Assembly (NCBI GenBank): GCA_963675665.1
Contig: OY776510.1
Location: forward strand, 1,248,001 to 1,312,000
From: Spirochaetia bacterium
Lineage (GTDB): Bacteria > Spirochaetota > Spirochaetia > UBA9216
Direction of reading: 5' to 3'
Length of the DNA stretch: 64,000 nt
Part shown: piece after piece, positions 1 through 64,000 of the stretch
Layout of the letters: each line of letters starts with the position of its first letter
Position numbering within the stretch: position 1 is the first letter of the stretch
Made by a program: the position numbers and the translations under genes
The notes under the pieces: model-generated
Told to the model about the DNA's origin: nothing
Seen by the model: the letters and a program-made list of their open reading frames with translations, nothing else
The model's database searches: none

Positions 1-370
1 TCTGTTCAGATTCTCCCTCAATTAATTCTGTGTTTTCTATCCTGGTTATATTTGAAAAACTGTTGTAAAGCGTTTTATCGTTGTTGTCCCTGATGATAAT
101 TCGCAGAGTTGCGTCTTCCAGCGTATTAAGGCTTTCAAGATTAATTAAACGCTGAACTTCGGGCCGCAGATTGGCCCATCCGGCATCACGGGTATAAGTT
201 GCACTGAGGTGCCGGGCTATTGACTTCGTTCTGATCTCCGTAAACAGTCGGGGAAGCTGTGATGTGTAAGTGTAATAATCAAACAATGAGCTGATTGTCA
301 GTGTCGACAGTATGATCAGCAGAAAATATACCAGAACCTGGAAGTAGATAGATCTCAGTTTCAGTTGCAT
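1..370 (-). CDS. Sensor histidine kinase, N-terminal part (runs off window edge)
   Basis: ATG at 370 overlaps the response-regulator stop. Hand translation MQLKLRSIYFQVLVYFLLIILSTLTISS... gives a TM helix followed by an extracytoplasmic segment, open to the window edge. The kinase domain is not visible. Confidence 0.7.
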   Translation of the reverse strand, partial: MQLKLRSIYFQVLVYFLLIILSTLTISSLFDYYTYTSQLPRLFTEIRTKSIARHLSATYTRDAGWANLRPEVQRLINLESLNTLEDATLRIIIRDNNDKTLYNSFSNITRIENTELIEGESEQ

Positions 371-1032
371 ACAAGTTTATAGCCGCCTCCGTAGACAGTT
401 TGAATCGGTTTGAATCCGTTGCTGTGAATCAGTTTTCTTAACCGGCGAATATGAGTGTCGATTGCGCGTTCATATCCGTCAAAGTCATTATCAAAAGCCA
501 GTTCGATTATCCTGCGGCGCGTAAGTACGATACCTGAATTTCTTATCAGAACAGCGAATACTGCAAATTGAGCATGTGTCAGTAGGGTTGGAATGCCGTC
601 TATAAGAACTGTTTCGGTCTCTTCGTCCAGTTGGATGGGGCCGCAGACAAGCCCGGTTTTTACCCGCTTTCCGGTTCTTCGAAGGACAGCTTTTATTCTG
701 ACAATAACCTCTTCGGGTTCAAACGGTTTCACTATATAATCATCCGCGCCCCCGTCAAGTCCTTTGATCCTGTCTTCCTTGCTGCCCTTTGCTGTAAGCA
801 TAATAATCGGTACGTCCGATTCTTTCCGGAGGATGCGGCATATTTCCGTTCCGCTCAGCTGCGGCAGCATAAGATCCAGAAGGACAAGGTCGGGTTTTTT
901 TTCGCGGGCCATATTTAACCCGGTTTGGCCGTCATGGGCAATTACAGCGCTGAAACCTGCTCTTTCAAGGTATATTTTCAACCAGTAAGCGCTTCTGACT
1001 TCATCTTCTACCACAAGGATGGTTGTTTCCAA
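361..1032 (-). CDS. OmpR/PhoB-family response regulator
   Basis: Receiver motifs VVEDE, DLMLP, GADDYIVKPF; winged-helix C-terminus (IDTHIRRLRK, IQTVYGGGY). Confidence 0.95.
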   Translation of the reverse strand: METTILVVEDEVRSAYWLKIYLERAGFSAVIAHDGQTGLNMAREKKPDLVLLDLMLPQLSGTEICRILRKESDVPIIMLTAKGSKEDRIKGLDGGADDYIVKPFEPEEVIVRIKAVLRRTGKRVKTGLVCGPIQLDEETETVLIDGIPTLLTHAQFAVFAVLIRNSGIVLTRRRIIELAFDNDFDGYERAIDTHIRRLRKLIHSNGFKPIQTVYGGGYKLVCN

Positions 1033-1041
1033 ATTATCGCC

Positions 1042-1812
1042 TTATCTGCGTTGCCCGGAACTGCCGGCTTGCGGTTTTTGTTTCTCCTCGCTGTTGCCGT
1101 CGGAGGATTGTGCCTCAGGTTCCCTTGAAGCGGTACCGGGCTTTTGCTGGTTACTGTTCTGAAGTTCGCGGTCGTTGTTTTGAGCGGAACGAATATTTTC
1201 GTTTTGAATATATTGTCTTTCCATTGAGTCAAAAGTTTTTAATATTTCTTCCTGAGTGACAAGACCGTTTTTCAGGGAGAGAATATGTTCTTTGAGCCTG
1301 AAATATTCTTCGTCATACTCAAGACCCACCATGTCGTAATAATTATTAAGATAATCAAGAAGTTCATTCGTATACGTTTTATTAATATCCGGAATTTCGA
1401 CTTTTTGGGCAAGCAGAGAGACTAATTCCCGTTTATATTGTTCTGATTCTTTTCGGTATGTTTCCTGGCGGAACTTCATCAGCTTGCCTTCCTGCAGGAG
1501 CTGGAAGTAGAAGTGTCCTTCGTTAGGGGTCATTGTCCGTTCTGCAGTACGATCCATTATAGATTCAAGGATTCCGGCTTCATCGGTGTATGATATACTG
1601 TATTTTGTTCGCAGGTTTTTAAGCTGCTCTTTTGCGGTTCTGTTATCTATTTTTCCTGCAGCAAGCTCAACGATTGTTTCATCGAATTCCTGTTCAAGTT
1701 CATCTTTATATGCCTGTTTGTTTTCCCAGGAACCCATAGCCGCAAGAGTTGCGGCCGGGATGAGTACCATAAAAAAGAATACAATTGTAAAACCAGGTTT
1801 ATATCTTTTCAT
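1042..1812 (-). CDS. Secreted helical hypothetical protein with two internal repeats
   Basis: Signal peptide, charged helical body, Q/S/G-rich tail; similar to the neighbour at 1859-2356. Confidence 0.75.
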   Translation of the reverse strand: MKRYKPGFTIVFFFMVLIPAATLAAMGSWENKQAYKDELEQEFDETIVELAAGKIDNRTAKEQLKNLRTKYSISYTDEAGILESIMDRTAERTMTPNEGHFYFQLLQEGKLMKFRQETYRKESEQYKRELVSLLAQKVEIPDINKTYTNELLDYLNNYYDMVGLEYDEEYFRLKEHILSLKNGLVTQEEILKTFDSMERQYIQNENIRSAQNNDRELQNSNQQKPGTASREPEAQSSDGNSEEKQKPQAGSSGQRR

Positions 1813-1858
1813 TCAGAATTCTCCTTACAGTATACACCCCGACAAAGTCAATCGCAAT

Positions 1859-2356
1859 TTACTTTTTTGTTTTACCGGAACTGCTGCTTTTGGTTGATCC
1901 TCCGGAGCTGCTTCCTCCGGAAGCTGACTGTTCTTTTCCGATTTCATTTTGGGATTGTGTATTGATTTGCTCCATGTTTCGATTTGTGTTTTTAACCTGT
2001 TCCTGCAATTTCGCTTCCGGTATGTCCTCACATTCCTCCAGAAGCCGGAACTGTTCCATTACCTGTGCTTTTGTCATTACTTTAGTCTGCATGGAAATCA
2101 CCAACTGTTCCATTTTCCGATAATCGGCATTATTCTCCCTGTCATAATCGACACGAAAATCATGCAATTCTTCTATTGCTGCTTCCGCATCAATTTCACC
2201 GGCTTCCACCAAATCTGTAAGCCGGATAAACTCCGCCTGCAGCGCTTCCGGATAAGGTTTCTCACTGTTGCCCATTGCGGCGGCCGTCATGGGTATAACC
2301 AGTAACAACGACATGATTATCAATCCTTTGATGATTACTTCTTTAAGTGTTTTCAT
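1859..2356 (-). CDS. Secreted helical hypothetical protein (paralog of 1042-1812)
   Basis: GAGGAG SD, signal peptide ending AAAMG, S/G-rich tail. Confidence 0.75.
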   Translation of the reverse strand: MKTLKEVIIKGLIIMSLLLVIPMTAAAMGNSEKPYPEALQAEFIRLTDLVEAGEIDAEAAIEELHDFRVDYDRENNADYRKMEQLVISMQTKVMTKAQVMEQFRLLEECEDIPEAKLQEQVKNTNRNMEQINTQSQNEIGKEQSASGGSSSGGSTKSSSSGKTKK

Positions 2357-2608
2357 ACAAATACTCCTCTTGATAAATAATCAAACCTGCTTAAATCAGG
2401 TTATATCTGAAATTTAGCAACAGATTGTGGCGGAATTATGTCCGTTTAAAATAATATGAGATGGGAACCGCTAATAACCCTAAATTTGGCTTACTATCGG
2501 TTCTCTGGAGTTTACTTATTTACTGTTAAGGAGATAAGTAAACATCCGTTACATCTATAGATCCCGGATTTAATTTTTATTGATCTTTTTAAATACAATT
2601 GATACAAT

Positions 2609-2627
2609 TCCTATATACTTGGTAGGA
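2609..2627. promoter_or_regulatory. Candidate Rrf2 operator
   Basis: Imperfect palindrome TCCTAT-N7-GTAGGA immediately before the Rrf2 ATG. Confidence 0.5.
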
Positions 2628-2633
2628 TTTGTA

Positions 2634-3035
2634 ATGAAAATTTCTTCAAAAACAGAATATGCTCTTCTTGCTTTGATCGATTTGGCCAGACATGCGCAGG
2701 GCGGTTATATCAAAATACCGGATATCTGTGAAAGGAACTCAATTCCCAGGAAATTTCTGGAACAGATTCTGATTACATTAAAGGGCGCGGGACTGGTAAG
2801 AAGCAGAAGAGGGCAGGACGGGGGCTACACGCTTGCCGGGGATGCTTCCGAGATATCTCTTGCAACGGTTATCAGGCTGCTTGACGGGCCTCTGGCGTCG
2901 GTAAGTTCGGTAAGCAAGTATTTTTATACCAAAACTCCTATTGAACAGAATGAAAAGCTGATTTCAGTTTTTCGGGAGGTTCGTGATTATATTTCAAACA
3001 GGATGGAGTCCACAACACTCGATCAGCTGATTTAA
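2634..3035 (+). CDS. Rrf2-family transcriptional regulator (CymR-like, no Fe-S cysteine triad)
   Basis: MKISSKTEYALLAL...FLEQIL...GLVRSRRGQDGGYTLA; ATG at 2634 preferred over the TTG at 2580. Confidence 0.92.
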   Translation: MKISSKTEYALLALIDLARHAQGGYIKIPDICERNSIPRKFLEQILITLKGAGLVRSRRGQDGGYTLAGDASEISLATVIRLLDGPLASVSSVSKYFYTKTPIEQNEKLISVFREVRDYISNRMESTTLDQLI

Positions 3036-3099
3036 ATACCTGTAGAGATGCTTTCAAAACCCGGTTTGTTTTGGAAGAGCTTCTATAGTATATTATAAA

Positions 3100-3118
3100 G
3101 TCTACTATGTAGATAGAC
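3100..3118. promoter_or_regulatory. Second candidate Rrf2 operator
   Basis: GTCTAC-N7-ATAGAC, same geometry as 2609-2627, just upstream of the TauE gene. Confidence 0.45.
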
Positions 3119-3123
3119 AAAGT

Positions 3124-3981
3124 ATGTTAGGAGATATTATGGGAACTTCAATTGCCTTATTTACCGGAATCATGATTATTGTGCTTGGTTTTCTTGCGGA
3201 GTATATGGATTCGTCTCTTGGAATGGGTTACGGAACCTCGCTTACGCCCATCCTGATGATAATGGGGTTTGAACCCCTGCAGATTGTGCCTGCTATTCTG
3301 TTGTCCGAACTTATTACCGGTATTCTGGCGGGGATTCTGCACAGCAGGGTGGGTAATACAAAATTCAGCATTGAGCTGAACAGGGAGCAGAATGTTGCAA
3401 CTGCCGTTAAAACCGGCAGGATAATCAGCCTGATAAGAAATTCTGTTTCAAGAGATCTGAAAGTAGTTTGTGTAATCTCGGTCTTCAGTATAATAGGAGC
3501 TCTTGCCTCGGTTTCTCTTGCCCTTTCCATTTCAAAATTCGCGCTTAAGACATATATAGGTATCCTTGTTGTTGTTATAGGCGTAGTTTTAATACTAACC
3601 GCCAGAAAAAACTTCAGTTTTTCCTGGAAACGAATAATCATGCTCAGTGTTATAGCTTCATTCAACAAGGGTATGAGCGGAGGGGGGTATGGTCCTGTTG
3701 TGACCGGCGGACAGATGCTGTCAGGTGTAGACAATAAATCGGCAATAGGCATAACGTCTTTGTCCGAGGGGCTGACCTGCGCCGCAGGACTGCTTCTGTA
3801 TTTTCTCTTTCCGGAAAAGCTTGATTTTACGCTTTTTCCATATCTGATTGCAGGGGCCATTCTGTCGGTTCCGCTTTCGGTAATGACTGTTAAAAAGGTT
3901 AACTCTGACAATCTGCGCTATGTGATAGGCGGTTTTACAATATTACTTGGAAGTTTTACCCTGATTAAACTCTTTATTTGA
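3124..3981 (+). CDS. TauE/SafE sulfite-exporter-family membrane protein
   Basis: DSSLGMGYGTSLTP and SGGGYGPVVT repeats, multiple TM segments; true start may be ATG 3139. Confidence 0.85.
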   Translation: MLGDIMGTSIALFTGIMIIVLGFLAEYMDSSLGMGYGTSLTPILMIMGFEPLQIVPAILLSELITGILAGILHSRVGNTKFSIELNREQNVATAVKTGRIISLIRNSVSRDLKVVCVISVFSIIGALASVSLALSISKFALKTYIGILVVVIGVVLILTARKNFSFSWKRIIMLSVIASFNKGMSGGGYGPVVTGGQMLSGVDNKSAIGITSLSEGLTCAAGLLLYFLFPEKLDFTLFPYLIAGAILSVPLSVMTVKKVNSDNLRYVIGGFTILLGSFTLIKLFI

Positions 3982-4062
3982 CGATTAAGGGACATTAACG
4001 GGAGTAAACAGGTTATATTCAGGTTGATCATTTTGTTACAATGTAATACAAAATGATCCTAT

Positions 4063-4746
4063 ATGAAGAAACAGTTAAACGTTTTGCTCCTGTTTATACT
4101 CGCGATAACAGTAAGCTCATGTTCTACCGTCAAATCCGGGGATTCGGCAGTTCCTCATTCTGTTGAAAAATACCTTCAGGAAAACGGAACAGATTTTGTT
4201 CATTATGAGATAAGCGAAGTAAATTCCGGAAACGGGTATAATTACCATAAACATTCTTATAATGTTTATGAAGATATTGAAACGGTCTGGTTTGATTACA
4301 GGAACACCAATCCTGTTCTTGCTTTCGACAGCCATATAATAGATTTCGGCATTGTATTCAATCCTGAAGATTCAGCAGTATACACCTCCGGCGACTCGTT
4401 TATGCCGCCTTTTGGTGAAGGGCAGATATATATTCTGAGTCTGAAATTTATGGGTATTTACAGTATTCCTGTTGCTTTTAAGGTAAATAAAATAGATTCT
4501 CAAAACAAGATGATTGAATTTATATATCTTAAAAATAATGTGTCGAATGGTTTTCAGCGAATATTTCTGAAACAGGATTATGATTCAAAGGGAATGCCCA
4601 TTACGCATATAGATCATGTCTCTTTCTTCAAAAGCGAACATGGGTTTCGCGATAAATTCATATACCCGCCTTTCCATCAGGATACAATCGATGATTTTCA
4701 TGAGAACGTATTTAAACTTAACAGGTTGAGCTGGTATATTCCGTAA
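4063..4746 (+). CDS. Hypothetical lipoprotein
   Basis: Signal peptide with lipobox-like VSSC. Confidence 0.65.
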   Translation: MKKQLNVLLLFILAITVSSCSTVKSGDSAVPHSVEKYLQENGTDFVHYEISEVNSGNGYNYHKHSYNVYEDIETVWFDYRNTNPVLAFDSHIIDFGIVFNPEDSAVYTSGDSFMPPFGEGQIYILSLKFMGIYSIPVAFKVNKIDSQNKMIEFIYLKNNVSNGFQRIFLKQDYDSKGMPITHIDHVSFFKSEHGFRDKFIYPPFHQDTIDDFHENVFKLNRLSWYIP

Positions 4747-4825
4747 ACAGATGTTTGCTGTTGAGACTTCAGGCATGTTTGTTGTAAACACGGCGCCCCT
4801 GTCTCAACAGCTTAATTAAAAACTA

Positions 4826-5548
4826 TTAATCATCAAAGGCCATGCTGGTTTTCCACTCTTTCCAGACGTTGCCTACCAGTTCCGGAGAAGGTTTCAGGGT
4901 TTTTTTACCCGGCTTCCAGCCTGACGGCGTTGCCTCGGTTCCCTTCTTCTCTCTTACAAGTTGGAAGGCCTGTACCTGCCGAAGTGTTTCGCTGACATTC
5001 CTTCCTACCGGAGGAGTAAGTACTTCAAATCCCTGAATAATTCCGTCGGGATCTATCAGAAATCTTCCCCTGGTATTTACTCCGGCGTCAGCATCATAGA
5101 CTCCGTAAGATGTACCGATCCGCCCGCCTCCGTCTGAAAGCATTGGATAAGGCACACCGCCTTCTACCATTTTCGATAATTCATTATCATTCCACATTTT
5201 GTGAACAAAAACACTGTCCACACTCATTGAAAGAACTGTAACTCCCAGTTTTTCGAATTCCGCGTATTTTTCGGCGACCGCCGAAATTTCCGTGCTTCAA
5301 ACAAATGTGAAATCACCCGGGTAGAAGCATAATACAACCCATTTTCCGATGTACTCGGAAAGCTTCACTTCTACGAATTTACCTTTGTGATAAGCGGCGG
5401 CTGTAAAATCCGGCGCTTTTTGTCCTACCTTGATCATAGGTTTGTTTTCCTCCTGTACTTTTTGTTCAACGGAGTCCGTCGGAACGGTTTCTCCGCCCAC
5501 GGGGCCGCTTTTAGGTCGCTGGCACCCCGGTTTGAATTCTTCAGGCAT
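4826..5548 (-). CDS. prxU: Selenocysteine-containing peroxiredoxin (AhpC/Prx1 type); TGA at 5297-5299 read as Sec
   Basis: ORFs 5297-5608 and 4826-5227 are in the same frame. Read-through gives [21 protein letters not shown], with U at the peroxidatic Cys position. ATG 5548 follows AAGGAGG. Confidence 0.9.
5269..5286 (-). promoter_or_regulatory. Bacterial SECIS-like hairpin
   Basis: TTTCGGC-GGTC-GCCGAAA on the minus strand, starting 10 nt after the in-frame TGA. Confidence 0.75.
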
Positions 5549-5715
5549 TCCCGCCTCCTTCCCTGTGCTGTTATACCGGCATATTCCGGTGGAACAGCAA
5601 GGTATCAATAACTTTATAATTAATATTGTAATGCTTATAATTCAGATAGCAAGAAATATTTAGGCGGAATCTGGCCGGAATCCGTAAATTGGCGGTCGAA
5701 TATTTTTTCCTGTAA

Positions 5716-6120
5716 TTACTTGGCCGCCTGGCTGATTGCGTCTTCGACGGCGGCCAGTATTGCGCTGCTTGTACAGGTGGCGCCCGATACAACATCAACG
5801 TCTGTCGACTGTTGCAATACAATATCATCGGGAATTATATTTATTGCCCGCTGATAATACTGCCTTCCGACCTCATTGTGATCGACGACCTCAACTTCTA
5901 CAAGTTCGGAATTCTCTATGGTTACCTCAACAACAAGCCCGGGTCTGAACCCGTCTGCTGTTCCGGTGTAGATCCCGTCGGAAAGTTCATATCCTTCAAG
6001 TGTTAAGCCTTGAGGGACCGAATAATTGCTTCGTAATCCATGGGCCGAGACTGATGCTGCAGATAATAACAGCAGCGCCGTCATAATTAATAATGCTTTG
6101 CGAAAGTATGATTTAGTCAT
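5716..6120 (-). CDS. Exported FMN-binding domain protein
   Basis: DGIYTGTADG...VDVVSGATCTS flavinylation motif; signal peptide. Confidence 0.88.
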   Translation of the reverse strand: MTKSYFRKALLIMTALLLLSAASVSAHGLRSNYSVPQGLTLEGYELSDGIYTGTADGFRPGLVVEVTIENSELVEVEVVDHNEVGRQYYQRAINIIPDDIVLQQSTDVDVVSGATCTSSAILAAVEDAISQAAK

Positions 6121-6811
6121 TTTTTGCTCCTTTTTTCTGAAAAACAGGCCCGTATGTGAGTGTGTTTTTTACGGGACATGCGCTTATGCATTCAAAGCAG
6201 TTTATGCATTGAAAGTTCCTGATATGCTTTTTTTCCGAAATCTTCACCTGTGTCGGGCATTTCCTGTCGCAGGCTCCGCAGCTTATGCAGGTTTTTTCAT
6301 TGCGTCGGATGCTGAAAAGCCTGGCGAGGCTGATGATTCCGTAACGGGCTCCTTCTGTGCACATATACCTGCAGAAAGGACGTTCTATTACAAGTGATGA
6401 CAGAATAACCGCCCCAAGCAGGATCCATGCTGCTGTTGTAATGCGTGAAATGTTTCCCAGCATTACACCCGTAAAGCTTCCGTAAGGGCTTGTTATAAAC
6501 AGGGTGAACGCCAGTCCTGTAAACGCAAGAGCCAGAAGGATATATCTGCTTAGCCTGAGCCACTTCTCGACTTTTCCGGGTATTTTGATTAGCGGAAGTC
6601 TAAAAAGTCTCCCAAGCCGGCCTGACCACTCCTGCACCGCTCCGAACGGGCAAAGCCAGCCGCAGAAGAATGCTCCGGCAATAAGTGCTGTTCCCATAAG
6701 TGCGATTATAATAATGAAGCTTTGCCCGATAATACCGGCAGCAAGTGTAATGCCGTATATGATCGGTAAAATTAACCTTACTATTTGATATGATCTGATT
6801 GGTTTTCTCAT
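6113..6811 (-). CDS. Membrane 4Fe-4S binding protein (NapH/polyferredoxin-like)
   Basis: FCGWLCPFG, FCRYMC, CxxCxxCxxxCP twice, TM helices. Confidence 0.9.
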   Translation of the reverse strand: MRKPIRSYQIVRLILPIIYGITLAAGIIGQSFIIIIALMGTALIAGAFFCGWLCPFGAVQEWSGRLGRLFRLPLIKIPGKVEKWLRLSRYILLALAFTGLAFTLFITSPYGSFTGVMLGNISRITTAAWILLGAVILSSLVIERPFCRYMCTEGARYGIISLARLFSIRRNEKTCISCGACDRKCPTQVKISEKKHIRNFQCINCFECISACPVKNTLTYGPVFQKKGAKND

Positions 6812-6926
6812 ACCGGCTCCTTTATATTTGATGTTTTGAATATAAGAAAATTTACAAGGGTTGAGGTTAGAAGAATGTAAATTGCATGTAAATTATGTAA
6901 ATACGAATCTAAGGCGATCCGGAGAT

Positions 6927-8015
6927 TTATTTGACTGTCTTTACATTGTTACGGCCGCTTGTTTTTGCCATGTACAGGGCCTTATCGGCATTCCGGAGAA
7001 TCTGATCAAAACTCTCTGATTTATTATTTGAACATGATATCCCGATGCTGACGGTAATATGAAGCAAGAGATCTTTATTTATTATAAAATCATTTTGTTC
7101 TATTCTTTCTCTTAATTTTTCAGCAACCCTGCAGCTGCATGCTGATTCGGAATCCTTTATTATTACAACAAATTCCTCACCACCGTATCGGGCCAGAATA
7201 TCATTCTGCCTGATGTTCTTGTGAAGCAGTTCCGTCAGCAATACGAGGACTGTGTCTCCTGCCGGGTGGCCGTATGTATCATTTACTTTTTTGAAATAAT
7301 CAACGTCAATTAATAACAGCGTGAAATCCCTGTTGTATTTCAGGCAAAACCGGAAAAGAAGATCCCCCTCGCGAAATAAGGTTCTGCGGTTATAGATTTG
7401 TGTAAGGCTGTCGGTGTTTGCCAGCAGTTGAAGTTCACGGTGGGTTCTGGATAAATTTGTTGCATAAAAATAAAAAACAATGAATATGGTGGGGATTGTT
7501 GACAGAAGCAGCAAGATGTTAAACAGTCTGATTATTAAAGGGGTTACGGCTATGGCAGATTCATGAAAATGTACCTGGTCGTTTAAGAACAGCATTGCTA
7601 TAGCAAGTATATTAACGCCTATAAGCATTTTTCGTTCTTTTGGAATCTGGAAATCATATGTGAAGAACGATATCGGCGCTACCAGGAAAAGGAAATAACT
7701 AAAATGTATTTCTGCGGGAAACCAGATGAAGATTAGAAAATATACCTGAAGGAAAAAGCCTGAAAACAGAATTAGCCTGGCTGCATCAAATTTTTTAAGT
7801 TTCAGAAGCAGAAAAACGAATAACATTGCCAGCAGATAAAAAAATGTTTCCAGAACTGTTTTGAAAGGAAGTCTAAAAAGAATAAACAGGAACAGAAATA
7901 TAAATATGCAGCCTGTACTGAATATATTAACAATATATGTGAATCTGTACCGGATTTCCAGATCCCGGCTGTATCCCAGGAATGATATTATTGATTTCAT
8001 TTTTCCGTCATTCAT
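6927..8015 (-). CDS. Membrane-anchored diguanylate cyclase
   Basis: N-terminal TM bundle; DSLT, DVDYFKKVNDTYGH, RYGGEEF with an RxxD I-site. Confidence 0.92.
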   Translation of the reverse strand: MNDGKMKSIISFLGYSRDLEIRYRFTYIVNIFSTGCIFIFLFLFILFRLPFKTVLETFFYLLAMLFVFLLLKLKKFDAARLILFSGFFLQVYFLIFIWFPAEIHFSYFLFLVAPISFFTYDFQIPKERKMLIGVNILAIAMLFLNDQVHFHESAIAVTPLIIRLFNILLLLSTIPTIFIVFYFYATNLSRTHRELQLLANTDSLTQIYNRRTLFREGDLLFRFCLKYNRDFTLLLIDVDYFKKVNDTYGHPAGDTVLVLLTELLHKNIRQNDILARYGGEEFVVIIKDSESACSCRVAEKLRERIEQNDFIINKDLLLHITVSIGISCSNNKSESFDQILRNADKALYMAKTSGRNNVKTVK

Positions 8016-8139
8016 TCATTTAAAAGAGTAGTAGAAAGAATTTTGCATTGCAAGAGATACGACAAATATATTTCGAAATACCAGCTAATTAAACATTCCC
8101 GGTTTATATTTTGATGAAAGCATGCTGCCGTTTTTACGA

Positions 8140-9009
8140 CTAAAGCTCTCCAGTCTTCGGGATGGACTCTGCAGCGCCGAGACGGGTACAGGTTATGGCG
8201 GCGGCATGTGCAGCCCTCATCAGGACGGTTTCCGTTTCTTCCCCTGCGGCAAGTCCTGCAAGCAGGTAGCCTATAAAGGTATCGCCGGCAGCTGTTGTGT
8301 CTACCGCTTCTATTTTCTCGGCCGGAACCACGATTGTTTCGTTTCGGTAACGGTAATGAACCCCTTGTGCCCCCAGGGTCAGCACAAGCTGTGATTCGGG
8401 ATAAAGCCGTGCGAACGCCTCCGCGATTTTCCGGGGTTCCGATTTTCCTGTAAAGCCTTCGCCTTCTATTTCATTAACGATAAAAATGCTTATTTTTTCA
8501 AGCGGCAGGTTGAGAACTGATTTTTCCATCGGTGCAGGGTTGAGCACAATTATCATTCCCTTGTCGTGAGCGGCGTCGATTATATGCTCAGGGTTGTTTA
8601 TCTCATTCTGGAGAAGCAGGAAATCGCCCTCTTTAAAGGGGGCAAGCATTCTTTTAATGTCGTCTTCCGTAAAGCTGTGATTGGCGCCTTTGAAAAGTAT
8701 AATGCAGTTCTCCCCTTCGGGAACCACCTGGATAATCGCACGGCCTGTGGGGACTTCTCCGATTCTGACCAGCGAGGTGTCGGCGCCGGCGGCATCAAGA
8801 CGCTCTTTAAGAAACAAGCCGTCTTTTCCGATTATCCCGGCGTGGTAGACATCAGCTCCGGCATGAGCCAGGGCGATTGACTGGTTAAGACCCTTTCCGC
8901 CGCTGAACTGGTTATATTCAGTACTGCTGAGGGTTTCTCCCGCCCGTACAAAATGATCTACAGAGTAAACATCATCAATATTAAGTGATCCGATATTAAG
9001 TATTCTCAT
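8140..9009 (-). CDS. rbsK: Ribokinase (PfkB family)
   Basis: GSLNID, GGKGLNQ, DTTAAGDTF. Confidence 0.85.
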   Translation of the reverse strand: MRILNIGSLNIDDVYSVDHFVRAGETLSSTEYNQFSGGKGLNQSIALAHAGADVYHAGIIGKDGLFLKERLDAAGADTSLVRIGEVPTGRAIIQVVPEGENCIILFKGANHSFTEDDIKRMLAPFKEGDFLLLQNEINNPEHIIDAAHDKGMIIVLNPAPMEKSVLNLPLEKISIFIVNEIEGEGFTGKSEPRKIAEAFARLYPESQLVLTLGAQGVHYRYRNETIVVPAEKIEAVDTTAAGDTFIGYLLAGLAAGEETETVLMRAAHAAAITCTRLGAAESIPKTGEL

Positions 9010-9148
9010 TCTTTTTCTCCCCACGAAAGTTTAGCATATGGAAGAAAAAACAGGAAGTACAGCCAATAATCGACCGTATTGTTGATAAAAAATCCCCGCA
9101 GCCGGGCAGACTGCAGGGAGGTAAATAATCATGTATTCTGTTTTGAAT

Positions 9149-10591
9149 TTAAACGTTTGTCTGGTTGTTCATCAGGTATTCGTGCATGGTTTCAGCCGCT
9201 ATTGTGCCCGAATTCATTGCCCTGACTACAAGGGACGCTCCGGAAGCAGCATCGCCTGCTGCGAAAACTCCCGGTATGGATGTTTCGCCCCTGGCGTTTG
9301 TTTCAATATTGCCCCTGGGATCCATTTTGGGATCAAGCGCTTTTATCAGGTCGCCGCCTTCAAGATGTACAAACCCGGCTGCAATTAGTACCAAATCCAC
9401 CGGTATTTCGAATTCACTTCCGGGAATTTCTTTCATCTCCATTCTTCCATTGAACTTGTTTCGTCCCCATTCAACCCTTGCAAGATAGGCTTTCTGGACG
9501 TCAACTCCCATTCCTGTGAAATAGGATGTTGCAATATTCCATTCACGTTCGCAGCCTTCCTCATGAGAACTGGAGGTCCGCAGGATGTTCGGCCAGTCCG
9601 GCCATGACGGATTAGTCGGTTCCACCCATTCAAGAGGTTTCGGCATGATTTCTATCTGCTTTACCGAACGGGCTCCCTGTCGTATTGCTGTGCCTACACA
9701 GTCGGAGCCGGTATCGCCTCCGCCTATAACCAGAACACGTTTATCTTTTGCCGATATTATTTCGCCGAAATCAAAGTCTCCCTCGCAGTATTTATTTGAC
9801 TGGGTCAGGTATTCCATTGCGAAATGAATTCCCTCAAGGCCTCTTCCTCCGGCGGGAATGTCGCGCGGTTTGCCTGCTCCTACTGCAATCAGGATGGAGT
9901 CGAATGAGCGCTGAAGGTAAACGGCGGAGATGTCTTCCCCTATGGAAACCTCTGTTTCGAACTGGATTCCTTCAGCCTTCATTATCTCAAGGCGCCGGTC
10001 GATTATTTTTTTCTCAAGTTTGAACTCCGGGATGCCGTAGCGCATCAGTCCGCCGATACGATCCGATTTTTCAAATACTGTTACAGCATGGCCGTGTTTT
10101 CTGAGGTATGAAGCAGCAGACAGTCCGGCGGGACCGGAGCCGACAATCGCAACCCTTTTGCCGCTTTCGTATTTCGGCGGTTCAGGTTCTACCCAGCCTT
10201 CGGTGAAAGCTTTCTCAATTATCGCCAGTTCGATTTCCTGGATTGCCACAGGCGCGCTGTTTATTGACATTGTGCATGATTTTTCACAGGGCGCCGGACA
10301 GATTCTTCCGGTAATCTCGGGAAAAGTCGAGGTTGCCGCAAGCCGATCATATGCAGTTTTCCACTGCCCCTTGTAGACAAGATCATTCCATTCCGGTATG
10401 AGGTTTCCCAACGGGCAGCCCATGGCATGACAGTAGGGAATTCCGCAGTCCATACAGCGCGCGCCCTGGGATTCAAGTTCCTTATGCCCGGGCCTGATTG
10501 TGAATTCGTTATAATGTTTTATCCGGTTTTCCGCCGGTTCATATTTCTTTCCTATTCTCTTTATTTCAAGAAATCCTCTATTGCTTCCCAT
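9149..10591 (-). CDS. gltD: Glutamate synthase small subunit
   Basis: RCMDCGIPYC, GSGPAGL, GGGDTGSDC, GDAASGASLVV. Confidence 0.96.
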   Translation of the reverse strand: MGSNRGFLEIKRIGKKYEPAENRIKHYNEFTIRPGHKELESQGARCMDCGIPYCHAMGCPLGNLIPEWNDLVYKGQWKTAYDRLAATSTFPEITGRICPAPCEKSCTMSINSAPVAIQEIELAIIEKAFTEGWVEPEPPKYESGKRVAIVGSGPAGLSAASYLRKHGHAVTVFEKSDRIGGLMRYGIPEFKLEKKIIDRRLEIMKAEGIQFETEVSIGEDISAVYLQRSFDSILIAVGAGKPRDIPAGGRGLEGIHFAMEYLTQSNKYCEGDFDFGEIISAKDKRVLVIGGGDTGSDCVGTAIRQGARSVKQIEIMPKPLEWVEPTNPSWPDWPNILRTSSSHEEGCEREWNIATSYFTGMGVDVQKAYLARVEWGRNKFNGRMEMKEIPGSEFEIPVDLVLIAAGFVHLEGGDLIKALDPKMDPRGNIETNARGETSIPGVFAAGDAASGASLVVRAMNSGTIAAETMHEYLMNNQTNV

Positions 10592-13500
10592 TATTCCTCA
10601 CTCCCCTTTAGCGGTATTACCTTGACAAATGCCGGCGACATTTCCACCCAGTCTTCAATAATTTTGGATGCATATTTACTGCCTGTAAGTTTGATGTGTT
10701 TTTCTATAAGAGCTTTAAGATCTTCCAGTTCTTCAGTTCCTGACATCGGTTCCACATTGACCATTTCCAGGTTACACTTTGTATCGAAAAGCTGATCCTC
10801 ATCGAGTACGTAGGCTACGCCGCCGCTCATGCCTGCGGCAAAATTAAGTCCCGTTTTCCCGAGAACGACAACCTTTCCTCCGGTCATGTATTCACAGCCG
10901 TGATCACCGACTCCTTCTACTACCGCAGTAACGCCGCTGTTTCTGACGGCAAAACGTTCACCGGCCATTCCGCTGATGAAAACCTCTCCGTCGGTTGCTC
11001 CGAAAAGATTAACATTGCCGGTTATAATGTTGTTCTGGGAACGGAAAATGGATTCTTTCGGGGGATATATAATAAGTTGTCCTCCCGACAGGCCTTTTCC
11101 GAGGTAATCGTTAGCGGTTCCCGAAAGTTCGAACCGTATGCCCGGAGCCAGAAATGCTCCGAAACTCTGCCCGGCGTGTCCGCTGAATTTGCAGTGAATG
11201 CTGTTTTCCGGCAGGCCCTCATGGGAATATTTGTTTGAAACCCGGCAGCTGAGTGTTGCTCCGGCCGAGCGGTCCGTATTTCTGATGACAGATTCAATCA
11301 CGACTGATTTTTTACCGCCGTTTATTACTTCTTTCGCCTGGTTAAGCAGCATCGAGTCTATATGCGAATCAAGGTTGATTTTGTTGTCCGCCGTGCAGAG
11401 ATATTCGTCCCGCGAAGCGGCTTCGGGTTTATGAAGTACTGCTGTAAGATCAATTCCTCTTGCTTTCCATGTTTCGATTGCATCATTCATTTCAAGCATT
11501 TCGGTTCTGCCGACCAGCTCATCGATGGTTCTGATGCCGAGCGACGCCATAATCTCCCTGGTTTCCTCAGCGACGAACATCATGTAATTCATGAGATGTT
11601 CCGGTTTGCCGGCAAAGCGTTTTCTGAGTTCGGGGTCCTGGGTTGCAACTCCGACAGGGCAGGTATTTTTATGACATTTTCTCATCATAACGCAGCCGAG
11701 GGTTACAAGTGAGGCCGTTCCGAAACCGAATTCCTCGGCGCCGAGCATTGCAGCAATAACTATATCCCTTCCGGTTCTCATCTGTCCGTCGGTTTGAAGC
11801 CTGACGTTTTTACGAAGACCGTTCATAACAAGGGTCTGCTGTGTTTCGGCAAGTCCGAGCTCCCAGGGCATGCCTGCATACTTGATGGAAGATATCGGGG
11901 ACGCACCGGTGCCGCCGTCGCCGCCGCTGATAAGGATCATGTCGGCTTTTCCTTTTGCCACTCCGGCCGCTATTGTTCCGACACCTGCCTCGGATACAAG
12001 TTTGACTGAAACCCTGGCTTCGGGGTTTCCGCATTTAAGATCATAGATAAGCTGGGCCAAATCTTCTATCGAGTATATGTCGTGGTGGGGCGGCGGAGAA
12101 ATCAGTGTTGTTCCAGGATTTGCATGCCGGGTTTTTCCGATAAACTCGTCAACCTTGTATCCCGGCAACTGACCGCCTTCGCCGGGTTTTGCTCCCTGTG
12201 CAATCTTGATTTGGAGCTCGCGGGCTTTTGAAAGATAATTGCTTGTAACCCCGAACCGTGCCGATGCAATCTGTTTTACCTTGCCGTTCATGGAGTCGCC
12301 GTTTTCAAGCGGGGTGTAACGTTCGATATTTTCTCCGCCTTCTCCGGAATTGCTCATTCCTCCAAGCCTGTTCATTGCAATTGCTATTGTTTCATGAGCT
12401 TCACGGCTGATCGAACCCAGCGACATTGCGGACGAAACAAAGCGTTTAACAATTTCTGATGCAGGTTCAACCTGGTCTATATCGATTGGTTCTGTCTGCC
12501 TGAATTTAAACAGGCTTCGCAGGGTGCATAGTTTTTCGGATGTATTATTTATATCAGCGCTGAACTTACCGTATGCTTCAGCGTCATTGTTCCTGGCGGC
12601 ACGCTGCATATTTACAACAGCTTCAGGAGTCATCAGGTGTTTTTCCGAGAATTTTCTGTAATGAAGTTTTCCTCCCGAGGGAATTATTCCCCGGTTGAGT
12701 TCTGCCGATTCGTTAAAAACGCCCTTGTGTCTCGAAAGAGTGTCCAGGGCAAGTTTTTCAAGACCGATACCGCCGATGCGAGACGCGGTTCCGCTGAAAT
12801 ATTTGTCCACAAACGAACTTTCCAGCCCGATAGCCTCGAAAAGCTGGGAGCCCCGGTATGAACGGAGCGTTGAAACCCCCATTTTGGAGAGTATTTTCAG
12901 CAGGCCGGTTTTACATGCCCTGATATAATTTTCGGCGGCTGTTTCAAGTTTCAAGTCTGCCGAAATAGTTCCCTGATCCTGTAGCTGCGGAAGGCTTTCG
13001 AAAACAAGATAGGGGTTTATGGCGCTTACACCGTAGCCGAGCAGCAGCGCCATATGCATTACATCGCGGGCTTCTCCTGTTTCAATAAATAATCCGGCTA
13101 TCTGGCGCAGTTTTGCATCGACAAGTGCGTGGTGTACTGCGGAAACTGCAAGCAGGGACGGAATCGGAGCATTTTCGGGGGTAATGTTCCTGTCCGAAAG
13201 GATTATAAAGGTACGGCCCTCTTTTACTTTATCTATAGCTTCAGAACAGATCCGATCAAGCGCTTTCTCCAGTTCGGCGCTTCCGCCCGCGGCAGGATAA
13301 ACCGCCTCTATAACTGCAGAGGACATTCCCTGCATATCGACTACTTTCAGTCTTCTTATATCATCGTTAGACAATATGGGATGCTGAAGTTTGAGCATGT
13401 GGCAATGTTCGCTTGTTTCAGTCAGCAGGTTTCCTTCCCGGCCGATATAGCTCATAAGGCTCATAACGAGGTGTTCCCTGTAGGGATCAATTGGGGGGTT

Positions 13501-15060
13501 AGTTACCTGTGCGAACAGCTGCTTGAAGTAATCAAAAAGCAGTGTTGATCTGTTTGAAAGAATTGCAAGAGCCTCATCGTTTCCCATTGAGCTTAGAGGT
13601 TCTTTTCCATCGGTTGCCATTGGCGCAATTATTTTTGTCAGTTCTTCATGACTAATTCCGAAAACCTTTTGCATGTTTTTTATTGTGTCCGGGTCCGTTT
13701 CCGTAATTTCCGGAACCTGGAACAGGCCGCGCAGTTCTATCCGGTTTTCTTCAAGCCACCTTCGGTAAGGCTTGGAGCGGCATATTTCAGATTTGATTTC
13801 ATTATCATATTTAACGCGGCCGGAAGAAATGTCGACCATCAGCATCTTGCCGGGAGCCAGTCGTCCGTGTTTGAGAACATCTGCCGGATTTATATCAAGA
13901 ACACCTGATTCGGAAGCAAGAACAAACCGGCCCTGCCTGGTAAGCGTCCAGCGGGCGGGACGAAGACCGTTTCGATCAAGCGACGCCCCGATTTTTTCAC
14001 CGTCTGTAAAGACTATGGCTGCGGGACCGTCCCACGGCGCCATAATTGCAGAGTGATATTCATAAAATGCGCGTCTGTCCTGGCTGATGTGGTACGACTG
14101 CCCGAAGGCTTCCGGCATCATCATCATTGCGGAGTGCTCAATGCTTCGGCCTGACGACATGAGCAGTTCAAGCACCGCATCGAAATTGGCCGAATCCGAC
14201 AGGCTGCTGTTTGTAACCGGCAGCAATTTCTTTAAATCGTTTCCGAATTCATTTGAATACAGATTCAGTTCATGCGCATGCATACGGTTCAGGTTCCCTT
14301 TAAGGGTGTTGATTTCGCCGTTGTGTGCAATACAGCGAAAAGGCTGGGCCAGTATCCATGACGGAAAAGTATTTGTGCTGTAGCGCTGATGGACTATTGC
14401 AAAAGCCGACTTGAAATTGTCGCAGCGGAGATCATCATAGAAGGCTTCAAGCTGGGGCGCTACGAACATACCCTTGTATACTATGGTGCGGCATGATAAT
14501 GAAGCCGTATATACATCTTCAAGCGAGAAGTGGGCGTCTGCAGCCTTGCTGTCGATTACCTTGCGGATTACATATAGTCTGCGTTCCAGTTCTTTTCCGG
14601 AAGCGCTGCCGCATGTTATAAACGCCTGTTTTACATCCGGGCGCGAAGCCTCGGCATTTTTTCCAAGACAGGACGGGTTAACCGGCACATCGCGCCATCC
14701 GAGGATCTTTGCGCCGTTTTCGGAGCAGGCTTTTTCTATCAGTGTAACCGCATCCTTGTTCTGTTCGGGATCAAGCGGAAGAAAGAACATGCCTATTCCG
14801 TATTTCCCGTTTTCCGGCAGACTGATTTTCAGTTTCCGGCATTCATCTCTGAAAAAGGCGAACGGAATCTGAAAAAGAATTCCTGCTCCGTCCCCGGTAT
14901 TATCGTTTGTCTCGGCGCCTCTGTGAACAAGTTTTTTTAAAATCGTTAAACCGTCAACAATTATCTGGTGTTCAGGTTCGCCGGAAATGTTGGCTGTAAA
15001 GCCGATGCCGCAGGCATCATGTTCAAATGAGGGGTCGTACAGGCCCTGTTTTTGCTGCAT
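10591..15060 (-). CDS. gltB: Glutamate synthase large subunit
   Basis: EHDACGIG amidotransferase start, HQRYSTNT, GAKPGEGGQLPG, GCVMMRKCHKNTCPVG; start placed at ATG 15060 after GGGAG. Confidence 0.97.
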   Translation of the reverse strand: MQQKQGLYDPSFEHDACGIGFTANISGEPEHQIIVDGLTILKKLVHRGAETNDNTGDGAGILFQIPFAFFRDECRKLKISLPENGKYGIGMFFLPLDPEQNKDAVTLIEKACSENGAKILGWRDVPVNPSCLGKNAEASRPDVKQAFITCGSASGKELERRLYVIRKVIDSKAADAHFSLEDVYTASLSCRTIVYKGMFVAPQLEAFYDDLRCDNFKSAFAIVHQRYSTNTFPSWILAQPFRCIAHNGEINTLKGNLNRMHAHELNLYSNEFGNDLKKLLPVTNSSLSDSANFDAVLELLMSSGRSIEHSAMMMMPEAFGQSYHISQDRRAFYEYHSAIMAPWDGPAAIVFTDGEKIGASLDRNGLRPARWTLTRQGRFVLASESGVLDINPADVLKHGRLAPGKMLMVDISSGRVKYDNEIKSEICRSKPYRRWLEENRIELRGLFQVPEITETDPDTIKNMQKVFGISHEELTKIIAPMATDGKEPLSSMGNDEALAILSNRSTLLFDYFKQLFAQVTNPPIDPYREHLVMSLMSYIGREGNLLTETSEHCHMLKLQHPILSNDDIRRLKVVDMQGMSSAVIEAVYPAAGGSAELEKALDRICSEAIDKVKEGRTFIILSDRNITPENAPIPSLLAVSAVHHALVDAKLRQIAGLFIETGEARDVMHMALLLGYGVSAINPYLVFESLPQLQDQGTISADLKLETAAENYIRACKTGLLKILSKMGVSTLRSYRGSQLFEAIGLESSFVDKYFSGTASRIGGIGLEKLALDTLSRHKGVFNESAELNRGIIPSGGKLHYRKFSEKHLMTPEAVVNMQRAARNNDAEAYGKFSADINNTSEKLCTLRSLFKFRQTEPIDIDQVEPASEIVKRFVSSAMSLGSISREAHETIAIAMNRLGGMSNSGEGGENIERYTPLENGDSMNGKVKQIASARFGVTSNYLSKARELQIKIAQGAKPGEGGQLPGYKVDEFIGKTRHANPGTTLISPPPHHDIYSIEDLAQLIYDLKCGNPEARVSVKLVSEAGVGTIAAGVAKGKADMILISGGDGGTGASPISSIKYAGMPWELGLAETQQTLVMNGLRKNVRLQTDGQMRTGRDIVIAAMLGAEEFGFGTASLVTLGCVMMRKCHKNTCPVGVATQDPELRKRFAGKPEHLMNYMMFVAEETREIMASLGIRTIDELVGRTEMLEMNDAIETWKARGIDLTAVLHKPEAASRDEYLCTADNKINLDSHIDSMLLNQAKEVINGGKKSVVIESVIRNTDRSAGATLSCRVSNKYSHEGLPENSIHCKFSGHAGQSFGAFLAPGIRFELSGTANDYLGKGLSGGQLIIYPPKESIFRSQNNIITGNVNLFGATDGEVFISGMAGERFAVRNSGVTAVVEGVGDHGCEYMTGGKVVVLGKTGLNFAAGMSGGVAYVLDEDQLFDTKCNLEMVNVEPMSGTEELEDLKALIEKHIKLTGSKYASKIIEDWVEMSPAFVKVIPLKGSEE

Positions 15061-15088
15061 AGAAAACTCCCGATTGTCATCTTCATAT

Positions 15089-15110
15089 TTGTGGCAACAT
15101 ATTGCCACAA
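15089..15110. promoter_or_regulatory. Palindromic operator upstream of gltB (candidate NrpR site)
   Basis: TTGTGGCAA-CATA-TTGCCACAA; the half-site recurs at about 15153-15161. Confidence 0.6.
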
Positions 15111-15195
15111 TAAGTATTGCAAGTCAATGATTACGGGGTTAAATTTATGAATTTGTGGCAATATTACCTAATAAATTTGAGAAAAAACATTAAAA

Positions 15196-16203
15196 CTAGC
15201 GATAAAGCTGTATTCTGGAAGGAAGTGAAGTGAAGTGAAATAAGGAACTGTAGTCGGCGAGGTTGCTTACTGCATGAGAAACGACATCGAGTTTGTTTTC
15301 AATCAGGGCTGAGACCGGGTTCAGCCCTCCGAGAGCAATACAACCGGCACGGCCTACGTTTATGGGTATTTCCAGCAGGGAATGTTCCGGATATCCGAAT
15401 TTCAGAACATTGCCGAGGCCGAGTTTTTCCATTCTGCCGGCAATCCGTACAGCCTGCCGCCGCGCCTCCGAAGGTATCTCGAAAAAATTTGCCCCGATAC
15501 GGCCGGTTCCGGAACCTACAATATCCAAAAGATTCGTCATCCTGCTCTGGGTGAATATTTCAAGCGGATCTATGCTTGTTCCGTCGTAGTTAATAATTTC
15601 TACGAAACGGACAGGATCTCCGTTTTCTATCTGAAGGAGCCCGCCGAAACGTGAATTAACGGGAATACCGCTTTTGGTTAAAACCCCGTTTAATGTGAAT
15701 GAGCATACTGTTCCGAGTCCGATGCACCCTTCCGGTACGGAAAGGTTTCCGGTGAGCTCTCCCTCTTTGTATAAATTTACCATCTGTCCCATTGAGTAGC
15801 CGGTTTTAAATACGGAAATCAGAATCTCTGTTGCCTTGTCAATGTCCTTTTTTTTGATGTAACTGATGTTGACGATGACCGGGCCTTTCTGACTACGTAT
15901 ATCGAAATTCATCCGCCAGGCCATCTGTTCTATTCTTGTATTGAGAAAACCTACCTTTTCAAATACTCTTGAAGCTTCAAGTTCGCGAATTCCCTTGGCT
16001 GTAATAAACCTGCCGTGTTTCTCGGAATATTCAGTCAGGCCCTCCTCGTCCATGGATTTCAGGTGATGTCTGATTGTGCGCGGACTTATATCATATCCAA
16101 TGTCCAGCAGTTCATCCGTAATGGTCTTGCTGGCAAGCGGTTCGCCGGCATCTCTGAGAACCCTGAGTATTGCAAGCCGTTTTTTCTCAATACGTTCCTT
16201 CAT
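15196..16203 (-). CDS. nrpR: NrpR-family nitrogen repressor (wHTH + DUF128/NRD)
   Basis: N-terminal wHTH (RTIRHHLKSMDEEGLT); TVCSFTLNGVL, GTSIDPLEIF, GGLNPV; adjacent to gltBD. Confidence 0.88.
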   Translation of the reverse strand: MKERIEKKRLAILRVLRDAGEPLASKTITDELLDIGYDISPRTIRHHLKSMDEEGLTEYSEKHGRFITAKGIRELEASRVFEKVGFLNTRIEQMAWRMNFDIRSQKGPVIVNISYIKKKDIDKATEILISVFKTGYSMGQMVNLYKEGELTGNLSVPEGCIGLGTVCSFTLNGVLTKSGIPVNSRFGGLLQIENGDPVRFVEIINYDGTSIDPLEIFTQSRMTNLLDIVGSGTGRIGANFFEIPSEARRQAVRIAGRMEKLGLGNVLKFGYPEHSLLEIPINVGRAGCIALGGLNPVSALIENKLDVVSHAVSNLADYSSLFHFTSLPSRIQLYR

Positions 16204-16306
16204 CTATGTTTCTAGTTACACTAGATTGCTGCTGTTGTAAAGTAAAAAAATCTGTTTTAACAGCTGATACTCTTAACTTTATCAGGAAAAAAAATTATAT
16301 TCATTA

Positions 16307-17881
16307 TTGAGCTACATAAATGTAGGAATATGGAGAGAAAAATTGACAGATATTAAGGATGCGCATTACAGGAGAAAGATAAAGGAACAGGCAGCTCTTT
16401 ATGAAATAAGCAGTATTCTGGACGGAAGTTCGGATCTGCAGCATGCAATTTCCCCGATTCTGGATGTTCTGGCATCAGAGTTGGATATGAAACGGAGTAC
16501 TGTAACCCTTCTGAACAGATTGACCGAAGAGGTTAAAATCGAGGCCGCACACGGACTGTCGCCACAGCAGAAGATTCTCGGGCGTTATAGCCCGGGAGAG
16601 GGCATAATTGGACGTGTTATCAGTACCGGAGCGCCTGAGGTTATTCCCGATATTACGGAAAATCCTGATTTTCTGGATAAAACGCAGGCCCGCGGAGATC
16701 TCAAGGGCAGAAAGGCCGCTTTTGTCTGTGTGCCCATACAGATTGAAGGCAAGGTAATAGGAACGCTGAGCATCGATCGTGAACATGACGGTGAGGACGA
16801 TTTTGCAGGTGAAGTACGTTTTCTGCAAATTGTCGGTTCAATGATTGCGCAGGCGGTTAAGGTGCGGCGGCGGGTACAGGAAGAAAAAGACCGCAACAGG
16901 GAATTGCAGAAAAAGCTTGAGCATACCTTCACCCCGGCCAATATAATAGGAAAATCCAATGCGATGCGAGAGGTTTTTGATCTTATTGAACAGGTTTCCG
17001 GAAGTAACGCAACGGTTCTTATCCGCGGCGAGAGCGGCACGGGCAAGGAGCTGGCGGCGCAGGCAATTCATTACAGCAGTCCCAGGGCTCATATGCCGTT
17101 TATAAAAGTAAACTGTGCAGCGCTTCCGGAATCTGTTATTGAAAGCGAGCTTTTCGGTCATGAAAAAGGCGCTTTCACCTCCGCCATAGCATCCAGGAAA
17201 GGGCGGTTTGAACTGGCCAATAACGGTACGATATTTCTTGATGAAATCGGCGACCTGACTCCCATGACCCAGGTAAAGCTGTTAAGGGTTTTACAGGAAC
17301 AGGAGTTTGAGCGCGTCGGCGGAACCGAAACAATAAAGGTGAATGTTCGTATTATAGCAGCGACAAACCGGCCCCTGGAAAAAATGATGAGTAAAGGTGA
17401 ATTTCGGGAGGATCTTTATTACCGTCTGAATGTATTTCCGGTAAATATGCCTCCTCTGCGTGACCGCAAATCGGATATTATCCTGCTTGCGGATGCTTTT
17501 GCCGAGAAGTATGCAAAACTCAATAATAAGGAAATAAAACGAATTTCTACGCCTGCCATTGAGCTTCTGATAAGTTACCACTGGCCTGGAAATGTACGTG
17601 AGCTTGAAAACTGTATTGAGCGCGCGGTGCTTCTGACTGCCGACGGCGTTATTCACGGGAACCTTCTTCCTCCCAGTCTTCAATCCGCCGAATCAACCGA
17701 CAGCGCTCCGGTTTCAGGGCTTCAGGCGGCTCTTGACAGGCTGGAAGTGGAAATGCTTGAGGATGCGTTGAAATCGAGCAGGGGCAATATGGCCGCAGCC
17801 GCACGCCGGCTTGGCCTGACCGAACGTAAAATGGGGTTAAGGGTAGTCAAATACGGTATTGATCCCAAAAAATATTCATAG
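16307..17881 (+). CDS. NifA-like GAF-AAA+-HTH sigma54 enhancer-binding protein
   Basis: GAF domain, GESGTGKE, ESELFGHEKGAFTSA, FLDEIG, WPGNVREL, Fis HTH; start could be TTG 16343. Confidence 0.92.
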   Translation: MSYINVGIWREKLTDIKDAHYRRKIKEQAALYEISSILDGSSDLQHAISPILDVLASELDMKRSTVTLLNRLTEEVKIEAAHGLSPQQKILGRYSPGEGIIGRVISTGAPEVIPDITENPDFLDKTQARGDLKGRKAAFVCVPIQIEGKVIGTLSIDREHDGEDDFAGEVRFLQIVGSMIAQAVKVRRRVQEEKDRNRELQKKLEHTFTPANIIGKSNAMREVFDLIEQVSGSNATVLIRGESGTGKELAAQAIHYSSPRAHMPFIKVNCAALPESVIESELFGHEKGAFTSAIASRKGRFELANNGTIFLDEIGDLTPMTQVKLLRVLQEQEFERVGGTETIKVNVRIIAATNRPLEKMMSKGEFREDLYYRLNVFPVNMPPLRDRKSDIILLADAFAEKYAKLNNKEIKRISTPAIELLISYHWPGNVRELENCIERAVLLTADGVIHGNLLPPSLQSAESTDSAPVSGLQAALDRLEVEMLEDALKSSRGNMAAAARRLGLTERKMGLRVVKYGIDPKKYS

Positions 17882-17884
17882 TAG

Positions 17885-17920
17885 ATTAGGCAATCCTACA
17901 AATTTGTAGGATTGCCTAAT
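17885..17920. repeat. Perfect 36-bp palindrome (candidate activator UAS and/or terminator)
   Basis: ATTAGGCAATCCTACAAA|TTTGTAGGATTGCCTAAT. Confidence 0.8.
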
Positions 17921-18047
17921 GTTGAAAACATTTATGTAGGATTTAAATTTTAATACAAAAAGTTATAAGACTCAGATAAAATATTTATATTCTTTAATTC
18001 CTTCTTATATAAACATTTACAAAATATTTTGAAATTGTTCCTGTAGT

Positions 18048-18063
18048 TGGCACACCCCTTGCA
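18048..18063 (+). promoter_or_regulatory. Sigma54 (-24/-12) promoter of amtB-glnK
   Basis: TGGCAC-ACCCC-TTGCA, consensus match, just upstream of the amtB ATG at 18102. Confidence 0.88.
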
Positions 18064-18101
18064 GTATAGGAGATGGGTAGAAAAACTTACAGGAGAGAAA
18101 T

Positions 18102-19442
18102 ATGAAGATTAAAAGGATTATCATCCTTGCCTCAGCCGGTTTTCTTTTTACAGCAGCAGCGTTATTTGCTGAGGATAATACGGCTGAAACATTGGCTCTG
18201 TATTCAGATGCCTTCGACATGATTTGGCTGGTTCTTGCCGCCGCGCTTGTATTTTTTATGCAGGCCGGATTTGCGATGGTAGAAACCGGGCTGACCAGGG
18301 CAAAAAATGCGGGAAACATCATTATGAAAAACCTGATGGACTTTGCCGCGGGGGCTGTTGCTTTTTTTGCAATAGGCTGGGCCTTGATGTACGGTTCAAC
18401 CGCCGGCGGATTTATCGGGACTGATCAGTTTTTTATTACGGGAGCTGATTCAACAGTGCTTCGCGACTGGATTTTTCAGGTAGTTTTTGCTGCAACTGCT
18501 GCAACAATTGTATCCGGCGCCATGGCGGAAAGAACCAAGTTTACCAGTTATCTGCTTTACTCAGTGGTGATTTCAGCAGTCATTTACCCGATTTCGGGAC
18601 ACTGGATATGGAGCGGAGTAGGCTGGCTCGGAAATCTTGGTTTTCATGACTTTGCCGGATCAACTGTTGTTCACTCCGTCGGAGGATGGGCAGCGCTTGC
18701 TGGAGCAATTGTGCTTGGACCGCGTATGGGAAAATATGTTGAAGTTAACGGAAAAAAAGTCAGCAAGGCTATTCCGGGACATAATATGCCGCTTGCGGCA
18801 CTCGGCGTGTTTATTTTGTGGTTCGGCTGGTACGGGTTCAACTGCGGTTCTACACTGTCCGGTACTGATCTTGGAATTGCAGCTGTAGCAGTTACTACAA
18901 CTCTTGCAGCTTCAACAGGCGCAATAGGTGCAATGATTACATCATGGATTCAGTTCGGTAAACCGGATCCGTCCATGTCGCTTAACGGCGCTCTTGCAGG
19001 TCTTGTTGGTATTACTGCGGGTTGCGGAGTAGTTTCACCGGTCGGAGCTTTGATTATCGGTATTATTGCAGGTATCCTTGTTGTTCTTTCAGTTGAGTTC
19101 TTTGACAAGGTCCTTAAAATTGATGACCCTGTCGGGGCAGTTTCAGTACACGGTGTATGCGGTGTATGGGGCACTCTGGCTGTAGGCCTGTTTGCTGTTC
19201 CTGGTAACGGTATGGCCGGAACCGGTCTGTTTTACGGCGGCGGAGCCGCGCAGCTTGGCGTTCAGGCCCTTGGAGCGTTGTCGGTATTCGCATGGGTATT
19301 CGTAACAGCCTTTGTTCTTTTTAATGTAATCAAGAAAGTCGTCGGCCTCAGGGTTTCAGCGAAAGATGAACAGGAAGGTCTTGATACAAGTGAACATGGT
19401 ATGGAATCCTACAGTGGTTTCCAGATATTCAGTAATATGTAA
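18102..19442 (+). CDS. amtB: Ammonium transporter
   Basis: [38 protein letters not shown]. Confidence 0.97.
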
Positions 19443-19542
19443 GAAAATTGTACTTCCATGTACAATTTTCTTCAGGAGAAATGTGCAGGACACATTTCTC
19501 CAAGCATTGAATGTTGACGTCATCCATGACGGAGGAGTTTTT

Positions 19543-19884
19543 ATGAAATTAATAACGGCTTTTATTCAGCCGCATATGCTAAATAAAGTAAAACAGGAAT
19601 TGTATAAAAATGAAATATACAAAATGTCCGTAACCAATGCGTTGGGATGCGGACAGCAGAAAGGCTACACGGAATCATACAGAGGTATTGATGTTGAAGT
19701 TAACCTGCTTAAAAAATTAAGGCTTGACATTGCGGTCAATGAAGATTTTGTCAAACCTACAATCGATGCGATCATTGAAGGGGCAAGAACCGGAGAGATT
19801 GGAGACGGCAAGATCTTCGTAACCCCTATTGAAGAGTGTATCCGAATAAGAAACGGAGAATCCGGAAAGATAGCAATCGGCTGA
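19543..19884 (+). CDS. glnK: P-II nitrogen regulatory protein
   Basis: GCGQQKG, T-loop [14 protein letters not shown]; ATG after GGAGGAG. Confidence 0.93.
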
Positions 19885-19889
19885 TTTCA

Positions 19890-19922
19890 GGAAAGGCCGG
19901 CGGCTGTTGCCGCCGCTTTTCC
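19890..19922 (+). terminator. GC hairpin with short U tract after glnK
   Basis: CGGCGGC-TGTT-GCCGCCG-CTTTT. Confidence 0.5.
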
Positions 19923-20017
19923 GGAATGACCATCAATGATGTTCATTCCGGAAGGGATAAAATCCTTTTGAACAGATATCAATATTTATGGAGAATAAAT
20001 TTTAAGGAGTTTTTTAA

Positions 20018-22138
20018 ATGAACGGTATTGATTTTACAACAACGCCACTACACGAGATTTACGGGGCGAATTGTTTCTCTGATTCAGAGATGAAAGCAAG
20101 ATTACCCAAGAGTATTTACAGGGAAGTCAAGGCTGTACAGGAAGGCAGCAAACCTTTGACGCTTGCTGTTGCAGAGGTGGTAGCCTCCGCAATGAAAGAC
20201 TGGGCGATTGATAAAGGTGCTACTCATTACACTCACTGGTTTCAGCCTTTAACAGGATCAACAGCTGAAAAACATGATTCTTTTATTTCACCGTTAGCCG
20301 ACGGAACGGTTATGATGGAATTTTCAGGAAAAGAATTGATCAAGGGCGAGCCGGATGCTTCAAGTTTTCCCAGCGGAGGATTAAGGGCGACATTTGAAGC
20401 ACGCGGATACACTGCCTGGGACACAACATCTCCCGCATTTGTAAGGGAAGACGACTCAGGAGTAACACTTTGTATTCCGACGGCATTTGTTTCATACAAC
20501 GGAGAAGCGCTTGACAAGAAGGTCCCGTTACTGCGTTCCATGGATGCACTGAATGCGGAAGCTCTCAGGCTTTTAAACGCACTTGGCGTAGATGCAGGCA
20601 AGGTCACCCCGACGATAGGTCCCGAGCAGGAATATTTTCTTGTTAAAGAAGAATTGTATAGCAAGCGATCAGACCTTATGCTTACGGGCCGGACAGTTTT
20701 TGGAACAATGTCTGCCAAAGGTCAGGAAATGGATGACCATTATTTTGGAAACATAAAAGAGGCCGCTGCTTCTTTTATGAGTGAGCTTAACTACGAATTG
20801 TGGAAACTGGGCATTTCTGCCAAAACGCAGCACAATGAGGTGGCTCCAAACCAGTTTGAATTGGCGCCGATTTTTGATTCAGCCAATGTTGCAACAGACA
20901 GAAACCAGCTGGTTATGGCCAGTATGGAAAAGATTGCCAAAAGACACGGAATGGTAGCGCTTCTTCATGAAAAACCTTTCGCAGGCGTTAACGGTTCAGG
21001 CAAGCATAATAACTGGTCGATGTCTACAGATACCGGATTGAATCTGCTTGATCCGGGCGACAGCCCCCAGGACAATGCTCAATTCCTGCTCTTCCTTGTA
21101 GCTGTTATAAAGGCTGTTGATGTTTATGCTTCTCTTTTAAGAGCTACCGCATCAAACTCGGGAAATGATCATCGTCTCGGCGCAAATGAAGCCCCCCCTG
21201 CAATAATTTCAATCTTTCTCGGAGAACAGCTTGAAAGTATTCTGGAAAGCCTTTCCAATGGAAAAACAGTTCAGACTGCCAGCGGTGAGACTCTGGTTAT
21301 TGGAAAAACAACCCTTCCCGAGCTGCCCCGGGACCTGACCGACAGAAACCGGACATCGCCGTTTGCTTTTACCGGTAATAAATTCGAGTTCAGAATGGTT
21401 CCGTCTTCAGCTTCGATTGCAGGACCCAATACCGCATTGAATACAGCTGTAGCTGAGGTTCTGTCCGAATTTGCAGGCAGAGTGGAGGCGGCATCGGACA
21501 AGAATGCAGAGATAGCTGCGATCGTAAAAGAAACATACAAGGCCCATAAACGGGTTATTTTTAATGGCAACGGATACTCGGATGAATGGGTTGAAGAGGC
21601 GGAAAAGAGGGGACTTCCGAATATTAAATCAACAATTGAAGCAATTCCGGTTTACAAGGAAAGCAGTTCTGTAGAGCTCTTTGCCAAACACGGAGTTTTC
21701 TCGAAAGAGGAACTTGAATCAAGGGTTGAAATTTACCTGGAAGCATACAGTATGCAGATCAATGTTGAAGCGAAGATCATGGTTGAAATGGCCGAGAAAC
21801 AGATTTATGCTGCAGCATCAAGGTACGGTAAAGCGCTTAGTGACACAATACTGAAGGCTAAAGAAGCTGTTTCTTCTTTTAATACCGGTGCATACGAAAA
21901 GACATTGATGAAACTTTCTGTAAACATCAACGGGCTCATGGAAAAGGTTGAAGAGCTTAAGGTTCTGATAGCCAAAGCCGGAGACGAAGATGATGTAGAA
22001 AAGTGCGCGTCAATTTTCAGGAACGAGGTGTTCGTCAAAATGGGAGAATTGAGAGAGTACGGAGATGCTCTTGAAGAGATTGTCCCGAAAGATGAATGGC
22101 CGTTTCCGACTTATGAAGACCTCCTTTTCAGGCTCTAG
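20018..22138 (+). CDS. glnN: Glutamine synthetase type III
   Basis: 706 aa; THYTHWFQPLTG, GEPDASSFPSGG, HNEVAPNQFE, NGSGKHNNWS, DRNRTSPFAFTGNKFEFR. Confidence 0.95.
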   Translation: MNGIDFTTTPLHEIYGANCFSDSEMKARLPKSIYREVKAVQEGSKPLTLAVAEVVASAMKDWAIDKGATHYTHWFQPLTGSTAEKHDSFISPLADGTVMMEFSGKELIKGEPDASSFPSGGLRATFEARGYTAWDTTSPAFVREDDSGVTLCIPTAFVSYNGEALDKKVPLLRSMDALNAEALRLLNALGVDAGKVTPTIGPEQEYFLVKEELYSKRSDLMLTGRTVFGTMSAKGQEMDDHYFGNIKEAAASFMSELNYELWKLGISAKTQHNEVAPNQFELAPIFDSANVATDRNQLVMASMEKIAKRHGMVALLHEKPFAGVNGSGKHNNWSMSTDTGLNLLDPGDSPQDNAQFLLFLVAVIKAVDVYASLLRATASNSGNDHRLGANEAPPAIISIFLGEQLESILESLSNGKTVQTASGETLVIGKTTLPELPRDLTDRNRTSPFAFTGNKFEFRMVPSSASIAGPNTALNTAVAEVLSEFAGRVEAASDKNAEIAAIVKETYKAHKRVIFNGNGYSDEWVEEAEKRGLPNIKSTIEAIPVYKESSSVELFAKHGVFSKEELESRVEIYLEAYSMQINVEAKIMVEMAEKQIYAAASRYGKALSDTILKAKEAVSSFNTGAYEKTLMKLSVNINGLMEKVEELKVLIAKAGDEDDVEKCASIFRNEVFVKMGELREYGDALEEIVPKDEWPFPTYEDLLFRL

Positions 22139-22177
22139 GCAACTCCCCTGAGCTGTTGATATCTCCATATTTGTCTT

Positions 22178-22224
22178 GCCGTACTGATCGGAAGCGAGCT
22201 TTCGAATCAGTACGGCTCTTTATT
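22178..22224 (+). terminator. Intrinsic terminator after GSIII
   Basis: GCCGTACTGAT...ATCAGTACGGC followed by TCTTTATT. Confidence 0.7.
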
Positions 22225-22465
22225 AATGATTTAGCCGGACTATTGGGGGCTATAAGAGCATGCTTAAATAATCAGTTAAAAAGTGTTTAGCAATGAAAAA
22301 AGTTAACTTTACAGAGCTATGATTGTGGATTTACCATTGATAATAATATGTTTTGTTTATATCAGAATGGGATCTAAAGTAACCGGGATGATTCTGTTGC
22401 GTTTTAGCGGGCAATTGTATCCTCCCCGGTGATAATGCAAATCTATAGGATAAAATCTGCATCCG

Positions 22466-23254
22466 TTATTGATCTGCAAAAATTATCCTGTATCCGGCTG
22501 TTTTTATGCCACTGATTTCCTTATTGTTGTCATTTGTATCGCATATTATTTCGTTTATTTCGTCCAGGCTGCATATTACTTTTAAACCGATTTTACCAAT
22601 TTTAGAGTGATCCGCAAGTGCTATTCGTCTCTGCGCAGAATTAAGCATCGCTTTTTTAACTGATGATTCCTCATGACCGGATATTGTCAGGCCTGCATCC
22701 AGGGAAACGCCGTTTACGGAAATAAAACAGATATCGGCGCGCATGGAGGTGAAAATCGGCAAAGCAAAATCGTCATGGAAGCTTTCGGAATTTTGATCAA
22801 AACAGCCGCCGGCCATATAAAGTTTTATTCTGTTGGATTTTGACAATAATGAAGCGGCACTGAGTGAATTAGTAATAACAGTCAGTTCGATGTCCGAATC
22901 CATGATTTTATAAGCCAGTTCATTACAGGTCGAGCCGGCATCAAGTATGATTGTTTGTCCGTCATTCAGGATGTTGGAAACTACATAATCGGCAATTCTG
23001 ATTTTTTCAGCTCTGAAAGCTATTGAACGCATGTTCATGTCCGAATTTATTGCTGTTTTGCCGGTAGCTATTGCACCTCCGTGACTTCTTTTTAAAAGCC
23101 CGTTTTCTTCAAGGTGTCGCAGGTCATTGCGAATAGTCGCAGTACTGCAGCCAAGTTCCCTGCAAAATTCAGAAACAGTGACCAGGTCGTTTGCTATCAA
23201 CATTCCTCTTATTCTTTCATGACGAAGTTCTGTTTTACTTTTGGATTTATACAT
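22466..23254 (-). CDS. DeoR/GlpR-family regulator
   Basis: STATIRNDLRHLE...RSHGGA; ILDAGST, VITNS, LADHSKIG. Confidence 0.93.
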   Translation of the reverse strand: MYKSKSKTELRHERIRGMLIANDLVTVSEFCRELGCSTATIRNDLRHLEENGLLKRSHGGAIATGKTAINSDMNMRSIAFRAEKIRIADYVVSNILNDGQTIILDAGSTCNELAYKIMDSDIELTVITNSLSAASLLSKSNRIKLYMAGGCFDQNSESFHDDFALPIFTSMRADICFISVNGVSLDAGLTISGHEESSVKKAMLNSAQRRIALADHSKIGKIGLKVICSLDEINEIICDTNDNNKEISGIKTAGYRIIFADQ

Positions 23255-23446
23255 CTAACCCCCATGCGATCAGTTTTTCTATCGTTACAGATAATTATAC
23301 CGAGCATTTTTATCGAAATCAATAAAAATATTAAAAAATTCATTGACCGCTATAAAAATACGTGTAATAATTAGCGAAACCGCTAAAATAACGAGCATTA
23401 ACGATAAAAATTATATTGTTTTGAGGCTGAGGAGTGATTATAAACT

Positions 23447-24514
23447 GTGAACACAATAGATGGAAACAAAAAAATCAGGATAGGGGTTTTGGGCTGCGGT
23501 CCGATTTCGCAGGCTGCGCATTTCGAAGCATGTATAAAAGCCGGAAATGCAGAGTTGTATGCTGTATGTGATGTGGCGGAAGACCTTCTGGTAAAGATGG
23601 CTTCAAAACATGACGTAGCTAAAGCCTACAATAACTATGATGATATGCTTGCAGATCAGAATGTTGATGCAGTAATCATCGGGATAGCTGATCAATTCCA
23701 TATCGAATGCGCTGAAAAGGCGTTGGATGCCGGAAAGCATGTGCTTATTGAGAAACCTCTGGGAGTTGATTCAGGGGAATGTCTAAAATTCAGGAAAATC
23801 GCAGCAGAGAAGGATCTTGTTGTTCAGATCGGAAATATGAAGAGGTTTGATCCGGGAATAGCTTTTGCGAGAGATTTTATTAAAAATGAGATTGGCGAAC
23901 TTTTAGCCATTAAAGCGTGGTATTGCGACAGTATATACCGTTACCAGGTGACTGATAATGTTCAGCCTGTTATCTACAGGAGTGATAAGGCACGAAAGCC
24001 CGCCGGCGACGTCAAAAAAAATAAAGAGCGTTATTATATGTTTACGCATGGGAGTCATCTTGTCGACACGGCAAGGTATCTTTGCGGTCCTATCAGGAGC
24101 GTCCAGGCCCGGATGCTGAATCGGTTCAATGCATACAGTTGGCTTGTTTCGGTCGAATTTGAAAACGGCTGTATTGGAAATCTTGATTTAACTGTAGCTG
24201 TCAGGATGGACTGGCATGAAGGGTTTAATGTTTACGGAGAATACGGCAGCGTACTGGCAAAAACGTACAATCCCTGGCTTTTCAAATCAAGTGATGTCGA
24301 GGTTTTTTCCGTTAAAGACGGACTGTATAGAAGACCTCTCGGTGAAGATGCTCATTTTTATAAACTTCAGGTAGAAGCGTTTGCTGATTCAATACTTAAT
24401 AATACGCCGATAAAGGGGGCTTCGGTTGAGGACGGTGAGGCTGCTGTCAGGGCCCTGGTCGCAATTACCAGATCCGTACAAACAGGCGATAAGGTTTTAT
24501 TGACTGATATATAG
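23447..24514 (+). CDS. Gfo/Idh/MocA oxidoreductase
   Basis: GCGPIS, GKHVLIEKP, RFDP, HGSHLVD. Confidence 0.9.
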   Translation: MNTIDGNKKIRIGVLGCGPISQAAHFEACIKAGNAELYAVCDVAEDLLVKMASKHDVAKAYNNYDDMLADQNVDAVIIGIADQFHIECAEKALDAGKHVLIEKPLGVDSGECLKFRKIAAEKDLVVQIGNMKRFDPGIAFARDFIKNEIGELLAIKAWYCDSIYRYQVTDNVQPVIYRSDKARKPAGDVKKNKERYYMFTHGSHLVDTARYLCGPIRSVQARMLNRFNAYSWLVSVEFENGCIGNLDLTVAVRMDWHEGFNVYGEYGSVLAKTYNPWLFKSSDVEVFSVKDGLYRRPLGEDAHFYKLQVEAFADSILNNTPIKGASVEDGEAAVRALVAITRSVQTGDKVLLTDI

Positions 24515-24574
24515 AGTGATATGGTGCCGTCCATAATATTTTGGATGAAATGAAATAACAGGATTGAAGAAGTA

Positions 24575-25435
24575 ATGGATATAGGTATTTTTACGAAAAC
24601 TTTTAAAAAGGATTCTCTTGAAGATGTTCTCGATGCGGTCAGGCAAAGAGGTCTTCTGAATGTTCAGTTCAATATGTCGTCTGCAGGTCTTGAATCAATG
24701 CCCGATGTAATTGAAAAGGGATTGATATCAAGGATTAAAAAAGAAACAGAGGAACGCGGGTTGTCTATAAATGCCGTCTCCGGAACTTTTAATATGGTTC
24801 ATCCGGACGAGAAGGTACGCGCTGAAGGGTTAAGGAGACTTAAAGTCCTTGCCTCGGCTTGTTCCGGTATCGGAACATCGGTAATAAGTCTTTGTACGGG
24901 AACAAAGGATGAAACCAGCATGTGGAAGTTTCATCCGGACAACTGTACAAAAGAGGCGTGGACGGATTTGTGCAGGACGATGTCGGCCGCCCTGGAAATT
25001 GCCCAGGAATTCGGTATTACCATGGCAATCGAACCGGAGATTTCAAATGTAGTCGACAGTGCGGTAAAAGCTAAACTGCTGCTTGGTGAAATGAAAACGG
25101 AAAATCTTAAAGTGATTATGGATGCTGCTAATTTATTCCGTCCGCAGGATTATTTAAAAATGGAATACATGCTTGAACAGGCTTTCGGTTTGCTCGGTGA
25201 AAATATTGTTCTTGCTCATGCAAAGGATTTCATAGCGGAACCTGAATTCGGGTTTACTGCAGCAGGTCTCGGGGTTCTTGATTACCGGATCTACCTGAAA
25301 CTGCTTGCCAAACACGGTTATACGGGCGCTGTAATTCTGCATGGTTTGTCGGAACCGCAGGTGGACGACAGTGTTAAATTTCTTAACGAAAGATTTACGG
25401 AGCTGCAAAAGGATAAACGATATGCCGACTTTTAA
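24575..25435 (+). CDS. Sugar-phosphate isomerase/epimerase (xylose-isomerase-like TIM barrel)
   Basis: AIEPE, MDAAN, HAKD, G.G.LDY metal-site pattern. Confidence 0.85.
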   Translation: MDIGIFTKTFKKDSLEDVLDAVRQRGLLNVQFNMSSAGLESMPDVIEKGLISRIKKETEERGLSINAVSGTFNMVHPDEKVRAEGLRRLKVLASACSGIGTSVISLCTGTKDETSMWKFHPDNCTKEAWTDLCRTMSAALEIAQEFGITMAIEPEISNVVDSAVKAKLLLGEMKTENLKVIMDAANLFRPQDYLKMEYMLEQAFGLLGENIVLAHAKDFIAEPEFGFTAAGLGVLDYRIYLKLLAKHGYTGAVILHGLSEPQVDDSVKFLNERFTELQKDKRYADF

Positions 25436-26249
25436 AAACTGCGGTGCAGATTTCAATTATGTGGATATCGGAGACGGCGTACCCTTCATCTTCCAGCATG
25501 GCCTTGGCGGAGATTTGACGCAGCCTTATTCGTTAATTGCCCCGGTCGAAGGATTCAGGTTTTTGAGTTTTGATTTCAGGGGACACGGCGACACATCGGC
25601 CGGCTTCGCAGAATCCGACGACTTCAATGTTTTCGCTGATGATCTTTTGCGGTTTATGGATGTAATGAAGCTTGAGAAGGCTGTTGTCGGCGGGATTTCC
25701 ATGGGCGGCGGAGTAGCTATTAATTTTACAATGCGATACCGGGAACGCGTTAAGGGCTTCGTCATCTTCAGGCCGGCATGGCTTGACGCTCCCATGAGTC
25801 CTGACATCCGGGAAATGTTCGACAGCGTTGCGTCCCTTATTGAAGGTTATGAAAAGAACGAAGGTTGCGAAATATTAAAAAAGCAGGACTGGTTTCACAG
25901 GCTTGAAAAAAAATATCCTGCCGCCGCCCATTCTTTTCTAAGCATGTTTGAATATAAGAAAGCAAAGGAGACAGTTTCAAAATATCGAAAATTACCCTCG
26001 GATAAACCATGTTCGGATCGTGGCGGATGGCGCAACATCGATGTTCCGGTATTGATAGTGGCTAACGATAATGATCCTGTTCATCCCCTGGAGTACGGAA
26101 AGGTGTACGGAAAATACATTACAGGCTCGCAATATTACGAAGTAACGTCAAAATCGGAAGATGAAGACAGGCATAAGAAAGAGTCACGAGCCGTTTTGAC
26201 CAAATATCTGGCTGATAGTTTTTTACATACAACACAGGGGAAGAACTGA
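25422..26249 (+). CDS. Alpha/beta hydrolase
   Basis: QHGLGG, DFRGHG, GISMG nucleophile elbow, DPVHP. Confidence 0.88.
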   Translation: MPTFKNCGADFNYVDIGDGVPFIFQHGLGGDLTQPYSLIAPVEGFRFLSFDFRGHGDTSAGFAESDDFNVFADDLLRFMDVMKLEKAVVGGISMGGGVAINFTMRYRERVKGFVIFRPAWLDAPMSPDIREMFDSVASLIEGYEKNEGCEILKKQDWFHRLEKKYPAAAHSFLSMFEYKKAKETVSKYRKLPSDKPCSDRGGWRNIDVPVLIVANDNDPVHPLEYGKVYGKYITGSQYYEVTSKSEDEDRHKKESRAVLTKYLADSFLHTTQGKN

Positions 26250-27767
26250 ATGAATACAGGTGATAATGATTTTATCCTGGAAATGAACGATATAACGAAA
26301 AGCTTTCCCGGCACGCTGGCCCTTGACAATGTCAATTTCAAGGTTCGAAAAGGAGAGGTCCATGCTTTAATGGGGGAAAACGGCGCCGGTAAATCTACAT
26401 TGATGAAAATTGCCGCCGGGCTGTACCAGCCTGACAAGGGTAATATCTGTTTTGACGGATCAATTGCCGTTTTCTCCAGCCCGGCTGATGCTCTCGGTGC
26501 AGGAATAAGTATGATCTATCAGGAATTGAACCCTGTACTGCATATGACTATTGCCGAGAATATCTTCCTGAACCGGGAACCGATGAAGAGGGGGAAGATA
26601 GTAGTAGATAAAAAAAAGATGAATGCCGACACAGTTCGAATCCTCGGGAAATATAGTCTTGATAAAGAGCCGAATGTGAAGATGAACAGTCTGACCATAG
26701 CGCAAATGCAAATGGTGGAAATTTTAAAGGCGGTGACCTTTAATGCAAAGCTGATCATCATGGATGAACCGACATCATCATTGGATGCCGATGAAACGGA
26801 AAAGCTTTTTAAAACTATTAAAGAATTAAAAGGCAGGGGAATCAGCATTATCTATATATCTCACCGGATGGATGAAATAAAGCAGATCAGTGATTCAGTA
26901 ACTGTATTGAGAGACGGTTGCTTTATCGGAACTGAAAAGACCGAAGAGATAGACAGACACCAGCTTATAAAAATGATGGTAGGCAGAGAGCTTACCGACA
27001 TCTATTACAAAAAACCCGTTGAAACGGGCAATGTTGTGATTAAAGTTAAAAATCTTTCGCGTAAAGGCGTCTTCCGCGATGTCAGCTTCGAGGTCAGAGA
27101 AGGCGAGATCCTGGGTTTCGCGGGAATCGTCGGTGCAGGCAGAAGCGAGATTATGAAATCAATTTTCAGTATAGATTCGCTTGATTCCGGAGAAATCTAC
27201 TGGAACGGAAATCAAATTAAAATAAAAAATACTTCGGATGCCATTGAAAAAGGTATAGCGATGGTAACGGAAGACAGAAAAAAATACGGCCTTGTTCTAT
27301 GCCGGAGCATCTATGAAAATATCAGCCTTCCAAACCTGAAACGTCAAAACCCGGGATTATTTATTAATCATAAATTGAATGAAAAAAGAGTTTTCGAGAC
27401 GGCTTCGAAGCTGTCTGTTAAGGCTCCGCATTTAAAAGTAAATGCGCTGAATCTGTCGGGCGGGAATCAGCAGAAGGTAATTCTTGCAAAATGGATTATG
27501 GCCGAACCAAGGTTGATGATACTTGATGAACCCACACGCGGCATTGATATCGGGGCTAAGCATGAGATCTACAAACTGATATACAATTTTGCAAAAAACG
27601 GCATGGCAATAATACTCATATCCTCGGAAATGGAGGAGATTCTCGGAATGAGCGATCGGGTATTGGTTATTCATGAAGGACGCATCAATGGTGAATTCAA
27701 CAGGTCCGAAATGACTGATTTAGCGATCGCCCAGGAAAAAATATTGGCTAAAGCACTAGGAGTATAG
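26250..27767 (+). CDS. CUT2 sugar ABC transporter ATP-binding protein
   Basis: GENGAGKST, two ABC halves, LSGGNQQK, DEPTRG. Confidence 0.95.
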   Translation: MNTGDNDFILEMNDITKSFPGTLALDNVNFKVRKGEVHALMGENGAGKSTLMKIAAGLYQPDKGNICFDGSIAVFSSPADALGAGISMIYQELNPVLHMTIAENIFLNREPMKRGKIVVDKKKMNADTVRILGKYSLDKEPNVKMNSLTIAQMQMVEILKAVTFNAKLIIMDEPTSSLDADETEKLFKTIKELKGRGISIIYISHRMDEIKQISDSVTVLRDGCFIGTEKTEEIDRHQLIKMMVGRELTDIYYKKPVETGNVVIKVKNLSRKGVFRDVSFEVREGEILGFAGIVGAGRSEIMKSIFSIDSLDSGEIYWNGNQIKIKNTSDAIEKGIAMVTEDRKKYGLVLCRSIYENISLPNLKRQNPGLFINHKLNEKRVFETASKLSVKAPHLKVNALNLSGGNQQKVILAKWIMAEPRLMILDEPTRGIDIGAKHEIYKLIYNFAKNGMAIILISSEMEEILGMSDRVLVIHEGRINGEFNRSEMTDLAIAQEKILAKALGV

Positions 27768-27771
27768 ATTT

Positions 27772-28746
27772 ATGATAACCGGGAAAAAAGAAAAGGCAGC
27801 ATTGGATTTAATATCATTTACACGGAAATACGGCATTTTTCTTGTTCTTGTTGCAATGGTAATTTTTCTGTTGCTGGCAAGTCCGACATTCAGAACGATT
27901 AGAAATTTAATAAATGTATTAAACCAGATCAGCATAAACGGGATTATTGCGGTAGGAATGACTTTTGTGATTATTTCCGCAGGCATAGACCTCTCCATAG
28001 GTTCCATGATCGCGGTTGCATCAGTTGTTGTCGGAGCGGTGCTGAATGCTAATTCTGATAATGTAATTGGGGCGGTTCTGCTTGCAATAGCGGCCTGCGG
28101 AATTATCGGTTTATTCAACGGGTTTCTTATTGCCAAATTCGATATGTTCCCGTTTGTGGTTACGCTCGGAACAATGCTGATAGCAAGAGGAACCGCCTAC
28201 GTAATCAGTGATGGAAAGTCTTTTGTTTTGAAAAGTGAACTTTATAAACAAATCGGACAGGGTAAACTTTTCGGACTTATTCCTTTTTCGATAATTATCC
28301 TGATCGCGATTATTCTGATCGGCCATTTTCTTCTGAGCCGTACAAAATACGGCCAGTACGTGTATGCGATAGGCGGGAATATTCACACCGCTGTGGCATC
28401 GGGTGTAAATGTTTTTAAAAATAAACTTCTTACATATATGATGATGGGCTTATTCGCGGGAGTTGCGGGCGTGATCCTTACCTCACGTGTCAATGCCGGG
28501 CAGCCGTCAATCGGCGTAGGCTACGAATTGGACGGCATAGCCGCGGTCGTAATCGGGGGGGCCAGTTTGAACGGCGGGATAGGAACAGTGCACGGAACCG
28601 TGGTCGGCATCCTCATGATAGGAATAATAAACAACGGGATGAACCTGATGGGAGTATCCTCCTTTTATCAGCAGATAGTCAAAGGATTCATAATTCTCGG
28701 TGCGGTCATCCTCGACATAACCATAAGTCGCCGATCGAACGGATAG
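27772..28746 (+). CDS. Sugar ABC transporter permease
   Basis: GIDLSIG, YAIGGN, YELDGIAAVVIGG. Confidence 0.94.
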   Translation: MITGKKEKAALDLISFTRKYGIFLVLVAMVIFLLLASPTFRTIRNLINVLNQISINGIIAVGMTFVIISAGIDLSIGSMIAVASVVVGAVLNANSDNVIGAVLLAIAACGIIGLFNGFLIAKFDMFPFVVTLGTMLIARGTAYVISDGKSFVLKSELYKQIGQGKLFGLIPFSIIILIAIILIGHFLLSRTKYGQYVYAIGGNIHTAVASGVNVFKNKLLTYMMMGLFAGVAGVILTSRVNAGQPSIGVGYELDGIAAVVIGGASLNGGIGTVHGTVVGILMIGIINNGMNLMGVSSFYQQIVKGFIILGAVILDITISRRSNG

Positions 28747-28818
28747 GGATTTAATACTGTTTTAAAGATTAAACCAAAACAGTTGGGTTTTGGTAAAAAA
28801 ATTTATTGGAGGAAAATA

Positions 28819-29793
28819 ATGAAGAAGAAAGTATTATTGGGTTTTTGCCTGATAATGGCGTCGGTAGTCCTTATGCCCGTGTTTTCCAACGGGACATCGG
28901 AACAGGACGGAGAAGGGGGGATAAAAATCGGCATCCTTCAGAAAAGCCGCTCTGATCAATATCAGATACTGCTGAATTCAGCACAGGAATCAGCTCTTGA
29001 TTCGCTGGTGTCGGATGGAAAAATTCAGGAATATTTACAGATTGACGCTGATACCGATGTTCAAAAGCAGATTAACCAGGCTGACGACATGATAGCCATG
29101 AATGTTGATGTCATCATAATGAGCCCTGTTGATGCAAACGGATGCGCTGCAATTGTTGATAAATGTAATGAAGCGGATATTCCGCTGGTTATAGTGAACT
29201 CAAAGACAAGTAATGTTGATGAAGCCACCGCATTTGTCGGATCAAATGATGTTGAGGCCGGTGAAATAATGGGCAGGTTTATTGCTGAAAAACTGGGCGG
29301 CGTAGGGAAAGCCGAAGGCAAGGTTCTCCAGCTTGAAGGGGATATCGGTAATTCAGCCCAGATCGATCGTGACAAGGGTTTAAAAAACACTATATACACC
29401 GAACCGGGCGTAACAGTGCTTGAATCGCTTACCGGGAAATGGTTAAGGGAAGAAGGTATGCGTATAACCGAGGACTGGCTCCAGAAATACCCTGAGATCG
29501 ACGCCATTGCGGCGGAAAACGACAATATGGCTATGGGAGCGCTTAATGCCGTCATCAATTCCGGACGTAAAGACGAGATCGTCATTATCGGCGTTGATGC
29601 TATCGAAGATGCAATGTTAAGCGTTAAAGCCGGTGAGCTTGATGCGACGGTTTTGCAGGATGCCGACGGGCAGGGCGCCGGTAGCGTCGATGTCGCTTAC
29701 AGGATAGCTGAAGGAATATCGTTCGATAAAACAACTAACATCCCTTTTGTACTGATAACACAGGAGAATGTTGATCGGTTTTTAAGTAAATAA
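28819..29793 (+). CDS. Sugar ABC transporter substrate-binding protein
   Basis: Signal peptide, RbsB-like fold motifs NDNMAMGA, GVDA, ATVLQD. Confidence 0.92.
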   Translation: MKKKVLLGFCLIMASVVLMPVFSNGTSEQDGEGGIKIGILQKSRSDQYQILLNSAQESALDSLVSDGKIQEYLQIDADTDVQKQINQADDMIAMNVDVIIMSPVDANGCAAIVDKCNEADIPLVIVNSKTSNVDEATAFVGSNDVEAGEIMGRFIAEKLGGVGKAEGKVLQLEGDIGNSAQIDRDKGLKNTIYTEPGVTVLESLTGKWLREEGMRITEDWLQKYPEIDAIAAENDNMAMGALNAVINSGRKDEIVIIGVDAIEDAMLSVKAGELDATVLQDADGQGAGSVDVAYRIAEGISFDKTTNIPFVLITQENVDRFLSK

Positions 29794-29815
29794 ATCTTAT
29801 TAGGAAGATTGACAA

Positions 29816-29841
29816 CAGGCTTTCGATCTTTGAAAGCCTGT
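29816..29841 (+). terminator. Stem-loop after the substrate-binding protein gene
   Basis: CAGGCTTTC...GAAAGCCTG. Confidence 0.5.
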
Positions 29842-29903
29842 CTGTTAATTCGCTGATGAGATGGGGGTTCAGACGGTATTGAATAATCAATCAGGAGGTA
29901 AAT

Positions 29904-30893
29904 ATGGTCAGACCTATCACGATCATTTCTGCACAATGGGCGGATTTGTCATTCGAACAGCTTTGCAGCAAAATGAGCGGTTTCGGATATGACGGAATTG
30001 AAATCGCACTCTTCGGCGATCATTTGGATATCAGAAAAGCAGCTGAGGATCCGGCGTATGCAGATGAAAAAAAGGGAATATTAAAAAAATATAATTTAAG
30101 CTGCTATGCCCTGGCCGCACATCTGGCTGGAAAATTTGTCGCTGATCTGTACGACCCGCGCTCGGATAATCTGGTTCCGCCGGAATGTAAAGGGAATCCG
30201 GAAAAGATCCAAAAATGGGCTATTGAAGAGATGATGCTTGTTCCGCGTGCGGCTAAAAACATGGGTGTAAAAGTTGTAAGCGGTTTTATGGGATCCCCGG
30301 TATTCAAATACTGGTATTCGTTCCCGCAAACTCCTCAATCAATGATCGCTAAAGCCTATTCCGAAGTTTACGAGCTGTGGACGCCGATTTTCGACGAGTT
30401 TGATCGATACGGGATCAAATTTGCGCTGGAAGTTCATTCAGGAGAAATGGCATTTGATTATTATTCGACACAGCGTTTGTTTGAGGTTTTTGACTGGCGA
30501 GAAACTCTCGGCTTGAACTTTGATCCGAGCCATATTTTTTGGCAGGGAATAAATCCGCAAATGTTCCTTCAAGATTTTAAGGAACGTATTTATCACGTAC
30601 ATATGAAGGATGTTGCAGTCAACAGGGACGGCCGGGCCGGCATACTTGGTTCTCATTTGGAATTCGGTGATGTCAGACGGGGTTGGAATTTCAGATCTCT
30701 GGGGCACGGTGATGTTGATTTCGAGAATATCATACGCGTATTAAATCAAATTGGGTATAAAGGGCCGCTTTCTGTCGAATGGGAGGATTCAGGAATGGAA
30801 AGGGAGTTCGGTGCGAAAGAATCACTGGAGTTGGTTCGCAACCTGAATTATCCGGCATCTGAATTTGCATTCGATTCAGGAATGAAACAATGA
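29904..30893 (+). CDS. Sugar-phosphate isomerase/epimerase / AP-endonuclease-2 TIM barrel
   Basis: QWADL, FALEVH, NFDPSH, HVHMKD, LSVEWED. Confidence 0.88.
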   Translation: MVRPITIISAQWADLSFEQLCSKMSGFGYDGIEIALFGDHLDIRKAAEDPAYADEKKGILKKYNLSCYALAAHLAGKFVADLYDPRSDNLVPPECKGNPEKIQKWAIEEMMLVPRAAKNMGVKVVSGFMGSPVFKYWYSFPQTPQSMIAKAYSEVYELWTPIFDEFDRYGIKFALEVHSGEMAFDYYSTQRLFEVFDWRETLGLNFDPSHIFWQGINPQMFLQDFKERIYHVHMKDVAVNRDGRAGILGSHLEFGDVRRGWNFRSLGHGDVDFENIIRVLNQIGYKGPLSVEWEDSGMEREFGAKESLELVRNLNYPASEFAFDSGMKQ

Positions 30894-32407
30894 GGGAAGC
30901 ATTGCTCTCAACCAAGAATATTTCAAAGGCATATTCGGGAGTGCCGGTTTTAAACAATATCAGTATTGAATTATTCAGTAATTCAGTATTGGGAATAATC
31001 GGTGAGAACGGCGCGGGGAAATCGACTCTGATGAAAATTATCAGCGGGTTGGTGGCTCCTACTTCCGGAAAAATATTCTTGCAGGGGAAAGAAGCATCAA
31101 TACCCAATCCCGAAGCGGCCTGTAATTTGGGTATAAGCATTATACCTCAGGAATTTAATTTAATAGATACCCTGAAGGTATATGAAAATATATTTCTGGG
31201 AAAAGAACTTTACAATCGATATGGTTTCCTGAAGAAGGAAACCATGATTAACCGCAGCAAATCTATTCTGGGTGAACTGGAAGTTGATATCGATCCCGAA
31301 GCCGATATTGGGACCTTGAGTGCGGCGGAAAAACAGATGGTTGAGATAAGCAAGGCGTTATCCATTAACGCAAGATTACTTATCATGGATGAACCGACTA
31401 CGGTCCTTACCGAATTCGAGACGGATATTCTGTTTAACCTGGTATTAAAACTTAAAGAGCGGGGATTTGCCGTCGTTTTTATTTCCCATAAACTGGATGA
31501 GGTAAAAAAAATCTGTGATGATGTTCTCGTTCTTCGGGACGGTAATTTCATTATTCGTAAACCTGCAATTGATATGTCAAAAGCCGAAATGGTTAAAAGC
31601 ATGGTCGGCAGGGATATTGAAAATTTAATATCTCCCCGGAAAGTTGAAGCAAAAGACTATGCTCTTGAGTTAAAAAACCTGAGCGACGGAGATAAGATAG
31701 ATAAAATTTCTTTCGGCGTACGGCCTGGGGAGATCCTCGGATTGGCGGGCCTGGTAGGAGCCGGCAGGACGGAAATTGCCGAGACCATAATTGGAATACG
31801 CAGGCGCGCAGCGGGAGAAATATACATAAACAATAAGGCTGTTCAGATAAAAAGAACGTCGGAAGCCTATAAGCTCGGAATCGGATATCTATCCGAAGAT
31901 CGGCAGGGAAAGGGAATAATTACTTCATTTCCCATTTACCAGAACATCACGTTAACATCTATAGAACATTATTGCAGATCCTTCTTAAAATTCCTGGTAA
32001 GAAAAAAAGAGATTGCGAATGCTTCCGAATATAAAAGGAAATTTAATATAAAAGCACTGCAGCTTGATGCAAGACTTGATAGTTTAAGCGGCGGCAACCA
32101 GCAGAAAGTATCCCTTGCAAAGATTGTAGACACCAGGCCCAAAGTATTAATTCTGGATGAACCGACACGCGGTGTTGATGTGTCGGCAAAGCAGGAGATC
32201 TATCATTTTATAAGAGAACTGGCCGAAGCCGGAATAGCATGCATCCTCATTTCATCGGAGCAGGAAGAAATCATCAAACTTTGCCACCGGGTAATAGTTG
32301 TTCGGAAAGGCTCGATATCGGGTGAGATCGGCAGAGAGGATTTGACTGAAGAGAAAATTATGTTTCTTGCTACGGGTGTACAAGAAAATAAAAAGGAGCA
32401 GTTATGA
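30890..32407 (+). CDS. CUT2 sugar ABC transporter ATP-binding protein
   Basis: GENGAGKST, LSGGNQQK, DEPTRG. Confidence 0.95.
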   Translation: MREALLSTKNISKAYSGVPVLNNISIELFSNSVLGIIGENGAGKSTLMKIISGLVAPTSGKIFLQGKEASIPNPEAACNLGISIIPQEFNLIDTLKVYENIFLGKELYNRYGFLKKETMINRSKSILGELEVDIDPEADIGTLSAAEKQMVEISKALSINARLLIMDEPTTVLTEFETDILFNLVLKLKERGFAVVFISHKLDEVKKICDDVLVLRDGNFIIRKPAIDMSKAEMVKSMVGRDIENLISPRKVEAKDYALELKNLSDGDKIDKISFGVRPGEILGLAGLVGAGRTEIAETIIGIRRRAAGEIYINNKAVQIKRTSEAYKLGIGYLSEDRQGKGIITSFPIYQNITLTSIEHYCRSFLKFLVRKKEIANASEYKRKFNIKALQLDARLDSLSGGNQQKVSLAKIVDTRPKVLILDEPTRGVDVSAKQEIYHFIRELAEAGIACILISSEQEEIIKLCHRVIVVRKGSISGEIGREDLTEEKIMFLATGVQENKKEQL

Positions 32408-33384
32408 TGGCCCATGTAATTGGTCGGAAAATAGTGAAATTATTGAGAAAGAACGCTACAGCCAATGTTCTTGTAGTTTTTATAATTATTTCAGCAATTA
32501 TCAGCCCGCATTTCCTTCAAACGCGGAATTTAATCAACATTCTACGTCAGGTTTCCTATACGGGCATTATAGCTTTAGGTATGACGTTCGTAATTATCAG
32601 CGGAGGTATAGATTTATCGGTCGGCTCTCTCGTTGCATTTTGCGGATTAATATTGATGCTGTTTCTAAACGCCGTGTTGAAAGTTTTTATAGTACCAGTC
32701 GCTATTACACTGACAATATTCGTAAGCATATTTATCGGGGTTTGTTCCGGGTTTATGAACGGTCTCCTTGTTGCAAGGGGGAAAATCGTTTCTTTTATTG
32801 CGACATTGGGCGGCATGACGATCTACAGATCTATGACGTTGTTCATAGGAAAGGCCGGTGAAATCAGGTCCGGTACTTCGTCTTTCGGCCGTATAGGTAT
32901 GGGGGCGATTTTCGGCATTCCCGTTCCGGTCGTTACAATGTTTTTAATCGCAGTATTGTTCAGCATCCTGTTGAACAATACAAAATATGGCCGTCATGTC
33001 TGTGCGGTCGGAGCGAACAGCAATGTAGCGCGGTTTTCGGGCATTAATATCAATAGAATTCAGATAATAACATTTACAATTTCCGGATTGGTATCAGGTA
33101 TTTCAGCGCTTCTTTTAGCGTCGAGGTTTAATGCTGTATCGACTTCGAATTTGGGAATCGGGTTTGAGCTGGATGCCATAGCGGCTGTAATTGTCGGAGG
33201 GACGGCGATGAACGGAGGCCGCGGGACGATTTGGGGTACCGTTTTCGGAGTAATTATCCTGGGAATATTAAATAATATGCTCAATATAGTCGGCGTTTCG
33301 GCATACCTGCAGGGAACTATTAAAGGTTTGATAATCATCGGTGCTGTTCTGATACAGCAGGCAGGTACAGGATACAGGGAATAG
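32404..33384 (+). CDS. Sugar ABC transporter permease
   Basis: GGIDLSVG, FELDAIAAVIVGG. Confidence 0.93.
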   Translation: MMAHVIGRKIVKLLRKNATANVLVVFIIISAIISPHFLQTRNLINILRQVSYTGIIALGMTFVIISGGIDLSVGSLVAFCGLILMLFLNAVLKVFIVPVAITLTIFVSIFIGVCSGFMNGLLVARGKIVSFIATLGGMTIYRSMTLFIGKAGEIRSGTSSFGRIGMGAIFGIPVPVVTMFLIAVLFSILLNNTKYGRHVCAVGANSNVARFSGININRIQIITFTISGLVSGISALLLASRFNAVSTSNLGIGFELDAIAAVIVGGTAMNGGRGTIWGTVFGVIILGILNNMLNIVGVSAYLQGTIKGLIIIGAVLIQQAGTGYRE

Positions 33385-33503
33385 CCCGGCCGAAGATGCC
33401 GGATATTCCTTTCAAAAGGAGGGCCCTATGTAAACGGTTTTAATTATTGTGCAGATTCTTGGTTAGGAAAAAATTCAGGAGAAAAGAAATTGGAGGAGAA
33501 GAA

Positions 33504-34559
33504 ATGTTAAAAAGAATACAGATTGTATTATTTTCCGTTATATTGTCGGGAACTCTCATTTTCGCCGTAAGCTGCGTAAAAAATGAAGGGGCTTCCGTAG
33601 AAAAGTCTGGAATGGAAGAATCGACAGAAATGTCCGATAACAATTCTGATACAAATAAATCAACCGAACCGATCCGGGTGGGAGTTTCAATGCCCTCGGC
33701 TACCCATGGATATCTGGCCCGATGCATCTATCAGACGGAGCGGGCAATTAAGGATTGGGGAAAGAAGGACAATAGCATCGAGTTTGTTCTTGTTACAGCT
33801 GATAATGTGAACAAACAGGCGAATGACATTCAGGACCTGGTGATTACCGGAATTGATGCCCTGGTGGTTTTTCCGTTTGATACTACTTTAACCTCAACTA
33901 TAAAAGAGGTTTTCGACAGCGGCATCTATGTTGTGGTATTGGATAGAGGCGTCACAGACAGCAGTTATAATATCTGGCTGACTATCGACAGTTACGAATA
34001 TGCACGTGTCGGGATGGAGTTCCTGTGTAAACAGCTGGAATACAAAGGCGATGTAGTAAATATTGAAGGTATACCCTGTTCACACACGACAGACAGAAAT
34101 CAGGCAATTTATGACGTTGCCGCTAAATATCCGGGGATTAATGTAATTGATTCCCAGCCGGCAGATTGGAACCGTCAGAAAGCACTGACAGTAATGGAAA
34201 ATTACTTACAGCGTTATGACAGGATTGACGGCCTAATAACTACCGATGATGATGTTTTAATTGGCGCAATGCAGGCCTATGATGAATCCGGACGAACGGA
34301 TCTTCGTGCGGCTATCGGCGGAGCAGGTGATAAAAATATTATCGAGATGATAATCAACGACAGTCATCCGTTGATTAAGGGAAATATGACATTTCCGCCT
34401 TCGCAGTGTGCTACAGCTGTTTCTCTGGCGGTTATGGGCGTAAGGAATATCGGTTTAAATAATTTTTATCAGGAAGTCCTTCCGAAAAGAATAGTTTTAT
34501 CTTCTGCATTAATAACAAAAGATAACGCGGAGAGATATTACTTTCCGGATGAGCCCTGA
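33504..34559 (+). CDS. Sugar ABC transporter substrate-binding lipoprotein
   Basis: ATG after GGAGGAG, lipobox AVSC, periplasmic binding protein type I motifs. Confidence 0.88.
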   Translation: MLKRIQIVLFSVILSGTLIFAVSCVKNEGASVEKSGMEESTEMSDNNSDTNKSTEPIRVGVSMPSATHGYLARCIYQTERAIKDWGKKDNSIEFVLVTADNVNKQANDIQDLVITGIDALVVFPFDTTLTSTIKEVFDSGIYVVVLDRGVTDSSYNIWLTIDSYEYARVGMEFLCKQLEYKGDVVNIEGIPCSHTTDRNQAIYDVAAKYPGINVIDSQPADWNRQKALTVMENYLQRYDRIDGLITTDDDVLIGAMQAYDESGRTDLRAAIGGAGDKNIIEMIINDSHPLIKGNMTFPPSQCATAVSLAVMGVRNIGLNNFYQEVLPKRIVLSSALITKDNAERYYFPDEP

Positions 34560-34580
34560 GCCGGGTAACATTATAATATG

Positions 34581-34611
34581 CCGATTGCGTGATATATATA
34601 CTCGCAATCGG
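34581..34611 (+). terminator. Stem-loop after second substrate-binding protein gene
   Basis: CCGATTGCG...CGCAATCGG. Confidence 0.5.
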
Positions 34612-34646
34612 TTAATTACACAATAAACATGGAGGTTTGAGTTTCA

Positions 34647-35732
34647 ATGAAAATAGGAATTATTGGGGCGGGAGGAATGGCTGATTATCATATTTCCGGA
34701 TTTGAAAAAGCCGGTGCAAAAATTATTGCCGTTACCTCAAGGACAATAGAATCAGCAAAGCGTTTGGGTGAAAAATATTCGATTAAATCGGTATATTCAA
34801 ATGTGGATGAAATGCTGCAAAACCATACGGATATGGATGCTGTTTCAATAATAACACCCAATGTGTATCACCACAGCTATTCCGTCAAATGTCTTAAAGC
34901 AGGGTTGCATGTTTTTTGTGAAAAGCCTCCTGCGCTTGATTATCAGGAAACTGCCGAATTGCGTGATGCTGCAGAAAAAAATAACCGGGTTCTTATGTTT
35001 AATTTTAATAATCGGGCCAGGCCTGAGACTTTGGCAATGCAGCGATATATTGATAACGGAGAAGTCGGAAAAATAAATTCAGCGCAGGCCGTCTGGATTA
35101 GAAGAACGGGAATTCCGGGTTTTGGTGGATGGTTTACAGATAAAAGCAAATCGGGCGGCGGGCCTGTTATTGACTTGCTGCATATGGCTGATATGGCATT
35201 GTCTTTTATGGGTTTCCCGGAACCGGATTGGGTCTTGTCTAAAACATTTGATAATTTTTCGGATAACAAATCCTTCAAGGGCCCCTGGGGCATTCCTGAT
35301 AATGCCATGGGTATAACTGATGTTGAAACCGCCAGTCATGCATTTATAACATTCAGGACGGGACAAGTTTTATTTGTAAGAAATTCATGGGCTGAATTAA
35401 ATAAAAAAGAACAATGCAGTGTTACTTTTCAGGGAGAAAAGGCCGGTGGAAAAGTGGAACGCATTTATCATATTGACGGAATTGATGAAAGCAGTGAGGA
35501 TATATGTGAGCTGTATACTCATGAAAACGGATTGCCTGTTAACAGGCGGGTTATTTTTAATCCGGATGAAGCAATGGGGCGTGTAAGAAATGCGGAAAAT
35601 TTCATAAAGGCAATAAAGGGAGAAGAAAAGCCGCTAAGTACGCCCGACCAGGCATGTATACTGATGAAAATTGTTGATGCTTTATATGAGTCCTCCCGCT
35701 TGGGAGAACCTGTTAAGGTGCGGCAGGATTGA
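34647..35732 (+). CDS. Gfo/Idh/MocA oxidoreductase
   Basis: GAGGMA, HVFCEKPP, GGWFTDK.KSGGGPVIDL.H. Confidence 0.9.
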   Translation: MKIGIIGAGGMADYHISGFEKAGAKIIAVTSRTIESAKRLGEKYSIKSVYSNVDEMLQNHTDMDAVSIITPNVYHHSYSVKCLKAGLHVFCEKPPALDYQETAELRDAAEKNNRVLMFNFNNRARPETLAMQRYIDNGEVGKINSAQAVWIRRTGIPGFGGWFTDKSKSGGGPVIDLLHMADMALSFMGFPEPDWVLSKTFDNFSDNKSFKGPWGIPDNAMGITDVETASHAFITFRTGQVLFVRNSWAELNKKEQCSVTFQGEKAGGKVERIYHIDGIDESSEDICELYTHENGLPVNRRVIFNPDEAMGRVRNAENFIKAIKGEEKPLSTPDQACILMKIVDALYESSRLGEPVKVRQD

Positions 35733-36673
35733 TTATGGATTTGTTAAAAGAAAAAGCAGATATGAGAAAAGACCTTATTATTGCAGTAGATATCGGCGGA
35801 ACGAAAATGCATTCTGTATTAATGAATACATCCGGTTCCGTTTTGGCGGAACATCGTATACAACACAAAAAACAGTCGCCGGATGATCATTTTAATGATT
35901 TGGTCCAGCTTATTGAAATTACTCTTCATGACGGGCCCTGCTCAAATGATAATACGGCAATATGTATAGGTGTAAACAGCCCGGTAACAGGTGAAGACGG
36001 GATGGTTGTCTGGGCCCCTGCTTTGGGCTGGAAAAACAGGCCGATTGGATTACAATTACGGAAAAAATTTTCCGTTCCCGTAAAGATTGAAAACGACGCC
36101 AATCTGGCCTGTCTGGGAGAATGGTATTCCGGGGCCGGGAAAGGCTTTAATAATATTGTTTCCATCTTTTTAGGGACCGGTATAGGCGCGGGGATAATTC
36201 TGGATGGCAAGCTTTATAGCGGTGCAAGAGGGTGTGCCGGAGAGATGGGCAGGATGCCCATTAATCAGAATTCACTCCATGAAAACCGTCATTCAGGATT
36301 CGGAGCCCTGGAGAGTGTTTCCTCCGGTTTGGGTATAGAGTATAATGCAAGAAAGCATCTCGAAGAAATGAATATCGAACCGTTGGAAATATCAGCCGAA
36401 GCGGTAATATCAGCCTGTTTAAAAGGTGAAGAGTGGGCGGTTAAAACAATTGAGAACTCGCTCGATTATCTTGCAATTGCTATAGCTCAGATAATATGTC
36501 TGCTGGATCCTGAGGTTATTATTATAGGAGGAGGTGTGGCAAACGCCTTTTCGGTTATAGGACCGCTGCTTCGTGAAAGACTTGTTTCACTGATCCCTCA
36601 CGTTCCGGATTTGAAGCAGGCAAAACTGGGTCCGCTGGCATCAGCTTTCGGTGCACTTTCCTGTTACCAATAA
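35729..36673 (+). CDS. ROK-family sugar kinase
   Basis: DIGGTK, ENDAN, GTGIGAG, AGEMG. Confidence 0.9.
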   Translation: MIMDLLKEKADMRKDLIIAVDIGGTKMHSVLMNTSGSVLAEHRIQHKKQSPDDHFNDLVQLIEITLHDGPCSNDNTAICIGVNSPVTGEDGMVVWAPALGWKNRPIGLQLRKKFSVPVKIENDANLACLGEWYSGAGKGFNNIVSIFLGTGIGAGIILDGKLYSGARGCAGEMGRMPINQNSLHENRHSGFGALESVSSGLGIEYNARKHLEEMNIEPLEISAEAVISACLKGEEWAVKTIENSLDYLAIAIAQIICLLDPEVIIIGGGVANAFSVIGPLLRERLVSLIPHVPDLKQAKLGPLASAFGALSCYQ

Positions 36674-36801
36674 CAATTGTCAGTATCTGTCCGGATTGAA
36701 TATTATTTTTACGGACGGATAAATTGGTATATTCCTGACAATACAATAAAAAACTGCTTTGGCTGTAGGGATAATATTTTTCTTTATGATAAACTGGGGA
36801 T

Positions 36802-37554
36802 ATGCCTGTTAAAATATTAAAAACAATCCTTTTTTCATTATTGTTATGTCTGTTTTTGACGGCAGAAATTTTCGCCGCCGACACCTCCGGGATGGAGCTT
36901 TTTGCAGAAACCGGTTCCTTCCGGTTTTATGCCCGCGACGCCGATGATTATTCGGATTTTTATCAACTGCTTGATGAAAAAAGCAGGGAATTTGAATTGC
37001 TTTTTCAGAAAAAGCTTCCTGTTAAAGTTGATTTTTATATTTATCCGGACCGGGTTTCCTTTTTCAGAGATGCCCTGCACTGCGATAAACCGTTTGGGAC
37101 TACAACAGCCCTGGCCGATCATGTCGGTCACCGGATACATCTGACTTCTCCCTATGATGAAGAAGTAATAAAAATCGGGAAGGACATGAAAAAGGTTGCG
37201 GTGCATGAACTGGTGCATCTGTATTTCCCGTCCAGGTATATCTTTATTCGCGAGGGTATGGCAGAATATTATTCGGATCGTCTCAATCCGATGCTCCCGG
37301 AGGATATCCCGAAGCGTTTATCCGATATGGCATTTTATCACAAGGGTGATGATGAAACACGCAAGGCATATAACGCTTCAGGCTGGATGATGAAATTTAT
37401 AATCGAAGAGTGCCTTAACGGCGGACTGCAGGGAGACCGGCGGAGATTTCTTAAATACACAAACAACCCGGAGGATTACACAATCCTCGGGTATGGGAGC
37501 GAAGCGGCTTTTTTTGAGGCTTTTTCCGGGTATATTAAAGAGAATATTTATTAA
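36802..37554 (+). CDS. Secreted hypothetical protein with zincin motif
   Basis: Signal peptide; HELVH followed by EGMAEY (gluzincin-like spacing). Confidence 0.6.
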   Translation: MPVKILKTILFSLLLCLFLTAEIFAADTSGMELFAETGSFRFYARDADDYSDFYQLLDEKSREFELLFQKKLPVKVDFYIYPDRVSFFRDALHCDKPFGTTTALADHVGHRIHLTSPYDEEVIKIGKDMKKVAVHELVHLYFPSRYIFIREGMAEYYSDRLNPMLPEDIPKRLSDMAFYHKGDDETRKAYNASGWMMKFIIEECLNGGLQGDRRRFLKYTNNPEDYTILGYGSEAAFFEAFSGYIKENIY

Positions 37555-38614
37555 ATGAATTCCTGCACGGAGGTCCGTAACAGTAGTTCATTTCGCCGTT
37601 GTTCAAATTGACCATGAATGAAATAACGGTTTCCCACTGTTTGTTGTCTTCAACATCTTCTCTTCTGTGTCGGCAGATTGAATCGGGATAACCGACATGG
37701 TTTCTCAATCCTGCTTTTATTGTATCTTCTGTTATGCCGGTTGAGCAATTGATAAAATGTGCCTTCAAGGTTTCCGTTCTTGTAAAAGTATCAGGAAGAA
37801 GCTGACAGCCGGTATCTTTTTCTTTTACAAGACTACTTTGAAAATGGTTACTATGTACAAGAATTCCGTCAGTTGAATTTAGAGTCGGGTTTGAAGACGG
37901 CGTACATTCAATATCTATTGTCTCCCCGGTGCTGTAGCCCAACATTAAATTTCCGGAATTCGGACCGGTGTTGCCGGTTATTATGTTAATGCTTTCAGCA
38001 TAGTTTTTACTGTTCAGTATCCCTCTCACCTTGATCAGAAACGGCAGTCCGGGTTTGAAATGATCTGCAGAAGTTTTTATGAAATTCAAGGCAACGCCGA
38101 TTCCTTTTGAATTGTAACCCTTATGTCCGATGATTCCGGCTTCCGTAAGAAGCACTATGTCCGGCTTTGCTTTTTGTTTTATATGAAGCAACAGGCATTG
38201 CTGATATTGCCGGGGTTTGTAATCCCAGTTTTGGCCTAAAAAAACAGCGCCATTTCTTGTCGCTGGAGAAGAGAGCGCAAAGGATGTGCAGCCTTCAAGC
38301 GTTTTGGCCATTTCCGGAATATATTTATAATTTAATTCCCAACGTGAATTTAATGCAACAATATGATTTATACTTAAATTAACCCCGTCGGCAAGCCCTT
38401 TTATTTCCTGAAGGAGGTCGGTATCAAATGCCTCGATGTAAGGAATAAAAGCTGCAGCATCATCAAGAATAGTACGAGAAGGAATTCCGGAACCATCCTC
38501 CCATAGTTTTAAATAAAATTCACAATTGCGGATAACTTCGTCTTTTGCCAGGTTTCCATGCTGAAGGCCGATTTCATAAGGAGCCCCTTCCGCCTTGACA
38601 GATTTTAAATTCAT
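37535..38614 (-). CDS. C45-family Ntn cysteine hydrolase / acyltransferase
   Basis: YEIGLQHG, G-CTS autoproteolysis site, GQNWD, HSNHF, SICRH. Confidence 0.88.
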   Translation of the reverse strand: MNLKSVKAEGAPYEIGLQHGNLAKDEVIRNCEFYLKLWEDGSGIPSRTILDDAAAFIPYIEAFDTDLLQEIKGLADGVNLSINHIVALNSRWELNYKYIPEMAKTLEGCTSFALSSPATRNGAVFLGQNWDYKPRQYQQCLLLHIKQKAKPDIVLLTEAGIIGHKGYNSKGIGVALNFIKTSADHFKPGLPFLIKVRGILNSKNYAESINIITGNTGPNSGNLMLGYSTGETIDIECTPSSNPTLNSTDGILVHSNHFQSSLVKEKDTGCQLLPDTFTRTETLKAHFINCSTGITEDTIKAGLRNHVGYPDSICRHRREDVEDNKQWETVISFMVNLNNGEMNYCYGPPCRNSFNKYSL

Positions 38615-38641
38615 ATCAATACCTTTATCCTTACAGAGGTT

Positions 38642-39406
38642 TTACGTGGTTTCGGTATAAGCAACCCGGGATGTAAAAGATTTCTCGACACGGTTGATAA
38701 TATGTTCTATGTGCGTCTCTACGCGTTCCTGAGCATTTTCAATATCCCTGCTTTTTATTGCATTTAAAATTGCATCATGCTCGGAATGGATTATATTTAA
38801 ATTCCCGGGCAATGCAGATATAAATGCGCGTTTTATCTCTTCATGCATAAAAGAACTCAACGTTTGGTAAATATCTATAAACACAGAATTTCCGCTTCCT
38901 TCGATTATTGTGCCGTGAAATTCATAATCGTTCTCAATAAAAGTGGACGGGTTTTCAAAATTTTGCATACTTCTATGTCTGTCTTCAATTTCTTTAAATA
39001 TATAATCCCATTCTTTGCCTAACTCATGATGCCGCAAGATGAATGCTTTAACTGACATAAGCTCTACAGATCTTCTAAGTTCGATAAGTTCGAAAAAATC
39101 TTTTCTACCGAGTAAAATCGCCCATGAAAGAACCTCTTTCGACAGGTTGGAGTTCTCACAGACAAAAGTTCCTCTTCCCGGATACATTTCAAGTATGCCC
39201 AGATACTGAAGGATTTTTATAGCTTCTCTTACGGAAGACCTGCCTATCCCGAACATTTCTTCAAGTTCGGGCTCCGTTGGTATTTTTTCTCCTACCGCAA
39301 ATGTTCCGTTAGCTATTAATTCCTTAATGTCTTCAAGAACCTGCCCTACAACAGTTTTTTGTTTAATTGTTTTTTTTATCATGGAAACCTGCCTTATATC
39401 AATCAT
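38642..39406 (-). CDS. GntR/FadR-family regulator
   Basis: IPTE.EL...GRSSVREA..., GRGTFV; FCD domain DYEFH...SGN. Confidence 0.92.
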   Translation of the reverse strand: MIDIRQVSMIKKTIKQKTVVGQVLEDIKELIANGTFAVGEKIPTEPELEEMFGIGRSSVREAIKILQYLGILEMYPGRGTFVCENSNLSKEVLSWAILLGRKDFFELIELRRSVELMSVKAFILRHHELGKEWDYIFKEIEDRHRSMQNFENPSTFIENDYEFHGTIIEGSGNSVFIDIYQTLSSFMHEEIKRAFISALPGNLNIIHSEHDAILNAIKSRDIENAQERVETHIEHIINRVEKSFTSRVAYTETT

Positions 39407-39489
39407 AGCATATTTATTTGCAAACAGTATATCAATCTATATTTAAAAAAAATTGACATAGGTAACAAAACAATATGCATAAAAAAAAC

Positions 39490-39518
39490 TTGACAGCACA
39501 AAAATGTGCTTGTAGAAT
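39490..39518 (+). promoter_or_regulatory. Sigma70 promoter of the E1-alpha operon
   Basis: TTGACA-N17-TAGAAT. Confidence 0.75.
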
Positions 39519-39538
39519 CACTACAGATGATGATCAGA

Positions 39539-39549
39539 ACATCAGATGT
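39539..39549. promoter_or_regulatory. Candidate FadR/GntR operator
   Basis: ACATC-A-GATGT palindrome downstream of the -10; ACATCAG recurs at about 39560. Confidence 0.5.
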
Positions 39550-39575
39550 ACTAAATTTAACATCAGGAGACGAAG

Positions 39576-40541
39576 ATGTCAATTCCAAAAGCGAAACTAT
39601 CAGATCTATATAAGAAATTAGTTCTTTGTAGAGAATTCGAGAATGTGACAATAAAGCTTTTTAAGAATAATGAGCTTCCGGGTTTCCTGCATTCCCAGTT
39701 AGGACAGGAAGCAATACCTGTCGGCGTATCGGCCTGTTTGAAAGATGGAGATTTTGTACAGCCGACCCACCGGGGACATGCAGATATGGTTAGCAAAGGT
39801 ATGGATGTAAAAAGAATGATGGCTGAATTATTTGCCAAAAAAACCGGCTATAATCACGGAAAGGGCGGCTCAATGCATATGGCGAGTGTATCGGAAGGCG
39901 TTTTAGGCGCAACAGGTATTGTCGGAAGCGGGCCTGTTATTTCCATAGGCGTAGCATTGGGTTTAATGATGAAGAAAACTGATAATGTGATTATCAGCTT
40001 CTTCGGCGACGGGGCCACGAACGAGGGAAGCGTCCATGAAGCGATCAGTATGGCTGCGGTATGGAAACTTCCCATAGTGTTTGTAATTCAGAACAATCAG
40101 TTTGCCGAATCAACCCCCAGAAAAGATCATCAGAAGGTTGAAGATCTCTCTTCACGTGCTGCAGGTTATGGTATTGAAGGGTATACCTGTGACGGAAATG
40201 ATGTTTTTTCCGTTTACGAAACAGCCGTAAAAGCTGTTGATAAGGCAAGAAAGGGAGAAGGGCCGTCAATTATAAATGCGGAAACTTACAGGATCCTCGG
40301 CCATTATGTGGGTGATCCCGGAACCGGTTACAGGGAAAAAGAAGAGGTAGAGGAAGCAAAGAAGCGGGATCCGGTTAAGAAATTTAAAGAGAATCTTATT
40401 AAGATGAAAGTGTTGACTGAAGCATCGGCAAAAAAGATTGAAGATGAAGTAGATGCACTTATGGAAGAAGCTGTTGCTTTTGGAAAGGAAAGCCCGGAGC
40501 CTCCTGTTGAGGATTTAACAGCCGATGTATACACTCTGTAA
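39576..40541 (+). CDS. TPP-dependent dehydrogenase E1 alpha (AcoA/PdhA-like)
   Basis: GQEA, THRGH, GKGGSMH, GDGATNEG, NNQFA, YRILGH. Confidence 0.94.
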   Translation: MSIPKAKLSDLYKKLVLCREFENVTIKLFKNNELPGFLHSQLGQEAIPVGVSACLKDGDFVQPTHRGHADMVSKGMDVKRMMAELFAKKTGYNHGKGGSMHMASVSEGVLGATGIVGSGPVISIGVALGLMMKKTDNVIISFFGDGATNEGSVHEAISMAAVWKLPIVFVIQNNQFAESTPRKDHQKVEDLSSRAAGYGIEGYTCDGNDVFSVYETAVKAVDKARKGEGPSIINAETYRILGHYVGDPGTGYREKEEVEEAKKRDPVKKFKENLIKMKVLTEASAKKIEDEVDALMEEAVAFGKESPEPPVEDLTADVYTL

Positions 40542-40579
40542 AAACATTTAGGAGGAATGATAAAAAGTCTTCATGAGCT

Positions 40580-40732
40580 GGTGAATTGATATACTGCCTT
40601 AACTTTAATTGAGGCAGTAAGGTTACTGTTCGACATTTTTACTGGTCCGCGAGACCGTTTAGGAGATTGAAGAGCCGTAACCGAAACATTCAATGGTCTG
40701 CGAGACCGGATAGGAGAATGGAACAATTCACC
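40580..40732 (+). ncRNA. Predicted bridge-RNA-like non-coding RNA in the IS110 left end
   Basis: Outer stem GGTGAATTG/CAATTCACC; hairpin TACTGCCTT...GAGGCAGTA; two modules with GGTC(C/T)GCGAGACC hairpins flanked by target- and donor-matching segments. Ends are approximate. Confidence 0.75.
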
Positions 40733-40767
40733 GTATAGGCACTGCTTCAAACTATTGGAGATAGAAC

Positions 40768-41880
40768 ATGAAGATGAGTATTGGCGTGGATCTTCACAAA
40801 ACGCAGTTTACAGTATGCCTTTTAAGTGAAGACCGAAAAATTGATCAATTGGGAATGTATCCGACCAGCGGAAATGGTTATGGAGCATTTCTGAAAATGC
40901 TGGATGAATATTGTGAAGAGGAATATGAGTTGAGAGCAGCGGTGGAAACAACCGGGAATGCCCGTTATTTCCGCAATAAACTGTTAAAGGCTGGAGTCGA
41001 AGTGGTTGTAGTGAATACTTTGAAATTCAAGGTAGTGAATGAATCTGTAAAAAAGACAGACAAACATGATGCACGCACCCTGGCGGAGTTTCTTGAGAAA
41101 GACATGCTGCCTGAATCGATATTATGTTCCCAAGAGAGTGAGGATATTCGAAGGGTGCTGAAATCCAGGTCGATACTGGTAAAATCTGTTGTGTCGTTAA
41201 AGAACCAGGTGCATGGCTTATTACTTGGTTATGGAATAGAGACCAAACGCGGACAGCTGCAGAGTAAAAAAGAAAGGCAGCGAATCCTGAACGGTCTCGA
41301 GGACCACGACTTTTACGGAAGCGCTGCCAAAACGGTAATACCGTTACTGGATATGATAGATAATCAGGCATCGCAAGTCAAGCAGCTTGAAAAGGTTTTG
41401 GCTGAGCTTGTGGAGGACGATGAAGATGTTGAGCTTCTGCAGACAATACCAGGCGTGGGTCTAATAACAGCAGCAACAGTAAGAGCCTATACAGACGATA
41501 TCGGCAGATATGATAGTGCGAAGAAATATGCAGCAAACGCCGGGCTTGTGCCATGGGTGCAGAACTCAAATATGACAATACATCATGGACATATAACAAA
41601 GCGTGGGCCTGTAGAACTGAGGACAGCCTTCGTACAGATGGTGATGGGAATGGTTCGTATGCAAAAGAAGACCGGGACGTACCGAATAATGACGAAGTAT
41701 GCAGCGATGAAGAAGCAGAAAGGCTCGGGTAAGAGTGTAATAGCTGCCGCCCGCAAGATGAGCACTTTGGTATATACAATTTTAAAAACCAGAGAGCCGT
41801 TTGATCCGATGAAAATGGCTTTTAGAAAAGAATACAGGGAAATGCAGGCAGCAGCATGGGAAGCTGTAATGGTCGGTTGA
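40768..41880 (+). CDS. IS110-family recombinase/transposase
   Basis: N-terminal DEDD RuvC-like domain (GVDLHK, VETTG, KTDKHDA); C-terminal LQTIPGVG, AGLVP..QNS (putative catalytic Ser), ITKRG. Confidence 0.96.
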   Translation: MKMSIGVDLHKTQFTVCLLSEDRKIDQLGMYPTSGNGYGAFLKMLDEYCEEEYELRAAVETTGNARYFRNKLLKAGVEVVVVNTLKFKVVNESVKKTDKHDARTLAEFLEKDMLPESILCSQESEDIRRVLKSRSILVKSVVSLKNQVHGLLLGYGIETKRGQLQSKKERQRILNGLEDHDFYGSAAKTVIPLLDMIDNQASQVKQLEKVLAELVEDDEDVELLQTIPGVGLITAATVRAYTDDIGRYDSAKKYAANAGLVPWVQNSNMTIHHGHITKRGPVELRTAFVQMVMGMVRMQKKTGTYRIMTKYAAMKKQKGSGKSVIAAARKMSTLVYTILKTREPFDPMKMAFRKEYREMQAAAWEAVMVG

Positions 41881-41942
41881 TATCCGACCAGATCATAAGC
41901 TTATATTTTTAGCTTGTGGTTGACTTTTTATAGGAGAGAAAA

Positions 41943-42920
41943 ATGGCAATAATTACATATAAGGACGCAATTCGGGATGCACAGCAGGAAGAAATGAAAA
42001 AAGATGAGAGCATTTACCTGCTGGGAGAAGATATCGCTCAATTCGGCGGCAGTTATAAGACCACTGCCGGGCTTTATGATGAATTCGGCGCGGAAAGGGT
42101 TAGAAACACTCCGTTATCGGAAATGGGGATTATCGGGTGTGCTCTTGGTTCGGCAATGATAGGGATGCGTCCGGTAGCTGAGATTATGTATATAGATTTT
42201 ACAGCCTGCTGTATGTCGCAGATTGTAAATGAAGTTGCAAAAACAAAATACATGTATGCAGGACAGGTTAATATTCCGATGGTAATCCGAACACAGGGCG
42301 GGGCGGGAAGAGCTTCGGCGGCGCAACATGCCCAGAGCCTGGAAGCCTGGTTCACGCATGTTCCGGGATTATATGTCGTGATGCCGTCTACCCCCTATGA
42401 TGCCAAAGGGCTTCTTAAAACTGCAATTCGTGATGAGAACCCTGTTCTGTTTATAGAGCATAAACTTCTATATAATACCAAGGGAGAAGTTCCGGAAGAA
42501 GAATATACTATTCCGCTGGGGAAAGCAGACATTAAAAGGAAAGGGGATGATGTTACAATTATTACCTGGTCAAGATGTGTTGATTTTTCCCTGAAAGCGG
42601 CAGAAGATTTGGCAAAGGAAGGCGTAAGCGCAGAAGTAATAGATTTAAGAAGTCTGAAGCCTCTGGATGAAGAAACTTTTCTTCAGTCTGTTGAAAAGAC
42701 AGGTCGTGTTGTTATTGTGCATGAAGCCTGTAAAAACAGCGGTTTTGGAGCGGAAATCACCGCCATTATTAATGAAAAGGCATTTGATGCTCTGGATGCA
42801 CCGATTGAAAGAGTTGCCGGTCTGGATGTTCCGATGCCGTTTAATCCTAATCTCGAAAAATTGAATATACCAGATAAGGACAAAATTATTAAAGCTGTAA
42901 ATAAGGTGCTAAACAGGTAG
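41943..42920 (+). CDS. TPP-dependent dehydrogenase E1 beta (AcoB/PdhB-like)
   Basis: GEDI, RVRNTPLSE, AQHAQSLE, DLRSLKPLD. Confidence 0.94.
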   Translation: MAIITYKDAIRDAQQEEMKKDESIYLLGEDIAQFGGSYKTTAGLYDEFGAERVRNTPLSEMGIIGCALGSAMIGMRPVAEIMYIDFTACCMSQIVNEVAKTKYMYAGQVNIPMVIRTQGGAGRASAAQHAQSLEAWFTHVPGLYVVMPSTPYDAKGLLKTAIRDENPVLFIEHKLLYNTKGEVPEEEYTIPLGKADIKRKGDDVTIITWSRCVDFSLKAAEDLAKEGVSAEVIDLRSLKPLDEETFLQSVEKTGRVVIVHEACKNSGFGAEITAIINEKAFDALDAPIERVAGLDVPMPFNPNLEKLNIPDKDKIIKAVNKVLNR

Positions 42921-42955
42921 TGCCATATTAAAAATATTTTTTAAGGAGATGTTTT

Positions 42956-44245
42956 ATGGTTACAAAAAGGAAGGGAATCATATCATTAGTCGTTTTAATG
43001 TCGATTCTTTTATTGATTGCGGCAAATTCTCTGGTTTTTGCCGGTGGTGAACAAGAGGCAGCAGACGACGGAACATTTACTGCCGAAACTAAAATTATCG
43101 GTATTGTTGAACCGAGAAGCGGTGTATATGCTGAAATCGGAGAACTTGGCATCAAGGGCGTCGAGCTTGCTCTGGATGAATATAATGCCCAGGGCGGAGT
43201 TCTCGGAAGCAAACTTGAATATGTTGCTGAAGATACGCAGTCCAAACCCAATATCGGTGCGCAAAAGGCAAGAAAGCTTATAACCGAGAAAGGTGCGGTA
43301 ATGCTTGTCGGAGAGGTTTCAAGTTCATGTGCCGCCGCTATGGGTGCCGTAGCCCAGGAAATGGGTGTAATTTACATGGCTTCAGGGGCCAACTCCAATA
43401 TAATAACCGGATCGGATGCCCAGAGAGTAATGTTCAGAGCTGATCTGAGTAACTGGCAGTCAAACAGAGCTATGGCTAAATATCTGGTTGAAACAGAGGG
43501 TAAAAACTGGTATTTCCTTACTTCTGACTATACCTGGGGTCATACGGCTTATCAGGTTGCTTCCGAAATCCTGAAAGAATCAGGCGGTACTGAAATTGCA
43601 AACGACCTTGTCCCGTTTGGAACAAATGATTACAGTTCATATCTTATAAAAATTCAAAAAGCCAAACCGGATGTGCTATATTGTTCAGTAGGCGGAACAG
43701 ACGGTATTAACTTCTTTAAACAGTTTGCAGGTTTCGGTCTCAGGGGAACAATGCAGGTTTCGGGTGCGATTATTAATGATTCTGATGCATGGACCCTGGG
43801 CCCCGGAGTAATGACGGGAGTTTGGCCGCATGTCTGGGCTTATAATGTTGATACGCCGGAATCAAAAGCTTTTACAGAAAAATTTGAAGCGAAATACGGC
43901 ACACCTCCTGAAAATGAAAGCTGGCAGGACTATATCTCAACTGTAGCATATCTCGAAGCTGTTAAACGTGCCGGAACATGGGACCATGAGCAGGTAATTA
44001 AAGAACTTGAAGGCACAAAATTTAACGCCATGAAGGGAAATGATGTCTATTTCCGCGACTGGGATCATCAGCTTATTCAACAGGTATATATTGTCAAGGC
44101 TCTTGACGAATGGCCCAGTGAATATGACTGGTGTGAAATTGTTGCCGAAGTACCGGCTCCGGGCGAAGATCTTGAGTCTATTGCCTGTACTAAGGATGAG
44201 AATCCTGTTCGCTTGCAGGAAAAAACCAAACTCAGTTTTGAGTAA
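42956..44245 (+). CDS. HAAT (LivK-like) ABC substrate-binding protein
   Basis: Signal peptide FAGGEQE; GGVLG, SDYTWG, FRDWDHQ. Confidence 0.88.
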   Translation: MVTKRKGIISLVVLMSILLLIAANSLVFAGGEQEAADDGTFTAETKIIGIVEPRSGVYAEIGELGIKGVELALDEYNAQGGVLGSKLEYVAEDTQSKPNIGAQKARKLITEKGAVMLVGEVSSSCAAAMGAVAQEMGVIYMASGANSNIITGSDAQRVMFRADLSNWQSNRAMAKYLVETEGKNWYFLTSDYTWGHTAYQVASEILKESGGTEIANDLVPFGTNDYSSYLIKIQKAKPDVLYCSVGGTDGINFFKQFAGFGLRGTMQVSGAIINDSDAWTLGPGVMTGVWPHVWAYNVDTPESKAFTEKFEAKYGTPPENESWQDYISTVAYLEAVKRAGTWDHEQVIKELEGTKFNAMKGNDVYFRDWDHQLIQQVYIVKALDEWPSEYDWCEIVAEVPAPGEDLESIACTKDENPVRLQEKTKLSFE

Positions 44246-44252
44246 AATTTTT

Positions 44253-44281
44253 AGGTGAAGCCTTTTATTGAGGCTTCACCT
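44253..44281 (+). terminator. Stem-loop after the substrate-binding protein gene
   Basis: AGGTGAAGCCTT-TTATT-GAGGCTTCACCT. Confidence 0.6.
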
Positions 44282-44308
44282 TACAGTTGATTATAAAGGC
44301 AGGTTAGA

Positions 44309-45175
44309 ATGATTATTCTTTCACAATTGGTGAATGGTCTTATTTTGGGAACACTTTATATCCTGATGGCTATGGGGCTTTCCCTGATTTTTGGTACTCT
44401 CGGTATAATAAATTTTGCACATGGAGTTCTGTTCACACTGGGAGCTTATCTTGCATTAAAGATTGCTTTAATAACCAACTTCTGGGTCGGGATTATTGTG
44501 GGACCGGTATTGGTTGGTGTGATCGGAATGTTAATCCAGAGATTTTTACTAAGGCCACTACAGGGAAAAGATGAGCTGTATGGTTTACTTTTAACTTTCG
44601 GCTTGGCCTACGTTATAGAGGATTTAATAAAAATTGTCTGGGGAGTTTCAGGACAACCTTTTAATACTCCGAAATCATTACTTGGTTCTGTTGATATGGG
44701 TTTTCTTGTTTATCCAAAGTACAGGTTATTTGTGCTTGCGATAACGGTGGCCTTGTTGGTAATTCTATATTTATTTCTGAATAAAACAAAATACGGACTG
44801 ATTATACGTGCAGGCAGTAGGGATTTGACGATGGTTTCTCTACTCGGCATACCTATAAATTTATTTTTTACAATTGTTTTTGGAATCGGCGCAATGCTGG
44901 CAGGTACCGCCGGTGTGCTGGCCGCTCCGATGTGGGGTGTTACGCCCACAATGGGAACAAATATAATTATTCCGGCGTTTGTTGTAGTTACACTCGGCGG
45001 GATGGGAAGCCTTGTAGGGGCTGCCGTAGGAGGAATGATAATAGGTATCGCAGTAAGTTTAAGTATTCTCTTTCTGCCGATGCTGTCTGATTTGATCATC
45101 TATATAATAATGGCCGTTATCCTGTTAGTACGCCCCAGAGGATTGTTTGGCGAGATTTGGGAGGCATACGAATAA
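44309..45175 (+). CDS. LivH-like ABC permease
   Basis: INFAHG, VVTLGGMGS, RPRGLFG. Confidence 0.92.
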   Translation: MIILSQLVNGLILGTLYILMAMGLSLIFGTLGIINFAHGVLFTLGAYLALKIALITNFWVGIIVGPVLVGVIGMLIQRFLLRPLQGKDELYGLLLTFGLAYVIEDLIKIVWGVSGQPFNTPKSLLGSVDMGFLVYPKYRLFVLAITVALLVILYLFLNKTKYGLIIRAGSRDLTMVSLLGIPINLFFTIVFGIGAMLAGTAGVLAAPMWGVTPTMGTNIIIPAFVVVTLGGMGSLVGAAVGGMIIGIAVSLSILFLPMLSDLIIYIIMAVILLVRPRGLFGEIWEAYE

Positions 45176-46188
45176 TGAACCTTATGAAAAAAATGGAAAG
45201 CAAAGGCAAGACAGGGAAAACAGTATTATATACAGTCGGTATTCTTATAGGTGTTTTTTTACCTTTTATATTGAAGCTTGTCGGGAGCACGACCTTTCTT
45301 GCTACAGAAATGATTATATTCGCAATTTTTGCCATAGGCTTCAATTTGTTGATCGGTTTTACCGGGATTCTTTCTTTCGGGCATGCCGCATGGCTGGGAG
45401 TAGCTTCATATTCCTGTGCCTTGTTTCAGCTTAATTTTACTCAGAATTCAGTTCTTTTGCCGATGCTTTTTGGAATAATATTTACAACCCTGGTCGGGGC
45501 CATAATAGGCAAGCTGATAATTAAAACGCGGGGAATTTATTTTGCTTATGTAACAATTGCCGTAGGGCAATTGATATTTTTTATTGTTTTCAGGTGGACG
45601 GCTTTAACCGGCGGTGAAAACGGACTCGGCGGAATAAAACGGGTTCCATTGTTGAAATTCATAAATATCCAACCGGAATATAATTTTTATATATTCGTAT
45701 TTATCATATTTCTCATTGTTTTAATTTTAATGAAAATTATTGTGAACTCCCCGTTCGGGAAGGTCCTTCAGGCTATTAGAGAAAACAGGACAAGAGCAAT
45801 TTTTGTCGGTTATGATGTAAAGTCTTATGAGCTTGCGGCTTTTATTATATCTGTTTTTTACGCTTCGGTTGCGGGATCCCTGTATGCATTTCTACTGAAT
45901 TATGTTTTTCCGGAATCACTTCATTGGACGGCCTCCGGGGAGGTTGTAATAATGACCCTTATAGGAGGAATGCATTATCTCTTCGGACCGGTAATCGGCG
46001 CCTTTATAGTCACTTTTTTAAAGGACTTTATCAGTTCTTATACTGACAGATGGCAGATTGTATTAGGTGTTATTTTTGTTGTTTTTGTACTGGGCTCGCC
46101 GGAAGGAATCCTGGGATTTTTTGGAAACAAGAAAGCCAGAAATCCATTCAGACTGAAGAAGAAGGTAAAAAAGGAGTCGAAGTCATAA
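45175..46188 (+). CDS. LivM-like ABC permease
   Basis: LSFGHAA, TGGENG, SPFGKVLQAIREN, PEGILG. Confidence 0.92.
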   Translation: MNLMKKMESKGKTGKTVLYTVGILIGVFLPFILKLVGSTTFLATEMIIFAIFAIGFNLLIGFTGILSFGHAAWLGVASYSCALFQLNFTQNSVLLPMLFGIIFTTLVGAIIGKLIIKTRGIYFAYVTIAVGQLIFFIVFRWTALTGGENGLGGIKRVPLLKFINIQPEYNFYIFVFIIFLIVLILMKIIVNSPFGKVLQAIRENRTRAIFVGYDVKSYELAAFIISVFYASVAGSLYAFLLNYVFPESLHWTASGEVVIMTLIGGMHYLFGPVIGAFIVTFLKDFISSYTDRWQIVLGVIFVVFVLGSPEGILGFFGNKKARNPFRLKKKVKKESKS

Positions 46189-46190
46189 TT

Positions 46191-46931
46191 ATGAAAAATA
46201 ATGGAATTCTACAAACAGCCGGTTTAAAGAAACATTTCGGCGCTCTCAAGGCGGTTGACGGAGTGGATTTTATTCTTGAAGAAGGAACCCTTCATTCGGT
46301 AATAGGCCCAAACGGAGCAGGCAAGACAACATTTTTTAATTGTCTCACAGGAAAATATCCGATTACTTATGGAAAAATTCTTTTTCAGGGAGAAGAGATA
46401 CACCATATACCTACACACAAACTGGTCAGATTAGGGTTATGTCGTTCTTTTCAGATTTTAAATATTTTCGGTAATTTAACAGTTCTGGAAAATGTCAGGG
46501 TGGCTATTCAGGCAAGGAACAAAAACAGGTTTAATCCGTTTGCAAAAGTTGACGGTAAAAGTATTGAAGAAGCTGAAGAAATTCTTGAAAAAGTTGGTCT
46601 TTATCAACAAAAAGATTCAATAGCACAGGAAATGTCTCATGGAGATCAAAGACTTCTGGAAATGGGAATAACAATAGCAACACAACCAAAAATATTGCTT
46701 CTTGACGAGCCTGCGGCAGGACTGTCTGAAACAGAGACAAAGAGTCTGGTGAAAATAATACAGGATCTGAGAAAAGATCATTCTATTGTTTTAATTGAAC
46801 ATGATATTGATATGGTTTTGTCGATCTCTGATGTTATTTCTGTAATGAGTTACGGAAAGGTAATTGCAAAAGGAACGCCGGCTGAGATTCAGAATAATGT
46901 AAAGGTTAAAGAAGCCTATTTGGGAGATTAA
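46191..46931 (+). CDS. LivG-like ABC ATP-binding protein
   Basis: GPNGAGKTT, LLDEPAAG, IEHD, VKEAYLG. Confidence 0.93.
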   Translation: MKNNGILQTAGLKKHFGALKAVDGVDFILEEGTLHSVIGPNGAGKTTFFNCLTGKYPITYGKILFQGEEIHHIPTHKLVRLGLCRSFQILNIFGNLTVLENVRVAIQARNKNRFNPFAKVDGKSIEEAEEILEKVGLYQQKDSIAQEMSHGDQRLLEMGITIATQPKILLLDEPAAGLSETETKSLVKIIQDLRKDHSIVLIEHDIDMVLSISDVISVMSYGKVIAKGTPAEIQNNVKVKEAYLGD

Positions 46932-46934
46932 ACG

Positions 46935-47633
46935 ATGATTCTTTCATTAGATAATATAAATTCTTATTATGGTAAAAGCCATATTTTATATGATGTTTCT
47001 CTGGATATAGAAAAGGGAGAGGCTGTCGCTCTGCTCGGCAGGAACGGAGCGGGTAAGACAACAACGCTGAACAGTATTATAGGCCTTGTAATTCCCAAAC
47101 AGGGAAAAGTCCTTTATGACGGGAACAATATTGCCGGATTAAAGCCTGATAAAATTGTTAATAAGGGTATCTCCCTGGTTCCTGATTCCAGGAGGATATT
47201 TCCCAATATAACAGTTAATGAAAATCTTATAATTTCTGAACGAAAAACAAGCGACGGTATATGGGACACCGAAAGAGTCTACGAATTGTTTCCCGAACTG
47301 ATCAAATTAAAGAACAGTAAAGGCCGGAATCTGAGCGGAGGGGAACAGCAGATGCTTGCCATTGGACGGGCACTCGTCGGAAACCACAAGGTTCTTCTCC
47401 TTGACGAACCGTTTGAGGGTCTGGCTCCGATTATTGTTAAAAAGATTGTCAGGTGCCTGGAAGAGATTAAAAAATCAGGAATGACTATGCTCATTGTAGA
47501 GCATAACTTTCATATAACACTTGAAGTCGCTAATCGTTGTTATGTGATGAATAACGGAAAAATCGTTTATACGGGTGAATCCTCTGAACTTTTAGGGGAT
47601 GAAGCCTTACAGAAGAAACTTCTCGCTATCTGA
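46935..47633 (+). CDS. LivF-like ABC ATP-binding protein
   Basis: GRNGAGKTT, LSGGEQQML, DEPFEGLAP. Confidence 0.93.
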   Translation: MILSLDNINSYYGKSHILYDVSLDIEKGEAVALLGRNGAGKTTTLNSIIGLVIPKQGKVLYDGNNIAGLKPDKIVNKGISLVPDSRRIFPNITVNENLIISERKTSDGIWDTERVYELFPELIKLKNSKGRNLSGGEQQMLAIGRALVGNHKVLLLDEPFEGLAPIIVKKIVRCLEEIKKSGMTMLIVEHNFHITLEVANRCYVMNNGKIVYTGESSELLGDEALQKKLLAI

Positions 47634-47673
47634 TCATTAAAGCATATTAATACCGATTTTGAAGGACAAAGAT

Positions 47674-49005
47674 ATGAGTGAAACTATACAAATGCCGAAA
47701 CTCGGCTTAACAATGGAAAGTGGAAAAATTATCAAATGGTACAAGAATGAAGGAGATTCTGTAGTTAAGGGTGATGTTTTATTGGAAGTTGAATCGGATA
47801 AATCCACTGTGGAAATCGAATCTGAATATGAAGGCGTACTGTTAAAGCAATACTTTCCGGAAGGGGATGATGTTGAATGCGGTTTGCTTGTTGCAGCGGT
47901 CGGCAGCCCCGGGGAAACTCCTCCCGGGCAGGGTAAAGTTTCCGAAGAAGAGAAGACGGCAGATTCTGTGGAGAATGCTGATGCTGAAGAGCCGACAGCG
48001 ATGGCTGCCGTCAGTACAAGGACTGACGGCAGGGTAGTTGCTTCCCCCCGTGCCAGACGGTATGCAAAGGAAAACAAAATTGACCTGTTACAAATAAAAT
48101 CAGGAAGCGGAAGTAACAACAGAATCGAAGAACGTGATGTCAAGGCATTTTTTAATGAAAATAAAAAAGCCATATCTCCTTTGGCTGCAAAGATAGCCTC
48201 ACAGAATAATATGGATTATTCAATTATCAGCGGAAGCGGTACTGCCGGAAGGATAATGAAGGAAGATATTTATAAAACTCTTGAAGCAATGAGAAGCAGC
48301 GAGCTGAATATCTCCGGAGCATTAAAACCGGTTGTTGTGCCTGTTACCAAGATGAGAGAAACAATAGCAAAAAGACTGGAGGCTTCAAAGAGAGACATTC
48401 CTCATTTCTATTTAAGAGTTTCAACAATCATGGAAGAGCTTTTAAAAGCAAGGGCAATGTATAACAAAACTCGGTCGGGAGAAAAGATTTCCCTGAATGC
48501 AATTCTTATGAAAATAATCAGCGTTGTTCTTGAAAAGCACCCTTATGTTAATTCTTCATGGCAGGACGACGGTATTTATTTATATCCCAATATTGATATT
48601 GCCCTCGCAGTGGCAACTGAAACAGGTTTAATAACGCCGATTGTAAGAAATTGCCAGAGAAAGGGAATCAGTGACATAAACATCGAATTATCGGACCTGA
48701 TTGAGAGGGCCAGAAAAGGCATATTAAAACCCGACGAATATTCAAATCCCACTTTTACAATCAGTAATCTGGGCATGTACGGCATTGAGGATTTTGCGGC
48801 AATAATAAATCCTCCGGCTTCGGCCATTCTGGCTGTAGGATCCATAGAAGAAAAACCTGTTGGTATTAATGGCGATATTTGTCTGAAGCCGGTAACGGGA
48901 TTAACACTTAGCGGGGACCATCGGGTTATTGACGGCGCTGTCGGAGCGGAATTCATGCAGGAATTAAAGAGAGTCATAGAATTTCCGTTTATGGGGTATT
49001 TTTAG
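47674..49005 (+). CDS. Dihydrolipoamide acyltransferase E2
   Basis: Lipoyl domain ESDKS, two peripheral-subunit-binding repeats, catalytic DHRVIDG; its TAG stop lies within the IS target core. Confidence 0.94.
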   Translation: MSETIQMPKLGLTMESGKIIKWYKNEGDSVVKGDVLLEVESDKSTVEIESEYEGVLLKQYFPEGDDVECGLLVAAVGSPGETPPGQGKVSEEEKTADSVENADAEEPTAMAAVSTRTDGRVVASPRARRYAKENKIDLLQIKSGSGSNNRIEERDVKAFFNENKKAISPLAAKIASQNNMDYSIISGSGTAGRIMKEDIYKTLEAMRSSELNISGALKPVVVPVTKMRETIAKRLEASKRDIPHFYLRVSTIMEELLKARAMYNKTRSGEKISLNAILMKIISVVLEKHPYVNSSWQDDGIYLYPNIDIALAVATETGLITPIVRNCQRKGISDINIELSDLIERARKGILKPDEYSNPTFTISNLGMYGIEDFAAIINPPASAILAVGSIEEKPVGINGDICLKPVTGLTLSGDHRVIDGAVGAEFMQELKRVIEFPFMGYF

Positions 49006-49033
49006 GAGGAATGATAAAAAGTCTTCATGAGCT

Positions 49034-49186
49034 GGTGAATTGATATACTGCCTTAACTTTAATTGAGGCAGTAAGGTTACTGTTCGACATTTTTACTGGT
49101 CCGCGAGACCGTTTAGGAGATTGAAGAGCCGTAACCGAAACATTCAATGGTCTGCGAGACCGGATAGGAGAATGGAACAATTCACC
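49034..49186 (+). ncRNA. Predicted bridge-RNA-like non-coding RNA, copy 2
   Basis: Same as 40580-40732. Confidence 0.75.
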
Positions 49187-49221
49187 GTATAGGCACTGCT
49201 TCAAACTATTGGAGATAGAAC

Positions 49222-50334
49222 ATGAAGATGAGTATTGGCGTGGATCTTCACAAAACGCAGTTTACAGTATGCCTTTTAAGTGAAGACCGAAAAATTGATC
49301 AATTGGGAATGTATCCGACCAGCGGAAATGGTTATGGAGCATTTCTGAAAATGCTGGATGAATATTGTGAAGAGGAATATGAGTTGAGAGCAGCGGTGGA
49401 AACAACCGGGAATGCCCGTTATTTCCGCAATAAACTGTTAAAGGCTGGAGTCGAAGTGGTTGTAGTGAATACTTTGAAATTCAAGGTAGTGAATGAATCT
49501 GTAAAAAAGACAGACAAACATGATGCACGCACCCTGGCGGAGTTTCTTGAGAAAGACATGCTGCCTGAATCGATATTATGTTCCCAAGAGAGTGAGGATA
49601 TTCGAAGGGTGCTGAAATCCAGGTCGATACTGGTAAAATCTGTTGTGTCGTTAAAGAACCAGGTGCATGGCTTATTACTTGGTTATGGAATAGAGACCAA
49701 ACGCGGACAGCTGCAGAGTAAAAAAGAAAGGCAGCGAATCCTGAACGGTCTCGAGGACCACGACTTTTACGGAAGCGCTGCCAAAACGGTAATACCGTTA
49801 CTGGATATGATAGATAATCAGGCATCGCAAGTCAAGCAGCTTGAAAAGGTTTTGGCTGAGCTTGTGGAGGACGATGAAGATGTTGAGCTTCTGCAGACAA
49901 TACCAGGCGTGGGTCTAATAACAGCAGCAACAGTAAGAGCCTATACAGACGATATCGGCAGATATGATAGTGCGAAGAAATATGCAGCAAACGCCGGGCT
50001 TGTGCCATGGGTGCAGAACTCAAATATGACAATACATCATGGACATATAACAAAGCGTGGGCCTGTAGAACTGAGGACAGCCTTCGTACAGATGGTGATG
50101 GGAATGGTTCGTATGCAAAAGAAGACCGGGACGTACCGAATAATGACGAAGTATGCAGCGATGAAGAAGCAGAAAGGCTCGGGTAAGAGTGTAATAGCTG
50201 CCGCCCGCAAGATGAGCACTTTGGTATATACAATTTTAAAAACCAGAGAGCCGTTTGATCCGATGAAAATGGCTTTTAGAAAAGAATACAGGGAAATGCA
50301 GGCAGCAGCATGGGAAGCTGTAATGGTCGGTTGA
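49222..50334 (+). CDS. IS110-family recombinase/transposase, copy 2
   Basis: Translation identical to 40768-41880. Confidence 0.96.
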   Translation: MKMSIGVDLHKTQFTVCLLSEDRKIDQLGMYPTSGNGYGAFLKMLDEYCEEEYELRAAVETTGNARYFRNKLLKAGVEVVVVNTLKFKVVNESVKKTDKHDARTLAEFLEKDMLPESILCSQESEDIRRVLKSRSILVKSVVSLKNQVHGLLLGYGIETKRGQLQSKKERQRILNGLEDHDFYGSAAKTVIPLLDMIDNQASQVKQLEKVLAELVEDDEDVELLQTIPGVGLITAATVRAYTDDIGRYDSAKKYAANAGLVPWVQNSNMTIHHGHITKRGPVELRTAFVQMVMGMVRMQKKTGTYRIMTKYAAMKKQKGSGKSVIAAARKMSTLVYTILKTREPFDPMKMAFRKEYREMQAAAWEAVMVG

Positions 50335-50396
50335 TATCCGACCAGATCATAAGCTTATATTTTTAGCTTGTGGTTGACTTTTTATAGGAGATTTAT

Positions 50397-51782
50397 ATGT
50401 CTAAATATGATGTTGTTGTTCTGGGGGCCGGTCCGGGCGGTTATGTCTCGGCCATACAGGCCGCCCAGAACGGCTTAAATACGGCTATAGTTGAAAAAGC
50501 TGATTTGGGAGGGGTTTGTCTTAACTGGGGTTGCATCCCCACCAAAGCATTGATTTCTTCAGCACACTTAATGGAAAAAATAAAAAAGATGGAGGAATAT
50601 GGAATTAAAACGGATTTGTCCGGTTTCGATTATTCCAGAGTCTATAAAGATTCACGAAATGCCTCGGCAAAATTGGCAGGAGGGGTAGGCTCTTTACTTA
50701 AAAAAAACAAGGTAGATCTCATTAAAGGCGTCGGCGTCATAGATTCTCCGGGTACGGTTCGCATATCGGCAACCGGGCAACTTGTGGAGACGGAAAATAT
50801 CATTATAGCAACAGGCTCGCGACCCAGGGAAATTCCCGGATTTGAGTTTAATGGAAATACAATCATATCGTCAAAAGATTTGTTGAATATGTCCGAACTT
50901 CCTGAAAGCATCATAATATTGGGGGCGGGCGCTATCGGAATTGAGTTTGCGTATATTTTAAATGCATTTGGGGTCAGAGTGCTTTTAATCGAGATGCTTG
51001 AGCGGATACTGCCGTCTGAGGATTTTGAAATATCGAATGAGCTGTTACGGGAATTGAAAAAGCAGGGAATTGAAATTCTCACGGGAACAAAAGCTGTTAA
51101 ACAAAAAAATAACGGCGGTTCTGTAATTCTTGAAATTGAGAAAGACGGAAAAGTTGAAAAGGTAGCTGCCGGGAAACTTCTTGTCGGTGTCGGACGACGG
51201 GCTAATATTGAAAATCTCGGACTTGAAAGAAACGGAATTGAAATTGAACGGGGCGTTATCAGGACCGGAGATTACTATAAAACTAATGTCAAAGGAATCT
51301 ATGCAATCGGCGATGTTGCCGGGTCACCTATGCTGGCTCATGCAGCATCACATGAAGGAGTAATTGTTGCAGATTATCTGGCAGGTAAAAATCCTCATAA
51401 ACGGGTAGATTCCAATTCCGTTCCGAGAGGCGTCTATTGTGAACCGCAGACTGCCGGTGTTGGGCTTACAGAACAGGAAGCAAAAGAAAAGGATATCAAA
51501 GTCAAGATCTCAAAATTTCCTTTTATAGGTTGCGGAAAAGCTGTGGCTACAGGAAAGCCTGAAGGTTTTGTAAAAATACTAAGTGATTCCCAAACGGAAG
51601 AAATTCTTGGTGCTTCAATTATAGGGTCCGAGGCAACAGAACTGATTCAGGAACTTGTTCTTGCGAAGAATTCAGAATTGCTGTCAGAGGATGTTATAAG
51701 CGCCGTTCATGGTCACCCGACATTATCTGAAGCGATAATGGAAGCCGCCAGAGGAATAAAGGGAAAGCCGATTCATATCTAA
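50397..51782 (+). CDS. lpdA: Dihydrolipoamide dehydrogenase E3
   Basis: GAGPGG, GGVCLNWGCIPTK, GAGAIG, HPTLSE. Confidence 0.96.
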   Translation: MSKYDVVVLGAGPGGYVSAIQAAQNGLNTAIVEKADLGGVCLNWGCIPTKALISSAHLMEKIKKMEEYGIKTDLSGFDYSRVYKDSRNASAKLAGGVGSLLKKNKVDLIKGVGVIDSPGTVRISATGQLVETENIIIATGSRPREIPGFEFNGNTIISSKDLLNMSELPESIIILGAGAIGIEFAYILNAFGVRVLLIEMLERILPSEDFEISNELLRELKKQGIEILTGTKAVKQKNNGGSVILEIEKDGKVEKVAAGKLLVGVGRRANIENLGLERNGIEIERGVIRTGDYYKTNVKGIYAIGDVAGSPMLAHAASHEGVIVADYLAGKNPHKRVDSNSVPRGVYCEPQTAGVGLTEQEAKEKDIKVKISKFPFIGCGKAVATGKPEGFVKILSDSQTEEILGASIIGSEATELIQELVLAKNSELLSEDVISAVHGHPTLSEAIMEAARGIKGKPIHI

Positions 51783-51792
51783 GGGGATATTC

Positions 51793-52227
51793 ATGATTAC
51801 AGGTATTAATCACTCAAGTTTCACTGTGTCTGATTTGGATGTTTCAGTAAAATATTATAAGGATATATTAGGAATGAAGCTTCACTCATATTCAGAAAGG
51901 CCGACGGAATATGTTGAAACTGTAACCGGAGTAACATGCTCCATGAAAGTGGCTTATCTGAACGGATACGGTTTGATGCTGGAGTTAATAGAATATGTCG
52001 GTTCAGAAAATAAAACACCTTCAAAGGTTACGAATATCGGTTGCGGACATATATGTTTTAATGTTGAAAATATGGGTGCAATAGTAGAGGAGATGGCAAA
52101 AGAGGGAGTTGAGTTTCTGGGAAGTCCGACAGAAATCCCCGCCGGGACGAATAAAGGCGGCTATGTAATTTATGCTCTTGATCCCGACGGTATTGTAACC
52201 GAATTTATTCAACCTCCGGCAAAATAA
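51793..52227 (+). CDS. VOC/glyoxalase-family protein
   Basis: INHSSFTVSD, LELIEY, GHICF, DPDGIVTE. Confidence 0.88.
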   Translation: MITGINHSSFTVSDLDVSVKYYKDILGMKLHSYSERPTEYVETVTGVTCSMKVAYLNGYGLMLELIEYVGSENKTPSKVTNIGCGHICFNVENMGAIVEEMAKEGVEFLGSPTEIPAGTNKGGYVIYALDPDGIVTEFIQPPAK

Positions 52228-52262
52228 CAAAATTCAAACGGTGAATTCGAGGTGTTTTAATT

Positions 52263-53114
52263 ATGAGTATTACTGAAGAAAAGATAAAGGAATTATCACG
52301 CATAAGCTGGGAATTGCGCCTGGATGTGCTTGAAATGTTTTCATACGGCAAAGCCCATCATTTCGGGGGCTCACTTTCCTGCATAGAAATTTTAAGTTGC
52401 CTGTATTTTTACAAGATGAATATCGACAAGGGAAATTATAAAAGCCGGGAACATGATAAATTTATAATGAGTAAGGGCCATTCTGTTCCGGCACAATATG
52501 CAATTTTGGCCCGGCTCGGCATAATCGGGAAAGAGGAATTAAAGACGATAAAAGTGATTGGATCAAGACTGCAGGGGCATCCTGATGTTTTAAAAACGCC
52601 GGGAATTGAAGCACCTACTGGATCGTTAGGTCAGGGGTTATCGTATTCGAACGGGATAGCGCTTGCCGATAGGGCAGATAAATTAAAAACAAACGTTTTT
52701 GTATTGCTTGGAGATGGAGAACTGCAGGAAGGTCAGGTCTGGGAAGCCGCTATGACAACCTCCAATTATAATCTGTCAAATGTTTGCGTGATTGTTGATA
52801 AAAATAAATATCAGAGCCAGGGCGAGGTGGATGAATTAAAACGTGTTAGTCCTGTTGACCTGAAATTTGAGGCATTCGGATGGGATGTAAAATGTATCGA
52901 CGGACATAATATTGCAGGTATATGTGATGCTCTGGATCTGGTAGTTGATAATAGGGAAAAACCTCTGGCTATAATTGCCGACACGGTTAAAGGAAAGGGA
53001 ATTTCATTTATTGAAAATACATATAAATATCATAATTACAGCATGTCCAAAGAAGAATATGACAATGCGCATGCCGAAATAAAGAAGCGGATTGCAGACC
53101 TTATGAAGGAATAG
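52263..53114 (+). CDS. Transketolase-like protein, N-terminal TPP-binding subunit
   Basis: SKGH, LQGHP, TGSLGQG, GDGELQEG. Confidence 0.92.
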   Translation: MSITEEKIKELSRISWELRLDVLEMFSYGKAHHFGGSLSCIEILSCLYFYKMNIDKGNYKSREHDKFIMSKGHSVPAQYAILARLGIIGKEELKTIKVIGSRLQGHPDVLKTPGIEAPTGSLGQGLSYSNGIALADRADKLKTNVFVLLGDGELQEGQVWEAAMTTSNYNLSNVCVIVDKNKYQSQGEVDELKRVSPVDLKFEAFGWDVKCIDGHNIAGICDALDLVVDNREKPLAIIADTVKGKGISFIENTYKYHNYSMSKEEYDNAHAEIKKRIADLMKE

Positions 53115-53135
53115 AACATAAGAAGGAATTGTATC

Positions 53136-54074
53136 ATGGATGCTACACGAGACGGATTAGGTAAGGCTTTAAAAGAAATTGCTGAGATAGATCCCGATGT
53201 ATTTGTAATGGATTGCGATCTTGGAAGATCTACGCGCGCATACGATATTACTGAAGTTGATAAAAGCAGATTTATTGAAATGGGGATAGCGGAACAGGAT
53301 ATGATATCAACAGCTGCAGGGATGACAGCTGCCGGGAAAAAAGTCTTTGTTAATTCATTCGCTATTTTTGTAACAGGTCGGTGCTTTGATCAGGTAAGGC
53401 AGCAGGTAGCATTACCGAAGGCTAACGTAAAAATTTGCGGATCCAGTGCAGGCCTGACGCAGGGTTATGACGGGGCAACGCATCAATCACTTATAGATGT
53501 TGGAATAATGAGGTTGCTGCCGAACTTTACAGTGGTAGTCCCTGCGGACCCGAATCAGGCTTTTGCTGCAGTGAAAATAGCTGCATCAACGGACGGACCC
53601 TTTTATATAAGGTTGTCGCGTTATAATACGGGGGATTTTATTGAAAGGAAAATCCCGTTTGAACTAGGTAAGGCCCAGGAATTATATAAAGGGGAAAAAA
53701 TAGCTATAGCAGGAACCGGTCCTGTTTTAAAGAATTGTATGGCTGCATGCGAAGCACTGTCAGATTCGGGATTATCGGTAGGTTTATATAATTTTCACAC
53801 AATAAAACCGATTGATGAAAATATGGTTAAAGAGCTAATCAGTAAGTACACTATCATTATTACTGTCGAAGAACACAGCATTTACGGAGGTTTGGGAACG
53901 GCCATATCGGAAATTTATGCCGGTCTTGGTTGCGGAAATAATTGCAGAATCGTTAAGATGGGAGTTAACGACTGCTTTGGAGAATCCGGAAGTGCCGATG
54001 AACTTCTGCGGAAATTCAAGCTTGATACCGATAGTATAGTTGAAAAGGTAAAGCAATTACAAAAAGACAGCTAA
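53136..54074 (+). CDS. Transketolase-like protein, C-terminal subunit
   Basis: GIAEQ, DGATHQ, YIRL, VEEHS..GGLG, FGESG. Confidence 0.92.
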   Translation: MDATRDGLGKALKEIAEIDPDVFVMDCDLGRSTRAYDITEVDKSRFIEMGIAEQDMISTAAGMTAAGKKVFVNSFAIFVTGRCFDQVRQQVALPKANVKICGSSAGLTQGYDGATHQSLIDVGIMRLLPNFTVVVPADPNQAFAAVKIAASTDGPFYIRLSRYNTGDFIERKIPFELGKAQELYKGEKIAIAGTGPVLKNCMAACEALSDSGLSVGLYNFHTIKPIDENMVKELISKYTIIITVEEHSIYGGLGTAISEIYAGLGCGNNCRIVKMGVNDCFGESGSADELLRKFKLDTDSIVEKVKQLQKDS

Positions 54075-54108
54075 GATTATTCCATAAAAAATCGGTTTTC
54101 TCTTTTTC

Positions 54109-54158
54109 TTGACTTAATGCAAACGTCTGCATTATAATTAATGCACACGTTTGCATTA
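54109..54158 (+). promoter_or_regulatory. Sigma70 promoter with two LacI-type operators
   Basis: TTGACT-N18-TATAAT; operators AATGCAAACGTCTGCATT (54116-54133) and TAATGCACACGTTTGCATTA (54139-54158). Confidence 0.8.
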
Positions 54159-54163
54159 ATGTT

Positions 54164-55219
54164 TTGTATAAAGAGGTGTTTATTCTGACCATCAAGGAAC
54201 TGGCCAAAATTGCAGGTCTGAACCATTCGACTGTTTCAAGAAGCCTTAACGACAGCCCGCTTATCTCGGACGAGACCAAGCAGCGGGTGCTGAAACTTGC
54301 CGAAGAGTATAATTTCGAGTTAAACGCGAATGCACGCGGTATGAGAACAAGAAAGACGGGCACAATAGGCGTGATTATGCAGGAATTTGATGATAAATTC
54401 CGAGACCTCCAATATCTCGGAAGTCTTATGAACAGTCTGCGCTACAGAATAGAAGAAAACCAGTACGACAGTATAATAAACTTCCCGAAAAACCCCAAAA
54501 CAGGGAAAAGCAATATAAGAAAACTCATACAGCAGCGGAAGGTGGACGGCCTTTTGCTTGTTATCCAGCAGCTTGATGATGACGACTGGAAGGTCCTCAA
54601 TGAATCCGAAGTGCCTTTTGTCTCGCTTCATTATAAATGGCCCGGCAATTACCAGGAAAATATAAACTATGTCTATCCCGATAATTACCGGGGAGGGTAT
54701 ATGGCAACGGAGTGTCTCTTAAAGGCCGGCTGCCGGAAAATTATCAGTCTGACCGAGGTTTATGCTAAAGATGAATTCCAGGAACGCAGTCGCGGGTTCC
54801 GCGATGCTTTGAAAGACTGGGGAATAGTACAAAACCGGGAAAATATTTTTAATGTCAAAAGCAGCTTTGAATTTGGATACAGCTTCATCATGGAAAACCG
54901 AAGGTTGCTTGAAGAAATTGACGGTATTTTTGCACAGACAGACATGAAAGCCATAGGTGCAATAGAGGCAATGAAGGAGCTGGGAATAAAAGTCCCGGAG
55001 AATATTGCCGTAGTCGGATATGATGATATTGATATTGATTATTTTTTCAAACCCAGGCTGACGACTATTCATCAGCCGAGAGAACGGCATGCAGAAATTG
55101 CGTGTAAAAAACTTATCGAAATGATTGAAAACAATAACGCTGATAAACTTGTTCAGATGATCATGGAACCTGAGATGCTGATCCGTGAATCATGTGTTGT
55201 CAAAGAAGGTACTGAATGA
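54164..55219 (+). CDS. LacI-family regulator
   Basis: TIKELAKIAGLNHSTVSRSLN; VVGYDD, LTTIHQP; start uncertain. Confidence 0.93.
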   Translation: MYKEVFILTIKELAKIAGLNHSTVSRSLNDSPLISDETKQRVLKLAEEYNFELNANARGMRTRKTGTIGVIMQEFDDKFRDLQYLGSLMNSLRYRIEENQYDSIINFPKNPKTGKSNIRKLIQQRKVDGLLLVIQQLDDDDWKVLNESEVPFVSLHYKWPGNYQENINYVYPDNYRGGYMATECLLKAGCRKIISLTEVYAKDEFQERSRGFRDALKDWGIVQNRENIFNVKSSFEFGYSFIMENRRLLEEIDGIFAQTDMKAIGAIEAMKELGIKVPENIAVVGYDDIDIDYFFKPRLTTIHQPRERHAEIACKKLIEMIENNNADKLVQMIMEPEMLIRESCVVKEGTE

Positions 55220-56889
55220 ACAACTCAGTCGAAAGAAAATGGTGGAAAGAAGCTGTCGTGTATCAAATATATCCGAGAAGTTTCTACGACTCAAACGGGG
55301 ACGGAATAGGTGACCTGAGAGGGATAATAGGGAAACTGGATTATATCGCGTCTTTGGGAGTAAACGTCATCTGGCTTAACCCCGTTTACAGCTCGCCGAA
55401 TGACGATAACGGTTATGATATCAGCGACTATTATGAGATTATGCCCGAATTCGGCACAATGGCCGAGTGGGAGGATCTGCTTGCAGGCATTCATGAACGC
55501 GGAATGAAACTGATAATGGATCTTGTCGTAAACCATACCTCGGACGAGCATGAGTGGTTTGTTGAATCCAGGAAGTCACGGGACAATGAATACCGCGACT
55601 ACTACATCTGGCGCGACGGGAAAAACGGTCGCGAACCAAACAACTGGCTTGCAAATTTTTCCGGCAGCGCCTGGGAATACGATGAAAAAACTGATCAGTA
55701 TTATCTTCATCTGTTTACAAGAAAACAGCCGGATCTTAACTGGGAAAACAGTCGCGTCCGCGAAGAAGTGTATAAGATGATGCGCTGGTGGCTTGATAAG
55801 GGGATAGACGGGTTCAGGATCGATACCGTCAATATGTTTTCAAAAGTTCCGGGGCTGCCCTCCGTGGGGAATGCGGACGACGGGAAACTTCGCCGGGCCG
55901 GGCAGTTTTTTATGAACGGCCCAAGGATTCACGAGTATATACATGAAATGTATAAAGAAGCGATTGCCGGTCGTGATGTTATGACTGTCGGCGAATGCCC
56001 CGATGTGGAGCCTGAAACGGCCCTGGATTATGTTGCTCCTGATCGTAAAGAACTTGATATGCTTTTTCAGTTTGAGCATATGGGCATTGATCGTTCCGAT
56101 GACGACAAGTGGGACATCTCTTCCTTTAATCTGGTTAAATTCAAGGAGATTATTTCAAAATGGCAGAAAGGCCTGCACGGCAGGGGCTGGAACTGTAATT
56201 ACCTGATGAACCATGATCAGCCCCGTGTGGTTTCACGTTTCGGCAACGACAAAGAATACCGTATTGAATCGGCAAAGATGCTTCTTACCTTTCTTTTTAC
56301 CCTGGAAGGCACAGTGTATATCTATCAGGGCGAAGAAATCGGTATGGTTAATTCGGGACTTGATAAAATCGGTGATTACCGTGATGTTGAAGTGTTTAAT
56401 CATTTTCGTGAAGCGACGGCAGAGGGAAAAGATCAGGATAAATTAATTAAAGCTTACATGAAAATGAGCCGTGATAATTCGCGTACTCCGATGCAGTGGT
56501 CTTCTGCCCCCAATGCCGGGTTTTCGACAGGAAATCCCTGGATTAATTTGGGTAAAAGCTGGCGTGATATTAATGTTGAAAAAGATCTTCTTTCAGACTC
56601 TTCCGTCATCGAATATTTCCGCAATCTTGTCAGGATGCGGAAAAATCACCCGGCATTGATTTATGGCGAATATGAGCAGCTTCTGCCTGAAGACGAAGAG
56701 CTGTTTGTTTACCGAAGACGTCTTCAGAATTCAGGATATCTGGTAATTCTTAATTTCAGCTCCGGGAGTCGAAAATATTCAGACTGCCCTTTATCTGCGG
56801 TATTGGTAACAGGTAATTATACCGAATCCGGGAATGTCCCCGGGGTTCTCATCAGACCGTGGGAAGCGCGTGTATATAAAATTTCTTAA
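55216..56889 (+). CDS. GH13 oligo-1,6-glucosidase / alpha-glucosidase
   Basis: WWKEAVVYQIYPRSF, DLVVNH, QPDLN, DGFRID, TVGE, NHD. Confidence 0.94.
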   Translation: MNNSVERKWWKEAVVYQIYPRSFYDSNGDGIGDLRGIIGKLDYIASLGVNVIWLNPVYSSPNDDNGYDISDYYEIMPEFGTMAEWEDLLAGIHERGMKLIMDLVVNHTSDEHEWFVESRKSRDNEYRDYYIWRDGKNGREPNNWLANFSGSAWEYDEKTDQYYLHLFTRKQPDLNWENSRVREEVYKMMRWWLDKGIDGFRIDTVNMFSKVPGLPSVGNADDGKLRRAGQFFMNGPRIHEYIHEMYKEAIAGRDVMTVGECPDVEPETALDYVAPDRKELDMLFQFEHMGIDRSDDDKWDISSFNLVKFKEIISKWQKGLHGRGWNCNYLMNHDQPRVVSRFGNDKEYRIESAKMLLTFLFTLEGTVYIYQGEEIGMVNSGLDKIGDYRDVEVFNHFREATAEGKDQDKLIKAYMKMSRDNSRTPMQWSSAPNAGFSTGNPWINLGKSWRDINVEKDLLSDSSVIEYFRNLVRMRKNHPALIYGEYEQLLPEDEELFVYRRRLQNSGYLVILNFSSGSRKYSDCPLSAVLVTGNYTESGNVPGVLIRPWEARVYKIS

Positions 56890-56905
56890 TACGGAGGCTT
56901 TAGAA

Positions 56906-59905
56906 GTGATTGAAAACAGTAGTTTTCCATATGAAGAATGGGCTCTGACTGAAAATGAATATCGTCCGGACGAGATCGGACGCAATGCGTCCCTGTTTTT
57001 TCTCGGAAACGGTTACCTGGGCATCAAGGGAAGTCTCGAAGATACCGGCGTAGGCAACGGATGCTTTATAAACGGATTTTACGAAAGCGGTCCGCAGTTT
57101 TACGGCGAATCTGCTTTCGGTTTTCCCGACCGCAGGCAGGCAATACTGAACCTGCCGGATCCTGTAGCTATTACTGTTTTTCTTGATGATGAACGTTTCA
57201 GTCCCGATTATGGTGTTCTGATAAATTATAAAAGACAGCTGGATTTAAAAAAAGGAATAGTAAAACGCGAGCTTGTATGGAAATCTCCCGGGGGCCGGAA
57301 GATGAAGTTAAGCACCACAAGGTGCGTTTCGTTCGACCGCAGCCATCTGGCTGTATTAAGCCTGAGAGTCTCTGATCTTGAAGGTGTAAGCCGGTTAAGA
57401 ATAGTATCCGGCTGCAGCACTGAAGTTATCAGTCACCAGGCTGATAAAAGCGACCCACGCACGGGAGCGGGTTTTAAGCACAGCGTTCTCGACTGTCTCG
57501 AAAGAAGAATAGAACGGGACAGGGCCATCATTATCCAGCAGACGGTGAACAGCGGTCTCCGGTTCTCAGAGGCGGTTTCAAATTCTCATTGTTCCGGGCT
57601 GCGTCCCCTGAAACCGGTGTCGACGGACAGCGGTATCGAGTTCCATTACGAAGGGTTTCCCGATGAGGAAACCGTCAGTTTCTCGCTTGATAAATTTATA
57701 AGCTTTTATACCTCAATAGAAAATGATCCGAAGCAGCTTGCGGATTTGGCCGAAGGTGAGGTAAGCCGTGCCGAGCATGACGGCATAGATGTTATTTTAT
57801 CCGAACAGTCAAAGGCCGTGACAAGGTTCTGGGATGCGGCGGACGTAAGAATTGACTCCGTTGGAGAAGACGGATTGAGGCAGGGGTTGCGCTTCAACCT
57901 GTTTTCGATCTACCAGTCGGCCGGTCGCGACGGCTTGAGAAATATAGCCGCAAAGGGTTTAAGCGGGGAAGGCTATGAGGGGCATTATTTCTGGGACACC
58001 GAAATCTTTGTTATACCTTTTTTCGCCTATACATTCCCCGGTATTGCCGGAAAGCTGCTTGAGTACCGCTATAATATTCTTGATGAAGCGCGAAAACGTG
58101 CCCGTGTGATGAGTGAAAAGGGAGCGCTTTTTCCCTGGCGCACAATCAACGGAGAGGAGGCTTCCGCCTACTTTCCGGCGGGAACGGCCCAATACCATAT
58201 CAATGCCGATATTGCATACGGTATCGGAAAATACGAAAGTATCAGCGGCGATCACGAGTTTCTTGAACGTTTCGGGTGTGAGATTCTGGTGGAAACAGCA
58301 AGACTCTGGATGTCTCTGGGTTTTTTCGACAAAAAAACGGCTTCATTCAGGATTAACTGCGTTACCGGCCCTGACGAGTACACGGCAATAGTGAACAATA
58401 ATTATTTCACAAATATCATGGCCGGAAACAATCTCCGTTATGCCGCGGAAACAATCAGCATTTTAAAAAAGAACCAGCCGGAAAAATATTCGGAACTTGC
58501 CGGACGGCTTAATTTCGATGAATATGAGCTTGTTGAATGGAAAAAAGCCGCTTCCGTGATGTATCTTCCTTATGACGAAAAGCTGTGCGTTCATGCTCAG
58601 GATGATTCGTTCCTGCAGAAGGAACCCTGGGATTTTGATGATGACGCAAAGAATAAACATCCGCTGCTTCTATATCTGCATCCGTTGGTAATATACCGTT
58701 ACCAGATTCTGAAGCAGCCGGATGTAGTACTTGCCAATTTTCTGCAAAGCAGCAGCTTTTCAAGAATTCAGAAAATACGTGATTATGATTATTATAATCC
58801 GCTCACAACCGGAGATTCGTCCCTGTCTCCCTGTGTCCAGAGCATTATGGCCGCGGAGCTGGGGCGGGTTGAAGAAGCCTACGGCTATTTTATGAAAACA
58901 GCAAGAATGGATATAGACGATATTAATTCAAACGTCTGCGACGGCGTACATATTGCCGCAATGGGCGGAACCTGGTTATCGTTAATCTACGGGTTTGCCG
59001 GATTGCGGGATAATGACGGAAATCTGTCGTTTTCACCGCGGCTGCCGAAGGCCTGGAACGGGTTGAAATTTAATCTCGGCTACAGAGGAAAAAAACTGTC
59101 GGTCGATATTAATCACGAAAAGGCAGTATACAGTCTGTCGGAAAATTCTTCCTTCGCCGGGACGGCTGACTGCAGTCTCAAGATTTCTCATATGGGCTCC
59201 GATTATACAGTCAGATGCGGCCGGCCGGTTGAAATCAGTATGAAGCCTGGGTTGAAAGCTGTAATATTCGATCTTGACGGGGTTGTTACCGACACCTCGG
59301 AGATGCATTATCAGGCCTGGAAAAGACTTTCGGAGGAAAGGGGCTATAATTTTTCAAGACAGATTAATGAAGCTTTGCGAGGTATCGGCAGGCTTGAGTC
59401 TCTTGATATTATCCTGCGGAATTCCGGAGTAAGTTTGACTGCTGAGGAACGTTATCATCAGGGAGAGCTTAAAAACTCATATTACAAAGAACTGCTTAAA
59501 ACAATTACGCCTGATAATATATTGCCGGGCATAGCCGTATTTCTTGATGAGTTAAAAGAAAACAAGGTAAAGACTGCCCTTGCTTCGGCCAGCCGCAATG
59601 CGGGTGAAGTCATCAGCAGGCTGGGACTTGAAAGCAGTTTTAATGTTATTATGAATGCAGCGGCTGTAGAGCGGGGCAAACCCGATCCGGAGATTTTTGT
59701 AACAGCTGCCGAACAGCTTGGCGTTCCCGAAGAATATTGTGCCGGAATAGAAGATGCCGCAGCAGGAATAGAGGCCATAAAGGCGGCAGGAATCTTTTCT
59801 GTCGGAATAGGTGATGCGGCGTCCGGGGCCGACTGGGCCGTTAGCTGTACTTCAGAGCTTAATCTTGATGAACTGACAGGGGTTTTTATGAAGGGTAAAA
59901 AATGA
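56906..59905 (+). CDS. GH65 disaccharide phosphorylase fused to beta-phosphoglucomutase
   Basis: [23 protein letters not shown]; C-terminal HAD domain FDLDGV..., GKPDPE, IEDA; GTG start after GGAGG. Confidence 0.9.
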
Positions 59906-60825
59906 AAGGAATGGAGCTGTCGGAACGATACTTTAACAGGTACGGCATAGATATGATAGAGTCGGCAGCGCCGGGGCTTTCGGATAGATGCGCCGCCGGG
60001 CTTGCCGGTCCCGGTTCGGAATGTCTTGGGTTTGATGACGAAATTTCGCGTGATCATGACTGGGGCCCAGGGTTCTGCCTTTGGCTTTCCAATGAGGACT
60101 ACGACCTGTTCGGCAAACAGCTGACAGAAGCCTACAGCAAGCTTCCTTCCGTATTCGAGGGATATGGTCCGAGGATTGTCTCAGAAGGTGAAGCACACCG
60201 TATCGGAGTAATGTGTGCGGATGATTTTTTTAATCGATACACCGGTTTTACCGGGCAACCCGGTAAATTAAAAGACTGGTTTATTCCGCCGGAAAACTTC
60301 AGCCTGTGCACAAACGGCCGGGTGTTTCATGACCCGTCGGGATTTTTTACAAAGCGGCGAAGGTTTCTGATTGATAATTACCCGGAAGAGCTCAGGCGGA
60401 AAAGAATAGCAGCCAGGTGCCTGGATGCGGGCCAGGCAGGTCAGTATAACCTGCAGCGTTCAGCCGGGCGCGGCGAAACATATGCCGAATTTTACGACAG
60501 GCAGAGGTTTTGTGAGTCGGCGCTGAAACTTGTATTTCTGCTTAACCGCGCCTTTCCGCCTTATTACAAATGGCTCCACCGCGCGGCGGCAGATCTGCCG
60601 GTTATGGGGAGGCGGGCTGCTGATGTTGCCTCCGAAGTGCTTGAAACTCAATCTGCCGCCGATTGTTTTTCCGTTATCGAACCGTTTTGTGCCGAATTGG
60701 CCGCCGAACTGAGAAGCCGGGGAATATCCGAATTAAATGATGATTTTCTTGTTCATCAGGCAATCCATATTAATAACCGTATTGAGAACGATCATCTCAG
60801 GGGGTATCCGTTTTCAGTCTTTTAA
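59902..60825 (+). CDS. DUF4037-type protein (nucleotidyltransferase-like)
   Basis: [38 protein letters not shown]. Confidence 0.75.
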
Positions 60826-60888
60826 AAGTTACCGGGTTTTAATAAATAATCTTGGTAAATTTTGTGACATTGTATTACTATTAAAACT

Positions 60889-61821
60889 ATGGAAGGCCGC
60901 AAGCCTGCAATACTGGTGCCGTTCACTCCTGTGGATAATAATTCATGCTATCGGGATATTTTTGTATACCTGCGGCCCGAGTCGAACGGAATTGAAGTTG
61001 AAAGCATCATAATGGGCGCTCTGCATGAAGACTCAGACTATGGTAAAAATATTCTTCTGGCTTATATGGCTAACATTCCAGGAGACTTTATATCGGCGAA
61101 AGGCCTTATTGAGCATCATTACCGCATAAGGCTGCTGTTTGCCTTGAAAGGAAAGAAGCTTTTCACCAGGCATATGCAAAAGGTTTTCAAGGCATATTTC
61201 AGGTGTTCTTTCGAGAAGGCTGATATAATAGGTCCTTACGAAGCCATGAAGCGTCTTGGTATTGATGAAGAAACTCTATTCAAGACCTGGGTAAACCCCG
61301 CTAATATGATGAATGTAAACGGGCAGTCGATTAAAAAGATAAAAAATTTCTATGTTCTTAATTATGATATTCCCGCGCTGCTGAATAAAAATAATATTAA
61401 TACTGATATTGCGGTCATGATTTTTCGTATTAAAAGAGATCGCGAAGATGTTCACTTGATTGTTGACGCAATTGTGAACAGGCTGAAGAAAAAGGGGATA
61501 ATAAGTATTTTGAGTCCTACGAGCCGTATATTTCATTATTCAAAAGGGCCGTTTGAAGAGCTTCTCGACAGTTCCGGTTTTTTATATGACTACAAACTGA
61601 AAAATGTTCCGCTGGAACAGACTACATTCGGCCGTTTTCTCATAGAACACGGGATAGAGCCGGACCAAATCCACGGAGCAATTTATCATCCCATTATGTA
61701 CTTTAAAGAGTCGGAACACAGGTTTGTTGAGAACGATATCTTTACATATACAAAGGATGTTTCTTATGAAGAAGCTCTCAGACGTTATAAGACTGCTTTT
61801 CTGCAACGATTCATTCGATAA
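60889..61821 (+). CDS. Hypothetical protein, possibly a divergent NDK-like fold
   Basis: FVYLRPE near the N-terminus, LIEHHY, IFHYSKGPFE. Confidence 0.55.
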   Translation: MEGRKPAILVPFTPVDNNSCYRDIFVYLRPESNGIEVESIIMGALHEDSDYGKNILLAYMANIPGDFISAKGLIEHHYRIRLLFALKGKKLFTRHMQKVFKAYFRCSFEKADIIGPYEAMKRLGIDEETLFKTWVNPANMMNVNGQSIKKIKNFYVLNYDIPALLNKNNINTDIAVMIFRIKRDREDVHLIVDAIVNRLKKKGIISILSPTSRIFHYSKGPFEELLDSSGFLYDYKLKNVPLEQTTFGRFLIEHGIEPDQIHGAIYHPIMYFKESEHRFVENDIFTYTKDVSYEEALRRYKTAFLQRFIR

Positions 61822-61968
61822 AAAGAAGCTCTCCGATATAACACACCGGAGAGCTGAAAAAATATTGGAGGTTGAAGGAGGATTATAAAAAGAAAACAGC
61901 TTGTTTTCTTTTTATAATACAGAGTTTCCGTTTTTTCCGGAAACTCCGAAAGTTTCGGCTCAAAGCTG

Positions 61969-62421
61969 TTACTTGACTTTGATGCTAATCTTTTTGGGCT
62001 CGGCTTTAGGTGCCTTGGGTATTACAAGTTCAAGCAGGCCGTTCTCAAAAGATGCCTCTATTTTTTCCTTGTTCACCTCTTTGGGCAGAACAAAGGTTCT
62101 TGTAAAGCTTCTTCCGCTTCTTTCATGCATGATGTAGCGCACGGATTCCTTTTCTTTCTTGTTGTCATTTTCAGCTTCCTTAACCTCGGATGCCGAAATT
62201 GTAAGAAGATTATTATCTACCTTGATTTCTACATCATCTTTGCCGTATCCGGGAAGTTCAACACTGAGCCCGAAATGATTTTCTTTTTCTACAACGTCCA
62301 CTGCCGGGTATCTTGCCGACTTAACTGATGCTGAAGTTCCGCCAAGCATCGATTCCATCATTCTGTCCATCTCGTCGAATACGCTTACCCTTCTCGGTCT
62401 GTAGGTTGCTAATGTTGTCAT
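61969..62421 (-). CDS. Hsp20/alpha-crystallin small heat-shock protein
   Basis: PAVDV, ELPG, ER..SFTRTFVLP, ASFENGLL. Confidence 0.94.
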   Translation of the reverse strand: MTTLATYRPRRVSVFDEMDRMMESMLGGTSASVKSARYPAVDVVEKENHFGLSVELPGYGKDDVEIKVDNNLLTISASEVKEAENDNKKEKESVRYIMHERSGRSFTRTFVLPKEVNKEKIEASFENGLLELVIPKAPKAEPKKISIKVK

Positions 62422-62573
62422 ATCATTACTCCTTATAACCTTCCGCCATGGAAGGTGGTTTGTGAGGTGAAGTTTTCAAACAAAGTTTGAAAACTTCCAA
62501 ATAATAAAAAGTCATGGAGGACTTTTTATTATTACTCCTGTATAAAGTTAATTTTCTTTTACGCTTATATATA

Positions 62574-62589
62574 AGCAGTAAGCGTGCCA
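62574..62589 (-). promoter_or_regulatory. Sigma54 promoter of Hsp20
   Basis: TGGCAC-GCTTA-CTGCT on the minus strand. Confidence 0.72.
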
Positions 62590-62720
62590 AAAAAATGTAA
62601 AATTATAAAAATAATATAAAGATCAATTAATTCGTTATATAGTATGTAGTTAATAACTAATATGTATATTTAATGTTCAATTGTTGAACTGTATATGTTC
62701 ATCTGTCTAAGAGTATATGT

Positions 62721-62771
62721 ATCATAATGACCATGTGCTGGTTTATTTGTACTTGTGTGGGTCATAATGAC
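62721..62771. promoter_or_regulatory. Paired palindromes (candidate enhancer for the Hsp20 sigma54 promoter)
   Basis: ATCATAATGAC (62721-62731) and GTCATAATGAC (62761-62771). Confidence 0.55.
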
Positions 62772-62824
62772 ACTGCAGTGAAAATTAACTTGAAAAAAAG
62801 GGTCAAAGGAGTGAGAATGTTTAG

Positions 62825-64000
62825 ATGAACAAGAAGATCGGAAGAATCCTTGCTATTAATTTTCTACCTTCGCTTGTCTATCTCGGGTTGCTAAGCTCGT
62901 ATATTGTTTTTATTTTTTTTCCGGAACTCGAAAATAATGCGGCAACGGGCGGAGTTATGCCTTCGCTGTCGGTTCCTTTCCTTCCGTATACGCTTGGACT
63001 GACAGCTGCAGCCGTTATTTTTATTATTACCGCAGTTCGTACAGCCGGGATAGAAATAAGCCGTGAAAAAATGAAGAAATCATTTGAATTGATAGATAAG
63101 GAATATCAGAACTGGGTTGAAACAACTGCCGACGGTTTTATTTATATAAGTAATGATGGAAATGTCAGCACCGACAATATTGTAGCTGAAATGCTCGGCT
63201 ATACAGTTGAAGAACTGAAAAGCCTTAAACCTTCAATGATTATCAACAGGGACACTGACGGAGTTGAATTACTTGAAAATCTTGAAAGAGATGATGACGA
63301 GATAACAGGCCGCTATGAAACAAGGCTGGTTCACAGAAACGGCAGCTTTCTCGAGGTTGTAATATCTGCATCAAGGATAAATTCCGGAGAATTCAGGGGT
63401 TTTATTCTTCTAATCAAGGATATGAGTGATAATGTCAGAACCCACTCGGTCAGGATAGACATTCAGCGAGAATATGCGGTTGTAGAGCTGCAATCGGCTC
63501 TGCAGTATATTTATCAGAACGCCGGCAGTATGATGGTGGAGCCTCTTCTTGTTAATGAAAAAACAGAAATTATAAATGCAGTCGAAAAAATGAATAACAG
63601 ACACGTCAACACTTTTATTGTTATAGACGAAAACGGGTTTGCGCGGGGGATAGTAACCGATCAGGATTTAAGACAGAGAGTATTATCCGGTACAAGCGGT
63701 ATTCATAGTCCGGTAAATCAGATAATGAGCAGCCCGGTCGTAACCGCAGCTGCCGACATTATGTTTTTTGAAGCTTTCAGGCTTATGCGTGATAACTCGA
63801 TCAGGCAGCTGTTAATAACGGATGATGATGCACGACCTGTAGGCCTTTTAACTGAAAAAAAGCTGATTGAGGTTCAGAGCACGAACGCGGCTGCCTTTAT
63901 GGAAGAATTGATGAAAGCCGGAACCCTGGAAGAGCTTCGCGACTGTTATATCCGGCTCGTCTTTTCCGTTAGAACACTTGTTCTGTCCGGATCAAAAGCC
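62825..64000 (+). CDS. TM-PAS-CBS domain protein, partial (likely DUF294-type nucleotidyltransferase further on)
   Basis: Hand translation: two TM helices, PAS (EMLGYTVEEL), CBS pair (GIVTDQDLRQRV, IMSSPVVT); open to the window edge. The DUF294 call is inference. Confidence 0.75.
   Translation, partial: MNKKIGRILAINFLPSLVYLGLLSSYIVFIFFPELENNAATGGVMPSLSVPFLPYTLGLTAAAVIFIITAVRTAGIEISREKMKKSFELIDKEYQNWVETTADGFIYISNDGNVSTDNIVAEMLGYTVEELKSLKPSMIINRDTDGVELLENLERDDDEITGRYETRLVHRNGSFLEVVISASRINSGEFRGFILLIKDMSDNVRTHSVRIDIQREYAVVELQSALQYIYQNAGSMMVEPLLVNEKTEIINAVEKMNNRHVNTFIVIDENGFARGIVTDQDLRQRVLSGTSGIHSPVNQIMSSPVVTAAADIMFFEAFRLMRDNSIRQLLITDDDARPVGLLTEKKLIEVQSTNAAAFMEELMKAGTLEELRDCYIRLVFSVRTLVLSGSKA

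Follow-up and report, generated by a model that had tools for sequence, protein, structure and literature searches.

An IS110-family element of a Spirochaetia bacterium that inserts at Shine-Dalgarno sequences and rebuilds them, with a predicted guide RNA and a family of MITEs

The window, i.e., the whole stretch of 64,000 nucleotides of Spirochaetia bacterium DNA that was analysed, contains two identical insertion sequences (IS), each located directly after a Shine-Dalgarno sequence (SD) and each ending in an SD that stands in front of the downstream start codon. With a probability of roughly 0.88, we interpret both as bridge-RNA-guided IS of the IS110 family whose guide is set to the SD. This interpretation is based on the recombinase, on the insertion sites of all copies in the genome and on a predicted guide RNA, one guide of which covaries with the flanking DNA.

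Results

The element and its insertion sites

The window carries, at 40547-41937 and 49001-50391, a 1391-bp direct repeat whose two copies are 100% identical and within which we delimited the IS (Table 1). Site 1 reads ...ACATTTAGGAG, element, AGAAAA ATG, the ATG opening the E1-beta ORF (41943-42920), and the E1-alpha ORF (39576-40541) ends 13 nt ahead of the end of the left-junction AGGAG (40554). Site 2 reads ...ATTTTTAGGAG, element, ATTTAT ATG, the ATG (50397) opening the E3 ORF (50397-51782); its left SD lies at 49004-49008 and the rebuilt one at 50386-50390, 6 nt ahead of the ATG. The element terminates in ...TTGACTTTTTATAGGAG at both sites. When re-read in the sequence, both flanks were the same as those given in an earlier, sequence-only reading of this DNA, and the TAG of the site 2 core does double as the E2 stop codon, as stated there (TAG 49003-49005 terminates the E2 ORF, 47659-49005). 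The only terminal repeat is a 10-bp subterminal one, in the left arm of which GATAAAAAG is kept across relatives; there are no long terminal inverted repeats.

Table 1. Features of the element and of its surroundings, in coordinates of the window.
Feature	Position	Strand	Details
Vacant near-match site	3126..3141	+	GTTAGGAG, 5-nt spacer, ATG
Target-derived SD AGGAG, left junction of copy 1	40550..40554	+	End of left target
IS110-family IS, copy 1	40555..41936	+	1382 bp, GAATGATAAAAAG... to ...TTGACTTTTTATAGGAG; repeat comparison and empty site
Left arm of 10-bp perfect subterminal inverted repeat	40560..40569	+	ATAAAAAGTC; repeat search
TAAAAA, -10-like half of putative circle-junction promoter	40561-40566	+	17-nt spacer counted from TTGACT
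Predicted bridge-RNA-like structured RNA	40580..40732	+	Fold z=-4.2; consensus fold
Conserved CAU before candidate right target guide	40634-40636	+	Homologue alignment
Target-loop 5' side, UUUUAC, candidate right target guide	40637..40642	+	Six variable bases after CAU
Left target guide UUUAGGAG	40658..40665	+	Target-loop 3' side, after hairpin 40644-40656
Right donor guide CAUUC	40687..40691	+	Donor-loop 5' side; complementary to element start GAATG
Left donor guide AUAGGAG	40710..40716	+	Donor-loop 3' side, after hairpin 40695-40707
Recombinase gene, 370 aa	40768..41880	+	DEDD_Tnp_IS110 and Transposase_20
Recombinase-ORF segment complementary to target loop	41285..41306	+	20/22 against 40643-40664
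TTGACT, -35-like half of putative circle-junction promoter	41920..41925	+	Right end; kept in relatives
Right arm of subterminal inverted repeat	41922-41931	+	Repeat search
Element-borne AGGAG in place of E1-beta SD	41932..41936	+	ATG 41943, 6-nt spacer
IS copy 2, identical to copy 1	49009..50390	+	Repeat comparison, ORF calls
MITE, 106 bp	62429..62534	-	TACAGGAG before, ends TATAAGGAG; three hairpins, fold z=-8.1

The recombinase matches PF01548 over residues 5-155 (E=9e-18) and PF02371 over residues 222-303 (E=1e-17), i.e., it has the IS110 architecture in which an N-terminal DEDD (RuvC-like) domain is followed by Transposase_20. It scored 216.8 bits with the NCBIfam model NF033542, "IS110 family RNA-guided transposase" (cut-off 140), and its PDB matches are the transposases of IS621 (E=5.6e-15) and ISCro4. 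As is typical of IS110 elements, insertion is without target-site duplication and uses one site type in one orientation in all 15 genomic copies.

The suggestion that the element hits the SD and rebuilds it extends to the whole genome. All 15 copies stand directly after AGGAG and before N5-7 ATG, in the layout [T/A][A/T][T/A]AGGAG, element, N5-7 ATG, and have the orientation of the gene; the mapping of copies that had been proposed as a check found none away from such sites. Twelve copies have 6 nt between AGGAG and ATG, two have 5 nt and one has 7 nt. Insertion into operons without ORF breakage, which had also been put forward, was borne out by the 15 co-oriented copies, whose downstream ORFs (93-729 aa) are all intact, and by the six copies for which an upstream reading frame on the same strand ends at most 20 nt away, i.e., copies inside operons. 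Insertion never disrupts an ORF, has the gene's orientation in every case and is precise, as seen from the empty site described below. Since the copies are 99.9-100% identical to each other, they are recent, and their harmlessness has not yet been tried by time.

In the window, TWWAGGAG-N6-ATG occurs twice, in both cases as the right junction of an element; 0.19 occurrences would be expected by chance, and two were reached in none of 100 shuffles of the window. The vacant near-match previously noted is present in the place indicated. The reconstruction of the empty site 1 agrees with a contig from run X4, which comes from a near-identical strain (other organism label, study and sample; 5 letters differ over about 1,920 nt). 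There, position 40548 is joined straight to 41931 and 1382 bp are absent, six letters (TAGGAG) fitting both sides. The left flank of site 2 had no match when used as a query in the metagenome scan.

By our own count, 40 of the 43 right flanks of related elements with 52-79% recombinase identity show AGGAG followed by an ATG at 3-9 nt; in Lentisphaeria elements (32-35% identity), seven of eight right flanks show (A)GGAG N5-8 ATG. Judging from these flanks, both sets use the same kind of site.

The predicted guide RNA and its target

The region upstream of the recombinase gene is predicted to fold into two guide loops. In the consensus fold of 25 homologues, 15 of 33 pairs show compensatory change; the P1 stem is found in the MFE structure of 22/25 homologues, also with compensatory changes, and the donor-loop hairpin has compensatory changes at its pairs 155:166 (12 sequences) and 156:165 (11 sequences). 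No Rfam family matched this region.

The second loop fits the donor in both of its halves, which are the two ends of the element. Its left guide equals the right end of the element and is invariant in 25/25 sequences, and its right guide is perfectly complementary to the left end in 22/24 elements (both by eye), in pairs of four types: GAATG/CAUUC, GTATG/CAUAC, GCACG/CGUGC and GCATG/CAUGC.

In the first loop, the left target guide runs in the sense of the left flank; its pairing partner would be the bottom strand. Over 55 sites with 12 guide variants, the left flank and this guide (NNAGGAG) covary: out of 3 variable positions, 2.01 agree, versus 1.11 after permutation, and the observed figure was reached in 0/5000 permutations. 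At position -6, the identity between guide and flank amounts to 0.98, at position -7 to 0.82, and the guide of a related metagenomic element differs exactly at 40658 and 40659. Counting against the guide model, nine of the 15 left flanks in this genome are TATAGGAG; at -7 this sequence departs from the left target guide, and it coincides with the donor guide and the element's right end instead.

The sequence-only reading had taken the guide to recognise the SD and the start codon. Its first half is upheld by the covariation of the left flank; its second half is not, the right flank displaying a bias of spacing without covariation. A guide reading both as one composite target, in which CAU pairs with the ATG and the next six bases with the spacer, is in our opinion unlikely, although several observations speak for it. 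The 6-nt spacing is found in 12/15 copies versus 38/136 vacant TWWAGGAG sites having an ATG (Fisher p=1e-4) and, for T[AT]TAGGAG sites, in 10/12 versus 19/56 (p=0.002); right ends of the MITEs described below are at 5-6 nt in 74% of cases versus 51% of natural AGGAG-ATG pairs (p=0.001). All five IS copies adjoining a MITE took its right junction, with N5-7 ATG behind it, and the CAU is kept in 24/25 homologues, the exception (L072) lying at a site without ATG. However, the six variable bases showed no significant covariation with the right flanks in 10 registers (the best register gave 2.33 of 6 versus 1.93, p=0.02 uncorrected), and the CAU is predicted to be paired inside the RNA with the loop-closing AUG/UUG (92:128, 93:127), which would explain its conservation. 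Furthermore, the spacing in relatives spans 3 to 9 nt, and selection against insertion in genes can yield a bias toward ribosome-binding sites (RBS): of the 132 vacant T[AT]TAGGAG sites that are not followed by an ATG-ORF at 4-9 nt, 98 sit in long ORFs.

The MITE family and the origin of the rebuilt SD

The genome also contains a family of MITEs of 100-160 bp (78 nhmmer hits, with model-end-adjusted spans of 77-159 bp) having ends in common with the IS, their first 15-19 and last ~15 bases being IS bases. Among the copies having a right end, 47/62 directly precede an ATG-ORF, and the left flank provides a second SD-like core, as for the IS. The MITE of the window has its right end 7 nt ahead of the ATG of the ORF 61969-62421. 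Folding of these repeats gave three strong hairpins (z about -8), and Rfam contained no match for them; they are devoid of recombinase, and a tblastn search of the genome found no recombinase genes beyond the 15. Five IS copies are located directly after a MITE, and MITEs form tandems of 2, 2, 3 and 5. They are present in 5/5 species of the genus, in none of which the recombinase was found at E<=1e-20. The orthologue of a doubly occupied gene is preceded by a plain SD-N5-8-ATG in 4/4 related species (one locus, ~75% DNA identity), and on a contig of one relative the right end of an IS abuts a MITE. The location of these MITEs at ribosome-binding sites, where they form tandems and nest with IS copies, is new in this analysis.

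Their position before ATG-ORFs, their strong hairpins and their presence in five species in which the recombinase was not found would also suit regulatory RNAs of the host, i.e., 5'-leader cassettes with an RBS of their own, that are no more than similar to the IS or targeted by it. We consider this very improbable, since both ends are IS ends that are also carried by IS relatives in other phyla and a second SD-like core flanks the repeats on the left, as with the IS; the tandem and nested arrangements, the copy missing at the orthologous gene, the junction with an IS in a relative and the lack of an Rfam match point in the same direction.

Every IS copy ends with TATAGGAG, which restores the SD at its original distance from the ATG; this right SD is fixed while the left flanks vary (6/15 copies). 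This comparison shows that the right SD comes with the element. With AGGAG at both junctions of all 15 copies, one could think of an ordinary target-site duplication produced by staggered cuts around an element without its own SD, but this is hardly tenable: TAT always precedes the right AGGAG, whatever the left flank (TTT, TAA, ATA or ATT), the two pentamers differ in the relatives L072 and L054 and in MITEs (left TAGAG, TGGAG or AGAAG versus right AGGAG), the donor guide itself spells AUAGGAG, and the recombinase belongs to the IS110 family, which is said, in PMC8141618, to make no flanking target repeats.

Discussion

The target and the right end of the element have AGGAG in common, and the crossover has to fall in the last three of these bases, GAG. 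An SD is therefore present at both junctions after insertion: that of the host stays on the left, and that borne by the element lies on the right, with the spacing to the ATG unchanged. The rebuilt junction is a target once more, and MITEs and IS do occur stacked head to tail before single genes. The element presumably moves through a circle, the junction of which would join TTGACT and TAAAAA into a promoter for the guide RNA, on the model of IS621; these halves would meet across the circle junction only, and TAAAAA overlaps the left repeat arm. The contigs that were examined contained no such junction. The MITEs, keeping just the two ends, would have been moved in trans. Transcripts reading through the element would serve the neighbouring gene; a search for terminator-like sites in 40300-42100 gave none.

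RBS targeting by IS110 elements is already in print for IS900 and IS901 of Mycobacterium avium, which insert between the SD and the start codon (Plague 2010, PMC2942039, citing Doran 1997 and Inglis 2003), as do the 15 copies described here. The target motif of IS900 is CATGNNNNNNTCTCCTT (PMC8141618), and its reverse complement, AAGGAGA - N6 - CATG, is the same kind of site as ours. However, this motif is given in the orientation of the element, so that the host gene is antisense to the transposase, whereas all 15 copies here are co-oriented with the gene. IS900 also has a long antisense ORF (hed) said to use host signals, while our element lacks a full-length antisense ORF (the largest are of 133 and 114 aa), and its right end, unlike that of IS900, supplies a new SD.

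With IS621 (Durrant 2024, PMC11208160; Hiraizumi 2024, PMC11208158), the element shares the recombinase family, a guide RNA (predicted here) upstream of the gene with two loops, the first for the target and the second for the donor, left guides that resemble the top strand and right guides (in the target loop, a candidate one) that are complementary to it, a short core common to target and donor, and a putative -35 in the right end with a putative -10 in the left end. In contrast, the right guide is 5' and the left guide 3' in both loops, the reverse of IS621, so that the mechanism proposed above is borrowed from a differently arranged RNA. In addition, the core of IS621 has 2 nt, whereas five bases (AGGAG) are common to target and donor here; the IS621 loops are independently programmable, whereas AGGAGA is fixed in both loops in 24/25 elements; and sequence similarity is restricted to the C-terminal half. 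The guide order recalls the seekRNA of IS1111-type elements (Siddiquee 2024, PMC11187229), in which a segment complementary to the top strand precedes one matching the bottom strand. Those elements also have subterminal inverted repeats, like the 10-bp repeat found here, but they usually have their non-coding region after the gene, while it precedes the gene here, as in the IS110 type.

The closest parallel that we can draw for the MITEs is MITEPpu9 of ISPpu9 (Pares-Guillen 2025, PMC12288879), which is likewise small and non-autonomous with IS110-family end boxes, is found apart from and next to the IS as well as in tandem, and has been proposed to move in trans. It differs by its sRNA gene, its 8 copies and its REP targets; the present family, with 78 hits, has no recognised gene, forms three hairpins and is located at RBSs, to which it supplies an SD.

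The recombinase gene itself contains a 22-nt segment that is complementary to the hairpin of the target loop and to the left target guide. Their predicted pairing (21 bp) is part of the MFE structure of an 846-nt transcript, with a duplex energy of -40 kcal/mol, and the segment is at the same position in 12 related elements. As a reading of the sequence, this complementarity is new in this analysis. In view of this pairing, long transcripts may fail to give an active guide.

We tentatively envision, while judging it on balance improbable in its entirety, a wide clade of bridge-RNA IS in which the SD would be fixed both in the target guide and in the right end, each insertion regenerating its own landing site. 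Autonomous copies and guide-less MITEs distributed throughout the genus would accumulate head to tail before genes as portable RBSs, and long transcripts would, through the 22-nt stretch of the ORF, cover the guide or undergo repression by it. If true, this pairing would constitute a self-limiting switch, responding for instance to host read-through, of a kind not described for bridge recombinases.

The Element and Its Host Locus

The two insertions lie in direct repeats of 1391 bp that are 100% identical, each holding a single ORF. The encoded recombinase carries the domains DEDD_Tnp_IS110 and Transposase_20, scores 216.8 bits against the NCBIfam model NF033542, "IS110 family RNA-guided transposase" (cut-off 140), and is matched in its C-terminal half by the solved transposases of IS621 and ISCro4. 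The 1382-bp insertion sequence (IS) has a subterminal inverted repeat of 10 bp, and a search of Rfam gave no match in the element (E ≤ 1) nor in 13 other loci. The host genes around both copies form a 2-oxoacid dehydrogenase cluster (see table). This cluster (39576-51782) is unusual in that a five-gene transporter separates E1-beta from E2, and five E1-beta paralogues were counted in the genome. Since the best E1-beta matches among 20 relatives were only 52-58% identical, there was no orthologous operon in which site 1 (before E1-beta) and site 2 (before E3) could be compared.

Table. Coordinates of the features discussed (window positions, except for the MITEs elsewhere in the genome, G000).
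Feature	Position	Strand	Remark
Direct repeats	40547-41937; 49001-50391
IS copies 1 and 2	40555-41936; 49009-50390	+
Recombinase ORF (copy 1)	40768-41880	+	370 aa
Subterminal inverted repeat	40560-40569 / 41922-41931
E1-alpha	39576-40541		Followed by IS copy 1
E1-beta	41943-42920		Directly after IS copy 1
ABC transporter	42956-47633		Liv-type, branched-chain amino acids; between E1-beta and E2
E2	47659-49005		Followed by IS copy 2
E3	50397-51782		Directly after IS copy 2
Loop 1 (target loop), 3' side	40658-40665		UUUAGGAG
Loop 2 (donor loop), 5' side	40687-40691		CAUUC
Loop 2 (donor loop), 3' side	40710-40716		AUAGGAG
MITE of the window	62429-62534	-	7 nt before ORF 61969-62421
MITE examples elsewhere	G000:C1:2973058-2973366, 1652333-1652891, 894795-894937

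Insertion Sites and Shine-Dalgarno Regeneration

Both elements of the window are preceded by TTTAGGAG, start with GAATGATAAAAAG and end with TTGACTTTTTATAGGAG, and the ATG of E1-beta or E3 comes six bases past the right end. The sequence-only reading had proposed that both insertions hit the Shine-Dalgarno sequence (SD, AGGAG) and rebuild it; the junction layout at both sites is as it described, and the TAG within the left TTTAGGAG of site 2 is indeed the E2 stop codon. The empty site 1 that it had reconstructed was recovered in a contig of 5,387 nt from sequencing run X4, which joins 40548 directly to 41931, skipping 1382 bp, with six letters (TAGGAG) compatible with both sides; this contig, from a different organism label, sample and study, has 5 differing letters in some 1,920 nt. 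For the empty site 2, metagenomes were searched with 20 nt of the left flank, with 0 matches. Another run, X3, contained one right flank with no ATG nearby that does not correspond to any of this genome's 15 sites (2 contigs, agreement 0.67).

The genome, a single contig of 5.15 Mb, contains 15 copies of the IS at 99.9-100% identity. The expectation that other copies would also sit between an SD and a start codon held for all of them: the arrangement is [T/A][A/T][T/A]AGGAG, element, N5-7 ATG in 15/15, and the ATG lies 6 nt away in 12 of them, 5 nt away in two and 7 nt away in one. The ATG starts an ORF of 93-729 aa on the strand of the element in every case, as expected from the proposed co-orientation with the host gene. 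Insertion into operons was likewise recovered, an upstream reading frame of the same strand ending at most 20 nt away from six of the 15 copies; two others lie at 74 and 85 nt from such a frame and the rest at 210-1,935 nt.

The octamer at the right junction is TATAGGAG in 15/15 copies. The left flanks are more diverse, with TATAGGAG in nine copies, TTTAGGAG in three, and TAAAGGAG, ATAAGGAG and ATTAGGAG in one each. Among the relatives and the miniature non-autonomous elements with IS ends (MITEs), the left pentamer may be TAGAG, TGGAG or AGAAG, and the right one remains AGGAG. Since the left copy varies and the right copy is constant, we ruled out that the duplication of AGGAG is a target-site duplication. 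AGGAG is common to target and donor, the crossover must fall within its last three bases, GAG, and the element carries its own SD to the right junction. The observation made from the sequence alone is confirmed, and its interpretation is supported in its core.

A Predicted Guide RNA Spelling the Shine-Dalgarno Sequence

The 213 nt upstream of the recombinase gene are predicted to fold better than all 200 shuffles (z = -4.2). An alignment of this region from 25 elements, with recombinases at 52-79% identity to that of the window, gave a consensus fold of 33 pairs, of which 15 show compensatory changes. A long-range stem (40580-40588/40724-40732), present in the minimum-energy fold of 22 of the 25 elements and also exhibiting compensatory changes, encloses two similar loops, each made of a conserved CAU, a few bases, a GGUC...GACC hairpin, and then NNNAGGAGA.

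The 3' side of loop 1 spells the SD in the same sense as the left flank, and its variable bases match this flank at 2.01 of 3 positions versus 1.11 when permuted, a value reached by 0 of 5000 permutations (55 sites, 12 guide variants). By position, the identity between guide and flank falls from 0.98 (-6) to 0.82 (-7) and 0.21 (-8). The guide UACAGGAG occurs with the flank TACAGGAG in 6 of 10 Oceanispirochaeta copies, and the guide CAAAGGAG with CAAAGGAG or AAAAGGAG at 9 of the 12 sites bearing that guide. A related element from a seawater metagenome departs from that of the window at exactly 40658 and 40659. The earlier proposal that a guide targets the SD is thus upheld by both the sequence of loop 1 and its covariation with the left flank.

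In the donor loop, the 3' side is identical to the right end of the element and invariant in 25/25 elements, and the 5' side is complementary to the element start, GAATG. The left ends GTATG, GCACG and GCATG go with the guides CAUAC, CGUGC and CAUGC, respectively, and complementarity is perfect in 22 of the 24 elements with a readable left end (counted by eye).

The arm UUGAGGCAG (40592-40619 versus the 40733-40750 region) has two possible partners, either the upstream CUGCCUUAA, in a local hairpin found in the minimum-energy fold of this genome's element, or CUGCUUCAA, just 5' of the ribosome-binding site of the recombinase, in the consensus fold (10 pairs with compensatory changes). The two pairings are mutually exclusive and might constitute a switch.

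The Right Half of the Target and the Unexpected Left Flanks

The guide could be thought to read the start codon together with the SD, the conserved CAU pairing with the ATG. We consider this unlikely, as the CAU pairs with the loop-closing AUG/UUG in the consensus fold and, for the six variable positions 40637-40642 of loop 1 (5' side), 10 registers gave no significant covariation with the right flanks (58 sites, 21 guide pairs). None of these registers was convincing, the best giving 2.33 versus 1.93 of 6 (p = 0.02, uncorrected). On the other hand, the 6-nt spacing is enriched at occupied sites, both in comparison with all unoccupied TWWAGGAG sites with an ATG (12/15 versus 38/136, p = 1e-4) and among T[AT]TAGGAG sites (10/12 versus 19/56 unoccupied, p = 0.002). 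Furthermore, 0 of 34 T[AT]TAGGAG sites located outside long ORFs and lacking an ATG-ORF 4-9 nt downstream is used, although this class of unoccupied sites is impure, as four of its members are MITE left junctions (GAATGATAAA...) and others have an ATG at a different spacing or one that precedes a shorter ORF. This suggests some constraint on the right side of the target.

Under targeting of the SD by the 3' side of loop 1, the TATAGGAG left flanks (9/15) are unexpected: they differ from the target guide at -7 and agree better with the donor guide and the right end of the element. Nesting accounts for four of these nine and for the only TAAAGGAG flank, because the "flank" there is the right end of a MITE; five are left over.

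Relatives of the Element

In all relatives at 52-79% identity, the left end is G(A/C/T)A(T/C)GATAAAAAG and the right end TTGACTTTTTATAGGAG; the MAGs in which they occur are labeled Spirochaetia, Syntrophales, Desulfobacterales, Dehalococcoidales, Dysgonamonadaceae, Gracilibacteria, and Leptospira. An ATG is found 3-9 nt past AGGAG in 40 of their 43 right flanks, the exceptions being the loci L027, L049, and L072. The more distant elements of Lentisphaeria (32-35% identity) end in ...TTTTATCAT followed by AGGAGA, with an ATG 5-8 nt on in 7/8 right flanks; the limits of a third group of 3 copies could not be drawn. The targeting of ribosome-binding sites is clade-wide. In one related element, from a Spirochaeta sp. 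MAG (L046), the right end is present in tandem duplicate, ...GGTGACTTTTTATAGGAG then TTGAGCTCACGGTTGACTTTTTATAGGAG, the duplicate being a solo right-end repeat that precedes a gene.

A MITE Family at Ribosome-Binding Sites

A nhmmer search of the genome with a profile built from 13 MITE copies gave 78 hits (E ≤ 0.01). Those that kept the right end measure 77-159 bp (model-end adjusted). The MITEs start with GAATGATAAAA and end with ...TTTTTATAGGAG, both ends being shared with the IS; they are predicted to fold into three hairpins (z about -8) and are devoid of guide loops. Among the 62 hits with a right end, 47 are followed within 3-9 nt by an ATG-ORF of at least 60 aa, five directly by an IS (they abut 5 of the 15 IS copies), and eight by another copy, in tandems of 2, 2, 3, and 5; the context of two was ambiguous. 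Full-length MITEs have an SD-like core also on the left. MITEs at ribosome-binding sites provide the SD there. No terminator-like or promoter-like site was found in the window MITE. One doubly occupied gene shows the SD, a MITE, an IS, and N6 ATG in that order, and its orthologue has a plain SD-N5-8-ATG in 4/4 related species.

The sites with AGGAG followed by GAATGATAAA were also considered as a second type of IS, which we rejected, tblastn of the genome having found no recombinase gene besides the 15; of the 17 regex matches, 13 look like MITEs and four like ordinary gene starts or other sequence. In run X3, a 258-nt contig connects the first ~36 nt of the element (40552-40587) to its last ~20 nt (from 41917) through 6 other letters. 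This contig probably represents a MITE and not a deletion derivative.

All five of the other species examined in the genus gave MITE matches (3-19 per species), as did 1/5 other genomes of the family. The recombinase was found in 3 of the 41 genomes searched, that of the window included, and in 0/10 of those genus and family genomes at E ≤ 1e-20. However, fragmentation affects several of these assemblies, and in another genome compared (G005) one contig starts with an IS right end abutting a MITE, so that the recombinase may have been missed in the 10 genomes.

Complementarity between the Target Loop and the Recombinase ORF

A segment of the recombinase ORF (41285-41306) is complementary at 20 of 22 positions to the loop-1 hairpin plus the left target guide (40643-40664), and the same segments recur in copy 2 at an offset of +8454. 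The two pair in the minimum-energy fold of the 846-nt transcript, where the duplex is predicted at -40 kcal/mol and the local loop at -5.3. Shuffling the ORF segment 500 times gave a mean of -10.5 and a best value of -21.8. The position of the segment is constant in 12 related elements, and its codons are GGT CTC ... GAC in 12/12, with fixed synonymous sites. The residue facing the variable bases of the guide is hypervariable (N, D, I, T, V, C), and its codon tracks the guide weakly (1.89/3 versus 1.30, p = 0.007-0.02, 9 distinct pairs), cognate duplexes being barely more stable than non-cognate ones (-35.0 versus -32.8 kcal/mol). No such ORF segment was found in farther relatives. The ORF segment may mask the guide in long transcripts, or the guide RNA may repress the recombinase.

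Discussion

The kind of target described here is already known, since the IS110-family elements IS900 and IS901 are reported to insert between the SD and the start codon (Plague, 2010, citing Doran, 1997 and Inglis, 2003), and the IS900 target motif quoted in PMC8141618, CATGNNNNNNTCTCCTT, reads in reverse complement as an AAGGAGA-N6-CATG site. The predicted RNA follows the logic of the bridge RNA as set out for IS621 (PMC11208160), except that the order of the guides in each loop is reversed, with the right guide 5' and the left guide 3' (40634-40666, 40687-40717). This order and the subterminal inverted repeat are those of the IS1111 type as presented with its seekRNA (Siddiquee, 2024; PMC11187229), whereas the RNA precedes the gene here, as it does in the IS110 type. 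The reversed order may already be among the models of a 2026 preprint, because the latter reports that many bridge-RNA structures differ from the IS621 form. The single precedent found for a MITE tied to an IS110-family element is MITEPpu9, as described in PMC12288879. Our print searches returned no base-pairing explanation by a guide spelling the SD, no co-orientation with SD regeneration by the element end, no re-targetable junction with tandem and nested stacks, no MITE swarm at ribosome-binding sites, and no pairing between loop and ORF.

Our results provide a base-pairing explanation for the insertion of some IS110-family elements at translation start signals, first observed in 1997, and they show a version of it in which the element repairs what its insertion interrupts. 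Work on bridge recombinases would gain a natural RNA with reversed guide order despite its position upstream of the gene. Short donors work in bridge-recombinase experiments, and the MITEs, as natural mini-donors, are consistent with this effectiveness. The pairing between the guide and the recombinase mRNA is a candidate for self-masking. As for annotation, many 5' leaders and ribosome-binding sites in this genus are the ends of mobile elements.

Follow-up and report, generated by a model that had tools for sequence, protein, structure and literature searches.

The first bridge and seek RNAs were described in 2024, and finding one in an element of the IS110 family was to be expected. The described systems closest to the one presented here are IS621, of the IS110 group, with its bridge RNA and recombinase (Durrant 2024, PMC11208160; Hiraizumi 2024, PMC11208158) and the IS1111-type elements with their seekRNAs (Siddiquee 2024, PMC11187229); our comparisons refer to parts of these papers. 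According to Siddiquee 2024 (PMC11187229), the complement of the top strand comes first in the seekRNAs of the IS1111-type ISEc11, ISKpn4 and ISPa11, and the order is the opposite in the IS110-type ISEc21. IS1111 members are described there with subterminal repeats, usually of 11-13 bp, that leave extensions of 7 bp on the left and 3 bp on the right, and ISMtsp17 is given as a rare IS1111 relative with an upstream non-coding region.

The window analysed here, a stretch of 64,000 nt from the genome of a Spirochaetia bacterium, contains at positions 40555-41936 (+ strand) what reads as an active-looking IS110-family element of 1382 bp. We conclude, with a probability that we put at nearly 0.9, that its left end encodes a + sense bridge (seek) RNA of ~160 nt, in which loop 1 reads the insertion site and loop 2 the joined ends of the element, and that the element lands between the ribosome-binding site and the start codon of a gene.

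With IS621, as described in the parts of the papers cited, this element has in common a DEDD/Ser recombinase, an RNA placed in a long left end upstream of the gene, the succession of a 5' stem-loop, a target loop and a donor loop, the reading by each loop of both DNA strands around a shared 2-nt core (here predicted) and a sigma-70-type promoter split over the circle junction (here a candidate, from sequence reading). Unlike in IS621, the order of the guides is reversed in both loops, the segment complementary to the right half's top strand coming first and the 7-nt one complementary to the left half's bottom strand second; on the gene-sense strand, AG instead of CT is the likely core, the element has a subterminal inverted repeat of 10 bp, and the protein similarity is significant only in the Tnp domain. 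The position of the top-strand complement 5' of the bottom-strand complement is found in the IS1111-type seekRNAs, and so are the subterminal inverted repeats, the 7 and 3 bases outside them (with the AG core taken as part of the left side) and a promoter formed by the joined ends, again a candidate one in our case. Differences from the IS1111 elements, as far as the cited parts describe them, are the non-coding region, located here upstream of the transposase and downstream of it in nearly all IS1111 members, the repeat length (10 bp vs the usual 11-13) and the size of the protein (370 aa vs 330-350).

The kind of system is already known and the element adds a member to it, which is worthwhile rather than surprising. 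An IS1111 loop order in an IS621-like left-end position provides a useful comparison for why two geometries exist. At somewhat less than even odds, the element and its relatives could represent a distinct RNA-guided IS lineage in which an upstream bridge RNA occurs together with guide polarity and subterminal repeats of the IS1111 type. If this is true, the lineage would always be co-transcribed with a host gene, replacing the ribosome-binding site that it splits, and its target would be regenerated at the right end, which would explain tandem arrays and short trans-mobilised repeats that bring ribosome-binding sites before genes.

The element and its recombinase

The genome contains 15 near-identical copies of the element, each 1382 bp long and with a C/T SNP at 41889 as the sole difference, so that the ends are fixed at 40555-41936 (the shared AGGAG being counted at the right end). 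A second copy is found within the window at 49009-50390. Contigs assembled from public short reads (four runs) break at 40550 and 41936, where the depth is ~16x that of the flanks, a value that fits the copy number, although some of these runs may be the genome's own assembly data. The contigs end at the repeat borders, and neither the empty site nor the circle junction was found in those of the four runs. One contig joint was seen, connecting 40587 to 41917 with six other letters between, a side of 20 and four mismatches, and we read it as a putative diverged short unit (see below) from elsewhere in the genome rather than a deletion at this locus. The non-coding ends measure 213 bp on the left and 56 bp on the right, and each one carries a copy of the subterminal inverted repeat, ATAAAAAGTC at 40560-40569 (+ strand) and its exact 10-bp reverse complement GACTTTTTAT at 41922-41931 (+ strand). 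Five bases per side remain outside the repeats, or seven on the left and three on the right if the left side is taken to include the AG core.

The only long ORF near the RNA region (40768-41880, + strand) codes for a recombinase of 370 aa with the Pfam domains DEDD_Tnp_IS110 (PF01548) and Transposase_20 (PF02371). It scored 216.8 bits (cut-off 140) against NCBIfam NF033542, 'IS110 family RNA-guided transposase', and its C-terminal Tnp domain aligns with the solved chains of IS621 (E = 5.6e-15) and ISCro4 (E = 7.2e-16). In the alignment to 8wt6, S267 faces the Ser of the ESG motif; the Pfam, NCBIfam and 8wt6 comparisons together indicate that both the RuvC-like DEDD domain and the Tnp domain with its Ser are present. 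The putative catalytic residues are D8, E60, D98, D101 and S267, placed by motif position and by the alignment with IS621 and ISCro4, the identity of the catalytic residues in IS621 being taken from part of Hiraizumi 2024 (PMC11208158). This DEDD/Ser recombinase would bind the RNA, and the strands would then be exchanged at the shared AG, the predicted core; where exactly this core lies, and in which order the strands are exchanged, is inferred. A megablast search of 40500-42000 against plasmids matched nothing, and tblastn against plasmids gave one close relative, in a Thiospirochaeta perfilievii plasmid (76.6%), all the other matches being below 31% and carrying only the name 'IS110 family transposase'.

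Structure and donor loop of the predicted RNA

For the comparative analysis we gathered 80 homolog loci from genomes, 80 from metagenomes and the 15 own copies. A left end could be recognised in 142 of these loci (those without one include 5 genome and 10 metagenome loci), corresponding to 95 distinct left ends and 138 distinct insertion sites. The relatives belong to spirochaete, Desulfobacterota and other genomes and to metagenomes, with 53-88% protein identity; the guide analysis leaves out 17 distant loci of Lentisphaeria, Victivallales and Clostridia (32-41% identity) and one further locus (L076).

The + strand fold of 40566-40767 has a z of -4.27, with none of 200 shuffles as good, and RNAalifold recovers from an alignment of 94 left ends both the target module and the donor hairpin. 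With the closing stem and the 5' hairpin added, the structure has 39 pairs, and over the 94 left ends 89.1% of the cells pair, compared with 25.6-42.1% when the partners are slid. Compensatory changes on both sides were observed in 30 of the 39 pairs, and the observed values were reached by 0 of 500 shuffles. The structure of the left end is beyond chance. No family was matched in a scan of 40000-42500 against Rfam 15 with E up to 1.

The predicted bridge RNA, based on the fold and the covariation, would extend over ~160 nt (40573-40735, + strand), its 5' end being placed by the junction promoter described below and its 3' end by the closing stem. This stem is formed by GGTGAATTG (40580-40588, + strand) and CAATTCACC (40724-40732, + strand), with 8 of its 9 pairs changed on both sides. 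Inside it comes the 5' stem-loop (40592-40619, + strand), in which 10/10 pairs are changed on both sides and 72.9% of the cells are paired in a gappy alignment. The target-binding module (40621-40682, + strand) consists of an outer stem (40621-26/40677-82), an inner stem (40629-33/40667-71) and a hairpin (40643-40657), and these helices, numbers 3-5 of the structure, are 96-99% paired with compensatory changes. The hairpin of the donor-binding module (40694-40708, + strand) has 4 of 5 pairs compensatory and 99.8% of the cells paired. Both internal-loop modules are built around a GGUC-loop-GACC hairpin, and the T in which either 5' loop segment ends (40643 and 40694) forms the U of a near-invariant closing G.U pair and is no guide base.

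The original prediction had placed in this left end a bridge-RNA-like molecule with target and donor loops, and had proposed folding the region and looking for covariation among homologs as checks. The fold, and the homolog covariation both in the structure and between guides and DNA, support it. The strings and positions on which it was built are correct as well: the two strands of the closing stem, the hairpin 40592-40619, CATTTTT (40634-40), TTTAGGAGA (40658-66), CATTC (40687-91), ATAGGAG (40710-16) and GAATG (40716-20). The 2-nt register offset that had been noticed between the two 5' guides is real.

Loop 2 would read the joined ends of the element. Its 5' side, the right-donor guide CATTC (40687-40691, + strand), is complementary to the right-donor bases GAATG, the first five of the element (40555-40559, + strand), and would pair with them. 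Both covary, the element start with the guide columns -8 to -4. We found 31 left-end types that depart from GAATG/CATTC, of which 20 are compensated at 5/5 positions and most others at 4/5, several of the latter with a G.U. At the varying positions +2 to +4 the complementarity between the 5' side of loop 2 and the element start amounts to 96%, 93% and 95%, with a covariation excess of +28, +5 and +21 points, so that +3 contributes little. The 3' side, the left-donor guide ATAGGAG (40710-40716, + strand), equals the last seven bases of the element. Since guide and right ends are both near-invariant ATAGGAG, this contact rests on identity, without covariation. Of the two matches to the sides of the circle junction that had been predicted, the one of CATTC shows covariation and the one of ATAGGAG identity only. 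By eye, the positions that resemble a handshake guide (A-N after AGGAG, in both loops) have an invariant A that is not complementary to the donor base expected from the IS621 rule.

Pairing of CATTC with GAATG (40716-20) within the RNA had been raised as a caveat. If the two formed a stem closing module 2, CATTC would be no guide and only the 3' side of loop 2 would read DNA. The minimum-free-energy fold does draw this stem and 91.8% of the cells can form it; however, none of its pairs is changed on both sides, 500 of 500 shuffles do as well, and the pairs 195-248 and 196-247 are broken in 22 and 16 of 93 sequences. Actually, CATTC tracks the element start: where it becomes CGTGC, CATAC, CGTTC, CATGC or CGTAC, the first five bases of the element become the exact complement. 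We consider it very unlikely that CATTC is a stem strand in place of a guide, although such pairing may still occur while the RNA is free.

Target loop, strand and predicted promoter

The 3' side of loop 1 contains the left-target guide TTAGGAG (40659-40665, + strand), identical to the + strand of the left half-site, a Shine-Dalgarno sequence, and it would therefore pair with the - strand. Its covariation with the flanks was analysed by setting, for 124 sites with 30 distinct guides, the eight bases that precede the invariant A-N-TG against the left flank (14 of the 138 sites were dropped because of a short flank, an N or a guide not parsed by the pattern). Guide and flank are identical in 99/124 sites at -7, 117/124 at -6 and 121/124 at -5, which exceeds the expectation, weighted per guide, by +54, +48 and +35 points, respectively. 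Sites of one genome share their guide, and the weighting per distinct guide removes the kinship among left ends only partly. Over the positions -8 to -5 there are 376 identities out of 496, compared with a null of 243 (sd 8), and none of 2000 permutations reached 376. At -8 only 39/124 are identical, +2 points over expectation, so that no covariation was found at this position, and the A that trails the 3' segment is invariant in both loops. The left-target guide, for which 9 nt had been proposed, is actually one of 7 nt (-7 to -1). The nine bases of TTTAGGAGA do match 9/9 at both sites of the window, as had been described, because the left flanks of the two window copies end in TTTAGGAG and are followed by an A on the right. 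AGGAG is near-invariant in guide and target, and a reading of these five bases by RNA is therefore inseparable from one by the protein, with the exception of -5, which varies and covaries. There are also cases of natural retargeting, in which elements inserted in CGGAG, CAGAG or GGGAG sites carry CGGAG, CAGAG or GGGAG in loop 1. A natural family with many independent retargeting events of this kind gives a clean guide-target covariation.

On the 5' side of loop 1, the right-target guide CATTTTTAC (40634-40642, + strand) is complementary to the + strand bases right before and including the start codon, with which it would pair. CATTTTT, its first seven bases, matches site 1 in 7/7 positions and site 2 in 4/7, as had been stated. 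Among the homologs CAT is nearly invariant, and the next three bases form a diagonal with those three that precede the start codon, with excesses of +11, +22 and +15 points. Anchored at the ATG, 122 of 388 positions match, compared with a null of 107.7 (sd 4.1), a value reached in 1 of 2000 permutations. The covariation of the right target is significant but modest; the A-richness of the occupied sites of this genome ahead of the ATG (see below) also speaks for this contact. When the register was anchored at the core instead, the offsets 0, 1 and 2 were all above the nulls (z = 4.0, 4.4 and 4.1); 21 of the 138 sites were left out because their right flank is shorter than 12 nt. At the common 6-nt spacing an offset of 1 nt fits best, and here the distance from core to ATG is one base shorter in the RNA than in the DNA; in the retargeted homologs L040, L155 and L168, which pair gap-free, it is an offset of 2 nt. 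In these three, the Watson-Crick matches to the first 8 bases of the right flank are 7 in L040, 5 (plus one G.U) in L155 and 7 in L168, and they run up to the core, so that L040 has 9/10 with the two core bases counted.

A rival explanation would see in the left end no more than a structured 5' leader for the mRNA of the transposase, involved in the control of translation or stability, and would hold that its likeness to the flanks comes from SD-like, A/T-rich low complexity in ends and leader. AGGAG-like strings are common, the ATG of the transposase is preceded by an SD-like TGGAGA of its own and the signal of the right flank is weak, all of which would suit such a leader. However, a leader has no cause to track DNA outside the element, and flank and loop co-vary at -7, -6 and -5, also where they shift to CGGAG, GGGAG and CAGAG, while the 5' side of loop 2 changes with the first bases of the element in the 20 fully compensated types, making a mere leader highly improbable.

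For practical purposes the sequence of the left target is that of the left donor, and it is the right halves that tell target from donor. A T/A difference between target and donor, mirrored in the two loops, had been noticed and is indeed found in the two window copies; over the genome, in which the guide of the window element has T at -7, the targets have the donor-like A in 10/15 cases and T in 5/15, so that the supposed discrimination between target and donor by this base does not hold. Given the near identity of left target and left donor, each insertion would recreate the target, in agreement with the tandem units and the short-repeat family described below.

By the sequence evidence the RNA is of + sense, the same as the transposase, because its near-invariant G.U pairs fit the + strand only; the fold scores and the junction promoter agree. 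A functional RNA from the - strand is hardly conceivable: this strand folds better than most shuffles (z = -2.14, 7/200 as good) and has a weak promoter-like site at 40585-40557, but the + strand fold is stronger, three G.U pairs, conserved in 92/93, 92/93 and 93/93 sequences, would turn into A.C, and the 5' ends of the guides would point to the core, opposite to the geometry of IS621, in which the core is at the 3' end of each guide, as follows from the pairings in the part of Hiraizumi 2024 (PMC11208158) cited. The guides had been predicted to read the strand opposite to the transposase gene. This is correct by half only: the 5' segments are complementary to the + strand of the right half-sites, the 3' segments are identical to the + strand of the left half-sites and pair with the - strand, and the RNA itself is of + sense.

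In the integrated copy, the promoter scan that gave the weak - strand site found no + strand promoter-like site before the RNA, and no terminator-like sites were found in 40450-42000. The joined ends of the circle would supply a promoter. A -35-like hexamer, TTGACT (41920-41925, + strand), lies 11 nt from the right end, its TTGAC being kept in most of the homolog right ends listed, and an extended -10-like motif, TG-n-TAAAAA (40558-40566, + strand), begins 4 nt into the left end, so that a -35 is provided to it only in the circle junction. By reading, the 11 nt of the right end and 6 nt of the left end add up to a spacer of 17 nt, and both motifs are conserved across homologs. Transcription of the RNA may thus start near 40573 from the promoter assembled at the circle junction, or may come from read-through of a host gene. 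The element is always co-oriented with its target gene; the guides force this orientation, and host read-through could therefore also express both RNA and transposase.

Insertion sites and short repeats

All the copies in the genome have AGGAG directly on their left (15/15) and an ATG 5-7 nt beyond their right end (15/15), in each case opening an ORF of at least 93 codons. In the window, the copy at 40555-41936 sits in the short spacer between the ORFs 39576-40541 and 41943-42920, which, going by their translations, are read as E1-alpha-like and E1-beta-like genes, respectively. Its left target half-site is TTAGGAG (-7 to -1; 40548-40554, + strand), the Shine-Dalgarno site of the interrupted intergenic region, whose last AG is the likely crossover core. 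By the reading of the flank, the right half-site is AGAAAAATG (41937-41945, + strand), which ends in the start codon of the E1-beta-like gene. Between them, the last bases of the element, ATAGGAG (41930-41936, + strand), comprise the left-donor bases and the core and would also serve as replacement Shine-Dalgarno for the downstream gene, in which the ATG at 41943 opens an ORF of 325 codons. Since the right end of the element is TATAGGAG, the downstream gene keeps a ribosome-binding site at the original distance. Insertion would accordingly take place between ribosome-binding site and start codon, with the right end providing a new TATAGGAG at the spacing of the old one.

The occupied sites were compared with a background formed by all 893 AGGAG-N3-10-ATG gene starts of the genome. 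A T at -6 is found in 13/15 occupied sites vs 150/893 of the background, and the 6-nt spacing in 12/15 vs 269/893. The mean number of A in the 4 nt before the ATG is 2.6 in occupied sites vs 1.69 in the background (resampling p = 0.00085). What is targeted here is a functional signal made up of ribosome-binding site and start codon, neither a repeat nor an arbitrary sequence, and it is restored by the right end of the element. Targeting and restoring a ribosome-binding site suggests a low-cost insertion strategy with guaranteed read-through transcription. Within the literature collection searched, no report was found of IS110 or IS1111 elements that target a Shine-Dalgarno or ribosome-binding site, although the family may already be listed in supplementary tables, those of Durrant 2024 and those of the COMPASS preprint from 2026 (10.64898/2026.10.21.760802).

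The genome also contains a family of units of ~100-160 bp that have both termini in common with the element, starting with GAATGATAAAA, ending in T-N-N-GGAG and containing three hairpins. There are 37 blastn segments of them, and 20 well-formed units were identified by pattern. GGAG precedes every short unit, and what follows is either a start codon or a further unit or a complete element. Directly behind a short unit are 3/15 of the full copies (L008, L013 and L014), and partial signatures of the same arrangement were found at L007 and L015. As described in part of the paper on MITEPpu9/ISPpu9 (PMC12288879), MITEPpu9 is a short non-autonomous unit with IS110-family ends, found beside the IS or alone, and is proposed to move in trans via the machinery of the IS. 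The units found here can be likened to it, since they are also non-autonomous, have the ends of an IS110-family element and are located beside the element or alone. Unlike what is described of MITEPpu9 in that part, they measure ~100-160 bp, contain three hairpins, end on the right with a ribosome-binding site and occur in tandem arrays. By analogy, the short units would fit a regeneration of the target at the right end and, as has been suggested for MITEPpu9, a mobilisation in trans. In terms of annotation, many odd intergenic regions of this genome are accounted for by the 15 element copies together with the short repeats. In the window, one short unit is located at 62429-62534 (- strand), before the ORF 61969-62421.

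Left junctions and the second copy in the window

A second, identical copy of the IS110-family element was found in the window at positions 49009-50390, inserted between TATTTTTAGGAG on its left flank and ATTTATATG on its right flank. The ATG to the right of this copy is the start of a 461-codon ORF. Once the element is inserted, the AGGAG of its target and the left end together form AGGAG-GA-ATG, after which an open frame of 10 codons (window 40558-40590) stops at a TGA (40588-90). Its translation is doubtful because the spacing between the Shine-Dalgarno and the ATG is only 2 nt.

A family of short three-hairpin repeats

The genome also contains a family of repeats of ~100-160 bp with three hairpins, which share both termini with the insertion sequence. 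Each unit starts with GAATGATAAAA, ends with T-N-N-GGAG and has GGAG 5' of it. What comes next on the 3' side is N5-8 ATG, a further unit or a complete insertion sequence. One unit is located in the window (62429-62534, minus strand) and examples elsewhere in the genome are G000:C1:2291903-2292008 and 3764695-3764802. Units are also found in tandem arrays, such as three at 101-bp intervals. The left subterminal repeat and an inverted copy pair to form the first hairpin, in which the inner bases covary from one unit to another. In contigs of the public short-read runs X1-X3 we found a joint, 40587/41917, with the element's first ~36 nt in diverged form on one side, its last ~20 nt on the other and six other letters in between; this is probably a short unit from elsewhere in the genome.

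Targets of close and distant relatives

The distant relatives (L078-L089 and L092-L096, loci from Lentisphaeria, Victivallales and Clostridia with 32-41% protein identity) also appear to end in ATCATAGGAG, in most cases with an ATG a few bases past it, and their upstream regions contain the GAAAGGAGATTAG and GTATAGGAGGATGG motifs. These features suggest that targeting of ribosome-binding sites may extend well beyond the close family. Among the relatives, a sub-group from metagenome contigs (L155, L162, L166, L168, L170, L171, L174, L176 and L177) is retargeted, AGGAG-N-ATG being no longer the target and the sites being CACGGAG, CACAGAG or GGGAG. Similar words, for example GCACAGAG, recur in the right flanks of these sites, which suggests insertion into repeated sequence. 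After L155 comes a second element start.
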